Translations under genes and position numbers: made by a program
From: a bacterium
GTDB taxonomy: Bacteria; Patescibacteriota; Patescibacteriia; UBA9934
NCBI GenBank assembly: GCA_027592325.1
Contig: JAQCKO010000006.1
Location: forward strand, 1-59,038
Length of the DNA stretch: 59,038 nucleotides
Reading direction: 5' to 3'
The notes under the pieces: generated by a model
Database searches by the model: none
What the model was told of the DNA's origin: nothing
The model's input: only the letters and a program-made list of their open reading frames with translations
Shown here: positions 1-59,038 of the stretch, one piece after another
Layout of the letters: every line of letters starts with the position of its first letter
Position numbering within the stretch: the stretch's first letter is position 1

Positions 1-133
1 TCCACTTTCCTTGACTCACCCTGTATTCAACAATCTCTCCTACAACCCGAATACGCTCTGCCGGAATGGTCGCAAGGGCTCCATTCACAAGGTCAACATA
101 TTCCGAAACAGTGAGTTTTTGCGCGTCTTCCAT
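1..133 (-). CDS. xseA: Exodeoxyribonuclease VII large subunit, N-terminal part (runs off window start)
   Basis: Manual translation MEDAQKLTVSEYVDLVNGALATIPAERIRVVGEIVEYRVSQGKW matches the XseA N-terminal pattern (xTVSExxxxxxxxL...V.GEI). Not in the ORF track. Confidence 0.65.
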   Translation of the reverse strand, partial: MEDAQKLTVSEYVDLVNGALATIPAERIRVVGEIVEYRVSQGKW

Positions 134-225
134 ATTGGGTAGGTTAGCATAGGTTGTAGGTGGTCGGTAGTGGGTTGTATGTGGTAGGGGCCGATAGCAT
201 ACGCCCAAAGGTTGGAGGCATGAGG

Positions 226-254
226 TTGACGAATTAACGAAAATTCGTTAATAT
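226..254 (+). promoter_or_regulatory. Sigma70-type promoter overlapped by a 20-bp palindromic operator-like site
   Basis: TTGACG(226-231)-17 nt-TAATAT(249-254); ATTAACGAA-aa-TTCGTTAAT at 233-252. Confidence 0.6.
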
Positions 255-289
255 TATGCCAAAGGAGGTGCACCATAAGTACACATAAG

Positions 290-598
290 GTGACATTTTC
301 AACCCAGATTGCAAGGTTTCGCGTTGATGATGGGTGGCTCATCATCACGCCAGTCAATCAGGAGTCTGCTCCTCTAAGCATTCGCCTGTCTCATCTGATC
401 GATCCAAGTGCTTCAGACATGGAGATCCAAGCTCTGATGAATGGAGCAATGGTCACGCTCAATGCAAGGGGTTGTCCGATCAAGATCGTCTTCGCTCACA
501 ACAGCTACATGTTCAACAGGCAAGCGATCCGTGATCCTTGTACCGAGTACCCTGATGGCCACTTCCACAAGAATTGGAAACCAGGCCCGTTCAACTGA
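290..598 (+). CDS. Hypothetical protein, stand-alone minigene (start may be ATA at 275)
   Basis: 102-aa ORF with its own promoter, SD AAGGAGGT at 262-269 and a terminator right after the stop. Confidence 0.6.
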   Translation: MTFSTQIARFRVDDGWLIITPVNQESAPLSIRLSHLIDPSASDMEIQALMNGAMVTLNARGCPIKIVFAHNSYMFNRQAIRDPCTEYPDGHFHKNWKPGPFN

Positions 599-606
599 CC
601 CCCTCG

Positions 607-647
607 CCCCGTCGCTCCCCGTATGAGCGGCGGGGAGTTCTCTTTTT
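607..647 (+). terminator. Intrinsic terminator
   Basis: CCCCGTCGCTC/GAGCGGCGGGG stem (G.U on + strand) followed by a T-rich tail. Confidence 0.7.
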
Positions 648-734
648 GGGAGCTGTAAAAGGATGGGTTTAATCTTAAAGGTGTAATTCGTCACCCCAGG
701 CTTGACCCGGGGTCCAACGTACACCGAACAAACC

Positions 735-854
735 GTTATTGCGAGGAACAAAGGACGAAGCAATCTGTGCGAATCTGATATATCCTTCGACTCGCTTTTA
801 CTCGATCAAGATGACAGAAAAATACACTTGATTACGAAATCCACAGATTGCTTC
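735..854. repeat. REP-like doublet (GTYATTGCGAGG...GAAGCAATC type)
   Basis: GTTATTGCGAGG start; perfect 13-bp inverted repeat GAAGCAATCTGTG (757-769) / CACAGATTGCTTC (842-854). Confidence 0.55.
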
Positions 855-947
855 AGATGGTGGTGACAATCGAGGACCGAAGTGATACATACTAGAACGT
901 ACGTTGAACGAGGATCGGAGATTGGAGCCGCTAGATGTGGTGAGCTG
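848..947. repeat. Palindromic MITE-like element, family copy 1
   Basis: Aligns by eye with 56355-56454 and 23140-23260 (AGAT..GGTG..CGAG.ACCGAA.TGA...TACTAGA.CGTACG.TGAA.GAGG...GCC.C.AGATG). Confidence 0.6.
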
Positions 948-957
948 AGGATTCCGA

Positions 958-2010
958 CTACAAAATCAACATTGCGTCTCCAAAGGAATAAAACCGATAT
1001 TTTTTCTCGACAGCTTCATGATACGCATTGAGAATATTCTCCCGCCCAGCAAGAGCCGAAACGAGTACAAGCAAAGTCGTCTTTGGCAAATGAAAATTGG
1101 TCATCAACCCATCAATGATTTGAAAATCAAACCCTGGTCGAATAAATAAATCCACATCGCCAATGAATCCGTCCTGAGGCAATAGCCCCCCTCTTACTGC
1201 CCCTTCAAGCGCTCTCGTTGTCGTCGTCCCGACGGCGATCACACGTCGACCATCCGCTTTTGCTGCATTAATATGCTGACTTGTTTCTGGCGTAATCTCC
1301 ACCCACTCGCTATGCATCGCATGATCGTCAAGCTCGTCAAACCAAAGCGGTTGAAAGGTTCCAATACCAACATGGAGCGTCACAAATTCTAGTTGCACGC
1401 CTTTTTCTTTGAGTGCATCGATTATTCGCTCCGTAAAATGAAGCCCTGCTGTCGGCGCCGCAACCGAACCCGTTTGCTTCGCATAAATTGTTTGATAGGC
1501 ATTCAGACTCTCAAGCGTGTTTTCGATGTACGGAGGAAGTGGGACTTCACCGATTTCATTCGCCTTTTCAATCACTTCAAGCTTTGGCATGTCAAATTGA
1601 ATCACCGCAATCCCCGCCTTCAGATTCTTCTTCATAAGTTTCGCTGTAAGAGATGATCCGAAATCGAGCACATCACCAGTATGGACCTTACGCATGCGTT
1701 TTAAGAGAACTTCCCACGTTGACGAATCGTGCGTTTCTACAATCGGCCGTATAAGAATAACTTCACGTTTCTCTTTAAAATTTCGTCCCTTAATTTGGGC
1801 AAATAATCTCGCTTTAAATACTTTCGTCTGATTCATCACGAGCACATCACCTTCGTTCAGCATCGAAACAAGATCTGGAATATGATGGTGGGCAATATCA
1901 CCCGTTGTTTTATTCAAATGCAAAAGCCGCGCAGAATCACGCGGGTCAGCCGGGGTTTGTGCAATCAATTCTTCCGGAAGATGATAATCGTAATCGCTCG
2001 CTTTATTCAT
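958..2010 (-). CDS. queA: S-adenosylmethionine:tRNA ribosyltransferase-isomerase
   Basis: DYDYHLPEELIAQ, GEVPLPPYI, GSVAAPTAGLHFT, AVGTTTTRALE, TNFHLPK, YRFYSFGDAM motifs; likely start ATG 2010. Confidence 0.97.
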   Translation of the reverse strand: MNKASDYDYHLPEELIAQTPADPRDSARLLHLNKTTGDIAHHHIPDLVSMLNEGDVLVMNQTKVFKARLFAQIKGRNFKEKREVILIRPIVETHDSSTWEVLLKRMRKVHTGDVLDFGSSLTAKLMKKNLKAGIAVIQFDMPKLEVIEKANEIGEVPLPPYIENTLESLNAYQTIYAKQTGSVAAPTAGLHFTERIIDALKEKGVQLEFVTLHVGIGTFQPLWFDELDDHAMHSEWVEITPETSQHINAAKADGRRVIAVGTTTTRALEGAVRGGLLPQDGFIGDVDLFIRPGFDFQIIDGLMTNFHLPKTTLLVLVSALAGRENILNAYHEAVEKKYRFYSFGDAMLIL

Positions 2011-2043
2011 AGACACGAAGCGTAACAAAAATTTGTCGAACAC

Positions 2044-2078
2044 AAAAGAAAACCCCCGCCCAGCAAGCCGGACGGGGT
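2044..2078 (-). terminator. Intrinsic terminator 35 nt upstream of queA
   Basis: ACCCCGUCCGG-CUUG-CUGGGCGGGGGU then UUUCUUUU on the minus strand. Confidence 0.7.
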
Positions 2079-2300
2079 AAGAGGCAGAGGCAGTATCTGC
2101 TAATTGTCGTCGTCGAGTACATCGTCATGCACTCGACGACTTCAAACCGGCTATCAAGGCACTCGCTACTGCCGCGAGTGTTACATCCTTGACAGTGCCC
2201 CCCGTTTAATGCGCTAAAGCGCTGGGGAGCTTATGCCGTCGAGCAATACGGATTATTAGGTCCGCACCACTCCCTTTTATTCAGCTTGCGAACGAACTGA
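2044..2300 (-). ncRNA. Candidate ~255-nt structured RNA / queA leader
   Basis: Promoter, five or more hairpins whose G.U pairs all fit the minus strand, then a terminator; no long ORF. Confidence 0.55.
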
Positions 2301-2306
2301 AAAAAC

Positions 2307-2335
2307 ATATTACAACAAAATGTGCATATTGTCAA
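2307..2335 (-). promoter_or_regulatory. Sigma70-type promoter
   Basis: TTGACA-17 nt-TAATAT on the minus strand. Confidence 0.7.
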
Positions 2336-2357
2336 CCCTCATCGCCAATAAAAAGAT

Positions 2358-3182
2358 CTAAGGCGCAGTAAATAGCACTCTTTTTGCCCCATTCGCTGGG
2401 TCGCCATTATTCCAGTCCCCGATAGCATTCATGAGGACATCAAAATCGTAAACAAAATCCGCACCGCGGCGCGTGCCGGGATCGTGTGTGATAAATCCTT
2501 CTTCTGAATACCCTTTCACAACAAGCATATGATAAACAGGTCCAAGCCCGCTAAAAAACGGATTTTCAAGCTTTTGACCGGCGGCAGGGATGATTACTGG
2601 ACGCCCTTCCACAATTTGCGCTTTAATTTGATCAATCGTTGGATTCTCAACAACAACACCTGTAAAGCCAAAGTATAGATCGATCAGCTCAGCTGTTTGC
2701 TCAACTGTTGTATCTTCATATTCACCAAAAAGATCAAGTTGAAAATCGACGGACTCCAGAATCTTTGCGTCAACAGCATCGGCACTCAGCACTCCTACAG
2801 CTGCACCCGCATAGTACTCCGCGACCATTAGTGCAGAGGCTTCTTCGCACGCCTCTTGATACGGCAACTCCCAGTTCGCATGTGGCGCTTGCGAGGTAAA
2901 TGGCACGGCAAGATTGAACGCTGATGGTTGTGAAGGTTTATCCTTCATGATCAATTCGTCAAGGACTTCATCATCTCCTCGCAATGACGTGTCCAATTCG
3001 ATATCCGTCTCCTCGATTCGTAGATTTATATCATTCGTAGAATCGTCACGCTCCGCAGTGATCTCGGCAAAACTCGTCTCTTCAACATCAATATCAAGCA
3101 TCTTTGGTTCCCGATCAAAACCATACCAAACTGCCCCTGCTACAAACAATATTCCCAATAGTGTCAATCCTATCTTGCGCAT
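2358..3182 (-). CDS. C39-like peptidase family protein with N-terminal membrane anchor
   Basis: LAVPFTSQAP...EACEEAS (catalytic Cys), YHMLVVKGY, ITHDPG pattern. Confidence 0.75.
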   Translation of the reverse strand: MRKIGLTLLGILFVAGAVWYGFDREPKMLDIDVEETSFAEITAERDDSTNDINLRIEETDIELDTSLRGDDEVLDELIMKDKPSQPSAFNLAVPFTSQAPHANWELPYQEACEEASALMVAEYYAGAAVGVLSADAVDAKILESVDFQLDLFGEYEDTTVEQTAELIDLYFGFTGVVVENPTIDQIKAQIVEGRPVIIPAAGQKLENPFFSGLGPVYHMLVVKGYSEEGFITHDPGTRRGADFVYDFDVLMNAIGDWNNGDPANGAKRVLFTAP

Positions 3183-3499
3183 ATACCAATTCCATCAATG
3201 ATGTTAATGCAGGCAAATCCGAATGGACACGTATCATTCGATGTGCATTCACATACCTCAACGCACACTTGAATACATGCCCCCTCTTCTTCCCCTCGGC
3301 AAGCACTGCTGCAACTATTCCACTGACCGCCTGATGATACACACATCTGCTCGCTGAGCTCAATCAGATTCACCGGCTCTGGTAGCGCGTCTGCTTCATT
3401 GTTAATAAGCTGAACGACCCCAAGTATCGCGGCAAAAAGTATCACACAAAACCCTAAAACCAGATGAAACATGCCTAATTCTCCTTCTGTTTTCCTCAT
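3170..3499 (-). CDS. Small Cys-rich exported hypothetical protein
   Basis: N-terminal TM helix; C-terminal CVSSGGQW...CSSAC...CIQVC...CPFGFAC. Confidence 0.65.
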   Translation of the reverse strand: MRKTEGELGMFHLVLGFCVILFAAILGVVQLINNEADALPEPVNLIELSEQMCVSSGGQWNSCSSACRGEEEGACIQVCVEVCECTSNDTCPFGFACINIIDGIGICAR

Positions 3500-4884
3500 A
3501 GCTTTTCAAGTGCCCAATTTCGTACTAACCAGGTTGCCCGAACATCATCTTCATTGTACTCAATGATATCTTTTCGTGCAGATTCATCTCCATTTTCTAT
3601 CCATTCGTGGTACCACAGTATCGAATCTAAGCCCGACGCATCTGGAATTCTCCACTTGAATCCAAGCTGTTTTGCGACATCTTTCAGGGAATAGAATGGC
3701 GTTGGGAAAATCACTGATTCGCGCATTGGAGGGAGCACATCAACCAATCGATTTTGAAACAAGGCCTTTACCTTTTCAGGAGCGTCATAGAGTTCGACTT
3801 TTTTACGAAAAACATCTTGCTCATACCATCCATAATGATACATGCGCACTGTATCGGGGAATGTGTCCAGATACGCCGTAAAAGCTTGCCAAGCGGTTTT
3901 TTCATCTTCCGGTTTTTCTGCAATGAATGCTTTGTATTCCTCTTCCCCGTCTTTAATAACCAAAAGCCCAAATAAATAATCCACATCACGAAGTGGGTCT
4001 GATTCAATGTCGACCACGAGTGCAAGATTGTCATCATCCGCTGGAAGTGCAACTGGTGAAAGTGTAATAATGTTGCCTTCTTTGAGCGCAATCGCCTGTT
4101 GCTGCAAAAAGAGAAGACGATCTTCTGTCATCCCCGTGACTGACCGGAGTGCATCTTTCGTTGCCCGTGAAAGCCCCTCTACAGTGTCTATGCCCGCTGC
4201 TGAAAGTGCCTTTGCCTCACTTCTCCAAATGCGATTGATGAGCGAAAGATCATCGCAGCCTTTTGCCCCTTCTGTGCATTTATGAAACCAAGGCGACTGC
4301 TTACAAGCCGAAGTCAAAAAATGCGCTTCAGCATGACCTTCAAGAATCGACTCAATTTTATCTAGCGTAAGGGCATACTCGAGCTCAAATGACTCAAGCA
4401 AATAACTGCTCATATGCCCGTCACCGTGCAACACATAACCTTGTACAGGACGAACACCTTGAAGCCGCTCTAACATATCGGCGTAAAAACTGCCCTGAAA
4501 CTTATATTCATCCTTTAGCCGTGATGAACGCTTTATGTCGCAAGCGATGTAATACCATTTTCCAAGATCAGAATCACCCTCAACACGCTCAAGTAGATCA
4601 GGCTTACCGACCCAAGTGCCATGAATAAGCGTGCCCTTATAGATTGTTTCCACCCCTTCTTTCATGAGCTCAAGGGTACGTTGCGCCGCTTCATCAAGAT
4701 CATCAAGCTCTACGCTGACATATTCTCGTCCTTCGAGTAGTACTTTTTCTTTTTCCGGCAGCAGTCCCTCATCTTGCAGTGTGCGACGAAGTGCTTCCCG
4801 ATCATCACCAAGATCCCGCTCATGCGAAAGCCATGAGGGACAGGTAAGATATTTGTAGAAGCTTTGATCGGTTACTCTATTCAG
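3496..4884 (-). CDS. TM0106-family RecB-like putative nuclease with C-terminal RNase H-like domain
   Basis: GKPDLLER...DIK (PD-D/ExK), VDIESDP, YNEDDVRAT. The frame stays open 73 codons upstream of the ORF-track start, to CTG at 4884 (NRVTDQSFYKYLTCP). Confidence 0.75.
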   Translation of the reverse strand: MNRVTDQSFYKYLTCPSWLSHERDLGDDREALRRTLQDEGLLPEKEKVLLEGREYVSVELDDLDEAAQRTLELMKEGVETIYKGTLIHGTWVGKPDLLERVEGDSDLGKWYYIACDIKRSSRLKDEYKFQGSFYADMLERLQGVRPVQGYVLHGDGHMSSYLLESFELEYALTLDKIESILEGHAEAHFLTSACKQSPWFHKCTEGAKGCDDLSLINRIWRSEAKALSAAGIDTVEGLSRATKDALRSVTGMTEDRLLFLQQQAIALKEGNIITLSPVALPADDDNLALVVDIESDPLRDVDYLFGLLVIKDGEEEYKAFIAEKPEDEKTAWQAFTAYLDTFPDTVRMYHYGWYEQDVFRKKVELYDAPEKVKALFQNRLVDVLPPMRESVIFPTPFYSLKDVAKQLGFKWRIPDASGLDSILWYHEWIENGDESARKDIIEYNEDDVRATWLVRNWALEKL

Positions 4885-5485
4885 ACGTTTTCTCTTCGAT
4901 TGTTACCTTTGTCATTTTGTCCCCAATGAGGATGCTGTCAATGACGTCTATTCCTTCCGTGACGCGGCCAAAAATACTATATGCCTTTGGAAGAGGTGTA
5001 TCGGCTAGCATGATAAAAAACTGACTTCCATTTGTGTCTGGACCTGCATTCGCCATCGCAACAATTCCGCGGTCATACGCGTATGCATCATCGAGCTCGT
5101 CTTCAAAACGATACCCCGGACCACCTGTACCCGTTCCCTGTGGATCTCCACCTTGAATAACGAAATTTTCAACGCGTCGGTGAAATGTGAGGCCATCGAA
5201 GTATCCTTCATCTGCAAGATAAACAAAATTTGAAACGGTTTTTGGCGCAGTATCTGCGTAAAGTTCAAAAACAATGGTGCCCTTTTCTGTTTCAAGCCGG
5301 ACTTGTTTATTGTCAATACGTTCAGCATCGAGTGTTCCTGGAAATGCGTATGTCATAGTTATTGGTTTCATATTCTTTACCTCATCTACGATGATATTGG
5401 AAGAGACCTCGGGTGTCTTATTGACGCATCCTGCGCCAATAACGAATAGGATACTGCAAAGACCCATTAATGGAAAATAATTCAT
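4877..5485 (-). CDS. Cyclophilin-type peptidyl-prolyl cis-trans isomerase, lipoprotein-like
   Basis: APKTVSNF, FHRRVENFVIQGGDP, AMANAGPDTNGSQFFI. Confidence 0.92.
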   Translation of the reverse strand: MNYFPLMGLCSILFVIGAGCVNKTPEVSSNIIVDEVKNMKPITMTYAFPGTLDAERIDNKQVRLETEKGTIVFELYADTAPKTVSNFVYLADEGYFDGLTFHRRVENFVIQGGDPQGTGTGGPGYRFEDELDDAYAYDRGIVAMANAGPDTNGSQFFIMLADTPLPKAYSIFGRVTEGIDVIDSILIGDKMTKVTIEEKTSE

Positions 5486-5489
5486 ATGC

Positions 5490-6209
5490 TTACAGTGTGT
5501 CAGGTAGTGAGAAATCTCTCAAGGAGAAATCCCCGATTGTACAAAGCGGCTCTGGAATTAACGAGAATCTCGCAGCTGTTTTTAACTGATAGTTCTCTTC
5601 TTTAAGCCGAATGGTATGTGAGATGGAAGAAAATTCTGCACGATCAGTAACGAAGTACTCTCCCGAGCATCCCCCTTGATATTCACTATTCGGAACAATG
5701 ACCGGATACCCTTCTGCAAGAAATAGTTCGGACCATATATCTACCCCGGCTGCATGACGAGGCATACTGGCGATAAGTGCGCTATGATCTGACGCGAATA
5801 TTGGTGCCGCTTCTGGGATTGCCGGCGCTATCATTATGGGGGAAATAAGATCAAGTGTGAGTGATGAAATATTCTCCTGAGCTAAAAACCGCCAAACCCG
5901 CAAGAATGGATCGAACTGATACAGTGCCATATCTTCCGTTGCGTTGAGTAATTCCCATTGAATTTCAATGCGCAGATCACGATCAGCATATTCCCCTTCC
6001 GGCAAAAGTGTGTACACACGAATTTCCTGTTCTGTCTTCTGCTCAATATGCAGAGGAACATCGATGCTTTGAACTCCCGATAACTCAATCACCAAGTCAT
6101 CTGAGCGCACTTCAGTATATTCTGGTTCTGGAGTAACAAGCAGAACAACCCCAAAAAAAAGAAGGACCACAGCAATAAGAAGACCGATAGACGAACGATC
6201 AATTTTCAT
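5490..6209 (-). CDS. Membrane-anchored hypothetical protein
   Basis: 239-aa ORF with N-terminal TM helix, in line with neighbouring genes. Confidence 0.7.
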   Translation of the reverse strand: MKIDRSSIGLLIAVVLLFFGVVLLVTPEPEYTEVRSDDLVIELSGVQSIDVPLHIEQKTEQEIRVYTLLPEGEYADRDLRIEIQWELLNATEDMALYQFDPFLRVWRFLAQENISSLTLDLISPIMIAPAIPEAAPIFASDHSALIASMPRHAAGVDIWSELFLAEGYPVIVPNSEYQGGCSGEYFVTDRAEFSSISHTIRLKEENYQLKTAARFSLIPEPLCTIGDFSLRDFSLPDTL

Positions 6210-6227
6210 ACTCGTATTTTAGCACGT

Positions 6228-6349
6228 AAAAACCCCTTCTTAGCCGAAGGGGCGACGAACGTCTGTAGAAAGCCCTAGATTGCACGCTCAGTGCCGGAGA
6301 AGCAACACTAGTAGACATCTGCTCGTGCAATCTAGGGCTAAATGTACGA
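6228..6349 (-). ncRNA. Candidate ~120-nt sRNA or attenuator leader
   Basis: Promoter TTGACA(6379-6384)-17-TAGGGT(6356-6361); perfect 16-bp stem 6271-6286/6324-6339; terminator CCCCUUC/GAAGGGG+U5 at 6228-6252. Confidence 0.45.
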
Positions 6350-6387
6350 AAAACAACCCTATCATCTATCACTTATTCTGTCAAATG

Positions 6388-6610
6388 AAAAACCCCTGCC
6401 TATCGTACCGATAGACAGGGGTTGATTCGCGCGGGATTTTCACCGCCGTGGGCACTATAGAGGGTGCCCGCGTTCCGCGTTCACGGAAAAAGTGGTCAGA
6501 ACTGATGCTCATATTTAGCGCCGACCATAGTGGCCGTATGTTTATCAGTTCTGACCAGAACGAACAGAGGAGCAGCTCACCGTATTGCTACTGTTCTGTC
6601 AAGTCTCTTG
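6388..6610 (-). ncRNA. Candidate ~220-nt structured RNA downstream of the MetK-like gene
   Basis: 14-bp perfect stem 6493-6506/6544-6557, GUA-GCAA-UAC tetraloop, several more hairpins, terminator at 6388-6423. Confidence 0.4.
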
Positions 6611-7567
6611 CTACTCTGCAAACAATTCCGCTACTATTCGATCTGTACGACATGTTTCTTTATCAATAAAGTTCGTCAAATCCTCTCCTTGTTCATTCCG
6701 TGCCGCAACGTAAATAGGTGCACGTTCCCCTGCATGATAGACAAGCGTGACAAATGCGGCTTTAGCCTTCTTAAGGCGCACCAATTCTTCAGAGATTGCC
6801 CGAGCTTTTTTCGCGCCAGCTCGTGCCGGATGCAAAGGATCTTTCCCCTCAGACGCGTGCGAAGATGCAGGAAGCAAATCACCGTACATGCCTCTCTCTT
6901 TGATCTGTCCTGATCTGCCTGCACGTATATCGAATCCGCCATTCAAAAACGGACCGCCCGGATTCACCGAAATGCGCACCCCCTCTAACTGTCGAATCAC
7001 CGGCTGAATGATGTCATTTGTTACGAATTCACGCAGCCTGTTGACGTCTATTTCTGCCTTATGCTGAACAAGAACTTGTACATCTGTTACCAATTTTCCT
7101 TGCATGCCTATTTGCACCGAGCCATCCGGTAAAATCCCTTGCATGCCTACTCCATGCTTCTCCGCTTCATCAAGCCGCTTCAGGATTTCATGCAAATACA
7201 CAACAGGGCGTGGAAGCATTTCTCGTGTTGCCGCCGTCGCGTAACCACGCACAATGACGGGTTCATCAGCACCAGAAACATGCAGTCTCCCTGTTTCTTC
7301 GGATTGTCCTTCAATATTGACGAAAGGCTCAATTTCACATTGATGCCCAATGCGCGCATACGCTTCTTTCACAATGTGGCTAACGTCAAAATCTGCACGA
7401 GAATCAACCGTACCACCGATCATCATCATGCCATGTGACCCAATCGCAGAAATATTCAAGCGGGATTTTGGATCACGCTCTAAATACGCTGCAACAATCG
7501 CCTCAATGACAACATCACAAATACGGTCACTTCCTCCTGCTCTTGGAAGCTGAACAAATTGCTTCAT
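6611..7567 (-). CDS. Divergent methionine adenosyltransferase (MetK)-like protein
   Basis: SDRICD, PDGSVQ, VNPGGPF.NGG, GKDP recognisable, but several catalytic motifs are altered. Confidence 0.8.
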   Translation of the reverse strand: MKQFVQLPRAGGSDRICDVVIEAIVAAYLERDPKSRLNISAIGSHGMMMIGGTVDSRADFDVSHIVKEAYARIGHQCEIEPFVNIEGQSEETGRLHVSGADEPVIVRGYATAATREMLPRPVVYLHEILKRLDEAEKHGVGMQGILPDGSVQIGMQGKLVTDVQVLVQHKAEIDVNRLREFVTNDIIQPVIRQLEGVRISVNPGGPFLNGGFDIRAGRSGQIKERGMYGDLLPASSHASEGKDPLHPARAGAKKARAISEELVRLKKAKAAFVTLVYHAGERAPIYVAARNEQGEDLTNFIDKETCRTDRIVAELFAE

Positions 7568-7584
7568 ACACAAGCGAACTTACC

Positions 7585-8358
7585 TTACAGTTCTGCAATA
7601 CGCAAATTAAATTCTTCGATTTTCTTATTCTCAGGATTCACTGACGTTAATATTTTAAGCGTTGCTTTCGCCCCCTTTTTATCTTTCAACAGAATAAGTG
7701 AGTCAATAAGAAAATCAAGATATTTGGGGTTTTTCGGCTGTAATTCGGTCGCCTTTTCGAAATATTCCTTTGCAAGTTCTTCATTTTTGAGGAGCCGTTC
7801 AACCTCACCGAGCGATGCAAGTACGCTTGCATCATCAGGAGAAAGTTTTGCCAAAAATCGGAATGTCTCTTTTGCAGAATCGTATTCTTTTTTTTGTAGA
7901 TAGAGCCTACCGAGAGATTCATATGCCTGAACATGCTTCGGATCAGCACTAATGACTTCAATAAACGCTTTTTCTGCACGGTCGTAATGCTCCGCTTGCA
8001 TCATATTTAACCCCTCTTGTAGACGTTCTTCAAGAACTGCACCATCAACCCCTGCTTGCTCGCGTCGCTTTTTTTTATGAGCGCGATCTGCAGCGACAAG
8101 CCTTCCAGCTAATCGACGAAACGCATCTTGCACCCCCTTTGCTGCTGGCGCAATTACACTTGTATGCAAAGCTTTCGCTCCTTTTCCTGATGCACGCTCA
8201 ATACGCTCACGAAGAATTTTGTTTTTAAGCTCAGATGAACGAATCGTTTCCGACGTATGCGGATTGAGCATTCTCAGCTGTGGAAGTTTTTTCGCAAATA
8301 ATCGAAGTAAAATTCCTAATGAGACGCATGCAAGGAAACAAAATAAGAACGCTACCAT
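7585..8358 (-). CDS. Tetratricopeptide repeat protein with N-terminal TM helix
   Basis: Repeated helical TPR-like units (AYESLGRLY, VLASLGEV, AKEYFEKATELQP). Confidence 0.8.
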   Translation of the reverse strand: MVAFLFCFLACVSLGILLRLFAKKLPQLRMLNPHTSETIRSSELKNKILRERIERASGKGAKALHTSVIAPAAKGVQDAFRRLAGRLVAADRAHKKKRREQAGVDGAVLEERLQEGLNMMQAEHYDRAEKAFIEVISADPKHVQAYESLGRLYLQKKEYDSAKETFRFLAKLSPDDASVLASLGEVERLLKNEELAKEYFEKATELQPKNPKYLDFLIDSLILLKDKKGAKATLKILTSVNPENKKIEEFNLRIAEL

Positions 8359-8359
8359 A

Positions 8360-9127
8360 TTACGACTGCATTTCTACAACTTCTTTCGCGCGCGTAAGAA
8401 TCGCGCAAAACTCGTTTAATTTAACACTTGCCCCACCAACCAACACCCCATCAATATCACGCTCACGAAGTAATTGATACGCATTATCTCCATTCACCGA
8501 ACCTCCGTATAAAATGTGTACGGTTTTCGCAGCACTGACTTCTTTCGCAACTTCTCGTCGAATGTGGGTATGCATGTCAAGAATTTGCTCCAAAGATGCT
8601 GGAGCACCCGTGCCAATTGCCCAAACTGGCTCATAGGCAATGATCACGCGTTTTTTCGATGGGATACGCAAATTTTGCAATGCAACTTGAATTTGCTTTG
8701 AAATATACGCATGCTCTCCTCCCTTTGTACGTACTTCTTTTGGCTCGCCGATACAAAGCACAGGTTGCATGGACGATTTCATCGCACGCTCTAATTTTGC
8801 GCGCACAAGCTCGTTTGTCTCACCAAATAACTGTCTACGCTCAGAATGACCTATGAGCACGTACTCGGTTCGAAGCTCTTCTAACATTCCCGAAGACACT
8901 TCACCAGTGTAAGCCCCCGAGACTTCCGCTGCCATATTTTGAGCACCAAATTTCATCCTAGAGCGCGTCAAAAGCTTGCGAATCTCGCTCAGTGCCGTAA
9001 ACGAAGGAAAAATAACAAGCTCAGGCAAATGCTCCGCACCTCGAATAGAACGCAAAATGCCCCTCGTAAGCGCAATACTTTCGCGCACCCCTAATTCCAT
9101 TTTCCAATTACCAAAGACGTATTTCAT
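8360..9127 (-). CDS. tpiA: Triosephosphate isomerase
   Basis: GNWKM, IGHSERR, AYEPVWAIGTG, LYGGSV, GVLVGGAS. Confidence 0.97.
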   Translation of the reverse strand: MKYVFGNWKMELGVRESIALTRGILRSIRGAEHLPELVIFPSFTALSEIRKLLTRSRMKFGAQNMAAEVSGAYTGEVSSGMLEELRTEYVLIGHSERRQLFGETNELVRAKLERAMKSSMQPVLCIGEPKEVRTKGGEHAYISKQIQVALQNLRIPSKKRVIIAYEPVWAIGTGAPASLEQILDMHTHIRREVAKEVSAAKTVHILYGGSVNGDNAYQLLRERDIDGVLVGGASVKLNEFCAILTRAKEVVEMQS

Positions 9128-9178
9128 ACACAAAAACTCAGGGTTTCTTTCGCTTCTATGATAGCAGAACTTGAACGT

Positions 9179-10441
9179 TTACGGGAGGAGCTTCAAAAAG
9201 TCTTCATCCGTAGCATATGGTCCAATCACTGCATACACCACCTGCCCAGAACGGAAAATAATCTTCGCGACACGGGCAATATCCTCTTTTGACACCGCTT
9301 TATACTCAGAAATCAGCTCGTCTGTCGTTCGCACGTAGCCATAATTTAGTTGATCTTCTGCGTCATCATGTGCGCGAGCTGACGTATCTTCATATGTGAG
9401 TTTCATATCGCCAGCCACGTGATCTTTTGCGGCCTCAAGCTCTTCATCACTAACACCCTCCTCGACTATTTTCTGTACTTCCGCATGAATGGCAGCAAGC
9501 GCTTCTTCCAGCCGCGCCGCATCTAACCCTGCGCGAATTTTCATCATACCGCTATCAGTGTAACTATCTGAACCAGCGCGAATGCTGTAACACAGACCGC
9601 GGCGCTCACGAATTTCGGTAAAGAGTCGTGAACTCATCGTTCCGCCCAAAATGATGCCAAGCAGACGCTGTGTTGGATCATCTTCACTCATATGGCTCAA
9701 GGCAGGAAACCCAATCCCAAGCTGAACCTGTTCAATGTCCTTATAGTCACGTTCTAGTCGAATAGATTCAGCACTCATTTGATGCAGCTCAGCAAGAGTG
9801 GGATTCTTTGCCTTTTGCACGGTTCCGAACGTTGATTCAAGCAATGCATCGGCATGATCTGGAATCGCCCCTACGAGCACGACCGTCATATTATCGGCGC
9901 CATAATAGGCATCGCGATACGCAAGAACATCATCACGATTCATTTCAAGAACCGATTTAGCTGTACCTGCAATATCGAGCCCAAGACGACTTCCCTTATA
10001 CATCGCCTGCTCAAGAAGATCTCCAATATGCATGATTGGATTCTCGGCATACATTTTAATCTCCTCAACAATCACCTTTTTCTCACGTTCCATTTCTTCT
10101 TCATCGAATGTGGAAAAGAAGAGCATGTCATGCAAAAGATCAACTGCCATTCCAATCTGATCACCGGCAATTTTGACGTAGTATCCCGTATATTCCTTCC
10201 CTGTAAACGCATTGTATTGCGCCCCATGACGATCAAGCTTTTTTGAAATATCGAGCGTCGTAGGATGTTTTTCTGTTCCCTTGAACATGAGATGCTCAAT
10301 AAAGTGCGAGCCTCCCCAAACGGCATCATGCTCATGACGCGAGCCAATGCGAAAGAGTACCATGGCAGTTGCCGACTCAGCACCAGGAACGGAAATGAGA
10401 TGGTACGGCAAGCCATTTGAAAGTGTTTTTGGGTTAAGCAT
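9179..10441 (-). CDS. M16 (pitrilysin) family zinc peptidase
   Basis: Inverted zinc motif HFIEHLMFKGT; SSRLFTEIRERRGLCY. Confidence 0.92.
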   Translation of the reverse strand: MLNPKTLSNGLPYHLISVPGAESATAMVLFRIGSRHEHDAVWGGSHFIEHLMFKGTEKHPTTLDISKKLDRHGAQYNAFTGKEYTGYYVKIAGDQIGMAVDLLHDMLFFSTFDEEEMEREKKVIVEEIKMYAENPIMHIGDLLEQAMYKGSRLGLDIAGTAKSVLEMNRDDVLAYRDAYYGADNMTVVLVGAIPDHADALLESTFGTVQKAKNPTLAELHQMSAESIRLERDYKDIEQVQLGIGFPALSHMSEDDPTQRLLGIILGGTMSSRLFTEIRERRGLCYSIRAGSDSYTDSGMMKIRAGLDAARLEEALAAIHAEVQKIVEEGVSDEELEAAKDHVAGDMKLTYEDTSARAHDDAEDQLNYGYVRTTDELISEYKAVSKEDIARVAKIIFRSGQVVYAVIGPYATDEDFLKLLP

Positions 10442-10471
10442 GTGAAGGGTTTACATTTTGTTTGAGTTCGT

Positions 10472-10520
10472 CACACTGGGCTTGTCTGCCGGCGGGCAGT
10501 ATGGCACGGGTTCAGCGTTT
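10472..10520. repeat. REP-like remnant with nested CTGCC..GGCAG hairpin
   Basis: GTCACACTGGGCTTG followed by TCTGCCGGCGGGCAG. Confidence 0.35.
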
Positions 10521-10589
10521 CTCGATTATAATTCGTTCGATCCCGTTTCCGTAGGAATACTGATTTGCAACAAGATATCTGAGTGACTT

Positions 10590-11969
10590 CTACGCTAATT
10601 TCGCTTCAAAATACGATTCGAGTTCATCGATCGCAATGCGTTCTTGCTCCATGGTATCGCGATCGCGAACGGTGACGCATTTATCTTCAAGGGTATCGAA
10701 GTCAACCGTAACACAATACGGTGTTCCAATTTCATCTTGACGCCGGTAGCGTTTTCCGATGGATTGTGTTTCGTCGTAGTCGACGGACCACTTTTGTGAA
10801 AGCGTCTGCCAAATAGGCTCGGCCACGGCTTGTAATTCTTCTTTTTTCGAAAGCGGGAGAATCGCCACCTTATACGGTGCCACTTTTGGATGAAATTTTA
10901 GAACGACGCGTGTTTCACCATCTACTTCTTCTTCGGTATAGGCTTCAGAAAGGAACATGAGCATCGTGCGGCCAACACCAACGGCGGTTTCAACAATATG
11001 CGGAACATATTTTTCTCCACGGACTTGATCATTATATTCGAGCGGCTTTCCAGAATGCTTTGCATGCACCGTCAAATCATAGTCACCACGCGCATGAAGT
11101 CCTTCAAGCTCTTTCCAACCGAATGGATACTGATACTCAATATCATAGGCTTCTTTTGCATAGAAAATGAGATTTTCATGCTCATGATAGCGAAGATTGT
11201 CCGCAGAAATACCCAGGCTTGTATAGTAATCCATACGCTTCTGTTTCCAATCCTCGTATACTGTCTTTGCCTCATCTGGATGGACAAAATATTGCATTTC
11301 CATTTGCTCGAATTCACGCGTACGGAAAATAAATTGCCGAGCCGTCACCTCATTTCGGAATGATTTACCAACCTGCGCAATTCCAAATGGAACCTTTACA
11401 CGCATTGAATCAAGGACATGTTTATAATTCACGTAAATTCCCTGTGCTGTTTCTCCGCGCAAATAGACGGGGTCACTTCCGCTATCAGTAAAGTCTCCCA
11501 GATTTGATTTCACCAAGAGATTAAATTGCTTTACATCACTGAGCTCCCCCATTTTCGGATACTTTTCGCGAATAGCATCAATATTCTCATCTAATAGCGT
11601 CTGCATTTCATCGCGTGTCATTTTTTCATCTGCCTGGACGCCAACTTCTTCAAGTAGATGATCAACACGATATCGCTGATGATTGTCTTTATCCTCAACA
11701 AGCGGATCAGAGAACCCTCCTACATGACCGCTTGCCTCCCATACTTTCGGCGACATGAAAATCGCTGCATCAAGCCCAACAATTTCTCTATGCTCCTGCA
11801 CCGTCGCCTTCCACCAAAGCGTTTTTACATTATTCGCAAGAAGCACGCCAAGTGGTCCGTAGTCATAAACCGCTGCTAAACCGCCATAAATTTCAGAGGA
11901 CGGGAAAACAAAGCCGCGACGTTTCGCAAAAGAAACGATTTTCTTCATGAGATCCTCTGAATTTGCCAT
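10590..11969 (-). CDS. glyQS: Glycine--tRNA ligase (alpha2, class II)
   Basis: LRGETAQG, GKSFRNE, FRTREFEQME, IGKRYRRQDEIGTP. Confidence 0.96.
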   Translation of the reverse strand: MANSEDLMKKIVSFAKRRGFVFPSSEIYGGLAAVYDYGPLGVLLANNVKTLWWKATVQEHREIVGLDAAIFMSPKVWEASGHVGGFSDPLVEDKDNHQRYRVDHLLEEVGVQADEKMTRDEMQTLLDENIDAIREKYPKMGELSDVKQFNLLVKSNLGDFTDSGSDPVYLRGETAQGIYVNYKHVLDSMRVKVPFGIAQVGKSFRNEVTARQFIFRTREFEQMEMQYFVHPDEAKTVYEDWKQKRMDYYTSLGISADNLRYHEHENLIFYAKEAYDIEYQYPFGWKELEGLHARGDYDLTVHAKHSGKPLEYNDQVRGEKYVPHIVETAVGVGRTMLMFLSEAYTEEEVDGETRVVLKFHPKVAPYKVAILPLSKKEELQAVAEPIWQTLSQKWSVDYDETQSIGKRYRRQDEIGTPYCVTVDFDTLEDKCVTVRDRDTMEQERIAIDELESYFEAKLA

Positions 11970-11970
11970 A

Positions 11971-12510
11971 CTAGATCGTTGTAATGCGTTCTTCTTTTTT
12001 CTTTGCAATCTCCTCTACCTCGGCATTCATCTCTTTCACAAGATCGTCGAGCTTTGATTGCGCCCCACGTTGTTCATCTTCCCCACCATCCATGCTGTCG
12101 ATTTGCTTCTTGACATCCTCACGGATTTTGCGAATAGCAATACGCGCATCTTCTTGCTTGGTCTTCACAAGCTTCACCAGCTTTTGCCGAAGTTCATCCG
12201 TCATCATTGGCATAACAAGACGAATAGTCTTCCCAGAAACATTGGGGTTGATTCCAAGGTCTGATTTCATGAGCGCAGATTCAATTGCCTTCACATTCGC
12301 CTGATCCCATGGATCAATTTGAATAGTCTTTGGATCAGGAATTGAAATAGAAGCGACGGTTTTTATTGGCGACATTGCTCCGTACGACTCGACCTGAATA
12401 TTGTCGAGAAGTGCGGGATTTGCTTCTCCGGTGCGAATAGTCGCGAGTTCAGACTTAAAGTGCTCAATCGCCTTTTGAAATTGTGGTTTTGCGTCGTTTA
12501 CTGGTTGCAT
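11971..12510 (-). CDS. frr: Ribosome recycling factor
   Basis: IRTGEANP, VESYG, IDPWD, ARIAIRKIR; start taken at 12510 because the upstream extension is REP sequence. Confidence 0.95.
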   Translation of the reverse strand: MQPVNDAKPQFQKAIEHFKSELATIRTGEANPALLDNIQVESYGAMSPIKTVASISIPDPKTIQIDPWDQANVKAIESALMKSDLGINPNVSGKTIRLVMPMMTDELRQKLVKLVKTKQEDARIAIRKIREDVKKQIDSMDGGEDEQRGAQSKLDDLVKEMNAEVEEIAKKKEERITTI

Positions 12511-12526
12511 ATTGTTCTCATTATTC

Positions 12527-12601
12527 GTCATCCCGGGCTTGATCAGGGATCCATCGTTATTCAATTGTGGTTCGATGGATTCCTCCCTTCGCAGAAATGA
12601 C
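12527..12601. repeat. REP-like doublet GTCATCCC...GGATCC / GGATTCC...AATGAC
   Basis: Inverted termini and internal hairpins; related to 21883, 23040 and 45028. Confidence 0.65.
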
Positions 12602-12642
12602 GAGGATGATCAAATCTTGTCAAAATAAGCTGTTTTCGTCAA

Positions 12643-13710
12643 CTATTCCTCAAGCAATGTTGCAAGCCCAACAATCACCCTTTGATCAAGATCTGGATGA
12701 ATAGTCATGATATTTGCAACGCGCTCCCCCGGAAATTCTTCTGCCTTCCATGCCGCACCGCGTGAATCGGACTGATAAAAGGCATTCGGTGTTGCGTAGG
12801 CAAGCAACTGATCATTATGTGGGTGCACGGCCATCGAAACGACTAGCGTATCGCCCGCCGCCGAAACAAGCGGAAGACGATCCCATGTTGTGCCTGCATC
12901 TCCTGATATGATAATGCCGGATTCAACAAGGGCGAGCATGGTATTTCCATTTGCCGTTTGATCGAAGGCACGTACCTCGCGAATATTATCAATGTCTAAC
13001 TCCTTTCGAAAAATCGTCCAATTCTCCCCTGCATCACTTGTACGATAAAAACTTGATCCATCAGTCCCAACAAGGACAATTCGGCTATCGCTATTTCCTA
13101 CAATGATATCGTTAATCGCTTCAGGAAAAAGAAAGGCAAGTGCCCAAGTTGCCCCACCATCACCTGTTTTAAGCAAATCACCATCAGTTGACCCAAGCCA
13201 AAGCACATCTGGATTAAACCAATCAAGCGACATGGAACGAAGCGTGATATTGGTTTGCGTTTCGGTATACACATCGTCCCATGTACGACCGCAATCGGTG
13301 GTCTTCAAAAGCTCACGCGAAAGAAGCGCGTACACGGTACAAACATCACGCGGGTCAACTTCAATATCAAGTACTGCGCTCTCACGAAGACGAGGATCTT
13401 CTGGCCGCGCCCATGTTTGTGCCGCATCGGTTGAGGTAAACATGCCATTCTCTCGGGTGCCAATATAATACGCGCTTGAGTCTCCGGGATCGAGTTCAAA
13501 ACTCACGACATTCACACCGCCAATCGATCCAGTCCCGCTTGCTTGCGGAAGCACGTTCATACGAAACCAACTCACGCCAGCATCATCGGTATGCCAGACA
13601 CCACCTGACGTATCAGAAACCTTATCTCCTCCAAAAAAGAGGCAGCCCTGACCGGTAGTAGTAAGAAGTATAGAAAGCGCAAGAAAAGAAATAATACGTG
13701 AACGTTTCAT
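12643..13710 (-). CDS. BNR/Asp-box beta-propeller lipoprotein (YCF48/sialidase-like fold)
   Basis: Repeated TxDxGxxW boxes; signal peptide with GQGC. Confidence 0.8.
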   Translation of the reverse strand: MKRSRIISFLALSILLTTTGQGCLFFGGDKVSDTSGGVWHTDDAGVSWFRMNVLPQASGTGSIGGVNVVSFELDPGDSSAYYIGTRENGMFTSTDAAQTWARPEDPRLRESAVLDIEVDPRDVCTVYALLSRELLKTTDCGRTWDDVYTETQTNITLRSMSLDWFNPDVLWLGSTDGDLLKTGDGGATWALAFLFPEAINDIIVGNSDSRIVLVGTDGSSFYRTSDAGENWTIFRKELDIDNIREVRAFDQTANGNTMLALVESGIIISGDAGTTWDRLPLVSAAGDTLVVSMAVHPHNDQLLAYATPNAFYQSDSRGAAWKAEEFPGERVANIMTIHPDLDQRVIVGLATLLEE

Positions 13711-14666
13711 ATTGATGGAGTTATATGGGTGGCGATGCGCTCTAGAACGAGCGATTTTTGTACATTATGTGTGAGAGCTGCTTCCGCTTCAAGCAGCACG
13801 TCTAATATGCCCGCCCAGTCATTTGCTGTATGCAAGCCGGTGTGCGGATATACAGGTTCTGAAATTTTTGCCGCCTCAATTCCAGCCGCTTCGTGCAAAC
13901 AATGACGTGCACTCACCATCCACGACTCAAGATATTCCGCGATATCGGTCTTCGATGCCGAGCGCGCAATTTTTCCTATATCGCCAAATGATTTCGCGAG
14001 TGAACCTGCTGCAAAGGTTTCAAAGAGTTGATCCGCAACAATTGCGCGTGCTTTGTATTCCGCATCTTCAAGCAGACGAAAAGCGATACCAGGGCGACCT
14101 TCAGCACGCTTTGCAATCTGAAGAGCCTTCCCGCGATCTGCCCCCACCGCAACAAGTGCTGTCACGATATTCTCATCTTTCACCCGCGGGATATCGAATG
14201 CAACAACGCGCGAGAGAATCGTTCCGAGAAATTGATCGCGCCGGCGAGCCGTTAAGAAAATGGTCGTTCGTGCGCGGGGTTCTTCGAGGAATTTCAGCAG
14301 GGCATTCTGCGCCTGATGCGTCATGGTATGGGCATCTTCCAATATCAATACGGACTGCTGCCCTTCTGGAACCATGGTCGAAAATGGGAGCCTGAGCGCA
14401 CGAATGGCGTCAGCAGAAATACGCCCACCGGCCCCTTGTGTTTTCTCAATAGGCACCACGTAGTGAAAATGCCGATGCTTCCCTGGACGAGCCATTGCAT
14501 CACCAAGAATTTCCCTCGCGGCCCGCACTGCAAGCGTACGTTTTCCTATTCCAGACGGACCAAAAAGCGCAAACGCGTGACTATGCCCAGCCTTTTGCGC
14601 GCGCAAAAGAACCTTAAACACGTCGTTTTGTCCTATGACTTGCGATTTAATCGGACGAAATGACAT
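13707..14666 (-). CDS. holB: DNA polymerase III delta-prime-like subunit
   Basis: GPSGIGK, AQNALLKFLEEP, TILSR. Confidence 0.85.
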   Translation of the reverse strand: MSFRPIKSQVIGQNDVFKVLLRAQKAGHSHAFALFGPSGIGKRTLAVRAAREILGDAMARPGKHRHFHYVVPIEKTQGAGGRISADAIRALRLPFSTMVPEGQQSVLILEDAHTMTHQAQNALLKFLEEPRARTTIFLTARRRDQFLGTILSRVVAFDIPRVKDENIVTALVAVGADRGKALQIAKRAEGRPGIAFRLLEDAEYKARAIVADQLFETFAAGSLAKSFGDIGKIARSASKTDIAEYLESWMVSARHCLHEAAGIEAAKISEPVYPHTGLHTANDWAGILDVLLEAEAALTHNVQKSLVLERIATHITPSI

Positions 14667-14761
14667 GCGGTTATTATAACAGGTGATCCCAAATACAACG
14701 AATGTACTCAGGAATAATCCTCTATTCGTTCCGTTTATAAATTCGTAACGCTCTTTGCACC

Positions 14762-14790
14762 TTGACAGAACCCCTATTTTCTGATACAGT
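14762..14790 (+). promoter_or_regulatory. Sigma70-type promoter of an antisense mini-unit
   Basis: TTGACA-17-TACAGT; SD GGAGGAGG at 14810-14817. Confidence 0.55.
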
Positions 14791-14825
14791 GTCTGGTCCC
14801 CTCACACCTGGAGGAGGAGAGAGCG

Positions 14826-14975
14826 ATGAGGATGTATTTGCTTGTCGCAAGAAAACTCAAGTGCATACACTTGGCCTTGGCTAACTGCATGCACATACCC
14901 GAGTTTTCTCGCTGTATATGGCCTTGGCCGTCACTGCAGCATTCTGGCTCAGCCGGGCCTCACCTCCAGATTTGA
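14826..14975 (+). CDS. Putative 49-aa small protein
   Basis: ATG 8 nt after a strong SD; MRMYLLVARKLKCIHLALANCMHIPEFSRCIWPWPSLQHSGSAGPHLQI; below the ORF-track cutoff. Confidence 0.35.
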   Translation: MRMYLLVARKLKCIHLALANCMHIPEFSRCIWPWPSLQHSGSAGPHLQI

Positions 14976-15090
14976 AGGGATTTTTTGTTTCACTAATAAA
15001 GGGAAAATCGTTAACGATTCATTACGAACACCCCCTCGTTCTCCCACGTCATTCGGTAAGGAAACGTTGGGGCACTTGTTTTAACGCCAG

Positions 15091-15864
15091 TCACGACGCA
15101 TACTCCTTTGAAAGTCGCTCCGCTTCTTTGAACGCAAGCTCCAAACTTGCGCGCGCTGTATCGGCAATCGATTTCGAGGTTATTTCGACTGCCATAATCC
15201 CACTATCATAAGAAAACGTCGCAAGTCGATTCCCACAAACAGTCATTTCTCCGCGTACATCGAATAAGGTAGGAGATACCGTAATGACATGCATTCCGGG
15301 TGATACAGCATCAACTATTTTCTGATCTGTTACAAGAATAGATCGAATACTTCGATGAGGATTTGCAATAATGTTCTCTCGGTGGTCTTTTGAAAAATCA
15401 TCTCCATATAAATTCATGAATGTGTCAAACCCGACCATTTGTAATATATCGTCATCCAGTTGTTCGTATTCTTGCTGCATTACTCGCACACCTTCTGGAC
15501 CCTCAAATGCACGAACACGTGGGCGATCAAGGGTTTCAGAAAACAAAAGAGACAGCGCGGGAATGACTGACTCCGCATAGGCAACACGTCGACGCAATTC
15601 TTCGTGCTCGCCTTGCAGCATACGCAAAATCAACTCAGGACTTCCAGGAAAATACCGTCGCACTTCACCAATATGTTCGTAGCAAGAAATGAGCTCACGC
15701 GCCGTCAGGTTTGAAAGAATCGAATACACAGTCCCTCGCGGCATACCCAACACATCCGCGAGTTCCTGCGCCGTAGCACTTCCTTTTTTTAATAACGCAA
15801 GATAAATACACGCATCCTTTTCACTAAACCCGAGTGCGATTAAATGCTCAACCGATGTCTCCAT
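15091..15864 (-). CDS. TrmB-family transcriptional regulator
   Basis: N-terminal wHTH (LGFSEKDACIYLALLKKGSATAQELA...RGTVY), FEGPEGV. Confidence 0.85.
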   Translation of the reverse strand: METSVEHLIALGFSEKDACIYLALLKKGSATAQELADVLGMPRGTVYSILSNLTARELISCYEHIGEVRRYFPGSPELILRMLQGEHEELRRRVAYAESVIPALSLLFSETLDRPRVRAFEGPEGVRVMQQEYEQLDDDILQMVGFDTFMNLYGDDFSKDHRENIIANPHRSIRSILVTDQKIVDAVSPGMHVITVSPTLFDVRGEMTVCGNRLATFSYDSGIMAVEITSKSIADTARASLELAFKEAERLSKEYAS

Positions 15865-16990
15865 ACGTAAGCTGCGTTAATAGATCGAAGGTTGCGCTTG
15901 CTGTTCTGTCCCAGTCATATTGCTGCAATCGTTTTCTCCCATGCTCTACAAGCTCAGCGGCCTTCGCCTTATGTTCGTCAAGGACTTCAAATGCATGCAG
16001 TATACCCTCTATACGTTCTGGATCAAAATAGATCGCTGCATTTCCTGCCACTTCACGAATAGCTGGAATAGAGGACGCAATAAGCGGAATCCCAGCCGCC
16101 ATGGCTTCAAGCGAAGGAATGCCAAACCCTTCGTACACACTCGGAAATACATATGCCTTGGCTCCGCACATAAGCGCCTCTACATCGGCGTCAGGAACGT
16201 ATCCTAGAAAACAAATATCATCTTTACATTTCGCTGCCGATGCAATTGATACAATCTCGTCATAGCCGTATCCTGGGCTCCCGGCAATGATTAACTTCAC
16301 ATTGTTTGATGTGCGACGCTTATACGCGATAAATGCCTCAACAAGTCGCTGTATATTTTTCTTTTTCTCAACACGGCCAACCGTAAAAAAATACTGTCCT
16401 TTTTTTACATCGTACTGCCGCATAGCTGATGTTACTGTTTCTTCTGGAAGACAAAAACGCGAAGCATCGACGGCAAGCGGGATTACCTGTACACGCTCAT
16501 GAGAGATGCTATAATGCTTCATCAAATCCGCTTGTGTTGAAAATGAAACGGTTATGATTTTCTTCGCACATCTGAGTGCACGCCTAATCGCCCATTTTTG
16601 ACGCAAACGCCCCAAGAAGGTGTAAACATCTGGATGTTCAATGAATGCAATATCATGAATGGTGGAAACGACCTGCGTTTGTTTTGCAACTTTTAGCGGA
16701 ATTTCATGGGCTGGAGAAAAAAAGACGTGCGGCGGATGATTCATGAGTTCGATGGCAAGCGCCCCATGTGTCCATCCTTTTTTTGGAAGCCATGTTAATT
16801 TTTTCAGCTGAATGTAATCTGGAAGCTGAATCGTATTCGATAAATCGTGCGCCGAATATAGTCGATACGTCACTCCCTCTTTTTTTGGTTGCTTAGCAAG
16901 CCATTCAATAAGACGAAAAACATACCGCTCTATTCCTGTAACCCTTCCTCGTGTCAGACAATTTACGTCAATCCCTATCACTTTTTCCAT
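15848..16990 (-). CDS. Glycosyltransferase family 4
   Basis: TIHDIAF, VGRVEKKKN, PSVYEGFGIPSLEAM. Confidence 0.93.
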   Translation of the reverse strand: MEKVIGIDVNCLTRGRVTGIERYVFRLIEWLAKQPKKEGVTYRLYSAHDLSNTIQLPDYIQLKKLTWLPKKGWTHGALAIELMNHPPHVFFSPAHEIPLKVAKQTQVVSTIHDIAFIEHPDVYTFLGRLRQKWAIRRALRCAKKIITVSFSTQADLMKHYSISHERVQVIPLAVDASRFCLPEETVTSAMRQYDVKKGQYFFTVGRVEKKKNIQRLVEAFIAYKRRTSNNVKLIIAGSPGYGYDEIVSIASAAKCKDDICFLGYVPDADVEALMCGAKAYVFPSVYEGFGIPSLEAMAAGIPLIASSIPAIREVAGNAAIYFDPERIEGILHAFEVLDEHKAKAAELVEHGRKRLQQYDWDRTASATFDLLTQLTYGDIG

Positions 16991-16991
16991 A

Positions 16992-17999
16992 TCACTCGCT
17001 AAAGACACTACGCTTATATGCGTCAAGGTTATCGAGGGCAATACCCGTTCCACGCGCTACCGCCATTTGCGGCTCTTCCGCAACATACGTCGGCACGCCT
17101 GTAGCTTCTGCAAATAATCGATCTAGATTTCGCAACTGGCTTGTCCCACCAGAAATCACGATTCCCTTATCCATGACATCGGCAGATAACTCAGGAGGTG
17201 TCTGATTGAGCACTTCTTTCATCGCATTCAAAATCCCTTCAAGAAGCGGTTGGATTGCTTCGGTCACATCATCAGAACTCACTTCTACCGTTTTTGGAAG
17301 ACCGCTCATCATATCACGACCTTTTACGTCCATTGTCAAACGATTCTCTAAATAGAGTGCTGACCCAACAGAAATCTTCACATCTTCTGCTGTTCTTTCC
17401 CCTATTGCTAGATTGTACTTTCGACGAATATGTTCAATGATGGCTTTATCGAATTTCACTCCGCCAATACGAACGGAATCCGAGGCCACAATTCCCCCAA
17501 GGGCAATGACGGCGATTTCGGTTGTTCCGCCTCCCATTTCGACAATCATATGTCCTGATGGACTCCCAATCGGGATATTTGCCCCAATCGCAGCAACAAG
17601 CGGCTGCTTGATGATATACGCCGATCGTGCACCTGCCGAAAGCGTCGCATCGATAACAGCACGACGCTCGGTTGAGGTAATGCCCCCTGGAACCGCAATC
17701 ATCACCTCGGGACGAAACAAGCGCATTCCACCCATGGCTTTATTAATAAAATAGCGAAGCATGGCTTCGGTTGTACGATAATCGGCAATCACTCCATCTT
17801 TGAGCGGACGATGTGCAATAATCGTGTCAGGGGTACGACCAAGCATATCCTTTGCCTCTTTACCAACAGCAAGGACCGTTTTATCAATGCGCGAAATCGC
17901 CACAACGGAAGGTTCGTTGATAATAATTCCGCGTTTTGGCAAATACACCAAAATACTCGTCGTCCCAAGATCGATGCCGATTTTTTTCGATAGCGCCAT
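16992..17999 (-). CDS. mreB: Rod shape-determining protein MreB/Mbl
   Basis: IGIDLGT, RPLKDGVIAD, GGGTTEIA, GIVISGG. Confidence 0.95.
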   Translation of the reverse strand: MALSKKIGIDLGTTSILVYLPKRGIIINEPSVVAISRIDKTVLAVGKEAKDMLGRTPDTIIAHRPLKDGVIADYRTTEAMLRYFINKAMGGMRLFRPEVMIAVPGGITSTERRAVIDATLSAGARSAYIIKQPLVAAIGANIPIGSPSGHMIVEMGGGTTEIAVIALGGIVASDSVRIGGVKFDKAIIEHIRRKYNLAIGERTAEDVKISVGSALYLENRLTMDVKGRDMMSGLPKTVEVSSDDVTEAIQPLLEGILNAMKEVLNQTPPELSADVMDKGIVISGGTSQLRNLDRLFAEATGVPTYVAEEPQMAVARGTGIALDNLDAYKRSVFSE

Positions 18000-18010
18000 A
18001 ACGGGAAGGA

Positions 18011-19996
18011 TTAAAATTCCACCAAAAAGCGCTCATCCCCCTTCATTACCCCCTCGTAATCAAATCGATTATCGCCAAACTGTTCCGGATCTTCGCCCGG
18101 TAGCGCATATGACACGTTTTTATCAAATTGAAGCTGAAGCGTCAACGCATCTTCACCGCTCCCTATTTGCCGTGGCATATTCAGCCGATACAGGTTGTTT
18201 GTATCGATGTCATCTGGAAGATAGTACGAAAATGTGAGCGTACCATCCCCATTTGGTTCGATAGCGGTAAACGCGCCAAGCGACATAATGCCGCTTTCTA
18301 ATGGCTCAATCACAATTTCGTCGGGTGCAGCTTCAGGATTGAGGAGTCGATCATTCCGTAGCGAACCGTCATGCGATATATACTCACTCCCTTCAGGAAT
18401 AAAAACACGTGTAAATGTTCGATAGCGCGTTGTAACAAGGTCAAAATTTCCACGATGCGCATAGTGCACTGTCACGTCGGCACGCATGCGACCGTTCTCT
18501 TCCGTTACTGTATATATGACGTCTCGCTGTATATGTCGATTTGTTTTGAGCGCACCAAGATTGGCGTCAACAACCATAAGAAAATCCTCCGCCTCTTTCC
18601 GTTCATATGTCCCTGCCCATTCGCTGTCAAGAAATACTTGCTGAGTGTGATCGTTTGTTGAGTATAATGCAACTTGTTTTTGCGAAATCGCTTCCGTCAT
18701 AATCTCAAATAGCTCTGGATACTGAGAAAGCTCTAAGCTGAGGAGTCGCTCGATGACTTTCACTGAAAGCTCCTCAACAACGAGCTTTCTTTGCTCAACG
18801 GACAGTTCTTCGATTTTAAATCCGAACTGAACCGTGTATTCTAAGAGTTCACTCAAATTATCTGAAGTATATGTATCGCCGCCTGCTTCTATCGGGCCAA
18901 TAAATTCAAGTAGTTTTGCGGCAAAATCCGTCGTCATGGCAAAGACATGCGGAACAGGATCTATCGTTTGACCGCCATGCGATCGTTCCTGACGGTAAAG
19001 CGTACGCGCAAATTCTGCACTTTCTGCAAAATCAGGCGACCAATTTGCATCACGAAAATACCATTTGTCTACGCCTAAATATTCCGTTATTGGTGCGGGC
19101 GGCGACAGTTGATACCCATCATCACCCGCAACCAGATTATCAACTTCATAGGTATCATTTGCTTCAAAATGCACAATAGCACCTGCACTCGTTTCGAGTA
19201 ACGCATACATTCCAATAAATCCTCCGCCAGGACGAAGTTCATTATCATTCATGAATAGCACCATCCATTGTTCATTCGCATCAATACCCGTAATCGCAGG
19301 AAGAGCGTGCACAAGTGGTCGTATTTTCGTTGCAATTGTCGATAATCGTTCACTCTCACGCGTCAGCATCGCAAAATCATCCTGAAAGCGAGGAAAAACG
19401 CTCAACATTGAAATTCGCTGAATCGTCTGAGACAGCTGCGCGAGATGCAAGAGCGCAAGATCGTATTCATCACGCGCAGTAGAAATCGCACGCAGAATCT
19501 CACGACGATGACCATCAGAAAGGGAGAAAAATCCTGCATCTTCCGGAAGTCCATCAAGTCCATCTTCATACGTTTCTTGTACCTGCAGTGCAAGTGGCAA
19601 GGCAAAATTCGCAATGGACTGCATATCTTCTATTGCATCAATAGCAAGATCGGCGAATTCAACGTAGTCGCCTAGTACCGGAACCCATTTTGACCAAAAA
19701 ACAAGTGTGATTCCGGTTTGAACCGAACGAAGTGAAGGAATCAGTTCATCGAGGATAGAAAGATCCGTATCTAAAGTGAGTATTTCGCCCTCCGTAATTG
19801 TACGAATAGGTGCAAGCCCAACCACCCCTCGAAGAATGTATGCAGCCGCAATAAGATGGTAAACGCAAAAAATGGCAACAAAGACGAATAGAAGCCTTGT
19901 CCCCCACTTTGGCTTTTTTTGAAAAGATTTTCTATCTAAGTGATTGTTCAATGCGGTTTGCATGGGCAAATTGTCTACGCGGATTTGGTTCTCCAC
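18011..19996 (-). CDS. DUF4012-like membrane-anchored protein (start uncertain)
   Basis: ELRPGGGFIG, WYFRDANWSPDFAESA, VDANLGALK pattern typical of this family. Confidence 0.7.
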   Translation of the reverse strand: MENQIRVDNLPMQTALNNHLDRKSFQKKPKWGTRLLFVFVAIFCVYHLIAAAYILRGVVGLAPIRTITEGEILTLDTDLSILDELIPSLRSVQTGITLVFWSKWVPVLGDYVEFADLAIDAIEDMQSIANFALPLALQVQETYEDGLDGLPEDAGFFSLSDGHRREILRAISTARDEYDLALLHLAQLSQTIQRISMLSVFPRFQDDFAMLTRESERLSTIATKIRPLVHALPAITGIDANEQWMVLFMNDNELRPGGGFIGMYALLETSAGAIVHFEANDTYEVDNLVAGDDGYQLSPPAPITEYLGVDKWYFRDANWSPDFAESAEFARTLYRQERSHGGQTIDPVPHVFAMTTDFAAKLLEFIGPIEAGGDTYTSDNLSELLEYTVQFGFKIEELSVEQRKLVVEELSVKVIERLLSLELSQYPELFEIMTEAISQKQVALYSTNDHTQQVFLDSEWAGTYERKEAEDFLMVVDANLGALKTNRHIQRDVIYTVTEENGRMRADVTVHYAHRGNFDLVTTRYRTFTRVFIPEGSEYISHDGSLRNDRLLNPEAAPDEIVIEPLESGIMSLGAFTAIEPNGDGTLTFSYYLPDDIDTNNLYRLNMPRQIGSGEDALTLQLQFDKNVSYALPGEDPEQFGDNRFDYEGVMKGDERFLVEF

Positions 19997-20780
19997 GATA
20001 TTTGAGGTGATATTTTAGCGCACTATGGATTTGAATCCATGTCATTTTATTGCGAATTTGGCGCCAAAAACCACCATCCGCCGTCGCGCGACGATGGTAG
20101 TGTATCATGGTTGATTCGGGATAATACATAACTGCCTTTCCAGATAACCAGGTACGACGACAAAGGTCATTATCTTCGTAATACAAGAAAAAGCGTTCAT
20201 CAAATCCTTTTAGTTCTGCAAGCAGTTCCGCACGCGCAAAAAGCGCTGCACCTATGAGTGAATCGACAGGCATCTCTTCGTCGTGACTCATTTCCGTCAT
20301 TAAATAATCATCAACGGTTTTCTTTGCAAACGAAAGTCTGCCAAGCGGCGTTCTCCGGTAGACAGGAATAAGCAAATTCGGCTGCCTATAACAGGAATAC
20401 TGAAGTGTGCCGTCTGGATTCATCAATTTTGGCCCACAGATACCTACTTCAGGGTGTGCTTCCATATACTCCACCATTGCTTCGAGTGAACCTGGCTGCA
20501 CAATGATATCTGGGTTAAAGACGAGGATATAACGACCATTTGCCTTTTCGATGCCTTTATTCATTCCCCCACCAAAACCCAGATTACGCTCTTGTGGCAA
20601 ATAAATCAGCCCATCATATGGCGTTAATACATCCATCAGACCATCAGTCGGATTATTATCAATCAGAATGATCTCGTACGAGATTTTTGGTGCTGCCCTG
20701 CGAATTGATCGGATCGTCTGGCGAATCTGATGCTTTTCAAAGGTATGAACAATAAGAATAGAAACATCAACGGTCGACAT
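19932..20780 (-). CDS. Glycosyltransferase family 2 (rhamnosyltransferase-like)
   Basis: NLGFGGGMN, VFNPDI, FDERFFLYYEDNDLC. Confidence 0.92.
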   Translation of the reverse strand: MSTVDVSILIVHTFEKHQIRQTIRSIRRAAPKISYEIILIDNNPTDGLMDVLTPYDGLIYLPQERNLGFGGGMNKGIEKANGRYILVFNPDIIVQPGSLEAMVEYMEAHPEVGICGPKLMNPDGTLQYSCYRQPNLLIPVYRRTPLGRLSFAKKTVDDYLMTEMSHDEEMPVDSLIGAALFARAELLAELKGFDERFFLYYEDNDLCRRTWLSGKAVMYYPESTMIHYHRRATADGGFWRQIRNKMTWIQIHSALKYHLKYRGEPNPRRQFAHANRIEQSLR

Positions 20781-21816
20781 ACTTCAAAATTTCTTGCGCA
20801 GTAACGTTGCGCATTTCTAATAGCTTTTTACGCTTTTTCCACATTTTTGGAAAGAGGCCCGGAATTTCGAGCAGACGCTTTCGCGTCATAGATTCAAAAA
20901 TCAACCCATAAAACGTGCGCGGAATCTCGCTAATCAACACAGCGGGAAGAATCTTCAGCGCAAGATCGAAATGAAGATGCTTAATGAGAAGAAGAAGCTG
21001 ATTACGCGTTGAAAGTGCGGCAAAAAATGGACGTTGGCCGCGGCGATTGTTAATGCGTTGTAACCATGTTTGCTTTTCTGCTCCGAACATTCCCCGGTAA
21101 TGCCAAGCACGCGCAGACGGAACAAAAATGGACTTCATCCCAAGCTCGCGCATACGAAGCGCAAGATCACAGTCCTCGCGATACGCAAAAAAATCACCGT
21201 CATAAAATTCTCCCGCTTCCATTAATGCATGAACAGCAGAGAGTCGAATCATCATCATGGTCCCCGTTGGCGCAAAAATATCAATCCTGTCATCGTATTG
21301 CCCGTGATCCTTCTCCCCTGCCCCACGATCTGACATACGAAGACTTTTAGTGGTCCGTATGCCAGTGGTATCGAGAATATCGGATTGCAAAACATCCGTT
21401 GTCCCTTCTTCATCGGTTATTTCGCCAAATGCGCGAAGGAGCTTGGGCTGCGAAGCGACCGCATCTTTATCGTCATCAAGTGCCTTTGCAAGATTGTTCA
21501 CAATATTCTTATCCCAAATCATGTCTGAATTGGCGATTAAGATATACGTTGATTCCTGATCTTCGCCAGTAAGATGATCGAGGGTAAATTTCATCAGCTG
21601 ATTATGACCACCGGCAAATCCTTCATTTTTTGTGTTCCGAGAAACAATATAATGCGGCGCCTTTTCTTGCAGATACTTCACCGTATCGTCCGTGCTGCCA
21701 TTATCGAGCATGCGTATGGTGAGGTCTTCATGCGTTTGCACGTCAATGCTTTTGAGGAGCTTCTCAAGGTAGCGCTCGTCATTCCAAACGAGAATATGCG
21801 TGATGACTTTCGACAT
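20767..21816 (-). CDS. Glycosyltransferase family 2
   Basis: DNGSTD, NEGFAGGHN, ANSD, FFAYREDCDL. Confidence 0.92.
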   Translation of the reverse strand: MSKVITHILVWNDERYLEKLLKSIDVQTHEDLTIRMLDNGSTDDTVKYLQEKAPHYIVSRNTKNEGFAGGHNQLMKFTLDHLTGEDQESTYILIANSDMIWDKNIVNNLAKALDDDKDAVASQPKLLRAFGEITDEEGTTDVLQSDILDTTGIRTTKSLRMSDRGAGEKDHGQYDDRIDIFAPTGTMMMIRLSAVHALMEAGEFYDGDFFAYREDCDLALRMRELGMKSIFVPSARAWHYRGMFGAEKQTWLQRINNRRGQRPFFAALSTRNQLLLLIKHLHFDLALKILPAVLISEIPRTFYGLIFESMTRKRLLEIPGLFPKMWKKRKKLLEMRNVTAQEILKYVDR

Positions 21817-21882
21817 AATGTCTGCATGGTAGGGGATAAGTTAGCGATTAGCAAGTAGTGATTAGCTCGAAGTCCACATCTC

Positions 21883-21975
21883 GTCATTCCTGCGAAGTCA
21901 GGAATCCATCGAATCGAAACCAGAGAATGCTGAATCCTTGCTTTTCTGCCCGTCGGCAGGCTGGCGCAGGGTGAC
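21883..21975. repeat. REP-like element with nested CTGCCCGTCGGCAG hairpin
   Basis: GTCATTCCTGCGAAGTCAGGAATCC ... CAGGGTGAC. Confidence 0.65.
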
Positions 21976-22159
21976 GCGCAACGATCACCAATGCACCAGT
22001 GACCCACGGTTCATTGACGAGCTGGACCAAGACATGCTCGATGGCCCTACCTTCACCATCGAATAACCCTGCGCCCGGACAACTGTCCGGGCGCGCTTTC
22101 TGTTCAAAACGAAAACCCCCACGTCATTCCTTGCGAAATTTCGTAGGGGCAGAGCGACG

Positions 22160-22591
22160 CTAGCGGCGGACGGTCGTGACGCGCCTTGTCGTCGTTCGCG
22201 CCGCAGGACCACGAACATCTGGGCATGGATGCTGAGCGTTCAACAGCGGAGGCGGCGAGACGACGTCAGCATGTCTCGGATGCACCGGAACCAAAAGTAC
22301 AGTCGCAGGCTGCCGCAACCGAGTCTTGGTGGGCCGCGGCGTACGCACGGGAGGAGTCACAATCGGCATCCCCCCGAACGTCACTGAAAGACCATTGCCG
22401 AGCGGTCCGGTCAATGCGACCGACGCAGCGGCCGGCGTCGTGACCGTGGTACAGCGCTGCACGCCACGCGGACCGATCACGCATGCGCGCTCAATCACGC
22501 GCGGTACGAAACCGAGGTCGAAGGCGGCCCTCTGTTGCGCAGCTGCGGTGCCCGAGACCGCAAGTGCAACTAGCAAGACGAAATTCCTCAT
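22160..22591 (-). CDS. GC-rich secreted hypothetical protein, Pro/Thr/Arg-rich tail
   Basis: Signal peptide MRNFVLLVALAVSGTAAA; SD GGAGG at 22596-22600; terminator-like hairpin at about 22110-22148. Confidence 0.55.
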   Translation of the reverse strand: MRNFVLLVALAVSGTAAAQQRAAFDLGFVPRVIERACVIGPRGVQRCTTVTTPAAASVALTGPLGNGLSVTFGGMPIVTPPVRTPRPTKTRLRQPATVLLVPVHPRHADVVSPPPLLNAQHPCPDVRGPAARTTTRRVTTVRR

Positions 22592-22744
22592 GCAACCTCC
22601 AAGTGGTTTGCATGTTTAGCCTAGCGCGATTTGATTCTATTGAAAAGCTATACTGGTTTTATAGAGGGTGATGTATCTCGCTTCTTCAATACTATACGGT
22701 TAATAAGATACGCAAATTCTCGAGCGAAGCGAGAGATCAATACG

Positions 22745-22808
22745 AATAGATCCCTCACATTCGTTCCCGCCTACGCTCTTCGAGCTTCGGACGGGCAGGC
22801 GGGAATGT
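22745..22808. repeat. AGATCCCTCACATTCG-type element with nested hairpin insertion
   Basis: Related to 56187-56215 and 58018-58047; the insert CTCTTCGAGCTTCGGACGGGCAGGC is shared with 45101-45126. Confidence 0.55.
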
Positions 22809-23039
22809 ACGAACAAACTCATTCACGTTTCCAGTCAAAATAGTCGATCTTCCCGACAATTCTGCATTTGTACGCGAAAGCATGTGAATCGCCTCAAGGA
22901 TTTCTGTATTTGTCATTTCTTCCTTCATATTTTTCAAAAATAAAACTCTCCAATCAATGGGAGTTTCATCGCTACCTTCCCTACCTTTTCATGATCTCAG
23001 AGAGCGTCCGTCAATCGAATTTTGCACAAGGAAGACGCT

Positions 23040-23119
23040 GGATTCTCCGGCGAAGCCACGGCAGAGCCGGGCGGCCGGACCAGGCTCCGCCTTGGCTGCC
23101 GCTCGTTCGCAGGAATGAC
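23040..23119. repeat. REP-like right half with nested GC-rich insertion
   Basis: GGATTC ... TTCGCAGGAATGAC. Confidence 0.5.
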
Positions 23120-23139
23120 GAATACTCGCCTCAAATTTA

Positions 23140-23260
23140 GAAGTGCTCAAATTGCCGTAGATGCAGGTGCGCCCGCGAGCACCGAAATGAGCCGTACTAG
23201 ACCGTACGGTGAATGAGGCGCGCAGCTGCAAGCCTGCAGATGCGGTGATTTGAGCACTTC
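23140..23260. repeat. Palindromic MITE-like element, most complete copy
   Basis: 13-bp perfect termini GAAGTGCTCAAAT/ATTTGAGCACTTC extended by imperfect pairing; central CCGTAC/GTACGG. Confidence 0.7.
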
Positions 23261-23261
23261 C

Positions 23262-24740
23262 CTACCGTTTCTTTTTCGTGACATTAAAGCCAAGATACTT
23301 GCCGAGTGCCAGACGAGTCTGCGCATCAATGGCCGGAATGGCTCCGAATATAATAAATGTGATTGGAAGAAGCGCCCATTGAAACATCATCACAATCCAC
23401 TGATACCATTTCACTTTTTTCGGCCTCGGCGGAAGCAGCGAAAGTCCAAGAACACCAGTGACAAAAATTCCTATCGTCGCAATGCGCATCATCCATTCAA
23501 GCGTAAACGGTGAATTTGCGATGATGGCCGCCGTTTCCCCTGATGAAAAGAAGAATGGCAAATATCCAAGTACGAAAATCAACATCGGTGCAGTAGTCCA
23601 TGTATACATCCCCTCAAAATGATTGAAGAGATATCGAGCCTTAATACGCCATGGAAGCTCTTTTTTCTCGCGAAACTTTCCAACCATATACGGCCCATGC
23701 TCCACTCCCCAAGCCCATCTCCGCTTTTGCTTATAGAGCGCTTTCATGGTGTCCCAGAAGCCGTCGCCTTCAACAGCATCCATCGAAACAGGAAGAAAAA
23801 TCGGCGTAACACGATACTCCCCATTGTAATGAAGTAGCCCCTGCAAAAAAATGCGCGAATCTTCACTCACCATATTTTTCTCCCAGTACCCAACATCTAC
23901 GAGCATTTGCCATGGCATTGAATGCGAAGAGAATGTCCACAGTCGTTCAGGACGAACGAGCTCTCCAAAAAGCCAAAATGTTGTACCAAATGATTCTACA
24001 CGCACTGGAACAGACGCATTCCAAATATTATTTGAGAAGAGAATCACCGGCTGATACGAAGATCGGAGCGGATTAGGGGACTCTAAAAAGGTTTTTGTAA
24101 GCAGAGCAAAATACTGTGGATGAGCTGCTGTGTCGATATCAAATGCGGAAACAATAACGTCCTCATACGGCACTTCGTTCTGATCAAGATACGCCTTCAC
24201 CGATGTCGCCATAAACGAGAGATTCGATCCTTTTCCGGGAATCTCGCCTGGCAAATCTTTTGGATGAACAGTAAATTCTAAATGCCCGAATATATCGCCA
24301 AATTCAGTATGGAGCTGTCGCGCATATTTCTCAAAATTTGCTTTATCGCGTTCTTCGCCTCCAACGAATACCAAGAATTTTTCATTCGGATACTTCGCCT
24401 GTTGGAGCGACTTGAGTGCGTCACGCAGCACCGGAAGCGATTCTTTGTACGTCGGAAGCATCATGACATGATAGATCTTCTCCCAATCATCACGTTTTTT
24501 TAGCTTACGAAGCCAATTTACGGAAAGATGATGACGATACTGCTTATACGCCCAAAAAATATGAATGACAAAATACAGGACCCGAAGCGTCCAGTAGAGG
24601 TCGAAAATAATAATGAAAACAACAGCAACAATTGGTTGAAAAAGTGAAAAGAATACAGCTAAAAAAAACGTTGTCCAGAGTAAAATCGCTGAAAACGCCT
24701 CCCAAAATCGATATTTCCCGTATTGGCCGTACATGGTCAT
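23262..24740 (-). CDS. Membrane-bound processive-type GT2 glycosyltransferase
   Basis: GKGSN, FDID, SED, QKRRWAWG (QxxRW-like), several TM helices. Confidence 0.85.
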   Translation of the reverse strand: MTMYGQYGKYRFWEAFSAILLWTTFFLAVFFSLFQPIVAVVFIIIFDLYWTLRVLYFVIHIFWAYKQYRHHLSVNWLRKLKKRDDWEKIYHVMMLPTYKESLPVLRDALKSLQQAKYPNEKFLVFVGGEERDKANFEKYARQLHTEFGDIFGHLEFTVHPKDLPGEIPGKGSNLSFMATSVKAYLDQNEVPYEDVIVSAFDIDTAAHPQYFALLTKTFLESPNPLRSSYQPVILFSNNIWNASVPVRVESFGTTFWLFGELVRPERLWTFSSHSMPWQMLVDVGYWEKNMVSEDSRIFLQGLLHYNGEYRVTPIFLPVSMDAVEGDGFWDTMKALYKQKRRWAWGVEHGPYMVGKFREKKELPWRIKARYLFNHFEGMYTWTTAPMLIFVLGYLPFFFSSGETAAIIANSPFTLEWMMRIATIGIFVTGVLGLSLLPPRPKKVKWYQWIVMMFQWALLPITFIIFGAIPAIDAQTRLALGKYLGFNVTKKKR

Positions 24741-24779
24741 AACGGGCGGATATTAGCAAATTTGCACCATAATCGCAAG

Positions 24780-25694
24780 CTAAACACGCAAATACCGACG
24801 CATAGCAACAGCCGTCGTCAGAAGGCTCAGCATGCTCGCAAGAAGCAGCTGTGTTCCAAAAATTGGTACAGCGTTTTGCATGAAATAGGTCCCAACGTTC
24901 ACATCTATCCCTGAAAAATAACGTGCCATCCACGGATCAAGCACGTTAAACGCGAGCGTAAGTAGCCCGATAACAATTCCTAGCGCCAGCACACTATAAA
25001 GCACCGCCTCGAGCAAAAACGGGCCTCGCACAAACCAGTCATTCGCTCCAACAAGCTTCATAATCCCAATCTCATCGCGATGCACATAAATCGCAACGCG
25101 AATGGTATTGAAAATAATCAAAATCGCAACGAGCGTGAAGAATCCAGCCAAAATGTATCCTCCAACACGTACACGATCATTGAGCGTTTTTATATTATCT
25201 ATGACCTGTTCGTAATTTGTAAAATCTTTCTCCTCAATAAATGGAGCGTATTCAGGTGTTTCTATTGCTTCTAAAAGAAATGGAAAATTTTCAGGAGATT
25301 CAGCTGAAATGACAAGGGAATGTCCGAAGGGGTTATTCCCAACCTCATCAAGCGAAGACAAAATGACATCATCGCCAGCATGACGTTCTATAAATGTTTC
25401 AAGCGCGCTTTCAGCAGAAACAAATCGCACATCGCGTACCTGCGCAAAACCAAGCAAATATCCTTGGGCGCTTTTGACAAGTGTGTCTGATGCATCAGAG
25501 GTAAAATACACTGCCACCTCAACCCGATCTTCAATCGACTCAAGTGCCCGATCAGCAACATAATTCATGAAAATCATTGCATTCACAATGATGAGCGTCA
25601 GAACGAAAATGGTTACCGTCACAAATGATAACCAAAAGTTTCGGAAAAAGTTCTGAAAGGTAAATTTAAGCAATCGGTAAAATGTACGCAACAT
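24780..25694 (-). CDS. ftsX: Cell division permease FtsX
   Basis: Four TM helices, RDEIGIMKLVGA...FVRGPFLLE; follows ftsE. Confidence 0.93.
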   Translation of the reverse strand: MLRTFYRLLKFTFQNFFRNFWLSFVTVTIFVLTLIIVNAMIFMNYVADRALESIEDRVEVAVYFTSDASDTLVKSAQGYLLGFAQVRDVRFVSAESALETFIERHAGDDVILSSLDEVGNNPFGHSLVISAESPENFPFLLEAIETPEYAPFIEEKDFTNYEQVIDNIKTLNDRVRVGGYILAGFFTLVAILIIFNTIRVAIYVHRDEIGIMKLVGANDWFVRGPFLLEAVLYSVLALGIVIGLLTLAFNVLDPWMARYFSGIDVNVGTYFMQNAVPIFGTQLLLASMLSLLTTAVAMRRYLRV

Positions 25695-25696
25695 AT

Positions 25697-26380
25697 CTAG
25701 GAAAGTACATATTTACCACGTGCGACATCTGAGGCGATTTCACCATTTTGCAACGTTACCACGCGTTTTTTGAGCCCATTCACAATATCACGATCATGTG
25801 TGACCAAAACGACGGTAGTCCCAAATTCGTTGATTTTTTTTAACAGATGGATAATTTCTTGCGCATGAATGGCATCGAGATTTCCGGTTGGCTCGTCAGC
25901 GATAATAAGTTTAGGTCGATGCACAAGTGAACGCGCAATGCTCACGCGCTGCTGCTCCCCGCCTGAAAGCTGACGTGGATACCGATTCGCTTTTTCTTCA
26001 AGTCCAACAATCTTGAGCACATGACCAACAATTTCTTTCATCCGCGCACTGTGCTCACCTGCAACTTCAAGTGCAAAAGCAATATTTTCTGCCGCAGTCT
26101 TTCTTGGGAGCAATTTAAAATCTTGAAAGACAACCCCAATTTGACGCCGAAGCGTTGGGACATCAGCCTGTTTAATTTTACTAATATCCCATTCACCAAT
26201 CACAACCTCTCCTTTTGTCGGACGTTCTTCTGCAAAAAGCATTTTCGCAAGCGTTGATTTTCCACTTCCACTTTGACCAACAATTGAAACAAACTCCCCC
26301 GGCTTCACATTTAGCGAGATATTCTGAAGCGCCTTTATATTAGGCTGGTATGTTTTACTTACACCCTTGAGGTGGATCAT
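25697..26380 (-). CDS. ftsE: Cell division ATP-binding protein FtsE
   Basis: [36 protein letters not shown]. Confidence 0.95.
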
Positions 26381-26419
26381 GCATGCATTATATCATCTAT
26401 TGTCGCTTCATTGTAAGTG

Positions 26420-26448
26420 TAGACAAAACGGTGACTTCACAGTAAGAT
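26420..26448 (+). promoter_or_regulatory. Sigma70-type promoter
   Basis: TAGACA-17-TAAGAT. Confidence 0.5.
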
Positions 26449-26476
26449 CTCCCTGAATCTCACACTCGGAGTAGAC

Positions 26477-26650
26477 GTGACGATCGACCTATCAGAGTTT
26501 CTTCACATTGCGACGGGGATCACTATTGCGGTCCCAATGTTCATCGCAGGGTTTTGGGGATCAATGCACCCGATCATGTGGTGCATCATTGCTCCAATTC
26601 CTGTTAGCCTAATTGCCTACGCACTCAGCGCTCTAATCGCTGGTAAGTAG
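26477..26650 (+). CDS. 57-aa two-TM small membrane protein
   Basis: GGAG SD, GTG start, MTIDLSEFLHIATGITIAVPMFIAGFWGSMHPIMWCIIAPIPVSLIAYALSALIAGK; hairpin ACGCACCC/GGGTGCGT at 26656-26677. Missed by the ORF track. Confidence 0.65.
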   Translation: MTIDLSEFLHIATGITIAVPMFIAGFWGSMHPIMWCIIAPIPVSLIAYALSALIAGK

Positions 26651-26920
26651 GCCTCACGCACCCTCGCATGGGTGCGTTCGCGTTTTAAGCGAATAATTTT
26701 CCCATGGCCTGAGAATGACCTTCATGTGCACTCCATCTGATCAGCCATTCTTACTTTATTCTTATCAAAAATGAGCGCCCTCAACCAATAATTCAACGTG
26801 TTAGTATTCCCCACAAACGGTTAAGGCTTTACCCACCTCTACAATCGAGCTCCCGGACTACCCATTCCTTGCTAAATTCAATATAATTTGCTAATATTGC
26901 TGACTGAAGGGGGAGTTTTC

Positions 26921-27097
26921 ATGAATCGATTCGACCAATTCATCGTCGCTACCATGATTCTGGTGGCAGTCGTTTGTAGCGGATTCATCATCTTCGGAGA
27001 TTTCAACGCAAAGAATATGACATCCTATATCATATTCTGCTTCAGCGGGGCCAGCTCGATTGGCCTCGCGAGCATCATTGTACTCTCGCCGCGGTAG
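26921..27097 (+). CDS. 58-aa two-TM small membrane protein
   Basis: GGGGGAG SD, ATG 26921, two hydrophobic segments; hairpin ACGCGCCCC/GGGGCGCGT downstream. Confidence 0.65.
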   Translation: MNRFDQFIVATMILVAVVCSGFIIFGDFNAKNMTSYIIFCFSGASSIGLASIIVLSPR

Positions 27098-27198
27098 AAG
27101 GAGCCGCGTCCGCAGCCGAGCTTCGCCTCACGCGCCCCGACATTCAGGGGCGCGTTTGCATTTATGAAAAAGAAAACCGACCAAATGGTCGAATTCCA

Positions 27199-27274
27199 TG
27201 GAGCCACCGAGCGGATTTGAACCGCTGACCTCTACTTTACGAAAGTATTGCTCTACCAACTGAGCTACGGTGGC
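27199..27274 (-). tRNA. tRNA-Thr(CGU)
   Basis: 76-nt cloverleaf, anticodon CGT, TTCAAAT T-loop, encoded CCA. Confidence 0.97.
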
Positions 27275-27437
27275 TTGCTTGTTCATTTCTTCTCATATCT
27301 ACTTGGGAATGCGTCATTGTCTATACAGACTTTTGCGGCGAAATTGTAGCAATTATGAAATGTATCGTCAATCATGAACGCGTACTAACGAGAAACCAGC
27401 GATTCAACGTTCCAATAAGCAAGGCGTTCTAACAATG

Positions 27438-28220
27438 TTAGCGTCTACTTTCCACCAAGATGTTCACCTCCTTCCCATCTATCACTTCCTGAATCCCATT
27501 TTTCTTTTTTGTGACAATATACAGCCCAACCTGATCTTTCTCGGCTCCGTCGTAAATCACATCGTAAACCTCGACAAAAGCAAAATCATTTTCGCGTTCA
27601 ACAATGGAGGATACGTCTCCGAATTCAAGGGCAAACCAATCTGATTCTGAACCTGATAATTCTGATCGCGTGAAATAGCCAATATTCCCCGCATGAGCCG
27701 AGGATGGATCGTCTGATTTTTGACTCGCAATGAGAGCAATAGACTCTCCATTAGCCACACGTTCGTAAAGTGCTTCAATTTGCAAACGCGGACCCTCATG
27801 TGCAGATTGGTCATCATGTATATTTACTTCAAGCTCTGAAAGGCAAACAGAAAAATCATCACTGTAAAAATCATCCTGTTGTAATTTCAAAAAATCATCA
27901 CAAACAGCACGCAGCGAATACTGTTCACGCATCTGATTCAATGCCGTCATGCGAACCGTATAGTCAATCTGCTCTGGAAGCGCATACTCTCCCAATGCGT
28001 GAAGCAGTCGATTTGCACGCCCAAGATCGCGCAATGTCACAAATTCGCTATCAACCTCTGCAATGCGGATTGGTAGCATGAATCCACTTAGCTTTGTCAG
28101 AAACGTAATGCGTCCTTGTGACAATAAATGATAGCGACCAAGCCCAATGAGAACGCAAAAAAACACGAACCCAAAAAAAAGGATCATCGACCAATTATCT
28201 TTTCTTACAACTTGAAACAC
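27438..28220 (-). CDS. Parvulin/PpiC-type peptidyl-prolyl isomerase domain protein (start uncertain)
   Basis: IASQKSDDPSSAHAGNIGYF; N-terminal TM helix. Confidence 0.75.
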   Translation of the reverse strand: MFQVVRKDNWSMILFFGFVFFCVLIGLGRYHLLSQGRITFLTKLSGFMLPIRIAEVDSEFVTLRDLGRANRLLHALGEYALPEQIDYTVRMTALNQMREQYSLRAVCDDFLKLQQDDFYSDDFSVCLSELEVNIHDDQSAHEGPRLQIEALYERVANGESIALIASQKSDDPSSAHAGNIGYFTRSELSGSESDWFALEFGDVSSIVERENDFAFVEVYDVIYDGAEKDQVGLYIVTKKKNGIQEVIDGKEVNILVESRR

Positions 28221-28221
28221 A

Positions 28222-28584
28222 TTATTCACCAAAAAAATAGAAGAACCATTTTTCCGGATTAGAACGCTCCCGTAATGGTTCAATCGGAGTCGCTTCTGGT
28301 TCTGTTTCGGCAAAGACAATCACATCTTCTCCAGGTGCGGCAAGTCCATACTCTGTTCTTGCTTCGGTCTCTAAAAAATACTCACTTGAGAGCTGCTCTA
28401 TTAGTTCAAATGAAGCAAGTCGATCTTGTTCGAGTGCTTCCCTTCTTAGTTCATAGGCGCGAATTTCGCGATCAAGTGCTCGGTTTCCTAAATACTCACG
28501 GGAGAATGCGAAAAAAACCAGGCAAAATACAACGATATTTGCGACGAATATCAATTTAATGTTCTTTCCGGAGGATTTTGACAT
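28222..28584 (-). CDS. Septum formation initiator (FtsB/DivIC-like)
   Basis: TM helix, coiled coil, EARTEYGLAAPGE. Confidence 0.8.
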   Translation of the reverse strand: MSKSSGKNIKLIFVANIVVFCLVFFAFSREYLGNRALDREIRAYELRREALEQDRLASFELIEQLSSEYFLETEARTEYGLAAPGEDVIVFAETEPEATPIEPLRERSNPEKWFFYFFGE

Positions 28585-28783
28585 GCGTATTTATGATACC
28601 AGAAATCGTTAACGCATACCGCACCATACGCCCAAACAGCAAACAAAAGCCTATAAAAAACATGGTGACACCAAACCATCCTAACATAAAAAGCGGTATA
28701 AAGAACCAGCGAGCATACACGCAAAGAAGCGCAAACTGCACAAACAGATTGAATGTTTTCGAGTTGGGCAATTCATGCTTCAT
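28556..28783 (-). CDS. Small membrane hypothetical protein
   Basis: Hydrophobic ORF that fills the gap and overlaps the murE stop. Confidence 0.45.
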   Translation of the reverse strand: MKHELPNSKTFNLFVQFALLCVYARWFFIPLFMLGWFGVTMFFIGFCLLFGRMVRYALTISGIINTHVKILRKEH

Positions 28784-30083
28784 ACGCATCGATTGCCTTC
28801 TTTGCGACGGTTATGTCGCTCCATGCAATCTTCTCTCCTCCTGCAACGGCCATTACAGGTTCAGAACCCTTCCCTGTAATAAGTACGGCATCTCCCGATT
28901 TTGCTATCGAAATTGCGTATTGTATCGCCTGCTTACGATCGTCAATCAAAAAGAGATCTTCGCCTTCAACTTTCCCACCCTGCTCGGCACCTTTTGCAAC
29001 CGCTTCGATGATTGTTCGTGGGTTTTCATCGTACGGATCTTCATTTGTCACAATCACAATATCCTCCTGTTCCGCAGCGAGCCTGCCAATAATCGCTCTT
29101 CGTGCCACATCACGGCCACCACCAGCCGAACCATGAACACCTATAATACGCTTCGGGTTAAATTTTGCGGTTGATTCATACAATGCTTGAAGCGCATATG
29201 GCTCGTAGGCATAGTCAACAATGACATAAATATCATGTGGATTTTCAATCAATTGAAATCGTCCTTCTATTGCATGCAGCTGCTCCGAGGCTCGGGCCAG
29301 TTTAGAAATAGGAAACCCCATCCCATAGAGTGTTGAAAGTGCGGCAAATGCATTTTTTTGCTGAAAATTTGCTGCCAGAGGAATATCAATTTTTTGCTCA
29401 TCTAAGGTAACAGTAATTCCGGTTTTTCTCTCGTTGATCTGTTTAGCCGCGACATCTCCTTTTCCATTGAGCGAGTACCTGAAAACTTCATCGGCTTTAA
29501 AGTTGGCGAAGTAATCGCTATATTCATCATCTTTATTCACGAAAATGATTTTCGGTATACGCTTCCCACCAATTGTTTTATGTGGACGTTTTGTGAGATG
29601 TCGGAAGAGTTTCCCTTTCGCTTTTTTGTAATGTTCAAATCCACCATGTGCTTCAATATGCTCTGGGGTCAGATTGGTAAATACCGCTACATCGTAATTA
29701 ATCCCAATATGTCGGAATTGTGCAAGACCTTGCGATGACGTTTCTATAATCGCATATCGACACCCATTGTTGACCATTTTTCTCAGCAGTCGCTGCAAGA
29801 CAAAACGACCCGGCATGGTCATTTTCATTCGATTTTCAATATCTTCACCGGCGATGCAAAATCCAGCAGTTGTTGTATAGCCAACTCTCTCACCAAGAGC
29901 CTCAAGCAATTGTGCCATGAACTGAACCGTCGATGATTTTCCATTTGTTCCTGTTACGCCAATAATAATCAACTTACGTGACGGAAATCCATAACAAATC
30001 ATTGCAAATACAGCCAAAACATAATGATAGACTTGCAAAATGGGCTGCGGAATAATTTGTTTGATTCTGTGTACCAATGACAT
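28773..30083 (-). CDS. murE: UDP-N-acetylmuramoyl-tripeptide synthetase
   Basis: GVTGTNGKSS, ETSSQG, TNLTPEHIE, VDYAYEP, GGGRD, TGKG. Confidence 0.9.
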   Translation of the reverse strand: MSLVHRIKQIIPQPILQVYHYVLAVFAMICYGFPSRKLIIIGVTGTNGKSSTVQFMAQLLEALGERVGYTTTAGFCIAGEDIENRMKMTMPGRFVLQRLLRKMVNNGCRYAIIETSSQGLAQFRHIGINYDVAVFTNLTPEHIEAHGGFEHYKKAKGKLFRHLTKRPHKTIGGKRIPKIIFVNKDDEYSDYFANFKADEVFRYSLNGKGDVAAKQINERKTGITVTLDEQKIDIPLAANFQQKNAFAALSTLYGMGFPISKLARASEQLHAIEGRFQLIENPHDIYVIVDYAYEPYALQALYESTAKFNPKRIIGVHGSAGGGRDVARRAIIGRLAAEQEDIVIVTNEDPYDENPRTIIEAVAKGAEQGGKVEGEDLFLIDDRKQAIQYAISIAKSGDAVLITGKGSEPVMAVAGGEKIAWSDITVAKKAIDAYEA

Positions 30084-30089
30084 ACCAGC

Positions 30090-31550
30090 CTACAGTTTTC
30101 TCACCTCTTCGCGGAATTGCTCTCCCCTGTCAAATTCGTTCTGAAACATATTAAAGCTTGCTGCTCCTGGCGAAAGAAGCACAATATCGCCCGTTGCAGA
30201 TACAGCCTTCGCACCCGTCACTGCTTCTTCCATACTCGTTGCATGACTGACAGGAACCCGCCCAGCAATCGCCTTTTCAATCGCTTCAGAGGCGTCCCCG
30301 TCAAAAAGCACCACATGCTTACAAGTCTTCATTATTTCGTCTGCCAGCTCGCTGTATTCCCCATTGACTTTATCAACACCTCCCGCTATGAGAACGATAT
30401 CCCCATCTGCACCAAATGTTTTTAACGCCACAATAACGGCACCCGGATTCGTCGCGGTTGTATCGTTAATATAGGTGATTTCGTCTACCTCGCGAACAAG
30501 TTCCTGCCTGTCAGAGACACCCACAAATGTTTTCAGAGTTTCTTGGACATGCGAAAGATCAATCCCGTACAGGAGCGCCGCCGCAATACTCGTAAGCACA
30601 TTTTCTAAATTATGCTCACCCTTTAGCGCAACTTCATTGCGCGCAATGACATCAATTTCTGTTCCATCTTGCATCAATGCAATACGGCCATTCTCTTTTA
30701 CATAACATCCATTCCCTTCTTGCGTTATTTTTGATGCCCAGAAAAGATGCGCATGTGCATCAGCCGACATAAGCCGCGTTGTTTCTTGATCATAATTCAA
30801 AACGGTAAATTGATCGTTTGCTTGATACTGAAAAATAATACTCTTCGATGCCACATAATCACCAAATGATTCATACCGATTCAAGTGATCGGGAAACACA
30901 TTGGTGACAACCGATACTTGTGGACCGCGCCCCAGTTCTTGAAAAACTCCTGGGAGACTTTCAAGCATCCACGAAGAAAGCTCAAGAACGATAGGAATCT
31001 CCTCTCCGTTTTTCAGTAAATCGTCTAAAAATTCAAGGGGAGAAGTATTAATATTCCCCGCGATAACCGCTTCTGGATGTTGTTTTTTGAGCATTTCGCC
31101 GAGCATCTTTGTTGTCGTCGTTTTTCCTTTTGTTCCAGTAACAGCAATAGTCGGAAACGGACAATAACGAAAAAAGAGACTAACGTCGGACTCTATGGCA
31201 ACACCGTTCTTTCTTGCTTCTTGTACAAATTCAGATTCACTCGGCACACCAGGATTCTGCACAACACAATCAGCATCCACAAAATCATCTTTTCGATGTT
31301 CGCCTAGAACAAAAATCGGCTGATAAATGGTGCGCTCAGGATACTCATTCCGATATTTTTCATACCATTCCATCACGAGCGACATTGACTCTTCAAGCTC
31401 TTCTTCATCTTTCAGGTCGGTAATAATCGTCTGTGCGCCGTGTCGAATAAGCCATTTTGCTGCGCCCATGCCGCTTCCTCGCTTATACCTCCCAAGTCCC
31501 ATCACGGTCACCACGGCATCTTGAAAATTCTCAATTTTGCTTAAATCCAT
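30090..31550 (-). CDS. murD: UDP-N-acetylmuramoyl-L-alanine--D-glutamate ligase
   Basis: QNPGVP, AVTGTKGKTTT, ELSSWML, INDTTATN, LLSPGAASFNMF. Confidence 0.95.
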   Translation of the reverse strand: MDLSKIENFQDAVVTVMGLGRYKRGSGMGAAKWLIRHGAQTIITDLKDEEELEESMSLVMEWYEKYRNEYPERTIYQPIFVLGEHRKDDFVDADCVVQNPGVPSESEFVQEARKNGVAIESDVSLFFRYCPFPTIAVTGTKGKTTTTKMLGEMLKKQHPEAVIAGNINTSPLEFLDDLLKNGEEIPIVLELSSWMLESLPGVFQELGRGPQVSVVTNVFPDHLNRYESFGDYVASKSIIFQYQANDQFTVLNYDQETTRLMSADAHAHLFWASKITQEGNGCYVKENGRIALMQDGTEIDVIARNEVALKGEHNLENVLTSIAAALLYGIDLSHVQETLKTFVGVSDRQELVREVDEITYINDTTATNPGAVIVALKTFGADGDIVLIAGGVDKVNGEYSELADEIMKTCKHVVLFDGDASEAIEKAIAGRVPVSHATSMEEAVTGAKAVSATGDIVLLSPGAASFNMFQNEFDRGEQFREEVRKL

Positions 31551-34176
31551 AGGCTTTCTTTCGAAGATTGTACACGGCTTTTGCCCCCTCAATCAAGACA
31601 AGGTTCAAAATTGCAAGGATAGCAAGGAGAAAGACGTCTTCCGCGCGAATGGAAGTGAATCCAAACAGTGTGCGTAATGCTGGAATAATAACTGGAAACA
31701 CATGAAGGAGGAGGCCACAGAATACGGCTCCCAACAGCCATTTATTCGAAAGAGGTGAGACCTGCCAAATTGGCTGCCGAAGACTGCGAATGGAAAAAAT
31801 GTAAAGAAGCGAATCAATTCCGAGCTTCAAAAAGAGAAGCGTGCGAACGTGTTCAATCTGCAGACCTGATCGCAACATCACAAGATAATATCCAATGAGC
31901 AATACATTGGTCACAATCACAATGACAATGATATATCCAAGCAGTCGCCTACTGAGCACGCGCTCCCCCCTTGGACGTGGCGGTAAATGCATAATGCCTT
32001 TTTCCCCAGGTTCAAATGTAAGAGCGACGCTCGGCAGCCCGTCCGTAACAAGATTAATCCAAAGGATATGAATGGGAAGAAGTGGCATCGGTAGTCCAGC
32101 TGTAAGCGCAACCAAAATAAGCAACACTTCATTCCAAGATCCGGAAAGCAAATACACAACAACTTTGCGAACATTGTCAAAAATGATTCGTCCCTCTTTA
32201 ATCGCCTCAACAATCGTCTTGAAATTATTGTCGAGCAAAACCATGTCGGCCGTTTGTTTTGAGACCTCGGTACCCGAACCAACAGCAAGACCAATGTCCG
32301 CAGCCTTAATCGCAGGTGCGTCATTGACTCCATCTCCCGTCATAGCAACAGTTTCGTTATGACGCCTGAGGGCACGGACAATGCGAAGCTTATGCTCAGG
32401 GACAACACGAGCAAATACTTGAATTCTCTGTACGACGTCAAAAAGCGCATCATCAGAAAGTACATCGATCTCGTTACCAGTGATTACTTGATCGTCATCT
32501 TCAAGAATACCCGCTTGACGTGCAATCGATGCCGCCGTTTCTCTGTGGTCCCCGGTAATCATCACCGGTCGCAGCCCTGCCTGTCTTGCGGAATCAACGG
32601 TCTTTTTTGCCGATTCTCGCAAAGGATCTTGCAGCCCAATCGCTCCTGCAAAATGCAGATCGCAAACATCTTCCTCTGTATATGTGTCGCGTTTTTCCAT
32701 CACGCGTGTCCCGGCGATAAGGACACGCAATCCATTTACTGCCATCGCTTCAGAAAGCCGTAGAATACGGGCATGACCATCGTCGGTCATATCCATCTGC
32801 TTAAGAAGATATTCTGGAGCTCCCATGGCATAAACCGTTACCTCACCATGTTCGTCGAAGAATTTTGCCGAGTATTTTTTCTCAGAATCAAAGCTCACTG
32901 AACCAACACGTTTTCGACCCTCTACTCCCGTCCACAGTTGTTCCTTTCCATTCGTGAGGCGGGAATTCGGCCTTGCAAACGATTCGTAAATGGCGATATC
33001 AGTCGGCGTTCCCGCATACCGGATACTGCCATTCGCCTCTTCAGGAGCAGCATCTTGCGCATGCAAAAAAATGTCTTGAATGATTTTTCCTTCCGGGCTC
33101 TCACGATCAACCAACCCACGCATGCTTCGGAGTTCAACCACGCGCATATCTCCTGTCGTAAGTGTCCCGGTCTTATCCATGCAAATAACAGATACGCTTC
33201 CAAGTGTTTCAGAAGCAACAATGTGACGAACAAGCGCATTCTTTTTCAAAATACGCTGCATTCCAACCGCAAGAATGACGGTTACTCCAACCGCAAGTCC
33301 TTCAGGAATCGCTGAGACAGCAAGTGCCACGGCGATTTCAAGACTATGCACAAAATTGGTCCCACGAAGAAGACTGAGAAGAATAACCACAATTGCAATA
33401 ATGAAAACCATGCCACTCAATACACGCGCGAGCCTGTCGAGTTCTTGTTGCAATGGCGTTTTCTCATCCTGAACCTCTGCAACAAGCGAGCCAATACGCC
33501 CAATTTCTCGCTGATTCCCTGTTGCTGTGACAACAAATTCAGCATTTCCACGCAGAACCGATGTTCCTGCAAAGACCATATTCGTCCTGTCACCAAGCCC
33601 AAGTCTCTCTGTCCTCTGTGCCAGGATACTGGTCATTTTCGCAATCCCCATCGATTCACCCGTTAGAGCAGCTTCATTGACTTCAAACCCTTCTGCCAAA
33701 ACCATCCTTCCATCGGCAGTAATTTGATCACCTTGGTGCAGAATCATCATGTCGCCCGGCACAACCTTAGATACATCAATCACTTTCACGATACCCTCTC
33801 GACGAACGCGCGCTTCTTCAGGTAAATACGATTTTAGCGCTTCAAGCGAACGATCCGCTTTTAACTCTTCAACAAACCCTAACAATACATTTACGATAAT
33901 TGCTGTCGAAATAACGGATACATCAAGCCATTCCGTAAGAAGGGCTGAAAAGCCCGCAGCAACAATAAGCACAATCATGAACGGGCTACGGAATTGTGCA
34001 AAAAACAGATGAACAGGAGAAACCCGCTTTGAATTATGCAGATTATTGCTTCCGTATTCGTGAAACAGTTCTTGGGCGCGCGTATTACTCAATCCATTTT
34101 TTGAACTCGAAAATGCATCTAAAACATCGTCCGAAGTTTGTAAATGCCAAGCAAATTGAGAATCAGAAGCACTCAT
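31531..34176 (-). CDS. Cation-transporting P-type ATPase (type II, Ca2+-like)
   Basis: LTGES, PEGL, DKTGT, TGDGVND, WINLVTD. Confidence 0.95.
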   Translation of the reverse strand: MSASDSQFAWHLQTSDDVLDAFSSSKNGLSNTRAQELFHEYGSNNLHNSKRVSPVHLFFAQFRSPFMIVLIVAAGFSALLTEWLDVSVISTAIIVNVLLGFVEELKADRSLEALKSYLPEEARVRREGIVKVIDVSKVVPGDMMILHQGDQITADGRMVLAEGFEVNEAALTGESMGIAKMTSILAQRTERLGLGDRTNMVFAGTSVLRGNAEFVVTATGNQREIGRIGSLVAEVQDEKTPLQQELDRLARVLSGMVFIIAIVVILLSLLRGTNFVHSLEIAVALAVSAIPEGLAVGVTVILAVGMQRILKKNALVRHIVASETLGSVSVICMDKTGTLTTGDMRVVELRSMRGLVDRESPEGKIIQDIFLHAQDAAPEEANGSIRYAGTPTDIAIYESFARPNSRLTNGKEQLWTGVEGRKRVGSVSFDSEKKYSAKFFDEHGEVTVYAMGAPEYLLKQMDMTDDGHARILRLSEAMAVNGLRVLIAGTRVMEKRDTYTEEDVCDLHFAGAIGLQDPLRESAKKTVDSARQAGLRPVMITGDHRETAASIARQAGILEDDDQVITGNEIDVLSDDALFDVVQRIQVFARVVPEHKLRIVRALRRHNETVAMTGDGVNDAPAIKAADIGLAVGSGTEVSKQTADMVLLDNNFKTIVEAIKEGRIIFDNVRKVVVYLLSGSWNEVLLILVALTAGLPMPLLPIHILWINLVTDGLPSVALTFEPGEKGIMHLPPRPRGERVLSRRLLGYIIVIVIVTNVLLIGYYLVMLRSGLQIEHVRTLLFLKLGIDSLLYIFSIRSLRQPIWQVSPLSNKWLLGAVFCGLLLHVFPVIIPALRTLFGFTSIRAEDVFLLAILAILNLVLIEGAKAVYNLRKKAYGFKQN

Positions 34177-34258
34177 GAGGATAGTATACAGGAGCGTCGG
34201 TATACGGTGTTTAAGGTTCGTTTCGTTATAACGATTGGACAGCTCGGTGTTCTTTCGA

Positions 34259-35380
34259 TTAATGCCTTGCCGTTAAATACACTCCCTCCACCTGCTCTGC
34301 AACCTTATCCCAAGAAAAATCATGCTCAACAATCGCGCGTGCCTCTTCCCCACCATCATGAACACGCGATGTACTCCGAAGAAGCGACTGAAGCTTTTTC
34401 GTTAAATCATCCACATCTCCTTTCTTAAATGTCTCCCCGGATTGCTTAATCGCCTCTTTATTCCCTGCGATATCGGAAACAAGCGGCATCACCCCCGCTG
34501 CCATTGCTTCGAGCACGACAACAGGCAAACCTTCTGAATCGGAAGGATGTACATACAAATATGCTCCGGCAAAAATCTTCTCTACCACATCATGTGGCTG
34601 CCTTCCTAAAAACCGAATCCGATCATCCCCATCCGCTAGGGCAAATAATGCATCAACATAGCGAGCAGTATCGCTTGTATCGCCAACGAGAACGAGTCTG
34701 CGAGTCGTTCTCAGTCGTCGAAACGCCTCAATTAAATAATGTAGGCCTTTTTCTGGCACAAGGCGTCCTACAAACAGGATATACTCTTTCGACTTGATGC
34801 TAAATGCGGCCAGCGCCTGGTCTAAGTCTTTTTTCTTATACGCAACAATCTCTGCGCCATTTGGTATATACACCACCTGTTTTCCGAATGTTTCGCGACA
34901 ATACATCTGAATTTCATGCGAGACGGCAATGGTGTAATGCGGAAAAAGCACTGAAGCACGCTCTGAACATCGCAAATACATCCGGCCAAATAACCCCCAT
35001 TTTGCATGTAACGCATCGCGCGCATGAAAGGTGGCGATGACAGTTGTTTTTGGTCGGAACAGCCGAACAAGCGCACCAAATGTTGACGCACCTACGCCGT
35101 GGTAATGAACAATGTCGTAAGGATGCAGGACTACGTGAAGCGTCGCAACAAAGGCATGTATACCAGCCTCAACCCCTTTTATTGGGATCGTTGGAAGATA
35201 GACAAGTGGAATAGTGTCGATATGCGACTCAGGCTTCGCATAGTATCGCCGACGCGCAGCAACTCGCACGGCATGACCAGCCTTAAGAAGTCGAAGCGAT
35301 ACTTGCCGCACATGCTCCTCAATGCCCCCAAAACGCGTTGCATCGCCAATACCTTTTTGTCCAATCATGAAAATACGCAT
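34259..35380 (-). CDS. Glycosyltransferase family 4
   Basis: GGIEEHV, VGRLVPEKG, PSDSEGLPVVVLEAM. Confidence 0.92.
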   Translation of the reverse strand: MRIFMIGQKGIGDATRFGGIEEHVRQVSLRLLKAGHAVRVAARRRYYAKPESHIDTIPLVYLPTIPIKGVEAGIHAFVATLHVVLHPYDIVHYHGVGASTFGALVRLFRPKTTVIATFHARDALHAKWGLFGRMYLRCSERASVLFPHYTIAVSHEIQMYCRETFGKQVVYIPNGAEIVAYKKKDLDQALAAFSIKSKEYILFVGRLVPEKGLHYLIEAFRRLRTTRRLVLVGDTSDTARYVDALFALADGDDRIRFLGRQPHDVVEKIFAGAYLYVHPSDSEGLPVVVLEAMAAGVMPLVSDIAGNKEAIKQSGETFKKGDVDDLTKKLQSLLRSTSRVHDGGEEARAIVEHDFSWDKVAEQVEGVYLTARH

Positions 35381-35697
35381 AGCAGAAGTATAACAAACCG
35401 TGTACCACCACACCTGGGCGTTAAAAGGGTGCTACATGAACCAAACGCTCCGTAACCAAGTTACGGAATGATGGGTTCATCGTTGATGTTAAACGAGCGA
35501 AGCGATTTTGTCACAACGTTCCGCAGTATGCGAAGTCCCGCCCTTCTTTATCAGCACAAACTTTCACTTCACAACAAATCTAATTTACCGCTTTAAACTC
35601 TCAATTTCAAGAGCGGGATTTGAGTGAAGTGAAGAAGAAATTATTGATTTTTTTCCTTAAATTTAGGGCTTTTTTTAATTTTTTTGTCCTTCGTAAC

Positions 35698-35726
35698 TTG
35701 ACAGGTGGGAAGAGGTCTGCTATGAT
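35698..35726 (+). promoter_or_regulatory. Sigma70 promoter with extended -10
   Basis: TTGACA-17-TATGAT preceded by TG. Confidence 0.75.
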
Positions 35727-35764
35727 GTAAAGTCGCAATTCCGCGACTAATGTAGGAGGACAAC

Positions 35765-36151
35765 ATGAAGTACGCTTTTGTTCGGTACGACGTAAATCGC
35801 AAGGTTGCCGATGGCGGCACCAGCTTCCATAGCGTTCTGATCAAGGGAGAGGCGTCTGAAACCCGCGAATCCTGCCAGAGGTGGATCGAGGAGAACTTCT
35901 CGCCCAACGGCCCGGTCAGGATCCTCTACCGATTCGAGGTACCGGAGGTGTGGACAGAGGATGCGGGCGAGTTCGACGGCTGCCTGAACAGCGCCCTCGA
36001 TGCGGTGACGGGTCTCGACGCACTCACTAACAGTCCTCTGGCGTCCGACCTTCTCGGCGCGATCTTCATGGCGGGGTTCACCTGTGGTATGAGGTTCGAC
36101 TCGGAACTGCAGTCGGCGTTCTACCGAGGTGGCGCAGCCAAGAATAAGTAG
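35765..36151 (+). CDS. Hypothetical protein (antisense minigene inside S1)
   Basis: 128 aa, SD AGGAGG, own promoter, hairpin CGCCCTGTTC/GGACAGGGCG at about 36174-36203. Confidence 0.8.
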   Translation: MKYAFVRYDVNRKVADGGTSFHSVLIKGEASETRESCQRWIEENFSPNGPVRILYRFEVPEVWTEDAGEFDGCLNSALDAVTGLDALTNSPLASDLLGAIFMAGFTCGMRFDSELQSAFYRGGAAKNK

Positions 36152-36296
36152 CTATCGTGTACTTCCGTCAAAGACGCCCTGTTCGAGACATCTTGGACAG
36201 GGCGCTTCACTTTCTGAGAGAAAAAATTGAAAAGAGCCCAATTAAAAATGAAAAGCAAAATCAATAATTTCTTCTTCACGCAACCGCATACTCAGT

Positions 36297-36382
36297 GTTG
36301 TGCGATGTCGCGTAGCGATGAGCACGACAGCGACGATAGGCGCCGCCGTTGTGACGAAGAAGCGAAGCGATTTTGTCACAAC
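36297..36382. repeat. Empty micro-cassette module B + mini-site + D
   Basis: Same module at 43499-43584 and 44632-44717. Confidence 0.8.
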
Positions 36383-36472
36383 GTTTCTGCATATGCGATG
36401 TTTTGCGTAGCAAATATGGGTGAATTGAGTAGGAGGTACGACGACGAACGGACCGCATATTCTGTGTTAGGC
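36376..36472. repeat. attC-like site S2
   Basis: TCACAAC..ATATGCG / CGCATAT..GTTAGGC. Confidence 0.75.
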
Positions 36473-36489
36473 GATGGATAAATAATTTT

Positions 36490-36927
36490 CTATCTATTCA
36501 TGTGAATTGCCAAAACCGTCGGTCTCAATCCTAAAGCGCGGCAGCCGAGGAGTCTGGAATCTCCTGCTAGTAAGTTTGGTTGGTGTCCTTCTCGGAAAAG
36601 AACTACAGGAGCGGGTATGACTGCACCGTTCCTGAGTCCATCTTCGATTTTTTGAAAATCACGTTTGCCTTCCAGATGCTCATGTATTTGTTCACTTGTC
36701 CATGTTGTGTCTCGAGAATCACAATTTTTCATATTTTCCCACTCTTCATCACTAAGCTCCTGTAGCTCTGCTCGTTTGAATGCTTCGATAAGGGAATTAA
36801 GAGCAATTCCAGACTCCTTGGCATGTCTTTCAAGTTCTCCCATTTCTTCTGCAAGTGATGGTTTTAGCCATTGAGGTTTTGGCAATTCATTTTCTGCGCC
36901 AGCTTCATATGATGGAAATTCACTCAT
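36490..36927 (-). CDS. Cassette hypothetical protein (possible ParB/Srx-like C-terminal motif)
   Basis: 145 aa; APVVL...LLAGDSRL loosely resembles ParB-N. Confidence 0.7.
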   Translation of the reverse strand: MSEFPSYEAGAENELPKPQWLKPSLAEEMGELERHAKESGIALNSLIEAFKRAELQELSDEEWENMKNCDSRDTTWTSEQIHEHLEGKRDFQKIEDGLRNGAVIPAPVVLFREGHQPNLLAGDSRLLGCRALGLRPTVLAIHMNR

Positions 36928-36956
36928 ATTGATAGTTTAAAAATTTTAAATCTTTC

Positions 36957-37045
36957 GCCTAACGGCGGCGCCTGATGCGATCGTTTCGAGAGATAAAACC
37001 GAAGGTTTTAGATCGAGAAATGTCGCATAGGCGCTGCCGTTGTGA
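36957..37045. repeat. attC-like site S3 (type A)
   Basis: AACGGCGGCGCCTGATGCGA...TCGCATAGGCGCTGCCGTT; followed by D at 37039-37073. Confidence 0.8.
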
Positions 37046-37066
37046 CGAAGAAGCGAAGCGATTTCG

Positions 37067-37184
37067 TCACAACGTTCGCGCATATGCAGAGTTGTTGCGC
37101 GGTACAATTTAGCGCGGAGCGCTCTACCGCGCAACAATTTGGGTGAGCGACCGCAAGGAGCGAACTGCATATGCGCTGTTGTAC
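37067..37184. repeat. attC-like site S4
   Basis: CGCATATGCAG / CTGCATATGCG arms. Confidence 0.78.
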
Positions 37185-37198
37185 GATGTGCGGCTTTC

Positions 37199-37609
37199 TT
37201 ATTCTTTTACCGGTGTTCCTTGGTGAAATTTTAATTTCCAACCTTTCGGCGTTTTGACCCAGATAGAGCTTCTATTACCTACCTCTACTTCTCCATCATA
37301 CTCAACTTCGCTGGTGTAAGTAACCTGAATGACATCTTGGGCGATGGGGCGCATTTCAAAATTTTTAAAAGGTAGCCTTGCTTTGATTTCATCCCGACGT
37401 GCACCAAGCGTATCTTCCCGTTGGTATATGCGCCCCGATCGCCCGAATTCAAAAAAATCCGGAGCAAGTACACTTTCCATATATACTCTGTCAAATCGTG
37501 TTTCAGCTATCCACATTGAATCTTCAAGCTGCCTTAGTTTTTCACGGTCCTCCTTGCTAATCTCAATCTCTCGTTCGTGGCTCATAGCTAACTCTTTTTT
37601 TGAATTCAT
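37199..37609 (-). CDS. NTF2-like / DUF4440 family protein
   Basis: LAPDFFEFGRSG, RSSIW, WKLKFHQGT. Confidence 0.85.
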   Translation of the reverse strand: MNSKKELAMSHEREIEISKEDREKLRQLEDSMWIAETRFDRVYMESVLAPDFFEFGRSGRIYQREDTLGARRDEIKARLPFKNFEMRPIAQDVIQVTYTSEVEYDGEVEVGNRSSIWVKTPKGWKLKFHQGTPVKE

Positions 37610-37657
37610 ATGTCATTCAGGTTACGTTAGTAAATGATTTTAAGAAAGCCGCATTTC

Positions 37658-37798
37658 GTACAGCGGCGGCGTGTATGAGAAGTTTCGCCGACTTCCTTAT
37701 CCTTATTATAGAGGAAGTGAAATTTGGGTGAAAGAAAAAGTGCAACCTTTGAAAATTATTACGCATTTTTTTCTTGAACCTCATACACGCTGTTATGT
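37658..37798. repeat. attC-like site S5 (R box degenerate: AGC)
   Basis: GCGTGTATGAG / CTCATACACGC arms; closely similar to S6. Confidence 0.72.
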
Positions 37799-38359
37799 GC
37801 TGTTGGTTGCCGATTTAATCGCACTGAATATTGAATGATAATCAATACTTTCAAAGTCGGTAGTGTCTATGTCAAAAACTTTGCCTCCTATATTAAGGGC
37901 CCGATATTCGCCTTTTAGTAGAACTTCTTTGAACTCATCATAGTTTTGATCGTCAACGTGACCTGGATGACGCTCGCGAGATTCCGAACGCTTTTTGAAA
38001 CGCTCAAAGAGAATTTCGCCGTCGGTTTTGCACATTACTTGCATTGCCTGAAAATCATATTTTTTCTGCAAATCAAGGAATCTCTCTTCGTCATATTCAG
38101 GTTTCAGTGGTGTTTCTATGATGAATGAATTTTTTGACTCTAGCAGCGTTTCGATGAGGTGATAGAGAATGTTATAACTTGCAATCCCTAGCTTCTTTGA
38201 CCATTCACGATCTTTCACGCCAAGAGAATCAAAGAGAGATTCCTTGATGTCATCACGACTAATTAAAGGCAGGCGAAATTCTCGTGCTATTTTCTTTGCA
38301 AGAGTCGTTTTTCCGGTACACGGAGGGCCCGATATTATTAAAAGCAAAGTTTTTGACAT
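37793..38359 (-). CDS. P-loop kinase (AAA_33-like)
   Basis: IISGPPCTGKTT; stop TAA inside the GCACATAAC R box. Confidence 0.85.
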   Translation of the reverse strand: MSKTLLLIISGPPCTGKTTLAKKIAREFRLPLISRDDIKESLFDSLGVKDREWSKKLGIASYNILYHLIETLLESKNSFIIETPLKPEYDEERFLDLQKKYDFQAMQVMCKTDGEILFERFKKRSESRERHPGHVDDQNYDEFKEVLLKGEYRALNIGGKVFDIDTTDFESIDYHSIFSAIKSATNST

Positions 38360-38389
38360 GTTTTTATTTTAACTTAGGCAACCAATTGC

Positions 38390-38531
38390 ACATAACGTTT
38401 GCGTGTGTGAGAAGTTTCGCCGACTTTCTTCATTTTATAAATAGAGGGGGCGAAATTTGGGTGAAAGAAATAGTGCAACCTTTGAAAATTATTACGCATT
38501 TTTTTCTTGAACCTCATACACGATGTTGTAC
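38390..38531. repeat. attC-like site S6
   Basis: CGTGTGTGAG / CTCATACACG arms. Confidence 0.78.
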
Positions 38532-38557
38532 GATGTTGCGAGACAACCGTCGTTGCA

Positions 38558-38863
38558 TTATTCCGTTCTATCTAAAATTATTCTTTGCTTAAAACCACCA
38601 CGTTCTTTCGCTTTTTTCTGGCGGACTTCTTCGAGCATCTGCAAATCCACACCTTTCAGAGCGCAAATTGCGTGTAAAACTTCTAAAATATCAGCGGCCT
38701 CTTCCACGCTTGGATTTTCTAGAAATTCACCGACTTCTTCGTGCAACTTGCGCGTCAAAGCTTCCTCGTACTCTTTTTCTTCAGCAATATGAGTAATCGG
38801 CGTCTCACCTTTATTTTGTATGATCTCGGGAATGTTATCCCTGACTAATTTGTTGTATTCCAT
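38558..38863 (-). CDS. MazG-superfamily NTP pyrophosphohydrolase (KLVRD-IPE type)
   Basis: YNKLVRDNIPEII, KLHEEVGEF, EAADILEV, RGGFKQRI. Confidence 0.85.
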   Translation of the reverse strand: MEYNKLVRDNIPEIIQNKGETPITHIAEEKEYEEALTRKLHEEVGEFLENPSVEEAADILEVLHAICALKGVDLQMLEEVRQKKAKERGGFKQRIILDRTE

Positions 38864-38908
38864 AAGAAAAAGCGGAATTAATATATAATAGGTTGTCTTG
38901 CGATTTCG

Positions 38909-39036
38909 TCACAACGTTTCTGACATGCGAAGTTGAAAACCCCCGCCTCCTAGTTCAATCTTATCAATAAGAGCAGGGTTTTCAATTTGGGTGAGGGCTT
39001 TCATAAAAAGCCCGAACCACATGTCCAGTGTTAGCT
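38909..39036. repeat. attC-like site S7
   Basis: GACATG / CATGTC arms; AATTTGGGTG...AACC core. Confidence 0.72.
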
Positions 39037-39205
39037 GAAATATTCCTTTTCTTTTCCTACGATAGTCGGTTGTTTTGAAAATTTTCAAATTTCTTTTCGA
39101 CAATGAGGAGGAAGAGCGAATATTAACAATTTAACACACAAATGGTAGTTTGTAATGTCATTTCTTGACCCGATCAGCTGTGGTTAGCTGGTATTGGAGG
39201 AGTCC

Positions 39206-39589
39206 ATGAATCGCACGATCAGGCTGACCGAGCTGTCTTTCGAGGACGGCATCACCAGACGGGACTCTGAGGTGAAGTACTTCGTTCAGGCGGAGTACAG
39301 CTACGTGGAAAATGAGGTCATCATGGGCCTTTACGCTGGTGACGAACACTTCGACCGAGTGTGGAGCTTTCCGATCGAGCTCCTGCTCGAGGGCCGAGTG
39401 GTCGACTTCAGCAACTTTGAAGGCCCTTACATCCTCGCCGATGCAGTACTTGCAATCGTCGCCGAGAACACGTCCGTCAGGCTCCACTTCGTGGAGGACC
39501 GAAGCGTAGTTAGCATCACGGTTTGTGATGAGACCGTCTCTCACCCTCTGGACAACGACGTGGCTCGCCGGATGTTCAGAGGGATCTGA
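39206..39589 (+). CDS. Hypothetical protein (antisense cassette minigene)
   Basis: SD GGAGGAG at 39196, ATG 39206; hairpin GAACCGCCTAC/GTGGGCGGTTC downstream. Confidence 0.8.
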   Translation: MNRTIRLTELSFEDGITRRDSEVKYFVQAEYSYVENEVIMGLYAGDEHFDRVWSFPIELLLEGRVVDFSNFEGPYILADAVLAIVAENTSVRLHFVEDRSVVSITVCDETVSHPLDNDVARRMFRGI

Positions 39590-39723
39590 CCTCCGATCGA
39601 CTCCCCGCCCCCTACGAACCGCCTACTGGTTCATCTGGTGGGCGGTTCTTCGTTTTAGAAAGAAATTTGAAAATTTTAAAACAATTGGGCGACAGCCCAG
39701 AAAAGAAAAGGAATATTTCAGCT

Positions 39724-39780
39724 AACAGCGACGATAGGCGCCGCCGTTGTGACGAAGAAGCGAAGCGGTTTCGTCACAAC
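39724..39780. repeat. Mini-site + empty micro-cassette D
   Basis: AACAGCGACGATAGGCGCCGCCGTT then GTTGTGACGAA...TTCGTCACAAC. Confidence 0.78.
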
Positions 39781-39867
39781 GTCAGGGATATGAGAAGTTG
39801 CGACCGTAAGGAGCAATTTGGGCGGAGGATTTTGTACAAAGCCGTAGCCTCATACACGCTGTTATAT
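39774..39867. repeat. attC-like site S8
   Basis: ATGAG / CTCAT arms; AAGTTGC..GCAATTTGGGCG core. Confidence 0.7.
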
Positions 39868-39953
39868 TCCCGAAGGGCTGAAATTTAGTGCAACGTCCCG
39901 AAGGGAAATTTTAGAGTTGTCGTGTCTAAAACAAAATTGTAGTCGGGCACACA

Positions 39954-40991
39954 CTAATTCTCAAATATTTTTTCAATCAATTTAAATTCTTTTTTATGGC
40001 AATCAAACTCAGCTTTTATTCCTAATGGCAAAATCCATTGCGGATCAGTATGACCAAAATCCATATTCGTGATTATCGGAAGACTTAAATTATTAAACTC
40101 AGTATTTACCACATTGAGAACATTTTCGTTTAAACTTTTCTTTTCATCTTCAGAATAGTCTCTTGGTCTTCCGATAAGCAATGCGGAGATTTTGTCAAAC
40201 ACTCCTTGTATTCCATAGTTTCGTAGCATCCATTTGACTTGGTCTGGAGATGGCTTGTCTTCAGATGTTTCTAAGAAAAGGATTTTGCCATTCCAAAAAT
40301 CATCATTAGGCCAATATTTTGTGCTTTTCATAAATTCAAGAACCTCAATACAACCGCCAAATAATTCTCCTTGAATTTTTGAACTTCCTTGTAAAATATT
40401 CCAGCCAGTATTTTTTGACATTGGTTTTACTTGCCCGACATTGGACTTGTCTCCCCAATCCAAATATCCCTCGGAATAAGAATCATATGACTTGTATTCA
40501 TAATTTTCTGGATTTTCAAATAAGATTGTTTTGACATGCTCTTGGAAATTTTTCCCTAATGCATCCCATTGAGAAAATCCTGCCATGATTGCAGGACCAT
40601 GTAGAGTGACAAGTCCTAATTGATTAAAGTATGTCAAAAGAGTGGTTGTATCAGAATAACCGATGATGATTTTTGGGTTTTTCCGAATTACATCTACACT
40701 TAGAAAAGGCATTATTCTTACAGAATCATCCCCGCCGATTGATACAAAAATTGCTTTCACTTCTTCATCAGCAAAAGCATCATTTATATCTTTGGCTCTA
40801 AATTCCGGATTTTTGTAAAGATAATCTGCATCTTTTCTTGCAGAGGGATATTCTTTAATTTTAAGACCTAAATTTTCAAGCGTCTTAATGCCTGATTCAT
40901 AAATATGAGGAAAAACACTTGGTCCGCCCCACGATGGAGATACAATTGCAACGATATCTCCTTTCTGTAATTTTTTTAGTTTGATTGCCAT
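39954..40991 (-). CDS. S66 family peptidase (LD-carboxypeptidase / MccF-like)
   Basis: IVSPSWG, SIGGDDS, IGYSDTT, LFLETSE, MDFGHTDP. Confidence 0.92.
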   Translation of the reverse strand: MAIKLKKLQKGDIVAIVSPSWGGPSVFPHIYESGIKTLENLGLKIKEYPSARKDADYLYKNPEFRAKDINDAFADEEVKAIFVSIGGDDSVRIMPFLSVDVIRKNPKIIIGYSDTTTLLTYFNQLGLVTLHGPAIMAGFSQWDALGKNFQEHVKTILFENPENYEYKSYDSYSEGYLDWGDKSNVGQVKPMSKNTGWNILQGSSKIQGELFGGCIEVLEFMKSTKYWPNDDFWNGKILFLETSEDKPSPDQVKWMLRNYGIQGVFDKISALLIGRPRDYSEDEKKSLNENVLNVVNTEFNNLSLPIITNMDFGHTDPQWILPLGIKAEFDCHKKEFKLIEKIFEN

Positions 40992-41063
40992 ACTATTTTG
41001 ATAAATTGATTGATTTATATAATTTGTATGCCCGACTACTCCTAATTAATTTGCACGACAATT

Positions 41064-41150
41064 GAATATACGGTGGCGCCTGATGCGTTCGTTTCGAGAG
41101 ATAAAACCGAAGGTTTTAGATCGAGAAATGTCGCATAGGCGCTGTTGTGC
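41064..41150. repeat. attC-like site S9 (type A, left R box degenerate)
   Basis: GAATATAC instead of ATATAAC; type A body. Confidence 0.72.
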
Positions 41151-41177
41151 GATGTTATAAAATATTAAATTTTATCC

Positions 41178-41726
41178 TTACAATTTTAATACAGATTTCA
41201 AAGCGGCTGGAAGTTCGTTTACTCCATCGTCACCGCTAAAATGTTTCATATCTTGTTGAATAATAATGTCTGCGCTGAGGTTATTCCTGAAGAAGTCGGC
41301 ATAATGAAGCGAAACATACGGATCATTGGATGAATGAATGGCTACAAATTTATCGCAGTGAGATTTTATTTTAGACCAATCTATTTTACTTTGGAAAAAT
41401 GTGTCCAATTCATCATAGCCCAGATTTGAAGTGAAACCAGCGACTAAAACTGCGCCGCCAATTTTTTGATCTGCCTTGAGCGACTCGATATATCTCAATA
41501 TTATAATACTACCCAAACTATGACCAACGAAATAGCAGTTTTCATCTGGGCTACCGACAAGTTTTTTCAAATGATCTAGCCATTCATTCATCTTTGGTTT
41601 CGCTGAATTTGGCATCAAAGGAACAATTACCTCAAACCCGTGTTTCTCCAAATCATTCTTGAGCCAAGGATACCACCCATGTTCGGGTGAACCTTCCCAG
41701 CCGTGTATTAAAATTGCTTTTTTCAT
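41178..41726 (-). CDS. RBBP9/YdeN-family alpha/beta hydrolase
   Basis: IHGWEGSP...WYPWL, VGHSLG, HSSNDPYV, KHF. Confidence 0.92.
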   Translation of the reverse strand: MKKAILIHGWEGSPEHGWYPWLKNDLEKHGFEVIVPLMPNSAKPKMNEWLDHLKKLVGSPDENCYFVGHSLGSIIILRYIESLKADQKIGGAVLVAGFTSNLGYDELDTFFQSKIDWSKIKSHCDKFVAIHSSNDPYVSLHYADFFRNNLSADIIIQQDMKHFSGDDGVNELPAALKSVLKL

Positions 41727-41755
41727 AATCGTAAAATGTAATATTTTTTATTTCG

Positions 41756-41832
41756 TCACAACGTCAGTTGTATCTGATGTTGCGAAGCAAATATGGGTGG
41801 AACGTAGCGGAACCGCATAGCCAGTGTTATGT
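41756..41832. repeat. attC-like site S10
   Basis: TCACAAC...GGGTG..AACCGCATAGCCAGTGTTATGT. Confidence 0.7.
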
Positions 41833-41858
41833 GCAATACCCTTCGTCCGTCATCTTTG

Positions 41859-42677
41859 TCATAGCAAACCTTTACCAGAATTGATAACAATGATTTTATC
41901 TTCCTTTTTTATTTTCAAATCTGACAACACCCCAAATACAATAGCACTGGAAGGCTCACATTTGATGTATTTTTTTGCAAGTGAGTAGGCTTGTTTTATT
42001 GTTTCTTCTGACAATCTAATTACTTTGTGTTTGCGCCAAAATATTGATTTCATTTTTGAGGAATAAGGTGTCCAGGGAGTGTGAAGTTTATCAGCAAAAG
42101 ACGGACTACTTTTTGGCGCAACACCAATAAGCGTGGTATTCAATTTGTATTTTTTTATTCCATTAAACAAGCCTGCGAACGTCTCGCCGCTACCCACTGG
42201 CGTGATTAAAAAATTTGGCCGGCTGTTTTTGATTTCTTTGATGATGTCCTCATATGCATCGTGCCAGCCATTAGTCACGTCCCAGATGACTTCCTCGTCA
42301 GTTTCTCTCGCCAAAGAAATAACCTCTTCAGGTTTGAGTATGTGAGATGACAAATCAACCTGAATAACTTTGCAAGAAACGGTGACGAGATTTTCGTAAA
42401 TTGTGGCAGGAAGTTTTTTATCAACAATACAGACGACTTTAAGATTGGAGCCGTTGGCAAATTTGGCGAGAGAAACGCCAGCATTTCCGGACGTGATGAG
42501 TGCTAGCTTATCAATATGTTCATCCAGCGCTTTCTTGACGATAGCTTCGGAGCGCCTATCTTTGTATGTCCCAAATGGATTTTTAGACTCGTCTTTAATA
42601 AAAAGATTAGGCAGACCAAATTTTTTACAAAAATATTCTTCTTTAATTAAGGGGGTGTTGCCTGATTTATATTTCAT
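41859..42677 (-). CDS. PLP-dependent fold-type II enzyme (threonine synthase/cysteine synthase-like)
   Basis: GNTPLI, KDESKNPFGTYKDR, TSGNAG, PVGSGET, CEPSSA. Confidence 0.88.
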   Translation of the reverse strand: MKYKSGNTPLIKEEYFCKKFGLPNLFIKDESKNPFGTYKDRRSEAIVKKALDEHIDKLALITSGNAGVSLAKFANGSNLKVVCIVDKKLPATIYENLVTVSCKVIQVDLSSHILKPEEVISLARETDEEVIWDVTNGWHDAYEDIIKEIKNSRPNFLITPVGSGETFAGLFNGIKKYKLNTTLIGVAPKSSPSFADKLHTPWTPYSSKMKSIFWRKHKVIRLSEETIKQAYSLAKKYIKCEPSSAIVFGVLSDLKIKKEDKIIVINSGKGLL

Positions 42678-42748
42678 AATGACAAAATCATTGTGACATT
42701 GTATAAAAACATTTCTACAATGTCAGCAATAAGGACGAAGGGCATTGC

Positions 42749-42900
42749 ACATAACGGCGGCGCCTGATGCGATCGTTTCGAGAGATAAAACCGAAGGTTT
42801 TAGATCGAGAAATGTCGCATAGGCGCTGTTGCGACCAACGGGAGCGAGAATGTAGGTGAAGGCCGAGCCGAGGCCTGAACCGCATATCGTGCTGTTAGGC
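42749..42900. repeat. attC-like sites S11 (type A) and S12 separated by a 12-nt body
   Basis: Type A at 42753-42830; GTTGCGACCAAC at 42828-42839; S12 ends AACCGCATATCGTGCTGTTAGGC. Confidence 0.7.
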
Positions 42901-43012
42901 GAGGGTTCATTTTGGCTTCCTTATTATTTAATCAAGAAAAGATCCAAAATGAAAGCGCAGCGCCCCCTTACGTTTATTTTTCCAAACTGCTTTTCACACC
43001 AGCTTTCGCTAC

Positions 43013-43041
43013 TTGACAGTTTGCCCACCTCATGGTAATCT
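43013..43041 (+). promoter_or_regulatory. Sigma70 promoter with extended -10
   Basis: TTGACA-17-TAATCT preceded by TG. Confidence 0.7.
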
Positions 43042-43099
43042 GCAACGTCCTTTGGACTGCGCCTCAAGTGGGGCGTAAACCCGCACTTTGGAAGAAGAA

Positions 43100-43303
43100 A
43101 TGAAAGTCAAGACTTTCGTGGTCGGATTGGTCGATGGGGTGGTCCCATCGTTGACACGACTCGACGAATGCGTCGCCGAGCTCGGTAATGTCGTCATCCA
43201 CAGCTTGGTCGACACCGTCTACTCGGCGGATAGCAATTCGTTAGGAAGACCGCCGGGTGAGCGCATCGCTCGAGTGATCGTCTACACACCCGAGAGCAGG
43301 TAG
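43100..43303 (+). CDS. 67-aa hypothetical protein (antisense cassette minigene)
   Basis: Own promoter; hairpin CCCGTGTTTG/CAAACACGGG downstream. Confidence 0.7.
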   Translation: MKVKTFVVGLVDGVVPSLTRLDECVAELGNVVIHSLVDTVYSADSNSLGRPPGERIARVIVYTPESR

Positions 43304-43419
43304 CCCCCCGTGTTTGCACGCAACATCGTCAAACACGGGCGGGCAAACACATTCACTCTACCGAGTGTTTTTTTATTGTACAAAATTTTCATGAAAAGCG
43401 ATTTGATAAAATAAATGTC

Positions 43420-43584
43420 GCCTAACGGCGGCGCCTGATGCGATCGTTTCGAGAGATAAAACCGAAGTTTTTAGATCGAGAAATGTCGCATAGGCGCTGT
43501 TGTGCGATGTCGCGTAGCGATGAGCACGACAGCGACGATAGGCGCCGCCGTTGTGACGAAGAAGCGAAGTGATTTCGTCACAAC
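43420..43584. repeat. attC-like S13 (type A) + B + mini-site + D
   Basis: Near-identical to 44553-44717. Confidence 0.82.
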
Positions 43585-43687
43585 GTTTATGAATATCTGA
43601 TGTTTTCATCCCGTTTCATGGAGATAAAGTTTATTTTTCAGGCATTCTTTGTTCGTAAATATTCCGCCCAGATATTCATTGTTATGT
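43578..43687. repeat. attC-like site S14
   Basis: ATGAATATCTG / CAGATATTCAT arms. Confidence 0.78.
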
Positions 43688-43731
43688 GATGTAGCCAGAA
43701 ATTTCTATTCCTAAATTATTTTGTTGGTAAT

Positions 43732-44002
43732 TTATTGTTTGACTTCGATGCTTTCCGAAGCAATATTTTTTTGCTTATCTTTCTTGCCCACGACTAATTG
43801 ATAGATTTTTCTTACAACAATAATGAATACTACAAACCCTACAATTTCAGCGACTGCCTCAAGATTTGCTGCTGCCCTTGGGCCTGAAATTCCCATCGGA
43901 CCTAACACAAATGGCCCAGACAATAAAAGCGTGTATTTAGCGATCATCCATGCGACGTAACCTACTAATACACTTGCGATACCTCCGAGTATTTTTTTTC
44001 AT
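43732..44002 (-). pseudogene. Small membrane protein cassette, frameshifted in an A8 run right after ATG
   Basis: ATG 44002 + A8 is out of frame with KKILGGIASVLVGYVAWMIAKY...; A7 would give a ~89-aa two-TM protein. Confidence 0.6.
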
Positions 44003-44114
44003 AAGCTTTTGAATAACGTTATGTAATTGGTTAAATTTTATCACAAGCTATGTTCGACCTGAAATAAATTGCCAAAAAAATCTAAAAAATAATAAAGAAA
44101 TTTCTGGCTATTTC

Positions 44115-44192
44115 ACATAACGTTTCTGAATATCTGAAGTTGCGATAGCAATTTGGGTGAAGCGAAGCGGAACCAGATATTCAGTGTTATCG
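44115..44192. repeat. attC-like site S15
   Basis: CTGAATATCTG / CAGATATTCAG arms. Confidence 0.8.
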
Positions 44193-44203
44193 GATGTAAT
44201 TTT

Positions 44204-44527
44204 TTATTTATCTTTTTTCAGCCATGCATTGCTGATCCACTTTTTATCAATAGCTTCTTCTAAGTCGATACCGAGAAGATGAGCATTGACCATTGCCATA
44301 CCAACAACATCAGCAAGCTCTTTTGCCACCTCTCTTTTTGAAACATCTTCCGTCACATGTTTCTCTGGACGACTCTTTTTTCTATGAATCAAAACTGCTT
44401 GCGAAAATTCACCAACCTCTTCATATAATTTTATCAATGCGAAATCTTCGTCAATTTCAACATCATACTCCTTACCGTAACGGATAGCATTCTCCACTAC
44501 TTTTTGTTGTATATCTTTGAATTTCAT
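44204..44527 (-). CDS. MazG-like nucleotide pyrophosphohydrolase
   Basis: KLYEEVGEFSQA, KELADVV, DLEEAIDKKW. Confidence 0.85.
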   Translation of the reverse strand: MKFKDIQQKVVENAIRYGKEYDVEIDEDFALIKLYEEVGEFSQAVLIHRKKSRPEKHVTEDVSKREVAKELADVVGMAMVNAHLLGIDLEEAIDKKWISNAWLKKDK

Positions 44528-44552
44528 AAAAAGAAAAATTAAAAATTATTTC

Positions 44553-44717
44553 CGATAACGGCGGCGCCTGATGCGATCGTTTCGAGAGATAAAACCGAAG
44601 GTTTTAGATCGAGAAATGTCGCATAGGCACTGTTGTGCGATGTCGTGTAGCGATGAGCACGACAGCGACGATAGGCGCCGCCGTTGTGACGAAAAAGCGA
44701 AGCGATTTCGTCACAAC
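44553..44717. repeat. attC-like S16 (type A) + B + mini-site + D
   Basis: First module of the array in transcription order. Confidence 0.82.
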
Positions 44718-44775
44718 TCGTTTTTATCCGAACATTATAATACGATTTTAGCAATTATTGTACATAATACGAACT
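44711..44775 (-). promoter_or_regulatory. Candidate attI site and Pc promoter
   Basis: GATAAAAACGAG|TTGTGA core, 9-bp direct repeat, extended -10 TGCTAAAAT. Confidence 0.45.
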
Positions 44776-44901
44776 ATCCCTGTTGTTGAGGCAGCCTTAT
44801 TCGATTATGCCATTTGACATGAAATCCACCAAACACCTTCTAGCGGTGGATTCTTACCCCATCAAAAGAAAAACACCCAAGCTTTCACTTGCGTACTTTT
44901 C

Positions 44902-44977
44902 TGGTGCGCCGGGTGGGATTCGAACCCACGACCACGGGCTTAAAAGGCCCTTGCTCTACCAACTGAGCTACCAGCGC
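44902..44977 (-). tRNA. tRNA-Lys(UUU)
   Basis: 76-nt cloverleaf, anticodon TTT, TTCGAAT T-loop, encoded CCA. Confidence 0.97.
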
Positions 44978-45027
44978 TTGCTTGTTATTTTTTCCCTTTT
45001 TTACTCAGGACTCCGTATCTCACATTC

Positions 45028-45134
45028 GTCATCCCTGCGAAGACAGGAATCCATCGAGTAGATTCTTCTGCTTAGGTCAGAGGCCTACACTTCCGCCGAC
45101 ACTCTTCGAGCTTCGGACGGGCAGGCAGGATGAC
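45028..45134. repeat. REP-like element with nested hairpin insertion
   Basis: GTCATCCCTGCGAAGACAGGAATCC ... CAGGATGAC. Confidence 0.65.
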
Positions 45135-45180
45135 AGTAAGCAGTTTGGTGGCACGATGATAGCAAAAAACAAAGAATAAA

Positions 45181-46248
45181 TCAAGTTTTCGCCAATCCAA
45201 TCATATCTAATATCTTCTCTGCGCCGCCTTGTTCAAAGACAATCCTCGCCGCCGATTCCATTTTTGCTTGTGTTGAACGGTCATTTGCAAGCTTCAGCAC
45301 CTCTTGCTTCATGACCTGAGGATTCACATGAGTAAGTCGAATCGCCGCTCCCCGTTTTTCATATAGCCGTGCATTCTCTTCCTGATGCCCTGAAAGAGGC
45401 ATCAAAATCGCCGGTTTTCCGTACCCTGCAAGTTCCATAAGGGTCCCCATTCCTGCCCTGCAAACGACAATATCGGCAGCGGCATACCAACGTGCCATTT
45501 CTCCATCAAGCAACTCCTCGACCGCATACCCGTCGGTGGAACGAAGGTTTTCCGGTTTTTTCCCTTTTCCTGAAAGATGCAGCACATTCACCTCTTTAAG
45601 TAAATCAGGAAGAATAGACGCGAGCATAGTATTGATTTGTACGGCTCCCGTCCCCCCACCAAAAAAGAATACCGTGGGCTTTTTTGGGTCAAGGTGTTTT
45701 TCCTGCATGAATGCAAATGTACCCCTCTCTACCTGTGGTTTCCGAATCAGCGCGCCTACATGTTCGGTACGACGTTTGAAATGCTGCCGCGTTTCATCCC
45801 ATGTTACACTAATATGCTCTGCAAACGGTGCGACCACTTTATTTGCAAGAAGTGGGAGCGCGTCAAGCTGATGGACCCAAACCGGAATTCCCAGCATTTT
45901 TGCGGCATACACAACAGGAATTCCAACATACCCTCCCGCAACAAATACCCGCTCTGGACGAATATCTTTGAGCAACTTGATCGCCTGCGCTGTTGCGAGC
46001 ACCAGATGCGGAGCAATAAACGGCCAAAGATATGTTCGCGTCCTGTCGAGTTTTGGAGCAGATAATGCATGAAATGCGGCACCGGTTGCCACAATAAGTG
46101 CGCGTTCTGGACCATGCGGCGTTCCAATCCAATGAAAACGCGCTGCCTCAACACGTTCTTTATATGCGTCTTGAACAGCAAGTAGCGGTACTACAGGGCC
46201 GAGGGTTCCCCCTCCTGCAAATACAATGCAATGTTTTAATCCTTCCAT
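45181..46248 (-). CDS. murG: Undecaprenyl-PP-MurNAc-pentapeptide GlcNAc transferase
   Basis: GGGTLGPVVP, AGGYVGIP, GGGTGA, CRAG, HQEENA. Confidence 0.93.
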   Translation of the reverse strand: MEGLKHCIVFAGGGTLGPVVPLLAVQDAYKERVEAARFHWIGTPHGPERALIVATGAAFHALSAPKLDRTRTYLWPFIAPHLVLATAQAIKLLKDIRPERVFVAGGYVGIPVVYAAKMLGIPVWVHQLDALPLLANKVVAPFAEHISVTWDETRQHFKRRTEHVGALIRKPQVERGTFAFMQEKHLDPKKPTVFFFGGGTGAVQINTMLASILPDLLKEVNVLHLSGKGKKPENLRSTDGYAVEELLDGEMARWYAAADIVVCRAGMGTLMELAGYGKPAILMPLSGHQEENARLYEKRGAAIRLTHVNPQVMKQEVLKLANDRSTQAKMESAARIVFEQGGAEKILDMIGLAKT

Positions 46249-46252
46249 ACCC

Positions 46253-47356
46253 CTAGTGTTTCATATGCGTCGAGATCTGCAAAATCACTCCGACAGCAGC
46301 AAGCGATATGGCAAGCGATGTTCCTCCAAAGCTGAGAAATGGAAGCGGGACGCCGGTAATCGGAAGTAGCGCCACCATTGATCCAATATTTAAAAATGCC
46401 TGCACGGCAAACCAGGCAGTAATACCCACGACAACATAACGTGCAAAACCAGCAACATGTTCAGCAATGTACAATGCACGCCACAGCATGAAGCCGTACG
46501 CTGTTAAAAACATAATCGTGAGCAAAAATCCAAGCTCTTCACTCATTACCGCAAAAATCGAGTCTCCGAGGACTTCGGGTAAGTACTGATACTTTTGCAG
46601 TGAGTGTCCGAATCCTCTTCCAAAAAATCCCCCTGAACCGATGGCTAGTAATGCTTGATTCACCTGGTATCCAACACCAAGCGGATCAAGTTCAGGGTGT
46701 AAAAATGTCGCAAATCGTTCTGATCGATACGGTGATGAGCTGATAAGCACTGCTAATGTTGTCACGCCAAATGCTCCTAAACCAAATAAATATGTCATTG
46801 GCCCACCTGCAACAAAGTAAACAATAAACGCCATGGCAGCAATAACGGAAAGTGTTCCCATGTCTGGTTGTAGAAGCATGAGCGCAGCAATGATGCCAAG
46901 TGAAAATAAAAACGGTACAAAGCCAGCATTGAAATCGGCAAGATCGCGACCACGTTTCTCAAGCCATGCAGCGAGATAAAAGAGAAACGTGAGTTTTACA
47001 ATTTCCGCAGGTTGAAAAGATATTGGTCCAATAACCACCCAACTTTTTGCGAATGTCCCAAAATCTGTCCCTATTCCAGGAACGAAAACGAGTGCAAGAA
47101 GCAAGATAGATACTCCCATCATGAACAGTGCATACCGCTGATACAACGCATGTGGGAGGCGCATTGCAGCAACCATCAAGATCACTCCCGGGATGAAACC
47201 TTTTATCAACTGGTTTTTAATGTAGTAATAACTATCACCAAAACGTGCGAATCCAAGGGGACCTGAAGCCGATGCAAGCATAATCAGCCCGAAGATTGCC
47301 ATCCCAATGGCGAGTGCAAGAAACACGTAATCAACATGCCCACGAGTTTGTGTCAT
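46253..47356 (-). CDS. ftsW: Peptidoglycan glycosyltransferase FtsW
   Basis: FQPAEIVK, QPDMGT, YLPEVLGDSIF, TGVPLPFLSFGG. Confidence 0.93.
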   Translation of the reverse strand: MTQTRGHVDYVFLALAIGMAIFGLIMLASASGPLGFARFGDSYYYIKNQLIKGFIPGVILMVAAMRLPHALYQRYALFMMGVSILLLALVFVPGIGTDFGTFAKSWVVIGPISFQPAEIVKLTFLFYLAAWLEKRGRDLADFNAGFVPFLFSLGIIAALMLLQPDMGTLSVIAAMAFIVYFVAGGPMTYLFGLGAFGVTTLAVLISSSPYRSERFATFLHPELDPLGVGYQVNQALLAIGSGGFFGRGFGHSLQKYQYLPEVLGDSIFAVMSEELGFLLTIMFLTAYGFMLWRALYIAEHVAGFARYVVVGITAWFAVQAFLNIGSMVALLPITGVPLPFLSFGGTSLAISLAAVGVILQISTHMKH

Positions 47357-48420
47357 AACTGTGTGATATCAATCATCGCAGCGTCTAAAAAGGCAAGAAT
47401 AAGCCCTAGACTCGCTGCAATCCATGAAATCACCCAAAATCGCATAACAACTTTTGGCTCCGGCCATCCGAGTGCTTCATAATGGTGATGGATCGGAGCA
47501 ACTTTGAATACTTTTTTCCCTCTGAATTTCTTCGAAAGAAGTTGAATGATCGTACTGACGGCCTCTAGAACAAAAACAAATCCAATAATTGGCAGCAACA
47601 GTGCTGAATTCGTAAACATTGCCACAACACCAAGAGTGACTCCGAGCGACATTGCCCCGGTATCCCCCATGAAAAATCGTGCGGGATATATATTGAACCA
47701 CAAAAAGGCAAGTAATGCGCCCATCATTGCTCCACAAAATGCCGCAAGATCGTAACGTCCCTGTAGGAGTGCAATTCCTGCAAATGCTCCGAATGCCGAG
47801 ACGAGCGTCCCACCAGCAAGACCATCAAGCCCATCGGTTTGATTCACAGAAAACGCCGTCCCTACAATCACAAGAACAAAAAGCGGCACAAACCAAATGC
47901 CAATATCAATAAATCCATAGAGCGGTACAAGCAGCACATGCCAATCAAGCTTATCGTAAAACCACCATGCACCAATAAGGGCAACAATCGTATAAAGTAC
48001 CAGCCGATGACGAATATCAATTCCTCCCCCATTCGGACCAATCTTTCGTACATTGAAAAAATCATCAAGAAGGCCGATCACACCGGCAGCAACAAGGGTA
48101 AACAACGGAAGCCATGTTTCTTCACGTGTCAAAAAGCTGAATTCTGCAATACGGGAGCCGGGAAATAATTCTTTCAGCAACACGAGCGTAAGCGCAACAA
48201 TAAGCACGGTCCCCCAAATCAGCACGCCGCCCATTGTTGGAGTCCCTGCTTTCTCCTTGTGCATTTTTGTAAAGATGGGCGCCTGTTTTGATGTACGTAA
48301 TGATTTTCCAAGACGATATTTATACAAAAAATGCGTAAGAACCGGCGTCCAGACAATAGCGAGGACGAACGTAAGCGTCGTTAAAACAAGAATTTTAAGG
48401 AGAACAAAAGGCTCAAGCAT
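47353..48420 (-). CDS. mraY: Phospho-N-acetylmuramoyl-pentapeptide transferase
   Basis: GTPTMGG, GLLDD, TDGLDGL, FMGDTG, APIHHHYE. Confidence 0.96.
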   Translation of the reverse strand: MLEPFVLLKILVLTTLTFVLAIVWTPVLTHFLYKYRLGKSLRTSKQAPIFTKMHKEKAGTPTMGGVLIWGTVLIVALTLVLLKELFPGSRIAEFSFLTREETWLPLFTLVAAGVIGLLDDFFNVRKIGPNGGGIDIRHRLVLYTIVALIGAWWFYDKLDWHVLLVPLYGFIDIGIWFVPLFVLVIVGTAFSVNQTDGLDGLAGGTLVSAFGAFAGIALLQGRYDLAAFCGAMMGALLAFLWFNIYPARFFMGDTGAMSLGVTLGVVAMFTNSALLLPIIGFVFVLEAVSTIIQLLSKKFRGKKVFKVAPIHHHYEALGWPEPKVVMRFWVISWIAASLGLILAFLDAAMIDITQL

Positions 48421-48817
48421 ACGTAAGATTGACAAGGACAACAAAAACCATCGCAATTGCAATAACCACATTTACGGCAATTGAAGTCATAAGGAGTAAA
48501 TTTCGAAGAACACGATCTTTTTCAAAAATAGTCATTGCAAGAATAGTGTTCACAATAAGAACAAGTGCGCCAAAAGCAGGATACAAAAACATTTTCCACC
48601 ACGGTCCTAGGCTATCTACACCAAAGTGAATATTGTAATGCAGTGGGATTGCCGGCTGTTCTTGAATATCAGGGAAGAGGCGCCAAATAGGAAGTAGAAC
48701 AGAAAATGCGAGAGAAATCAGTGAAAGCCCAACCGAAACAACAACAAGCTTTCGTTTGCGGGTGCTCTTTTTCGGTGACAGGAGAGCCATGAATGGACTT
48801 TGTCGTTTCTTGTTCAT
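48413..48817 (-). CDS. Membrane hypothetical protein (IPLHYN motif)
   Basis: Three TM helices; IPLHYNIHFGVD. Confidence 0.75.
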   Translation of the reverse strand: MNKKRQSPFMALLSPKKSTRKRKLVVVSVGLSLISLAFSVLLPIWRLFPDIQEQPAIPLHYNIHFGVDSLGPWWKMFLYPAFGALVLIVNTILAMTIFEKDRVLRNLLLMTSIAVNVVIAIAMVFVVLVNLTYA

Positions 48818-49065
48818 GTCACTGCTTCTACAGAATGAATTTGAGGAATATGCTCACGCATGAGACCTTCGATTCCCATTTTTAGCGTCATGCGAGAAAG
48901 CGGGCAGCCTTTACAGCCACCTAAAAACCGCACATAAACGGTTTTCTCTTCTTCATTATACTCTATGAGTTCAATATTCCCGCCATGCCGCGCAAGGGCC
49001 GGCCGCGCAAGCTCTAAAACGGCTTCAATTCGGTCTAACATGGGAAGAACGGTAGCACAGGGCAT
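48814..49065 (-). CDS. NifU-like domain protein
   Basis: RPALARHGGNIEL, GGCKGCPLS...TLKMGIE. Confidence 0.9.
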   Translation of the reverse strand: MPCATVLPMLDRIEAVLELARPALARHGGNIELIEYNEEEKTVYVRFLGGCKGCPLSRMTLKMGIEGLMREHIPQIHSVEAVT

Positions 49066-49120
49066 AGGGTGTAGGGAATAGGTCAAGTTTCAGCTGTCAG
49101 GTTGGAGGTTGTGGGCTAAG

Positions 49121-49178
49121 CGTACGGTGAATGAGGCGCGGAGCTGCAAGCCTGTAGATGCGGTGATTTGAGTGCTTC
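49121..49178. repeat. MITE-like family, right half
   Basis: Near-identical to 23203-23260. Confidence 0.75.
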
Positions 49179-49215
49179 TTTCAATCAAAAAACCGGCGCT
49201 TGGCCGACTTTTTGT

Positions 49216-49497
49216 TTATTTCCCTGTGAATACTTCTACAAAGGTTTTCTTTGAGAGTGCTCCGTGGAAATTTGGCATCATTTTCTTTCGAAACTTCACA
49301 ATGCCGTCTTTGATCGCGTAGAGGGTATCGTCCTTCCCTTTGCGTACACCGACGCCTGGGCGATACTTTGTTCCGCGCTGTTTGATGATAATTTGCCCAG
49401 TGGTTACCACTTGTCCATCAGACTTTTTAAGGCCGAGTCGTTTTGCAACGGAATCTCGACCGTTACTAGTGGATCCTTGGGCTTTTTTATGCGCCAT
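49216..49497 (-). CDS. rpmA: 50S ribosomal protein L27
   Basis: [25 protein letters not shown]. Confidence 0.97.
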
Positions 49498-49588
49498 AGG
49501 GTTGGTTTCTTAGATCAGATAATTCCCGGAGATATTACAATAATGGGGTAAAATTGTCAAGATAGCGCGAACTTTCGGCTGTTAGCAA

Positions 49589-51217
49589 TTATCGGTGCCG
49601 CTTTGCTGCAACCTCTAAAAACTTCATAAATAATGGATGCGGGCGAAGTGGACGGCTGAGGAATTCCGGGTGGAATTGCACACCTATAAAGAATGGATGA
49701 TTCTGAATTTCGACCATTTCAACCAAATTTTTCTCAGGATTCACCCCTGAAACCACAAGTCCAGCCGACTCAAGCTCTGCCCAATAGGCATTATTGAATT
49801 CATAGCGATGTCGATGCCGCTCCATCACCCGTTCGGCCCCATATGCCGTATGCGCCACAGTCCCTGGTGTCACCGCGCAGGCATATTCTCCAAGACGCAT
49901 GGTTCCGCCATAGGTCTTATCGCGAATCACCGTTTCTTGTCCTTCCATCAGGTGAATAACGGGATGCGCCGTTTGCGCATCGATTTCCTGTGTATGTGCA
50001 TCACTCCAACCCAGCACATTTCGTGCATATTCGATCACAACACATTGCATCCCATAGCAAAGCCCAAAATACGGAATTTGCTGCTCTCGTACATATTGAA
50101 TGGCCTTGATCTTCCCCTCAATACCGCGAGAACCGAACCCTCCTGGAATTAAAATTCCATCATAGGCAGAAAGCTCGCTTACTTGCTCTGGCTTTTCTTC
50201 ATAGGTCTCTGCATTTAACCAGTGAATCTCTGGCTTTACCCCTTGATACGCAGCCGCGTGCTTGATCGCCTCGAGTACAGAAAGATACGCGTCTGAGAGG
50301 ACAAATTTTCCTGTTGAGAAATATTTCCCAATCACACCAATTTTTACTGATGTCTTCGCTTCGGTAATCTTATTAGTAAATGCTCGCCATTCTGAAAGAT
50401 CATTTTGACGCGGCGAAAGCCCAAAATGCTTGAGAACAAGTTCAGCTAATTGTTGTTGTTCGAACAACTCGGGAATGTGATAAATGCTTTTTGCATCCGG
50501 TGCAGAAATGACATGATTCCAAGCGACCGAACAAAAACGGGAAATTTTCTCCTTCCGCGGCTGGTCAAGCTCGAGCGTTGAACGACAAATCACAAAATCC
50601 GGCTGAATTCCCGTTCCATTGAGTGTCCGTACCGCATATTGCGTAGGCTTTGTTTTCATCTCCCCAATCGATGGTGGGACAGGAAGATAGCTAACCAGAG
50701 CAAAGCCAACATCATCCGGAGTATCGACATGCATCATGCGCGCTGCTTCAAGGAAGAGGAGATTTTGATATTCCCCAACAGTTCCACCTACTTCGACCAA
50801 TGTAATTTCTGCATCTGCTTCTTCTGCTGCCGTTTTTATACGGGTAATCACTTCTTCTGGCACATGGGGAACCACCTCAACACATTTTCCTCCGTATTCT
50901 AAATTCCGCTCACGCTCAATGACGGACCGATACACACGCCCCGTCGTCATATAATTTGCTTTCCCAATATCAACACCTAGAAAGCGTTCGTACGTACCAA
51001 TATCTTGATCTGTTTCATCGCCGTCTTTTGTGACAAATACCTCACCATGCTCAACAGGATTCATCGTTCCTGCGTCAACATTCACATATGGGTCGACTTT
51101 AATCGCCGTGACACGATATCCTTTTGCTTTCAGCGTAAGACCTAGTGCTGCAGCTGATGTCCCTTTTCCAACACCGCTCATGACCCCGCCAACAATAAAC
51201 AAAAACTTTCTATGCAT
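49589..51217 (-). CDS. pyrG: CTP synthase
   Basis: GGVMSGVGKG, KTKPTQ, GLCYGMQ, HRHRYE, QFHPEF. Confidence 0.98.
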   Translation of the reverse strand: MHRKFLFIVGGVMSGVGKGTSAAALGLTLKAKGYRVTAIKVDPYVNVDAGTMNPVEHGEVFVTKDGDETDQDIGTYERFLGVDIGKANYMTTGRVYRSVIERERNLEYGGKCVEVVPHVPEEVITRIKTAAEEADAEITLVEVGGTVGEYQNLLFLEAARMMHVDTPDDVGFALVSYLPVPPSIGEMKTKPTQYAVRTLNGTGIQPDFVICRSTLELDQPRKEKISRFCSVAWNHVISAPDAKSIYHIPELFEQQQLAELVLKHFGLSPRQNDLSEWRAFTNKITEAKTSVKIGVIGKYFSTGKFVLSDAYLSVLEAIKHAAAYQGVKPEIHWLNAETYEEKPEQVSELSAYDGILIPGGFGSRGIEGKIKAIQYVREQQIPYFGLCYGMQCVVIEYARNVLGWSDAHTQEIDAQTAHPVIHLMEGQETVIRDKTYGGTMRLGEYACAVTPGTVAHTAYGAERVMERHRHRYEFNNAYWAELESAGLVVSGVNPEKNLVEMVEIQNHPFFIGVQFHPEFLSRPLRPHPLFMKFLEVAAKRHR

Positions 51218-51219
51218 AG

Positions 51220-51651
51220 TTACTCCAAAATCAATGTGAGTGTTGCTTCAAATCCTAGAGGAGATTCGAGCACTACCTCATATTCACCAAGCTCTTTCAC
51301 ACCATTCCATTTTATCCATTCTTTTTTGACATCAATCTCTTCCGCCTTCAATAACGTAACAATATCTTTTGCACCAAATGTCGCAAAGAGTTTTTGATTC
51401 TCAGATTTAGGTGCAGCAATCAGCTCGAGCCCGTCAATCACTGCCATTAAATCGCGCTCAGCGTGCTCCGACTGCCTTTCCCGATTCGATGCAGCGCGAT
51501 CGCGATCTTCCATTTCACGAAGTGACACATCTGTCGCTTCGACTGCCAGATGCTGCGGGAAGAGAAAATTTCTTGCATACCCATCGGAAACTTCAACAAC
51601 ATCTCCCTCTTTTCCATGACCTTTTATGTCTTCAAGCAATATCACCTTCAT
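51220..51651 (-). CDS. rplI: 50S ribosomal protein L9
   Basis: [27 protein letters not shown]. Confidence 0.95.
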
Positions 51652-51665
51652 ATAGCGTCAGTTTA

Positions 51666-52208
51666 TCATGATTCATCAAGTGTCCCTTTACTTTTCATGA
51701 TCTCAAGGGCCTTTGTGAGTATTGGTCGCATATCTTTGTATGAAGATTTCTCCACGACATCTTCTACAGGGGTCCACTTCACCTCATAAATACGCTCTCC
51801 TTTTTCCTGCAACTTTGGGCGCTTTACACGTGCGTAATAGGGCGCTTCAAAAAGATAGTAGTAAATATACTTGTGAATGAGTCGTCCCTTAAATACGAAT
51901 CTGTCACGAAACCAAATATCAATATGATCAAGAGAGGCTTTCATGCGCAAATTACGAAGCCCAACTTCTTCAGAAACTTCTCTCCGTGCAGCATTTTCAT
52001 ATGATTCTCCACGACGCACATGCCCTTTTGGAAAGGTCCATTTCCCATATGAATCCTTTACCATGGCAAAATACAGCCCGCTCCTTGTGCGCTTATATAC
52101 AATCCCACCCGCCGATACCTCAACGCGGGGACGCTCTTGCTTACGCCGATTAATTCCCTGTCTTGAGGAAATTGAGCGCCGCGTCGATTTGCGGGGTGTT
52201 CTCTGCAT
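51666..52208 (-). CDS. NUDIX hydrolase with Arg-rich N-terminus
   Basis: WTFPKGHV...ARREVSEEVG Nudix box. Confidence 0.9.
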   Translation of the reverse strand: MQRTPRKSTRRSISSRQGINRRKQERPRVEVSAGGIVYKRTRSGLYFAMVKDSYGKWTFPKGHVRRGESYENAARREVSEEVGLRNLRMKASLDHIDIWFRDRFVFKGRLIHKYIYYYLFEAPYYARVKRPKLQEKGERIYEVKWTPVEDVVEKSSYKDMRPILTKALEIMKSKGTLDES

Positions 52209-53388
52209 TATAATCGTCAATCGTGTATTCAACGTAAATATCTGGCTCTATACCAACGTCTTGAATCGAGTGCCCATTTGGTGTCAGCCATTCTGCTACC
52301 GTAATCTTTAGCGCAGATCCATCGCCGTATTCAAAGTAGTCTTGAACCGAACCTTTTCCGAAGCTCTTCTCTCCCATAATTGTCGCATATCCGTAATCAC
52401 GAAGCGCTCCTGCCAGAATTTCTGATGCAGATGCAGATCCTCCATTCATCAGCACAACGGTTTTCAAATTTGCCAATTCCCCACGACCAGAAGAAAAAAA
52501 TGGATTTTGGCGATCACCAATACGCTCTATCACAACAGGCTCATCTTGCACCCAATACCCAGCGAGGTCAATAGCTGTACTTAAGAGACCACCAGGATTA
52601 TTACGCAAATCGACAATAAGCGCACTTGCCCCTGCAGCGATAATATCTTCTGTCGCTTGTTCGAATAGAAGACTTGTCTCTTCGTTAAACATATACACAT
52701 CTATAACGGCAACACCGTCAGGACGAATTTCCCAAGCAACGCTATCAAGGTGAATTTCTGCGCGAATAATCGAAATATCAAGAATCTCCCCATCCCGCAA
52801 CATGGTCAGCTTGACTTCCGTGCCTTCTTCGCCGCGGATGCGCTGAACGGCTTCGGTAACAGTGAGGTCATACGAATCTTCGTCATTGATTGCAAGAATG
52901 GCATCACCTGCACGCACTCCAGAAGTCTCTGCAGGCGAACCTGTGAGAGGAGCAATCACAACTAATTGATCGTTACGCTCCCCAATTTCGGCGCCAATCC
53001 CAAAAAATGTTCCTTCAAGATCGGCATTGAATGCCTGTGCATCAACTGGACGAAAGAACACAGAATAATCGTCTCCGGCCGCCTTCACCATGCCAGAAAT
53101 TGCTCCATAAAATAAATCTGTTTCTGAAACTGGCCGATACAAATACTCCTCTTTCATGGCATTCCACACTTCCCAAAAAAGCGCAAAATCAATATCTTCC
53201 TCAACACTCCTTCCGTCAACCTCTTTTCCAATAACACGTCCTTCTCCTTCTGGGACAATTGAACGCACGCCCGATGTATGGCCAGACGCAAAACCAATAA
53301 AAAAGATGATGGCAAGAAAAATAAGACTACTTCCACCAAACAGTAATGACTTAAGTGGAGACTGAGTATTCGTCATAATATGACCCAT
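52150..53388 (-). CDS. S41 C-terminal processing peptidase with PDZ domain
   Basis: GIGAEI, DLRNNPGG, GSASASEI, GKGSVQ. Confidence 0.93.
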   Translation of the reverse strand: MGHIMTNTQSPLKSLLFGGSSLIFLAIIFFIGFASGHTSGVRSIVPEGEGRVIGKEVDGRSVEEDIDFALFWEVWNAMKEEYLYRPVSETDLFYGAISGMVKAAGDDYSVFFRPVDAQAFNADLEGTFFGIGAEIGERNDQLVVIAPLTGSPAETSGVRAGDAILAINDEDSYDLTVTEAVQRIRGEEGTEVKLTMLRDGEILDISIIRAEIHLDSVAWEIRPDGVAVIDVYMFNEETSLLFEQATEDIIAAGASALIVDLRNNPGGLLSTAIDLAGYWVQDEPVVIERIGDRQNPFFSSGRGELANLKTVVLMNGGSASASEILAGALRDYGYATIMGEKSFGKGSVQDYFEYGDGSALKITVAEWLTPNGHSIQDVGIEPDIYVEYTIDDYNAENTPQIDAALNFLKTGN

Positions 53389-53415
53389 CGTATCATAGTT
53401 GATCGAACCCCACCA

Positions 53416-54711
53416 CTATCGATACACGCCGATTCGAAGCAATGTCCCTTCTTCGGTTTGAAGAAATATATCGCCACCACTTTGGCTCAATCGGCTATTC
53501 TTAATAGTCTCATTCCCCCATGGAAGAGCGAGATAGTTGGGCGTTTCTCCTCGAATATCACGCTCAAGCGCATACCAATCGCCTTCCGAAAGCCCGTAAA
53601 TGATGTACTGCTCGGCCGGAAAAATGTGCTCCACAAGCCTCCCTTCACGAATGTAAAAGGTTTCACGTTTATTTTGCAGATCGTAGGTAAAAATGGCAAA
53701 TCCATCAGAATATACAAGCTGTGTTCGATGCAAATCAAGAACTAGCGCATCGGCACGAGCTTCAAACTCAACGGAGGCATTCTGAGAAACATTCAGAACG
53801 ACAAATTTTCGAGACGCATTTTCGATAATAATATACTCGCCAATGACGCCACGAACGTTAAGCATATCGGGGCTAAGCTCTGCAATCAACCGCCTCTCCC
53901 CTTCTTCAAGTCGGTAAACACGGACACTGTCGCCTTGGGGAGAAAACTCAATAAGTTGTGACCCGGCAGAAACAATCAACAAACTACTCGCAGAAAATCC
54001 ATCGCTTTCTACAGGATACGTTGTCGCAGTGACACCATTCACAATCACAACCTGATCATACTGTGGGTGCCAATACAGCTGCGCTTCAGAAGGAATTGTG
54101 AGCGTATCAATCACCCCATCATGTTGCATGACGTATACCTCGGTGCCAATACGCAACGTGACATGTTCTGAGACATGTGACCACGTAAGCTCGATTTGTT
54201 CGTCAGAAAACGAACGTACGCGTCCTTTCATGAATCGTGTTCCTGAGCGTAAATCGATTTGCCAAATTTCAATCCAATTTTCTGCTCGCTCCACATAGGC
54301 GGCAATATCCCGATTCGGATGCATCATGAGACTTGATGCATTCTCAAGAACAACCTGCATATCGCTTCCATCTTTTAGAAGCTGAACTCCTTCAATACTC
54401 GAGGTCATATTAGGCTCAACGGTAACAATACTTGACCAAGATAGATATCCTGTTTTCTTCAGCTCAATTTTATGTTTCCCTGGAAGAACTCGCTTAAAAA
54501 TGTACGGCGTATCACGGACAAACTCTTCATCATTGAAAATAATATCCGCAGCACGCGGCGAGGTAGAAATTGAGATGGAACCAGAACGGACAATGCGGCC
54601 GGTTTGCGGGCTAATTCGGTACCCTGCTGTATAAAAAACAGCGGCCGGCGCAAGCACAAAGAAGGCAAGAGCGAAGAACCAAAATAATGTCATGCGAAGA
54701 CCACGTTTCAT
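53416..54711 (-). CDS. PEGA domain-containing protein
   Basis: TM helix, GSISISTSPRAADI...TP...PGKHKIELKKTGY. Confidence 0.8.
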   Translation of the reverse strand: MKRGLRMTLFWFFALAFFVLAPAAVFYTAGYRISPQTGRIVRSGSISISTSPRAADIIFNDEEFVRDTPYIFKRVLPGKHKIELKKTGYLSWSSIVTVEPNMTSSIEGVQLLKDGSDMQVVLENASSLMMHPNRDIAAYVERAENWIEIWQIDLRSGTRFMKGRVRSFSDEQIELTWSHVSEHVTLRIGTEVYVMQHDGVIDTLTIPSEAQLYWHPQYDQVVIVNGVTATTYPVESDGFSASSLLIVSAGSQLIEFSPQGDSVRVYRLEEGERRLIAELSPDMLNVRGVIGEYIIIENASRKFVVLNVSQNASVEFEARADALVLDLHRTQLVYSDGFAIFTYDLQNKRETFYIREGRLVEHIFPAEQYIIYGLSEGDWYALERDIRGETPNYLALPWGNETIKNSRLSQSGGDIFLQTEEGTLLRIGVYR

Positions 54712-54732
54712 AACGCTCGTATGATATCAAAT

Positions 54733-55587
54733 CTAGAAGGTCGCTAGAAATGCATCAAGCGCATCGGTGCGCGAACGAAGCAGTGGGAACGTTGTCGATT
54801 TGAGTGCAGCAAACTTTGGACGCGCCGCTGGTTTTGGAAAGGCCGAAGATGGAACAGGATGATACGGTATCTGAACGTTGCGCTTTTCAAAAACCTCTTT
54901 TGCAAATTGATACCATGTGACTCCTGGACCTTCATTCACAAAATGATAGTTCCTATAGGCGAAATCACCCTCGAGAAGCATTATAGTTGCATCGGCAATG
55001 TCTTCTGTATAGGTTGGACTTCCTACTTCTTCATCGACAATACTGAGTTCAGGCTTTGACGCGGCCAAGCGGAGCATTAAATGAACGAAACTTTCTTTTG
55101 CTGCCTCTGATCGTCCGGCTGGACCGAAAATTTTTGAAAGCCTCACAATATAATGATTGACACCCATTGCCCGGATTGCTTTTTCCCCCGCCAGTTTTGA
55201 TATTCCGTATCGAGAGATTGGTTTCGGAATATCGTCTTCTGTATAGCCTTCCGGCTTATCTCCGGCAAAAACGTAATCTGTACTAAAATGCACAATGATC
55301 GCATCAAGTAGTTTTGCACTCGCTGCAAGCGAACGCACGGCATCTCTATTCACCGCCATCGCCTTCTTGAACCCTTCATCTGCTTCTGCATCGTCGACCG
55401 CATTATACGCCGCGCAATTCATGATCACGTCTGGCCGCTCAATTCGCATGCGTGCAAGAACCGCCTTATGATCGGTAAGGTCAAGATCGTTGCGATCTGA
55501 TTCAATCACCTCGTGTCCTGCCGCTTTCAATTTCGGGCAAAGAACACTCCCCAAATTCCCCATGGCTCCTGCAACAAATATCTTCAT
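54733..55587 (-). CDS. rfbD: dTDP-4-dehydrorhamnose reductase
   Basis: GAMGNLG, STDYVF, YGISK. Confidence 0.93.
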   Translation of the reverse strand: MKIFVAGAMGNLGSVLCPKLKAAGHEVIESDRNDLDLTDHKAVLARMRIERPDVIMNCAAYNAVDDAEADEGFKKAMAVNRDAVRSLAASAKLLDAIIVHFSTDYVFAGDKPEGYTEDDIPKPISRYGISKLAGEKAIRAMGVNHYIVRLSKIFGPAGRSEAAKESFVHLMLRLAASKPELSIVDEEVGSPTYTEDIADATIMLLEGDFAYRNYHFVNEGPGVTWYQFAKEVFEKRNVQIPYHPVPSSAFPKPAARPKFAALKSTTFPLLRSRTDALDAFLATF

Positions 55588-55592
55588 AGAAG

Positions 55593-56129
55593 TTAGAATG
55601 GCAGATCAAGATCTTTATAATTTGGCGCTACCTCATCGCGTCCTGAAAGCATTGGCTCAATCGGCCAATCAATACCAAAGGCTGGATCATCGTAACGTAC
55701 ATTGCCGTCAAGTTCGTTATCGTAGGTATTCGATGTTTTATACAGCACTTCACAATCCGTGAGCGCATAAAATCCATGACCAAATCCGGCTGGCACGTAA
55801 AGCATGCGCTTATTTTCTTCGCTGAGCACGAACCCTTCCCATTTCATAAAAGTGGGAGACTCTTTGCGTAGGTCCACAATACAGTCCCAAATTTTTCCGC
55901 CAGTTGCGCGCACAAGCTTTGCCATCGGTTTTGGAGGAAGCTGATAGTGTAGACCACGAAGCACACCGCGCTGAGATCGTGAATGATTATCCTGAACGAA
56001 AACATCATTAATACCTATTGCAGCGAATTTTTCGGCATTATAGCTTTCGTAGAAGAATCCGCGATCATCTCCGTAAACGTCTGGTTCAATGATATAGGCT
56101 CCTGCAAGGGTTGTTTCGATTTTGCGCAT
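55593..56129 (-). CDS. rfbC: dTDP-4-dehydrorhamnose 3,5-epimerase
   Basis: DDRGFF, QDNHS, LRGLHYQ, VPAGFGHG. Confidence 0.96.
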   Translation of the reverse strand: MRKIETTLAGAYIIEPDVYGDDRGFFYESYNAEKFAAIGINDVFVQDNHSRSQRGVLRGLHYQLPPKPMAKLVRATGGKIWDCIVDLRKESPTFMKWEGFVLSEENKRMLYVPAGFGHGFYALTDCEVLYKTSNTYDNELDGNVRYDDPAFGIDWPIEPMLSGRDEVAPNYKDLDLPF

Positions 56130-56307
56130 AGGTTCGTGATTAGGGTGTGGGTTGTCGGTATATGGGCCTTCGGCCCGTTCGTACGAATAGATCTCTCACA
56201 TTCGTTCGAGAATTTCGTGCATGCCACTCTCTTATCATACATTCTCGAGCGATTACAAGAGAGCAATTCGTTTAAACACCGCCAACGAGCGATTGAAGGC
56301 AAGGAGC

Positions 56308-56464
56308 GCTCAAATTGCCGTAGATGCTGATGCACGCTCGTAGAATGTCGCAGCTTGCCTTAGATAGTGGTGAAGATCGAGGAGCGAAGCGAGGTGTACT
56401 TCCTGATACATTGAGCAAGCACCGCAGATCTGAGCCGCCAGATGGGATGAGCTGCAACATTCTA
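56308..56464. repeat. MITE-like family: left-end fragment (56308-56327) plus full copy (56341-56464)
   Basis: 15-bp termini TAGAATGTCGCAGCT / AGCTGCAACATTCTA (1 mismatch); interior aligns to 848-947. Confidence 0.65.
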
Positions 56465-57478
56465 GACAGCGCGTTCTTCGCCGTATTGCTGTCTATACCA
56501 CCGACGGTACCCTGAACTTTGTTTAATCGGCCGCCACCAGTGTTCATTCTTTCGGTACCAGTCAACCATATCTTGAAGCCCCGATTCGAAGGTGTATTTA
56601 TGCTGCCATGAAAGCTCATGTTTCATCTTCGTAAAGTCAATTGCATAACGACGATCTTGCCCTGGGCGGTCAGGAATGAATTCAAGCATATGGTCGCCAT
56701 GCCCCATCACTTTAATAAGTGATTTTGCCGTCTGTTCAATAGAAAATTCGGCATCGCCTCCCATCATATAGGTGTGACCAATTTGCCCACGTTCCAAAAT
56801 ATGCAGAATCCCGTTCCCATGATCTTCCACATGAATCCAGTCTCGCACTTGGCGGCCATCTCCGTGCACATGAATAGGGCGACCATCAAGCAAATTCGTA
56901 ATCGAAATAGAGAGAAACTTTTCTGGGTATAAAAATGGACCGTAATTATTTGTACAGTTTGAAATGGTCGCCTGCAATTCATGCGTATGAATAGCAGCGC
57001 GGATTAAATGGTCTGATGCTGCCTTTGTTGCAGAATACGGATTACGCGGTGCATACGGGGTATGTTCGGTAAATTTTGGTTCTTCAGGAGCGAGCGAACC
57101 GAACACTTCATCGGTACTGACATGATGAAACCGCTTTTTAAACTTTGTACAGGCATCAATGAGCCGCTGCACCCCAAGAACATTCGTGAGAATAAACGGC
57201 TCATTATCAACAATAGAACGATCAACATGTGTTTCCGCAGCAAAATTCACCACAACATCGGCATTTTCGACGAGCTTATCGACAAGATTCTTATCGGTAA
57301 TCGATCCATAAACAAATCGATATTTTGGATGCGTTTGAATATCAAGGGTATTCGTCAAATTCCCGGCATAAGTAAGAGCATCAATATTGGTGACTTCCCA
57401 ATCCGGTCGCTCCCGAAGAATAATGCGAATAAAATGTGAGCCAATGAACCCACACCCTCCAGTAACAAGCATTTTCAT
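56462..57478 (-). CDS. rfbB: dTDP-glucose 4,6-dehydratase
   Basis: GGCGFIG, FAAETHVDRS, STDEV, YSATK. Confidence 0.96.
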   Translation of the reverse strand: MKMLVTGGCGFIGSHFIRIILRERPDWEVTNIDALTYAGNLTNTLDIQTHPKYRFVYGSITDKNLVDKLVENADVVVNFAAETHVDRSIVDNEPFILTNVLGVQRLIDACTKFKKRFHHVSTDEVFGSLAPEEPKFTEHTPYAPRNPYSATKAASDHLIRAAIHTHELQATISNCTNNYGPFLYPEKFLSISITNLLDGRPIHVHGDGRQVRDWIHVEDHGNGILHILERGQIGHTYMMGGDAEFSIEQTAKSLIKVMGHGDHMLEFIPDRPGQDRRYAIDFTKMKHELSWQHKYTFESGLQDMVDWYRKNEHWWRPIKQSSGYRRWYRQQYGEERAV

Positions 57479-57519
57479 AAAAAAATTCTCTAAAACAGTA
57501 TCAATTTGACCTTATCACG

Positions 57520-57942
57520 TCAGTTATTTTTGGCAAGTAACATCTCTTTACGAATAAGATCGGCGATTTCTTTCATCTCTTCCGGGGGGATGCCCTGTTT
57601 TTCGAAGGTACGAGCCTCTCCTTCGTAGCGCGGCATGAGGTGAATATGCGTATGGAAGACTTCTTGTCCAGCAATGGCTCCATGATTCATCCCAAGATTG
57701 TAGCCGGTTGCGCCAAGTGCTTTCATGATGCGCGGGGCGACATGGTAAATCGTTTTCATGAGCTCGATTGCATCTTCTTCAGACCCTGATTGCAAATCAC
57801 GTGCATAGTGTTTTGGTACCACAAGAACATGCCCACGACTAACCGGATTGATATTCATAAAGACAATTGTGGCGTTGTTTTCGTAGACAATTTCAGCTGG
57901 GATTTCGCGGCGGATGATTTTTTCGAATAAGTCGTCGTGCAT
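57520..57942 (-). CDS. HIT family hydrolase
   Basis: GHVLVVPKH, HTHIHLMPR. Confidence 0.93.
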   Translation of the reverse strand: MHDDLFEKIIRREIPAEIVYENNATIVFMNINPVSRGHVLVVPKHYARDLQSGSEEDAIELMKTIYHVAPRIMKALGATGYNLGMNHGAIAGQEVFHTHIHLMPRYEGEARTFEKQGIPPEEMKEIADLIRKEMLLAKNN

Positions 57943-58250
57943 AGAGTACGAGTTAGAGTTTTCAGGTTGCAGGGACCGGCTAAGGTTTATGGGTTAGCAA
58001 CTAGTGGTCAGATAGGATAGATCCCTCACATTCGCTCGGGAATTTCTCGACGAACGCTGAGAGGAGAGATCTATTTTTTCTACATTCTACGGTCTACTTG
58101 CTACTAATAGTATGAGACCAAATATTGTCAGTGGAATCAAGAATATATGCGGACTTATGATCAAGCTCACAAATCCTGGACGAATGATATCAAGCACAAA
58201 AAAGAGTATCCACGAGGTAAAACTTACTTTATACGCCTCATTTATCCAAA

Positions 58251-59036
58251 TCATATGCCAGGAAGATACGCGACAAGTTCACGAAAAAATTCAAAGAACT
58301 TCAGCCTTGGTTTTTGGAAGATGACATCTATTTCGCCAAGTTCTATGCCTTCATCAATACTTGGCAGAGACAAAAGCAACTTATAGCTATCAGACGCATC
58401 AAGATAAGCTCCTGCAAGCGAGATAACACTTCTCGCCTTTCTGAGGCCATCTTCAACAACTACGGGTGATTCGTAGCTGGTGAGAAGATAATCGATACCC
58501 CCTTCTTCGAATAGTGCATCTGATGTCAGTGCTCTCGGATGCGGGTCGAAGAAGGCATCTTCTGAAAACGCGTACTTCCCTTTCCCGGCCAACGTAATCG
58601 AACCTGATGGAATATCGATGGTCTCAATCGTCATCGGATTGAGGTCAAGATTGTAGTGTTCATCAATTGACGCAATTGTAATCTCATCATCGTTTGAGGT
58701 GATGGTTTGAAGACCTTCATTGGTAATTGTTTCGAAGATAAGCTCATCAGCATTTGTCTGAAGTTCCACTTCATCCGTCGACACGATTTGCAGCCGATCA
58801 ATAAAGCTCATATATCGTAAATTTGTTTCCATCGAGGTGAAGACGATGTCCGATGTCGTGCTAAGTTGAATGGTATACACGCCTTCTGGGAGATCAGCTA
58901 TACGATATTCGAGCATGCCGATGGATTCCTCGGTATCTTCATATGCCTCACGTGCAACGATTTCATTTGCTGCATTACGAATCGCAATAACGATTTCATC
59001 TTCGCCTGGTACTTCATCTAGATCCTGATATGTGAG
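58251..59036 (-). CDS. Hypothetical protein, C-terminal part (frame open to window end)
   Basis: The ORF-track frame stays open upstream of 58916 to the edge; C-terminal basic/aromatic tail. Confidence 0.75.
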   Translation of the reverse strand, partial: LTYQDLDEVPGEDEIVIAIRNAANEIVAREAYEDTEESIGMLEYRIADLPEGVYTIQLSTTSDIVFTSMETNLRYMSFIDRLQIVSTDEVELQTNADELIFETITNEGLQTITSNDDEITIASIDEHYNLDLNPMTIETIDIPSGSITLAGKGKYAFSEDAFFDPHPRALTSDALFEEGGIDYLLTSYESPVVVEDGLRKARSVISLAGAYLDASDSYKLLLSLPSIDEGIELGEIDVIFQKPRLKFFEFFRELVAYLPGI

Positions 59037-59038
59037 TG

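Follow-up and report, generated by a model that had tools for sequence, protein, structure and literature searches.

Cassette-end inverted repeats in a patescibacterial gene array suggest an integron-like system with Xer-like hairpin arms

Introduction

The DNA analyzed here, a stretch of 59,038 nucleotides from a member of Patescibacteriota (hereafter the window), carries an array of gene cassettes, the ends of which form long inverted repeats with a two-base defect close to the R-box stem. What do these repeats do, and which kind of recombinase would act on them? The initial annotation proposed that the repeats extend an attC hairpin by a second stem with a fixed defect, which could be an additional recombinase-recognition element or an alternative fold of the linear array. 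We examined the window together with related metagenome contigs, and the cassette-end repeats point to a gene-capture system, integron-like but so far undescribed, in very small, uncultured bacteria of the Patescibacteria type.

Structure of the array

The array (Table 1) lies between a GT4 glycosyltransferase gene (34259-35413) and a tRNA-Lys gene (44902-44977) and contains 11 ORF-bearing cassettes. The sense (top) strand of the array ORFs is the minus strand and the folding (bottom) strand is the plus strand. The window carries no recombinase gene, and phmmer with IntI1 as the query found no match in it; the link to a Xer-like enzyme is thus drawn entirely from related contigs.

Table 1. Features of the cassette array, in window coordinates.
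Feature	Coordinates	Strand	Arms or sequence	Remarks
Whole array	35488..44717			Hairpin recombination sites alternating with single-ORF cassettes
Cassette, 145-aa ORF	36466..36963	-	36466-36505 / 36924-36963	TG (36475-36476) facing TT (36953-36954) at positions 10-11
Type A recombination hairpin (example)	36961..37054	+	AAC GGCG GCGCCT-G-ATGCGA ... TCGCATAGGCGC TGCC GTT	Five near-identical copies, at 36939, 41047, 42731, 43402 and 44535
Cassette, DUF4440	37178..37664	-	GTTGTACGA-TG-TGCGGCTTTCTTA / TAAGAAAGCCGCA-TT-TCGTACAGC	Degenerate AAC box, AGC
Cassette, AAA_33 kinase-like	37792..38396	-	37792-37811 / 38377-38396	Nested second repeat 37869-37902 / 38326-38359, taking in the ORF start codon region
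Cassette, 101-aa ORF	38525..38915	-	GTTGTACGA-TG-TTGCGAGACAACC / GGTTGTCTTGCGA-TT-TCGTCACAAC	Arms of ~25 nt; 1-nt indel within the R box
Cassette, high-GC ORF (39194-39589)	39030..39726	+	Perfect 27-28-nt arms	Defect absent (AA/TT at positions 10-11); ~68 nt of repeat in total; nested repeat 39074-39096 / 39659-39681
Cassette, LD-carboxypeptidase	39861..41071	-	Degenerate R box GTTATATTC / GAATATAC	Displaced inner repeats, among them one that copies the ORF start region in inverted orientation
Cassette, serine hydrolase	41144..41762	-	GTTGTGCGA-TG-TTATAAAATATTAAATTTTA / TAAAATGTAATATTTTTTA-TT-TCGTCACAAC	1-nt indel
Cassette, PALP enzyme	41826..42755	-	41826-41848 / 42733-42755	Defect absent (AA/TT at positions 10-11); weaker similarity reaches ~105 nt
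Cassette, high-GC ORF (43088-43303)	42894..43426	+	GTTAGGCGA / TCGCCTAAC	Pairing limited to the 9-bp R box; displaced repeat 42970-42996 / 43392-43418
Cassette, 71-aa ORF	43681..44121	-	GTTATGTGA-TG-TAGCCAGAAATTTCT / AGAAATTTCTGGCTA-TT-TCACATAAC	Repeat extends to ~56 nt; stem present in the predicted ssDNA fold of the plus strand
Type B recombination hairpin (example)	44119..44197	+	R arm ATTTCACATAA|C; central GTTTCTG; L' AATATCTGAAGT pairs with ATTT-(bulge GGGTGAAGCGAAGCGGAA)-CCAGATATT, then GTTATCGGATGT	Bottom strand; GAAGT:ATTTC motif with the G·T wobble repeated in the L arm
Cassette, MazG-like	44186..44559	-	44186-44217 / 44528-44559 (32 nt, 88%)	Arms span the entire 5' UTR plus the 3' end
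ORF-less GTT...AAC mini-hairpin	44683..44717	+	GCGAAGC loop	One of six copies, starting at 35488, 36348, 37039, 39746, 43550 and 44683 (from repeat coordinates)
Array terminus, top-strand 5' end	44705..44736	+	ATTTCGTCACAA|C TCGTTTTTATCCGAACATT	Similar to the conserved dif-like site beside the recombinase gene of relatives; here tRNA-Lys follows

Complementarity between cassette ends

The complementarity far beyond the 7-bp R box that had been claimed was borne out in 9 of the 11 ORF-bearing cassettes. An inverted-repeat search recovered all of the quoted pairs at their coordinates; the pairs found included 43681-43706/44096-44121 (26 nt, 92%), 37174-37201/37641-37668, 39029-39056/39700-39727 (28 nt, 100%), and the arms of cassette 36466 (40 nt). 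When the first half of each cassette was aligned, with gaps, to the reverse complement of its last half, 9 of the 11 scored above all of 200 shuffles, the exceptions being 38525 and 42896. At positions 12-25, cognate ends matched at 10-14 of the 14 positions, while 72 non-cognate pairings had a mean of 5.8 and a maximum of 10. The repeats were 23 to ~70 nt long and, with gaps, up to ~105 nt. Two degenerate cassettes (39861-41071 and 42894-43426) were left with an R box of 8-9 bp and displaced inner repeats. An anchored search, for which we calculated a chance expectation of ~0.01 hits per 8 kb, passed 33 pairs, comprising five window cassette pairs, about two dozen elsewhere, and a few spurious or nested ones.

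The long-stem pattern was also found in 22 further metagenome cassettes from 18 other contigs, which, together with nine of the window, made up a sample of 31 selected solely by complementarity at positions 12-25. A covariation test on 27 ungapped junctions gave a score of 0.81 against 0.19 for shuffled and 0.16-0.21 for slid partners, with covariation at positions 12-25 partly built in by the sample selection and positions 4-11 unselected. In these junctions, 92% of the cells were paired (60% after shuffling). Thus, the stem flanks differ per cassette yet covary, as the initial annotation had suspected. A compensatory change was seen between homologous cassettes of two contigs (TTGCCAAAAAGC / GCTTTTTGGCAA in L016 and TTACCAAAAGC / GCTTTTGGTAA in L020).

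The TG opposite TT at positions 10-11 was present in seven of the nine cleanly anchored window cassettes, including those at 36466, 38525 and 41144, while the cassettes at 39030 and 41826 carried AA/TT instead, both as annotated. In the sample of 31, only position 11 of the two defect positions was near-invariant (28 had G on the GTT side, 30 had T on the AAC side); position 10 was T in 24, facing T or G, and its pair could be T·T, T·G or Watson-Crick. The remaining positions agreed at 81-100%. The concern that the mismatch position might vary in a larger sample was not borne out, as position 11 had G opposite T (U·G) in 25 of the 27 ungapped junctions and G-C in none. The defect is therefore fixed in position but, read on the folding strand, combines a G·T wobble with a T·T mismatch. 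At positions other than 10-11, the excess of G·T over A·C was no more than 20:10 (p about 0.1).

Two Xer-like arms per site

The arms had been taken as the two ends of single cassettes that would extend the R-box stem in an excised circle, and our results support this reading. The "second stem", on the other hand, was right in that the arms lengthen the R-box stem but not in its boundaries, as positions 8-12 belong to a 12-bp binding arm, of which they form the outer portion. Nor is the defect restricted to the cassette ends, since the hairpins also contain GAWGT facing ATTTC, again with the G·T wobble, in their inner (L) box; each site thus has two 12-bp, dif/Xer-like arms. With its fixed position and the same motif and wobble in the L box, the defect behaves as the recombinase-recognition element that the annotation had considered. 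We thus regard the inner 12 bases of the cassette-end repeats as a binding arm for a putative Xer-like, not classical integron, recombinase.

The outer part of L' was GAAGT, GATGT, GGAGT or GACGT opposite ATTTC or ATGTC in 26 type-A sites. In all 12 type-B sites, position 10 covaried (ATGT with ATAT in four, AAGT or GAGT with ATTT in eight) and G·T at position 11 was constant. In the type-A sites of the window itself, the L box is a variant (GATCG / ATGTC) and a G bulges from the cleaved arm, at a place at odds with that of extrahelical bases in classical sites. By sequence comparison, the 5' side of the R arm reads 5'-A-T-T/G-T/G-C-NNRY-AA|C, paired with 5'-GTT-RYNN-G-A/C-T-G-T on the 3' side, and the L arm inside the hairpin follows the same design; the eleventh pair is a conserved G·T wobble in both arms and the tenth pair of the R arm usually T·T.

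Crossover, orientation and mobility

Two related contigs, L015 and L028, are 99.5% identical over 7.5 kb and differ by one unit of hairpin plus cassette, and the indel junction falls inside CACAA|C. This junction places the crossover at the AAC boxes of the window plus strand, equivalent to G|TT on the minus strand, and not at the plus-strand GTT on which the initial annotation was anchored. At the level of sequence comparison, this establishes a crossover inside the R arm that would leave half-arms at the cassette ends. Another relative, 99.96% identical over 19.3 kb, carries one extra cassette with ends of the same type (GTTAAGTGA-TG-TGCTTATTTCAAC / GTTGAAATAAGCA-TT-TCACTTAAC), which we count as a sign of cassette mobility in this very array.

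The plus strand is, judging from these signals, the bottom (folding) strand, with the hairpin of each ORF to its left in window coordinates. Of the 31 cassettes, 27 have their ORF on the opposite strand, the GCGNAGC mini-hairpin motif occurs at a plus-to-minus ratio of 13:0 in the array and 77:25 in other loci, and the computed plus-strand arm duplex is more stable in 25 of 30 cassettes, albeit with a small mean difference (-0.9 kcal/mol). The C-richness of the plus strand suggests that it is the leading-strand template, as is the folding strand in most chromosomal integrons; no change in GC skew coincided with the array in the window. Prediction of the ssDNA fold did yield the alternative fold suggested for the linear array, as a hairpin, the cassette-end stem and another hairpin.

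Recombinase and dif-like site in relatives

In related contigs, arrays (present at the L016, L042 and L040 recombinase loci) adjoin a gene for a 285-aa XerA-family recombinase, divergent from the cassette ORFs. The protein scored 231.5 bits against the XerA model NF040815 (cut-off 220) and 194.9 bits against the integron-integrase model TIGR02249, under the cut-off of 265. It is without the IntI-specific insertion; in its alignment with IntI1, two gaps (30 and 12 residues) fall between residues 198 and 255 of the latter. As this recombinase is Xer-like and free of the IntI-specific domain, the label "attC hairpin" holds by analogy only. A conserved dif-like 11-6-11 site lies between array and recombinase. 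At the seven loci of relatives with full upstream sequence, it reads (cassette-type arm ...AA|C)(A)AGTT(ATATRYGAACT) immediately upstream of the recombinase promoter; an eighth, L041, keeps the promoter-proximal part alone.

Proposed explanation and alternatives

We propose, with somewhat better than even confidence in the whole, that this array serves a bacterium of the Patescibacteria type as a store of cassettes similar to an integron; each site would be a plus-strand hairpin with two Xer/dif-like arms, and the long stem would serve as a clamp. With the crossover inside the R arm at AA|C, the R-arm halves would end at opposite cassette ends after integration, and for this reason the cassette ends carry the motif. 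The wobble and mismatch may be read by the recombinase or make the strands unequal (ATTTC...AA|C on the bottom strand, ACATC...AA|C on the top), taking over part of the strand-choice role of extrahelical bases in classical attC. In the folded strand, the cassette-specific pairing past position 12 probably serves as a clamp on the R arm, holding the weakened 12-bp arm double-stranded; it would act in the single-stranded circle after excision and would, within the array, pull two neighboring hairpins together. Template switching between the arms plus selection may have made the clamp and kept it complementary. The enzyme would be the 285-aa XerA-family recombinase without the IntI insertion, and the double-stranded 11-6-11 site of relatives the insertion point. 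Binding, the cleavage site and strand preference in the cassette system are parts of this scheme that we infer. Two window cassettes are without the defect and two without the long stem, and a clamp leaves stems of 60-100 nt and those entering coding sequence unexplained, all of which count against the proposal. The small computed stability difference between the strands, the 20:10 ratio of G·T to A·C outside the defect, the L-box variant and bulged G of the window type-A sites, and the absence of a recombinase gene from the window speak against it as well.

The most serious alternative, albeit an unlikely one, is that only the inner 12 nt are functional and that the long repeats, themselves without function, arose by template switching within the molecule (quasi-palindrome conversion), for which the short R-box pairing would provide the nucleus each time the strand becomes single-stranded. 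Inverted ORF-start copies inside the 3' end of the same ORF (cassettes 37792 and 39861), the widely variable repeat length (23 to ~105 nt), the "correction" of the defect to AA/TT in two cassettes, and compensatory indels as in L016 and L020, an expected conversion product, all agree with it. Nevertheless, the stems are near-universal, occurring in 9 of 11 window cassettes and many unrelated contigs, classical arrays show no such spread although their R boxes also pair, and the two-base defect persists amid otherwise converted stems, requiring selection on at least that part. Template switching is compatible with the clamp proposal as the generating mechanism, and the two differ solely on the use of the stem.

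It is improbable that, as in the pdif modules of Acinetobacter plasmids, the cassettes are modules between inverted double-stranded Xer sites, with ordinary Xer recombination of double strands moving or inverting them. The arms do look like Xer half-sites, the module ends are mutually inverted and a Xer-family recombinase is associated, but each cassette end has one half-site, joined to a hairpin sequence of 60-130 nt, and no complete 11-6-11 site flanks it. The observed indels take out hairpin plus cassette and have their junction at AA|C, which is the pattern of excision in integrons, and the cassette-specific outer stem is left unexplained. We give slightly less weight still to a role in RNA, by which the 5' UTR of the cassette mRNA would pair with the 3' end and stabilize the transcript or control translation. 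The repeats do span nearly all of the 5' UTR (median ~48 nt) and 3' UTR (~30 nt); however, the sense strand has A·A plus A·C mismatches at positions 10-11, the wobble being antisense, the arm motif also lies inside the recombination hairpins, the DNA-type GCGNAGC motif is confined to the antisense strand, and in some cassettes internal promoter-like sequences fall within the repeat (read by eye). Chance or low complexity in AT-rich spacers, to which A/T-rich arms such as those of 44186 and 41144 might point, has next to no probability; it was refuted by the shuffles, which never reached the observed values, and by the non-cognate controls, and the 33 anchored pairs far exceed the calculated expectation.

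Comparison with known systems

As in integrons, imperfect hairpins with ...AAC and GTT... at their borders part the single-ORF cassettes, the crossover in the folding-strand AAC triplet leaves the R-box halves at opposite cassette ends, each ORF is followed by its own site, and the insertion site lies beside a divergent recombinase gene. R-box pairing extended to 9-11 nt has already been described in attC sites (Bouvier 2009). Long stems that are routine in known attC collections, a case against which the initial annotation had cautioned, were no feature of classical cassettes: class 1 controls paired over 7-12 nt and were at chance level beyond, whereas cassette-specific pairing here runs to 23-100 nt. 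Also in contrast to attC, each 12-bp arm has a conserved motif in its outer part and a G·T wobble, both of which return in the L box, and the unpaired bases lie elsewhere, in a long spacer of the 5' arm and in a large bulge (GGGTGA...GAAC). The recombinase of relatives is without the IntI-specific domain, the defining trait of integron integrases.

The pdif modules share genes between inverted Xer-type sequences, but their sites are complete 28-bp double-stranded XerC/D sites without hairpins or module-specific outer stems. In CTXphi-type IMEX, a folded single-stranded attP mimics dif, and one strand exchange is followed by replicative resolution. By analogy, a Xer-family enzyme would here act on an ssDNA hairpin imitating a double-stranded dif-like site, and deliberate mispairs occur in both folded hairpins. 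The present system, known from sequence alone, differs in comprising tandem single-gene cassettes instead of phage genomes and in having the mispairs in the outer arm, not the central region. Finally, XerS/difSL and the XerA/dif modules of some archaea resemble the loci of relatives in that the recombinase of the latter exceeds the XerA model cut-off, an 11-6-11 site lies beside the gene to form one module with it, and the outer arm part differs between half-sites. Unlike in those modules, the site here is occupied by a gene-cassette array with hairpin sites.

Cassette array of the window

Approximately 20 hairpin-forming repeats and single short ORFs alternate in the array, which lies between a GT4 glycosyltransferase gene on one side and tRNA-Lys, followed by murG, on the other (see the table below). 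The ORF products comprise DUF4440, an AAA_33 kinase, two MazG-like proteins, an LD-carboxypeptidase, a serine hydrolase, a PALP enzyme, and several unknowns. No tyrosine recombinase gene was found across all 59 kb of the window. The array thus belongs to the CALIN class, its attC-type sites being recognised by anchored repeat searches and motif reading rather than by the IntegronFinder attC model. The array terminus resembles the dif-like site described below for relatives, and no recombinase gene lies beside it; because tRNA-Lys, not a recombinase gene, comes after this terminus, we regard the array as an orphan. Almost all genes of the window are on the minus strand, the + strand is C-rich from end to end, and the GC skew keeps its sign at the array. 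Xer/dif modules, with which the sites are compared below, resolve chromosome dimers at the replication terminus. The nearest named relatives of the housekeeping and recombinase proteins are of Patescibacteria.

Hairpins with no ORF and with GTT...AAC ends may represent "empty cassettes." Related contigs also carry hairpins with a GCGAAGC-type loop, but their stems are different and covary. One of the high-GC ORFs on the + strand has its own promoter-like and terminator-like sequences. Some of the dispersed intergenic repeats outside the array adjoin the two tRNA genes. Rfam gave no match for the array hairpins and no family at the gathering threshold for the dispersed repeats.

Coordinates of the array and of associated features in the window
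Feature	Position	Strand	Remark
Cassette array	35488-44717		
Array terminus	44705-44736		resembles dif-like site of relatives
Type-A sites in the array	36961, 41069, 42753, 43424, 44557		
Composite Y-shaped site	43424-43552; 44557-44685		predicted fold -39 to -44 kcal/mol
ORF-less GTT...AAC hairpin, six copies	35488, 36348, 37039, 39746, 43550, 44683		GTTGTGACGAA-GAAGCGAAGCGA-TTTCGTCACAAC
High-GC ORF	35765-36151	+	region 35508-36300, within 3'-arm bulge of type-B hairpin
Inverted repeat, perfect, 23 nt	35629-35651 / 36257-36279		flanks ORF 35765-36151
Two more repeat-flanked high-GC ORFs	39194-39589; 43088-43303	+	
ORF start-codon region / inverted copy	37869-37902 / 38326-38359		copy inside 3' end of the same ORF
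Cassette with similar inverted start-region copy	39861-41071 (ORF 39954-40991)		copy seen in the gapped alignment
Dispersed intergenic repeats	898-955; 23203-23260; 49121-49178		outside array
Dispersed intergenic repeats	22767-22804 / 45093-45130; 21881-21917 / 45026-45062; 23139-23177 / 56302-56340		outside array

Complementarity of the cassette ends

The initial annotation had described the cassette ends as long inverted repeats interrupted by TG opposite TT at about positions 10-11, counted from the GTT or AAC anchor. All of its repeat pairs were recovered by a repeat search of the window. The ends of 9 of the 11 ORF-bearing cassettes matched at 10-14 of the 14 nucleotides at positions 12-25, against a mean of 5.8 and a maximum of 10 in non-cognate pairings, and gapped alignments beat all shuffles in 9 of the 11. 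The repeats are 23 to ~70 nt long (up to ~105 nt when gaps are allowed) with a median of ~31 nt, which corresponds to the whole 5' and 3' untranslated ends of a cassette. Seven of the nine cleanly anchored cassettes possess TG opposite TT, and the two exceptions with AA/TT (cassettes 39030 and 41826) were both seen. An energy-based finder for AAC...GTT hairpins overlooked the majority of sites and also made false calls beyond the array, so anchored repeat searches and motif reading took its place.

To widen the sample, public genomes and metagenomes were scanned with stem sequences of the most frequent type of hairpin, yielding contigs of Berkelbacteria, Peregrinibacteria, Uhrbacteria, and Omnitrophota, as well as 23 metagenome contigs. 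Searching for a GTT...AAC anchor and complementarity at positions 12-25 only, we found 22 further cassettes, while the chance expectation is ~0.01 hits per 8 kb. In the resulting set of 31 cassettes, the GTT side has G at position 11 in 28 cases, and the AAC side has T there in 30; T occupies position 10 in 24, facing T or G, and the remaining positions agree at 81-100%. Thus, the position of the defect is conserved in the larger sample. In the 27 ungapped junctions, 92% of cells are paired (60% when shuffled), and the proposed covariation held up, with a score of 0.81 against 0.19 for shuffled and 0.16-0.21 for slid partners, albeit the covariation at positions 12-25 is partly built in because the sample was chosen on them. 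Positions 4-11 were not used in the choice; there, position 11 is U·G in 25 junctions, U-A in two, and G-C in none, and position 10 is unpaired in 15 of the 27. Outside positions 10-11, mismatch types showed a weak trend only. Two homologous cupin cassettes differ in their stems by one compensatory substitution and one compensatory 1-nt indel. The 405-nt cassettes of two related contigs (L017 and L029) were dropped as a homologous pair, their sequences being unrelated.

For comparison with classical cassettes, six class 1 arrays served as controls, from which only clearly correct parses were kept (blaCARB-2, blaIMP-1, aacA4, aadB, arr-3, dfrA12, dfrA15, and aadA), automatic parsing being error-prone. 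The ends of these cleanly parsed cassettes pair over 7-12 nt, match at 0-6 of the 14 nucleotides at positions 12-25, which is the chance level, and have no fixed wobble; every class 1 parse, right or wrong, was at chance beyond position 12. Self-pairing in most cassettes has been reported to reach 9-11 consecutive nucleotides, past the 7-nt R boxes (Bouvier 2009), a statement that alone represents classical chromosomal arrays, such as those of Vibrio, in our comparison. The extended complementarity with its fixed defect is therefore not routine in classical cassettes, so far as the class 1 arrays and this published statement represent them.

Two-arm anatomy of the sites

The sites form imperfect attC-type hairpins with RYYYAAC ... 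GTTRRRY borders and with R and L boxes, and the AAC and GTT boxes are invariant over 27 junctions. The defect is not peculiar to the cassette ends as had been supposed, since the same five-base motif pair also lies within the hairpins, in the L box. We distinguish two classes of hairpin. Type-A sites number 26; their L' strand is GCGCCTGATGC- followed by GAAGT, GATGT, GGAGT, or GACGT, and the partner strand has ATTTC or ATGTC joined to GCATAGGCGC. All 12 type-B sites pair ATGT with ATAT (four sites) or AAGT or GAGT with ATTT (eight sites), indicating that position 10 covaries and G·T at position 11 is constant.

The recurrence of the motif in both boxes implies that two 12-bp putative binding arms with dyad symmetry make up each site, and that the defect belongs to such an arm. 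At the cassette end, the R arm is ATTTC-NNRY-AA|C over GTT-RYNN-GAWGT; inside the hairpin, the L arm has AAT-RYNN-GAAGT above ATTT(bulge)C-NNRY-ATT. Between the arms lies a spacer of ~5-8 nt on the 5' side and of 1-4 nt on the 3' side; the unpaired central spacer of classical attC sites is symmetric, with 5-6 nt. In type-B sites, the 3'-side L arm contains a large bulge of 20-50 nt (GGGTGA...GAAC) at the place of the extrahelical bases (G, T) of classical attC sites, whereas the G that bulges from type-A sites is in the cleaved (5') arm of the strand expected to fold, on the other side from the classical placement. In length and in the sequence ATTTC-ACAT-AA|, the arm resembles Xer half-sites and also the XerD arm of E. 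coli dif. Reading the conserved TG as part of a start codon (ATG, + strand positions 9-11), a stop codon, or a -10 element was dropped because the variants CTG, AAG, and CCG do not preserve any of them and the motif recurs in the L box.

Crossover and orientation

Along 7.5 kb, the related contigs L015 and L028 share 99.5% identity, and the difference between them is a single unit made up of a hairpin and the cassette body on its right. As the junction is inside CACAA|C, the crossover is placed at the AAC boxes of the + strand (G|TT on the minus strand), not at GTT of the + strand. The predicted crossover is the A|C of AAC in the bottom-strand R box, as in attC sites, and the + strand is the bottom strand, which is expected to fold. 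On the sense strand of the ORFs, the site belonging to an ORF comes directly after it in the integron fashion, and 27 of 31 cassettes have the ORF on the strand opposite to the folding strand. The GCGNAGC motif, which includes d(GCGAAGC), a mini-hairpin of exceptional stability in DNA, is distributed 13:0 between the + and minus strands in the array and 77:25 in other loci. In relatives, the recombinase gene is on the side expected from the corrected orientation. The + strand had at first been read as the top strand from the extra bases in its 5' arm; the L015/L028 indel, the recombinase position, the ORF orientation, and the GCGNAGC bias led us to abandon this reading.

The defect amounts to a T·T mismatch and a G·T wobble when read on the + strand, as against A·A and A·C on the sense strand; computed duplex energies hardly distinguish the two strands. 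To judge from the C-rich skew, the + strand serves as leading-strand template, a further point in favour of its being the bottom strand. Most chromosomal integrons have the same orientation, with the bottom strand as the leading-strand template (Loot 2017).

Recombinase and dif-like site in relatives

In a metagenome contig, L016, a gene for a tyrosine recombinase of 285-289 aa is located 80 nt past the array end and divergent from the cassette ORFs. Its product passes the NF040815 recomb_XerA_Arch model (231.5 bits; cut-off 220) but fails the integron-integrase model TIGR02249 (194.9 bits in two stretches; cut-off 265). Aligned with IntI1, it has gaps of 30 and 12 residues (~40 missing) between residues 198 and 255 of IntI1, where the IntI-specific domain lies (around patch III), and this domain is treated in the literature as defining and necessary for integron integrases. 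Complete integrons with an IntI-type integrase are thus seen neither in the window, which has no recombinase, nor in L016, the enzyme of which has no such domain; the assignment to the Xer family applies to the protein of a relative, not to a gene of the window. The family of this recombinase is very large in Patescibacteria.

Seven relatives' loci with the full upstream sequence share the promoter region TTGAAAATTAGTTAAAAT and, ahead of it, the conserved site [A]AGTT-ATATRYGAACT-TGTT. To the left of this site, each locus has its own cassette-type arm ending in AAC (ATTTCATTTAAC, ATTTCTGTCTAAC, ATTTCCGATAAC, ATTTTGGGCAAC, and others). Together they form a dif-like 28-bp site in an 11-6-11 layout, with imperfectly inverted half-sites on the two sides of the 6-bp centre, ATTTCNNNNAA-CAAGTT-ATATRYGAACT (also written AAC-AAGTTATATACGAACTT), and the boundary between the variable and conserved parts falls right after AAC, apparently at AA|C. 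An eighth locus, L041, retained the promoter-proximal part of the conserved site only. Cassettes were found at the recombinase-linked site in L016, L042, and L040, those of L042 having the ends GTTGCCCGATGTAATGGCGCTC / GTTGCCCAAAATAATGGCGCTG. Contigs often begin 60-220 nt upstream of the recombinase gene (L041, L045, L046, and L047); such breaks fit repetitive arrays, which are therefore probably under-represented in assemblies.

Cassette mobility and possible rearrangement

The reverse complement of contig L048 is 99.96% identical to the window over 19.3 kb, and has one additional cassette with a 143-aa ORF and two sites between window positions 37052 and 37066. This difference directly attests that a cassette was gained or lost in the window array, and the ends of the extra cassette obey the same rule (GTTAAGTGA-TG-TGCTTATTTCAAC / GTTGAAATAAGCA-TT-TCACTTAAC).

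Two ORFs carry inverted copies of their own start regions (see the table), suggesting that template-switch events rewrote the C-termini of ORFs. On the reverse strand of L001 (Berkelbacteria; 1-2400), several MazG-like ORFs are 5'-truncated, and the truncation point is an exact join with a composite element starting with GACA|GTTGTGCGATGTCGC..., which suggests that such sites recombined into coding sequence.

Proposed mechanism and alternatives

As judged from the aligned sequences, the cassette ends are shown to be two halves of an R arm divided by the crossover at AA|C; this arm is 12 bp long, the L arm shares its conserved G·T wobble, and the outer stem beyond position 12 is private to each cassette and kept complementary. 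A Xer-like enzyme may read the wobble and the mismatch, or these may make the strands unequal, since ATTTC...AA|C is presented by the bottom strand and ACATC...AA|C by the top strand; in both cases, they would play a part in the choice of strand and orientation. In an excised single-stranded circle, the private stem would hold the weakened arm double-stranded, and in the array it would pull the two flanking hairpins together, the predicted single-stranded fold being hairpin, end stem, and hairpin. Template switching between arms probably generates and homogenises the stems, to judge from the inverted ORF-start copies inside ORF 3' ends and the two cassettes with a "repaired" defect.

We lean towards this arm/clamp mechanism, for which the link to the enzyme comes from related contigs only. 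The same conversion might instead leave the stems as neutral by-products, which we regard as rather unlikely but the most serious of the alternatives. If the cassettes were pdif-type double-strand modules, both borders should have complete XerC/D sites, double-stranded and alternating in orientation, whereas the cassettes here are flanked only by half-sites joined to hairpins; this account is improbable. Pairing at the RNA level is a shade less probable still, as the wobble and the DNA mini-hairpins sit on the antisense strand, and complementarity by chance deserves hardly any weight beside the non-cognate and shuffled pairings. Altogether, the observation in the initial annotation was confirmed and extended and its interpretation kept in part, while its orientation and anatomy were corrected.

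Significance and comparison with known systems

Integron integrases are thought to have derived from Xer recombinases by the gain of an extra domain, which lets them recombine folded single strands, and both cassette genesis and strand choice are open questions in the integron field. Here, an integron-type array seems to be paired with a Xer-type enzyme lacking that domain, and the sites combine Xer-like arms of full length, each with a conserved G·T wobble, and cassette-specific clamp stems. If confirmed, the system would represent an intermediate of the integron, or a form parallel to it, that can be tested; it would supply a rule for strand choice that is readable from sequence and differs from extrahelical bases, and a marker for such arrays (GTTRYNNGATGT ... 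ATTTCNNRYAAC plus private stems), which integrase-based integron finders would report at best as orphan clusters. It would also bear on gene movement among ultra-small uncultured bacteria. Searches of the accessible literature gave no relevant account of integrons or Xer cassette arrays in CPR/Patescibacteria, nor a description of the present system.

As a tentative reading, which taken jointly we hold to be possible but not the likelier case, Patescibacteria and some neighbouring phyla would have widespread integron-like gene capture by a compact Xer-family recombinase, not IntI. Insertion would occur at the dif-like double-stranded site beside the gene, while the cassette sites would be single-strand hairpins of two 12-bp Xer-type arms with a G·T wobble each, their long private stems having evolved to rebuild the R arm. 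Such a system would have arrived at the integron principle independently, or else it would be a survivor from a stage before IntI. The system is integron-like in its working, but its recombinase does not qualify as an integron integrase; a hybrid of integron and Xer/IMEX logic describes it best.

Follow-up and report, generated by a model that had tools for sequence, protein, structure and literature searches.

The 697-nt segment enclosed by two long inverted-repeat arms in the window analysed here (the whole 59,038-nt stretch of bacterial DNA) is best read as the interior of a cassette in an integron-like array, in which the arms are the conserved end modules, 5' and 3', of a family of cassettes widespread among the Patescibacteria (CPR), a reading to which we would give a probability of about 0.75. 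A repeat scan of the window identified one inverted repeat of 28 nt with 100% complementarity (39029-39056/39700-39727) and a second of 23 nt with 96% complementarity (39074-39096/39659-39681), and gapped alignment merged the two into a single pair of arms of about 68 nt (39029-39096 against 39727-39659), broken by a non-complementary patch of about 12 nt and, in the left arm, by an additional G (39077). Both repeats reported in the initial annotation, a perfect 27-bp one starting at the R box and a second one with an extra G, were therefore recovered, the first being one base longer than described and the second joining it as part of the same arm. The 27-mer found no match in 100 dinucleotide shuffles of the window, even with three mismatches allowed, and only one such arm pair was present in the 59-kb window. 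The left arm begins with GTTAGCT (39030-39036), which is the R box of an attC-like site at 38908-39036, and the right arm terminates in AGCTAAC (39720-39726).

The left arm (39029-39096) is a copy of a widespread 3'-end cassette module and is made up, in order, of GTTAGCTGA, AA and TATTCCTTTTCTTTT, a small hairpin CCTACGATAGTCGG, and TTGTTTTGAAAATTTTCAAATTTCTTT. The right arm (39659-39727) corresponds to the first 68 nt of a widespread 5'-end cassette module, AAAGAAATTTGAAAATTTTAAAACAATTGGGCGACAGCCCAGAAAAGAAAAGGAATATTTCAGCTAAC. These two module types are complementary over about 70 nt, and the non-complementary patch in the arms of the window arises because they carry different small hairpins (CCGACGATAGTCGG-like as opposed to GGGCGATAGCCC-like). 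Where the left arm of the window has AA, other left-arm copies have TG, AA being found in none of 37 other left arms, and the perfect 28-nt match is therefore peculiar to the window. Owing to a palindromic core, TTTGAAAATTTTCAAA, the arms of the window are at the same time direct repeats of each other. Each arm contains its small hairpin followed by TTGTTTT, oriented inward, and the one on the right was flagged by the terminator scan.

The arms are located in a region of about 35.4-44.75 kb that consists of an array of attC-like repeats (families D2-D14) with the layout RYYYAAC, inner box, inner box and GTTRRRY, the cassette ORFs being on the minus strand. These ORFs include MazG-like, AAA kinase-like, LD-carboxypeptidase, serine hydrolase and PLP enzyme genes. 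The array itself is positioned between a GT4 glycosyltransferase gene and murG, within a cell-wall gene cluster; an exact look-up of MurG for sister strains returned none on record. With bounds taken from the R boxes, and with the minus strand as the top strand of the array, the whole cassette comprises 811 nt (38915-39725) and reads, from 39725 to 38915, TTAGCT, right arm, cargo, left arm, AGCTAAC, attC core and G. Its attC-like site (38908-39036, minus strand) belongs to repeat families D7 and D9 of the array and consists, on the plus strand, of GTCACAAC (38908-38915), GTTTCTGACATGCG, CACATGTCCAGT and GTTAGCT (39030-39036). The outer boxes GTCACAAC/GTTAGCT thus enclose the inner complementary boxes CTGACATGCG/CACATGTCCAG, as is expected of the attC site of a gene cassette, and the site alone was predicted to fold into an imperfect hairpin of -22.6 kcal/mol.

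In integron cassettes, the remainder of the core site at the 5' end is complementary to the R'' box of the same cassette. This complementarity was also found here, as TTAGCT (39725-39720, minus strand) pairs with AGCTAAC (39036-39030, minus strand), and the pairing forms the beginning of the 28-nt perfect repeat. R-box-anchored inverted repeats were, moreover, detected in no fewer than six further cassettes of the array (I2, I4, I7, I8, I10 and I14), where they measure 20-40 nt, are 73-96% complementary and flank the ORFs. The repeats of these six cassettes are the complementarity between 5' remainder and R'' box extended outward, and their occurrence in the same array does not support a view of the arms as a wrapping made for this gene.

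On the minus strand, the upstream neighbour of the cassette (39725-39780) is a short recurrent unit, ACAGCGACGATAGGCGCCGCC GTTGTGAC (39725-39753), followed by an ORF-less mini-cassette that terminates at GTCACAAC (39773-39780). Three more copies of the sequence that follows 39724/39725 on the right (ACAGCGACGATAGGCGCCGCCGTTGTGAC) are present in the array, joined to a different neighbour at an identical breakpoint, and a loose end at 39725 in metagenome run X1 matches the breakpoint of these copies. As the flanking sequence recurs with other neighbours at the same point, the end of the right arm was taken as a true end of the cassette. A reading of the site beyond it as a randomly truncated attC was dropped, since that short unit is repeated three times in the array, always with the identical breakpoint. 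At 39725-39753, this upstream site is too short for attC-like folding, and the cassette may therefore no longer be excisable on its own. The element conforms to the structural definition of a gene cassette. Its putative excision and integration by an integrase, through a folded bottom-strand attC, is indicated only indirectly, by the presence of the module in many array contexts with a sharp break at the R box. No recombinase homologue was detected in the 59-kb window at E≤1, and the array accordingly has no adjacent intI of the kind that marks a complete integron. After the last R box of the array, however, TCGTTTTTATCCGAACATTATAATACG (44717-44750) forms an attI-like end, followed by tRNA-Lys, and matches the sequence type found between module and recombinase in at least 20 genomes. 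Both the missing recombinase and the position of this end beside tRNA-Lys weigh against the reading as an integron-like cassette.

The distribution of the arms was followed with the terminal 20-mer of the right arm, for which more than 118 exact matches were listed in one-genome-per-species contigs. These were mostly in Patescibacteria, with matches in Peregrini-, Gracili-, Magasanik-, Uhr-, Falkow-, Moran-, Kuenen-, Kerfeld- and Saccharibacteria, among other lineages. A few of the matching MAGs are labelled otherwise; some of these labels are doubtful (the chromosomes being of about 1 Mb), and the MAG taxonomy may be wrong. This distribution of the modules would suggest a CPR origin for the window as well. 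The 20-mer forms part of a conserved module of about 130 nt, which ends at AGCTAAC in every listed locus. In 60 of the listed loci, the sequence after this AGCTAAC is an attC-like left half, and in 58 it is of another kind, most of it attI-like in appearance; the left-arm module type was found directly after attC right halves in at least 30 loci in other genomes. The 5' module precedes 100 sense ORFs, which fall into 67 unrelated BLASTP clusters. For the 18 arm pairs separated by less than 2 kb and by no attC-like boundary, the interior holds a sense ORF in 15 cases (114-426 aa), is empty in two (L064, 91 nt from arm to arm; L089, 56 nt) and holds an antisense ORF in one (L035). The arms were also joined to other interiors in seawater and groundwater metagenome contigs. 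A search of Rfam gave no match on the arms or the cargo of the window; in L035, a sub-threshold match to Clostridiales-1 was located on an attC-like site. The arms are hence the normal, cargo-independent termini of a large cassette family and not a special capture device, and a view of them as an unusual wrapping around this gene is not supported, given the more than 118 exact matches of the right-arm module elsewhere and the 67 unrelated ORF clusters that this module precedes.

A tyrosine recombinase of 270-285 aa is encoded to the right of the module in at least 31 loci among the listed matches, divergently in 30 of them and at less than 250 nt in about 22. When compared with the integron integrase profile TIGR02249, the recombinase of these related arrays scored 216-222 bits against a cut-off of 265 and aligned in two stretches that skip approximately profile positions 180-250, while its alignment to IntI4 (2a3v) left chain residues of about 190-240 unmatched. 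It was closest to XerA (PDB 5hxy, E 1.7e-44; NF040815, 225 bits with a cut-off of 220). The recombinase beside the related arrays lacks the IntI-specific insert. In a complete integron, an adjacent intI gene encodes a tyrosine recombinase that possesses an additional domain specific to IntI (Messier and Roy 2001, cited in PMC9668308). Because the recombinases here fall short of the integron-integrase cut-off, leave out this insert and are most similar to archaeal XerA, the system was not classed as a canonical integron.

The cargo of the cassette is an orphan ORF of 127 aa (39206-39589, plus strand), which starts with an ATG at 39206 and runs antisense to the array. A Shine-Dalgarno sequence, GGAGGAG (39196-39202, plus strand), lies 3 nt upstream of the ATG, and an intrinsic terminator (39616-39657, plus strand), composed of a 14-pair stem (39616-39648) and TTCGTTTT, is situated 27 nt downstream of the ORF. 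The GC content of the ORF is 0.562 compared with 0.452 for the window (GC1/2/3 = 0.59/0.35/0.74), and the gene looks imported because its GC3 of 0.74 exceeds both that of the core genes of the window (about 0.41) and that of the sense cassettes (0.26-0.39). The Shine-Dalgarno sequence, the GC-richer ORF and the plus-strand terminator are all present where the initial annotation had placed them. Its promoter (39130-39158) fared less well: the sequence is there, but it is weak and absent from the list produced by the promoter scan. Within the candidate promoter region (39075-39196, plus strand), the scan proposed TTGAAA-18-GACAAT (39075-39104) and TCGACA-16-AATATT (39097-39124), neither of which scores well, and inspection by eye added TTTAAC-17-TAATGT (39130-39158) and TTGACC-18-TGGTAT (39165-39194). 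Of the foreign, self-expressing gene that had been proposed, the foreign appearance and the look of a complete transcription unit facing against the array, with ribosome-binding site and terminator, therefore stand, whereas self-expression is weakened by the want of a promoter that scores well.

The ENA annotation calls a different ORF at this locus, of 128 aa on the minus strand (39158-39544; positions 11448-11834 of L001). Were this the real gene, it would be transcribed in the same direction as the array, the cassette would be an ordinary sense cassette and the plus-strand signals would be coincidental. However, its codon composition is atypical, with GC1 above GC3 (GC1/2/3 = 0.73/0.34/0.58), as opposed to the order of 0.74 > 0.59 > 0.35 (GC3, GC1, GC2) in the plus frame, and it has a GTG start without a Shine-Dalgarno sequence, in contrast to the GGAGGAG and 14-pair terminator of the plus-strand ORF. 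The plus-strand layout is, in addition, repeated by the antisense unit of L035 and by another at 35.7 kb, each with a clear promoter (TTGACA-17-TATATT and TTGACA-17-TATGAT, respectively). The plus-strand ORF was therefore considered the better gene model, given its GC3>GC1>GC2 order, its Shine-Dalgarno sequence and its terminator; the minus-strand ORF is probably its shadow, and that it should be the real gene is extremely unlikely.

Neither strand's ORF, nor the ORF of L035, had a match in Pfam, NCBIfam or PADLOC. The homologue search that the initial annotation had named as a check yielded no homologue of the 127-aa ORF, with no credible candidate among 5.8 billion or 1.84 billion proteins; a word-indexed protein search returned only the ORF itself, and an exhaustive phmmer search returned P0002 and P0003. 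P0002 was rejected as a homologue in spite of its E-value of 4e-15, as it is a fibronectin-III-like protein with seven identical repeats and the E-value is the sum of seven identical weak matches; a single repeat shows 25% identity to the 127-aa ORF at 27 bits and matches out of register with the repeat. A single-sequence AlphaFold2 model of the ORF (pLDDT 38) was too poor for a fold search.

Two further antisense units were found to share this arrangement in part. In L035, a marine Patescibacteria MAG, the left arm is followed by TTGACA-17-TATATT, a Shine-Dalgarno sequence, a GC3-rich ORF of 123 aa, a terminator and the right arm. L035 and the window are homologous over about 70 nt of 3'UTR and terminator, but the ORFs are unrelated, and no homologue of the 123-aa ORF was found. 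The terminator common to the two gave 0 matches when searched for in JGI metagenome contigs. The third unit, encoding 128 aa at 35765-36151 of the window (antisense, GC3 0.76), lies within an attC-like site and has a TTGACA-17-TATGAT promoter, a terminator and a perfect 23-nt flanking inverted repeat. Its ORF has a single homologue (64% identity), which is located between a TrmB regulator gene and rpsA and rpoB, with no inverted repeats at its flanks. For this unit, the check proposed in the initial annotation, namely whether homologues outside cassettes are without arms, has the outcome that the capture idea would predict. By BLASTP, the three antisense ORFs are mutually unrelated, and their GC3 is 0.68-0.76 throughout.

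A more far-reaching interpretation of the locus, hinted at in the initial annotation, is that of fresh cassette genesis, in which a palindromic chassis cassette without an ORF received a foreign transcription unit in its loop and the window preserves a snapshot of cargo acquisition. The limits of the cargo are exactly where arm complementarity stops, in the window as well as in L035, and the GC3 of the three antisense cargos (0.68-0.76 against 0.41 in host core genes) together with at least 67 unrelated cargos framed by the same arms is consistent with such an origin, as is the fact that the homologue of the 35765-36151 ORF is an ordinary chromosomal gene without repeats. Empty arm-to-arm cassettes, moreover, exist (L064, L089). 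These could equally well be deletions between the palindromic cores TTTGAAAATTTTCAAA, however, and because the direct-repeat cores allow deletion of a cargo, empty cassettes are the weaker as evidence of capture. Neither an insertion mechanism nor a scar was seen at the locus, and the terminator common to the window and L035 suggests that both derive from an older antisense cassette and are not two fresh captures. Fresh genesis was therefore judged rather improbable.

Long, nearly perfect terminal inverted repeats, present in many copies across genomes around a variable cargo, would also be expected of a non-autonomous, MITE-like transposon that had inserted beside an attC site and carried a passenger gene between terminal inverted repeats of 68 nt. 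Such an element should be found at varied sites, but the arm ends are R boxes abutting attC-like or attI-like sequence in essentially every locus. Further arguments against it are the lack of a duplicated target site at the flanks (..GTCCAG|T and A|GCGACG), the single arm pair in the window and the enzyme encoded nearby in related loci, which is a tyrosine recombinase and not a transposase; a transposon is thus barely credible. An invertible switch, in which recombination between the arms flips the cargo and the antisense orientation is one of two states, would account for the finding of both sense and antisense cargos between the same arms. The 28 nt of perfect inverted identity would suffice for occasional homologous inversion, and the presence of the right-arm variant AA in place of TG in the left arm of the window suggests an exchange between the arms. 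Yet the hairpin markers within each arm are at their usual places, no trace of a 130-200-nt sense leader was seen beside either arm and no invertase gene is nearby. Contigs from two runs containing the locus showed no strand-changing joint, although contigs hide rare forms. Overall, a switch appears very unlikely.

With the segment taken as the interior of an array cassette, the arms would be complementary in the way that the two R boxes of any attC are, the complementarity here being prolonged to about 68 nt. When the junction of an excised circle was modelled, the right arm, AGCTAA|C, the attC core, GTTAGCT and the left arm formed one hairpin of about 250 nt; with DNA parameters, the predicted fold energy of this junction was -77.7 kcal/mol, compared with -32.0 kcal/mol for the same span in its array context. 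In an excised circle, the arms and the attC core may thus form a hairpin of about 250 nt that would serve as the substrate of a short, XerA-like tyrosine recombinase, the long stem being part of the recombination substrate and crossover presumably taking place within the stem. In L055, neighbouring cassettes both have modules, and the stem can therefore also form inside the array. The inward hairpin and TTGTTTT of each arm could conceivably stop transcription entering from either side, in which case the cassette might depend on a promoter of its own. The cargo is a 127-aa gene of foreign codon composition, predicted to be expressed against the array with its own ribosome-binding site and terminator and probably its own promoter, and the direct repeats provided by TTTGAAAATTTTCAAA would offer a simple path from a loaded to an empty cassette. 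A broader proposal regards the arm pair as a chassis, independent of cargo, for an integron-like system found across the CPR. Its recombinase would be short and XerA-like, without the domain regarded as essential to integron integrases, and its recombination site would be a hairpin of about 250 nt with crossover within the stem. Foreign transcription units landing between the palindromic arms would give rise to new cassettes, the window unit, L035 and 35765-36151 being such captures. This is put forward only tentatively, as we consider it unlikely in its entirety.

This locus bears on how integron cassettes form and on what an integrase minimally needs. About 68 nt of each end are conserved whatever the cargo, across at least 67 protein clusters, both orientations, empty forms and more than 100 species-level genomes, mostly of CPR bacteria. 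As the arms are constant across unrelated cargos, cargo boundaries become comparable across hundreds of cassettes with the same frame. The recombinase, the attI-like site and a defined long-stem substrate together provide the material for a direct recombination test. A full-text literature search gave no paper on integrons or attC arrays of CPR bacteria, and CPR integrons are absent from both the archaeal-integron paper and the IntegronFinder 2.0 paper (PMC9024848).

In its overall organization, the array resembles class 1 and Vibrio chromosomal integrons, with promoter-less-looking ORFs in one orientation, imperfect palindromes and RYYYAAC/GTTRRRY boxes. It also shares with integron cassettes the 5' core remainder complementary to the cassette's own R'' box and, in relatives, an attI-like site beside a divergent tyrosine recombinase. 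It departs from integron cassettes in that complementarity extends 20-68 nt past the R boxes, a comparison made with the general structure of classical cassettes rather than with their sequences, and in that the end modules are conserved across cassettes and more than 100 species-level genomes, with a conserved 5' leader of about 200 nt and a conserved 3' module of about 135 nt. The recombinase beside related arrays, which lacks the IntI-specific insert, is a further difference from integrons. As an array without an integrase, the window is like a CALIN, a cluster of attC sites without an integron integrase (IntegronFinder, PMC9024848), but unlike a CALIN, its array retains an attI-like end of the recombinase-adjacent type, here abutting tRNA-Lys. 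Likeness to MITEs is limited to long terminal inverted repeats in many copies, as target duplications are missing and the ends consist of recombination boxes, always beside attC-like or attI-like sequence. The recombinase of related arrays scores best against XerA and in this is comparable to archaeal XerA and bacterial XerC-XerD, yet it sits divergently beside cassette arrays and not at a single dif site. Reverse-oriented, self-expressed cassettes, such as those encoding toxin-antitoxin systems, exist in Vibrio chromosomal integrons. The cassette described here is similar to these in having its cargo against the array with its own, in this case predicted, expression signals, but it differs from toxin-antitoxin cassettes in that the cargo is a single orphan gene with no recognisable pair and no PADLOC or Pfam match.

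A second antisense unit was found in the array at 35506-36303, carrying on the + strand an orphan-like ORF of 128 aa (35765-36151) with a GC3 of 0.76 and its own promoter (TTGACA-17-TATGAT), Shine-Dalgarno site and terminator. This gene lies between the two copies of a perfect 23-nt inverted repeat (35629-35651 and 36257-36279). Unlike the cassette of the 127-aa ORF, this unit lies within an attC-like site, where it replaces that site's small second hairpin. The sole homologue of the 128-aa ORF was P0005 (64% identity), which is encoded at locus L121 by an ordinary gene located between a trmB-like gene on one side and rpsA/rpoB on the other; no repeats were seen around the P0005 gene at this locus.

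Conserved elements were also observed at the ends of sense cassettes in L003-L120, the loci of other genomes that match the last 20 nt of the right arm exactly. At the 5' end, the right-type module forms a leader of about 200 nt that is kept upstream of unrelated cassette ORFs and includes the R box, CTTTTCTTTT, a small hairpin, TTGTTTTAAAAAATTTTCAAATTTCTTTTT, TAATTATAGAGGGGAATAAGGTG, a further hairpin and TTTATAAGGGGAAAACGAATACAATAC, with a median distance of 176 nt from R box to start codon. It may provide the ORF with a promoter and leader carried on the cassette itself. At the 3' end, the left-type module runs on beyond the arm into a hairpin (for example L072, 6030-6090), the loop of which is invariant, GAGGGG(AATTAAA)GGGGTGAAT, while its stem covaries freely, compensatory changes being present in 13 of the 16 stem pairs across 22 sequences. 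No Rfam match was obtained for this hairpin, and it is missing from the 127-aa ORF's cassette (38915-39725).

The array further contains repeated mini-cassettes devoid of ORFs and nested short putative sites (36296-36378, 37027-37087, 43500-43584, 44633-44724 and 39725-39780), which fall into families of 61-178 nt with 4-6 copies and include a 12-bp perfect hairpin, CGTTGTGACGAA/TTCGTCACAACG. Empty cassettes, in which nothing but the two arms is present and the palindromic core is the point of fusion, were identified at L064 (2679-2790) and L089 (225-300), with 91 and 56 nt, respectively, from arm start to arm start. Among other cargo of the window array were two differing cassettes for small pyrophosphohydrolases, MazG-like or PRA-PH-like (38558-38863 and 44204-44527). 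At L035, a marine Patescibacteria MAG locus, a sub-threshold match to the Rfam family Clostridiales-1 RNA (33.6 bits and E 4e-4, the gathering score being 48) was recorded at 2023-2150 on the - strand, a position that corresponds to an attC-like site.

The window array is wedged within a cell-wall gene cluster, between mraY-ftsW-murG and genes for a GT4, a cation ATPase and a Mur ligase. Within 44717-44977, the next feature after the array's attI-like end, GTCACAAC adjoining TCGTTTTTATCCGAACATTATAATACG, is not an integrase but a - strand tRNA-Lys(ttt) gene (44902-44977). Another array bordering tRNA genes is that of L092, a Falkowbacteria contig, in which two tRNA genes and a terminator lead directly into the right-arm module, represented by its final 50 nt, and then an attC-like site (about 1100-1240, oriented). 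Elsewhere in CPR MAGs, divergent tyrosine recombinases of 270-285 aa adjoin attI-like sites and cassette arrays (L013, L025, L052, L057, L091, L094, L104 and about 24 more loci); these lack the IntI-specific insert of integron integrases and most closely resemble XerA.

Follow-up and report, generated by a model that had tools for sequence, protein, structure and literature searches.

The window analysed in this work is a 59,038-nt stretch of DNA in which all housekeeping genes, including mreB, the S-adenosylmethionine synthetase gene, murG, ftsW and mraY, are carried on the minus strand. An exact look-up of the encoded MurG found no recorded entry. Its best named relatives were Patescibacteria/Parcubacteria MAG proteins at ~43% identity and, in a search of 5.8 billion proteins, the nearest protein beyond a 99% twin was 50% identical; because the MurG relatives are this distant, the host was placed, on protein similarity, as a deep-branching, uncultured, Patescibacteria-like bacterium. 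A scan of genome contigs with MurG returned a single unrelated Defluviitaleaceae locus and no close relative in which the tRNA-Lys locus could be compared. Between a GT4 glycosyltransferase gene (34259-35413) and a tRNA-Lys gene (anticodon ttt; 44902-44977, minus strand) lies a 9.2-kb block of short ORFs split by imperfect palindromes with ...AAC / GTT... boxes. The 3' end of the tRNA is 185 nt from position 44717, where the block ends, and is followed by a terminator-like hairpin and T-run (44866-44901, minus strand) that is also kept in L003, the contig of the relative with the 50% identical MurG. In L003, ~45 nt of the tRNA-Lys end and terminator are duplicated around a ~180-nt insert (4190-4490) and an IS1595-family transposase gene is present between murG and tRNA-Lys, making the tRNA-Lys region a target of other mobile DNA in that lineage. 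A tRNA-targeting genomic island was ruled out for the window, as the window has no second copy of the tRNA 3' end, even with up to 3 mismatches allowed, that could mark a far border, and no integrase by the tRNA.

The block was read as a cassette array (35497-44717, minus strand) of ~16 attC-type sites and ~11 ORF cassettes, with 10 of 11 cassette ORFs on the minus strand. The ~16 sites carry xxxxAAC ... GTTxxxx boxes, and each cassette has an R'' complementary to the upstream R'. Compensatory changes were found in the L''/L' stem, where 117 of 121 positions pair across 11 sites versus 66% when partners are swapped; 2-4 pair types occur at 10 of 11 stem positions and one position is invariant. 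Folding of the presumed attC bottom strands gave z scores between -3.2 and -6.4. Their L stems are uninterrupted over 11 bp and so lack the two extrahelical bases expected in the L box of a folded attC; asymmetry is provided by a bulge of 3-4 nt on one side versus 1 nt on the other. The layout, AAC-A-L''(11)...L'(11)-NAAC-GTT, has the same direction as in the recombinase-linked platform loci described below, where the cassettes run away from the recombinase gene. attC sites are normally conserved in structure and not in sequence; in the short attC type of this array, a loop motif, C(A/C)CCAAATT, is conserved across several organisms (window 44146-44155, 37138-37147 and 38457-38466; also contigs L004, L010, L012, L016 and L018). 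A gapped pattern built for the short attC type matched one window site and was hence left out of the metagenome scan. The array qualifies as a CALIN, in which at least two attC sites occur without an integron integrase close by; it is chromosomal, has no flanking transposases, and is bordered by tRNA-Lys/murG on one side and the GT4 gene on the other, without the adjacent intI of a complete integron. The GT4 gene was ruled out as a final cassette because no attC follows it.

The first element of the array is a mini-cassette, a 35-nt hairpin (GTTGTGACGAAATCGCTTCGCTTTTTCGTCACAAC; 44683-44717, minus strand) that is also first after attI in platform contig L009. It is closed by a long composite attC ('D2-long'; 44552-44682, minus strand; R' = GTTATCGG at 44559-44552; fold z -6.4). 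Copies of the mini-cassette (GTTGTGACGAAATCGCTTCGCTTCTTCGTCACAAC) are located at 44683-44717, 43550-43584, 39747-39781, 37039-37073 and 36348-36382, with a degenerate copy at 35481-35517, and mostly precede the long composite attC; the leader also opens ORF cassettes at 38915 and 41762 in the window and in L005, and begins cassettes in L004 as well. The mini-cassette may perhaps represent a mobilised right half of attI. At the distal end (35497-35517, minus strand), after the last R' (GTTGTGAC) come a mini-cassette leader that is truncated or diverged, then unrelated sequence and the GT4 gene. Several internal sites are irregular: in the attC after the PALP cassette (41755-41835) the L'' and L' arms are unpaired, making it a hybrid, one R' core has mutated to GCT in place of GTT (~37657-37664), and the orf128 cassette is joined at G|TT within the 51-nt 5' part of the long composite attC (39725-39727). 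The loop of the last attC holds a ~650-nt GC-rich insert (35629-36279) with 23-bp perfect terminal inverted repeats (GTGAAGAAGAAATTATTGATTTT), encoding a reverse-oriented 128-aa ORF (35765-36151) with no Pfam hit and its own TTGACA-17-TATGAT-like site; comparable reverse-oriented GC-rich genes are found in attC loops of L010 (two) and L012.

The MazG-like cassette (44185-44559) was recovered at ~97% identity (12 differences in 375 nt) from unrelated aquatic/marine metagenome runs (X3 and X4), with homology stopping exactly at the cores, which shows the cassettes to be independently mobile. In X3 and X4, the downstream attC type accompanies the MazG-like cassette and the upstream attC type is missing (depth 0). 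Those runs also hold a cassette with the end sequences of orf71 (43680-43743 and 44043/44059-44121) but another interior. Based on the direction of the ORFs, the attC layout shared with the platform loci and the cassette/attC linkage in X3/X4, position 44717 is assigned as the integrase-proximal head of the array and 35497-35517 as its distal end. Orientation from extrahelical bases is ambiguous, the attC sites having none, and the evidence above was used instead.

On the minus strand the sequence across the head junction reads ...GGATAAAAACGAG|TTGTGACGAAATCGC..., that is GATAAAAACGAG|TTGTGA with G at 44717. An earlier note on this DNA had claimed that the array ends abruptly at this site, and comparison of the mini-cassette copies bears this out: the array contains six copies of the 35-nt hairpin GTTGTGAC...GTCACAAC, of which every internal one runs on into G and the remainder of an attC and the one at 44683-44717 into TCGTTTTT, and therefore homology ends precisely at the AAC/GTT core. 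A junction of this kind is judged too precise for a random deletion scar. It is hardly credible that the junction is an assembly artefact in which a repeat-rich array was mis-joined to the tRNA-Lys region: the array is full of 60-180-nt repeats and a collapse is possible at one 684-nt unit with 142-nt repeats, but an independent assembly (L002, 99.96% identical over 19.3 kb) concurs at 44717, and in run X1 a single unbranched 2873-nt unitig crosses the junction, from 44664 into murG, with no differences and at the depth of the unique flanks.

The 684-nt unit is the sole difference between the window and L002 and lies 7.7 kb from the head (window ~36953-37094; L002 19297-19838). Identical 142-nt repeats border the extra unit in L002, which is made up of an ORF cassette (143 aa), a mini-cassette and an attC. 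It was rejected as evidence of cassette turnover, given the identical repeats and the presence of the L002-specific attC in X1 unitigs; because X1 contains that attC, the shorter form in the window may be an assembly collapse and not a strain difference. Run X1 is the only run that holds the tRNA-Lys/array-head flank, and in it the head is uniform, without heterogeneity. The expectation of the earlier note that variation would be concentrated at the head was accordingly disappointed in the material available: none was seen there.

A metagenome scan with the mini-cassette leader led to L009 (the overlapping contig L008 continues its array), in which the leader directly follows ...TTCGTATATAAACCAG| and a gene for a 271-aa tyrosine recombinase starts ~119 nt further upstream on the opposite strand. 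Other platforms were obtained as contigs with homologs of the L009 recombinase (57-71% identical), for a set of seven distinct platforms: L009, L010, L011, L012 (=L013, L014), L015, L016 (=L017) and L018 (=L019), whose recombinases are 57-100% identical to one another. An attI-type site is found ~120-220 nt upstream of the divergent 271-aa recombinase gene in 7/7 of these independent Patescibacteria loci. Intergenic conservation among platforms reaches ...TTCGTATA(G/T)A(A/T)AC(G/C)AG and then breaks off exactly at G|TT, after which six different first cassettes are found across the platforms, followed by attCs of the window's type, including those with C(A/C)CCAAATT. After the G, L010 continues with TTAAGTG... 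(320-aa ORF first, with its own attC R'' CACTTAAC), L012 with TTGTACG... (mini-type first cassette), L015 with TTGCGGA..., L016 with TTAAATG... (142-aa ORF first) and L018 with TTGTGTG... (118-aa ORF first). Conservation up to G|TT with differing cassettes beyond is the comparative signature of attI. Between gene and site, the platforms carry a leader hairpin beside the recombinase start codon (CCTCGT...ACGAGG), a conserved promoter-like TTTACA-17-TATTAT facing the array, a conserved block, GCAAGATGTGGA, upstream of the core, and a perfect palindrome with 10-bp arms, ATATACGAAA-TGT-TTTCGTATAT, whose right arm runs into the attI core. This intergenic region (L009 5304-5422; L010 5880-6000; L012 9880-10000; L018 6880-7000) is better conserved than the recombinase protein. 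Synteny of a P-type ATPase beyond the array between L012 and the window was considered and ruled out, the proteins being just 30% identical.

The 271-aa recombinase matches PF00589 (E 9e-43) and has the full R-K-H-R-H-Y catalytic set (R, K, HxxR, H, Y). It just passes the NCBIfam 'XerA / integron integrase' model NF040815 (222 bits against a cut-off of 220) and falls under the cut-off of the integron-integrase model TIGR02249 (205 against 265 bits). Its best solved-structure match is VchIntIA (2a3v; E 9e-43), with which it shares the complete catalytic set and a position divergent from attI and an attC array, but the alignment to 2a3v splits so that query residues 171-194 face IntI 174-240, leaving the platform enzyme ~43 residues shorter in the region of the additional domain. 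The platform recombinase is accordingly classed, from these comparisons, as IntI/XerA-like and without the IntI-specific additional domain. The platform-type attCs differ from those of IntI systems in a parallel way, having an uninterrupted 11-bp L stem with a 3-nt bulge and not two extrahelical bases. The additional domain is what defines integron integrases and contacts the extrahelical bases of the folded attC. Its acquisition is accepted as the step that turned Xer-type into integron-type recombination (PMC4792948, PMC7790495); archaeal integron integrases are stated to have the domain (PMC9668308). In the literature searched, no description was found of integrons in Patescibacteria/candidate phyla radiation or of integrases without the extra domain.

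The same enzyme raises the alternative that the platforms belong to Xer/dif biology: the 271-aa protein would be a housekeeping Xer, the palindrome dif-like and the arrays IMEX-like, and the window head would be a half-site moved by Xer recombination at the palindrome centre. Recombinase length and domain layout are those of XerA/XerC/XerD, the NF040815 model is passed, thousands of homologs are conserved across Patescibacteria, a perfect palindrome adjoins the recombinase gene, and window homology begins at AATGTT, the palindrome centre. Use of folded single-stranded DNA by Xer is known from CTX phage. This account is nevertheless quite improbable, given that in every locus the cassettes are joined at G|TT, 8-10 nt beyond the palindrome, that the cassettes have integron-like attC hairpins with AAC/GTT cores, that the best solved structure is an integron integrase, and that the arm motif in the left flank of the window is direct and not inverted. 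Elements integrated at dif, such as CTX phage, also differ in being single integrated elements, in contrast to a multi-cassette attC array with junctions outside the palindrome.

Anchored at the crossover, the 16 bases before it in the window (TTCGGATAAAAACGAG|TT, spanning 44732-44715, minus strand) are identical to the platform cores at 13-14 of 16 positions (L009, L010, L011, L012, L016 and L018). Equally good matches to platform cores are made by 1-2 of the 118,000 16-mers of the window (both strands), the head among them. When the seven distinct platform cores were turned into a weight matrix, the head scored 21.6 bits and the next best position in the window 12.7, the platform sites themselves scoring 24-30.5. 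A degenerate form of the core was found once in each of 12 loci, always at the head, and was absent from 7 loci, including L015, whose core lies outside the pattern; its 41 matches in a viral-contig collection serve as a chance control because none has a recombinase or an array. A read aligner independently placed the window's own X1 unitig onto L009 5408-5444, starting 15 nt before the crossover. At -12, where all seven platform cores have T, the window has G. Its T-run ahead of the core is 2 nt shorter than that of the platforms, and a 2-nt gap extends the homology to AATG, giving an attI-like core, AATG--TTCGGATAAAAACGAG|TT, at 44715-44736 (minus strand) with the crossover between 44717 (G) and 44716 (T). 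Beyond about -22 no similarity to the platforms is left, and free local alignment of the whole window flank to the platforms gave p ~0.2. On this match, the core at the window head is homologous to the recombinase-linked attI of the platforms.

Homology to the family's attI thus extends in the window to the core and not to the full platform. The leader hairpin, the conserved promoter region, block GCAAGATGTGGA and the left arm of the palindrome are all absent, and their place is taken by AT-rich unrelated sequence with two direct TCGTAT(TAT) copies, a hairpin and the tRNA-Lys terminator. The earlier note had proposed an attI, and indeed an intact insertion platform, at this position: the attI assignment holds for the core (13-14/16; 21.6 versus 12.7 bits) and lapses beyond about -22, and the description as intact is not supported, with ~22 nt resembling a platform, the palindrome left arm and promoter region missing and one invariant base changed.

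The unrelated flank past -22 would also fit an attG-type origin, in which a recombinase acting in trans used an ordinary GTT behind tRNA-Lys for a first cassette, the array grew from there and the likeness to attI is accidental. Integron integrases insert at many genomic GWT sites, which have been proposed as seeds of small CALINs, and the window shares with attG the presence of chromosomal cassettes away from an integrase gene and by a possible resident promoter (10.1101/2022.09.11.507474). However, attG sites share ~3 bases, GWT, whereas the window head has 13-14 of 16 bases of the family attI and is the single top weight-matrix hit in the window; a rough estimate from the 41 viral-contig matches gives well below one chance copy of the core per 1-Mb genome. 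The junction is therefore judged too similar to the family attI for an ordinary GWT secondary site, and an accidental attG-type origin is very unlikely.

The 9-bp repeat, extended -10 sequence, ~44822-44851 hairpin and 185-nt distance to tRNA-Lys described in the earlier note were all present where it had placed them. The direct repeat, TCGTATTAT on the minus strand and ATAATACGA on the plus strand, has copy 1 at 44764-44772 and copy 2 at 44737-44745. Its proposed role as an accessory attI repeat gains from the presence in each copy of TCGTAT, the arm motif of the platform palindrome, and is weakened by the finding that a 9-bp exact direct repeat also arises in 5% of dinucleotide shuffles of 44718-44870, which makes it marginal. 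TCGTAT itself has 24 occurrences in 118 kb (both strands), of which two are within 55 nt of the head. Two overlapping promoter-like sites face the array (44737-44773, minus strand), with consensus matches at chance level. Site 1, picked by the promoter tool, is TGTACA-16-TATTAT (44764-44737), its -10-like TATTAT overlapping repeat copy 2; site 2 is TTCGTA-17-TAAAAT with a TG extension, corresponding to the TGCTAAAAT of the earlier note (ATTTTAGCA at 44745-44753, read on the minus strand as TGCTAAAAT, 44753-44745). Promoter-like sites numbered 3 in the 850 nt scanned versus 1.4 expected from shuffles, which is not significant. A putative promoter for the cassettes, the Pc of the earlier note, is plausible, as the two overlapping sites point into the array; no RNA runs holding window sequence were found. 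Folding also predicts the hairpin AATCCACC/GGTGGATT (~44822-44851, minus strand); it separates the tRNA terminator from the attI-like region and might act as an additional terminator.

No tyrosine recombinase was detected in the 59 kb, either by Pfam searches of 15 non-cassette ORFs (12 of them at least 290 aa) or by tblastn of the window with the L009 enzyme. When X1 contigs were aligned to L009, only the window junction was matched and the recombinase was not; X1 likewise held no nucleotide match of at least 80% to the L009 recombinase gene, a search that is uninformative for a diverged gene. Because just ~22 nt of a platform are present and the recombinase side is replaced, the head, whose core is homologous to the platform insertion site, is probably an orphan attI core heading a CALIN. 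The junction arose through site-specific recombination at G|TT, which joined a cassette attC to the attI-type core TTCGGATAAAAACGAG|TT. A same-family recombinase encoded elsewhere in the genome, acting in trans as the earlier note had proposed, could bind the core, with GATAAAAAC as L box, a 2-nt spacer and GTTGTGAC as R box, and perhaps also the TCGTAT repeats. Single-strand exchange with an incoming attC, folded from its bottom strand, would land new cassettes at 44717/44716, and cassettes near the head would be transcribed from a promoter-like site at 44737-44773. Two origins are conceivable for the core: descent from a full platform whose recombinase side was lost, or selection of a native pseudo-site through recognition by the recombinase.

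The site could alternatively be a relic, a former full platform split from its recombinase gene by rearrangement, now inactive and heading a decaying graveyard of cassettes. Consistent with this are the ~22 nt of platform that are left, the altered invariant position, the decayed internal sites (an R' with GCT and attCs with non-pairing arms, some attCs being hybrids), the invariance of the head and the lack of a recombinase within 59 kb. Against it, the simple site of L box, spacer and R box is complete and has two additional arm motifs upstream of the core, the array is large and holds cassettes near-identical to ones circulating elsewhere, and CALIN cassettes are usable in trans (PMC9668308). 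A relic is accordingly unlikely, and we continue to favour an orphan attI core.

The orphan core resembles a classical attI (e.g. attI1, with L/R boxes and DR1/DR2) in heading an array, in the G|TT crossover, in an A-rich, L-box-like element whose terminal AAC is separated from the R box by 2 nt, and in the short motif repeated upstream; in the related loci the likeness extends to a divergent adjacent recombinase gene. attI1 reads ...CTAAAACAAAG|TTAGGC, and attI1, attI2 and attI3 have no sequence homology to the window site. In further contrast to classical attI, the recombinase gene is not adjacent in the window, and the accessory motifs are direct repeats in the window and a palindrome in the related platforms. 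Its ~16 attC-type sites and the lack of an integrase gene in the 59 kb put the array in the CALIN category of IntegronFinder, from which it differs in beginning with a core homologous to a recombinase-linked insertion site; to our knowledge, CALINs are not expected to retain a recognisable attI.

A broader reading, that an integron-like system with a domain-less 271-aa integrase and bulge-type attCs is widespread in Patescibacteria and that the window is a split version of it with a functional core served in trans, is advanced tentatively and may well prove wrong. Its interest lies in arrays that have a clear attI beside a domain-less recombinase and whose attCs lack extrahelical bases. If true, recombination of single-stranded cassettes would not need the domain that defines IntI, and domain-less enzymes may be intermediate between Xer recombinases and IntI; should the system be active, ideas on how integrons arose could be tested with real enzymes, and such platforms in small-genome bacteria would be scored by standard tools as integrase-less clusters. 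An array with a 16-22-nt attI core far from a recombinase gene would be a natural test of the minimal platform for capture in trans.

A short inverted match of 7-8 nt was also noted on the two sides of the array, TAAACGAG at 35490-35497 and CTCGTTTT at 44717-44724 (both plus strand), which may be due to chance or to homology of the distal end to the cassette leader of L005.
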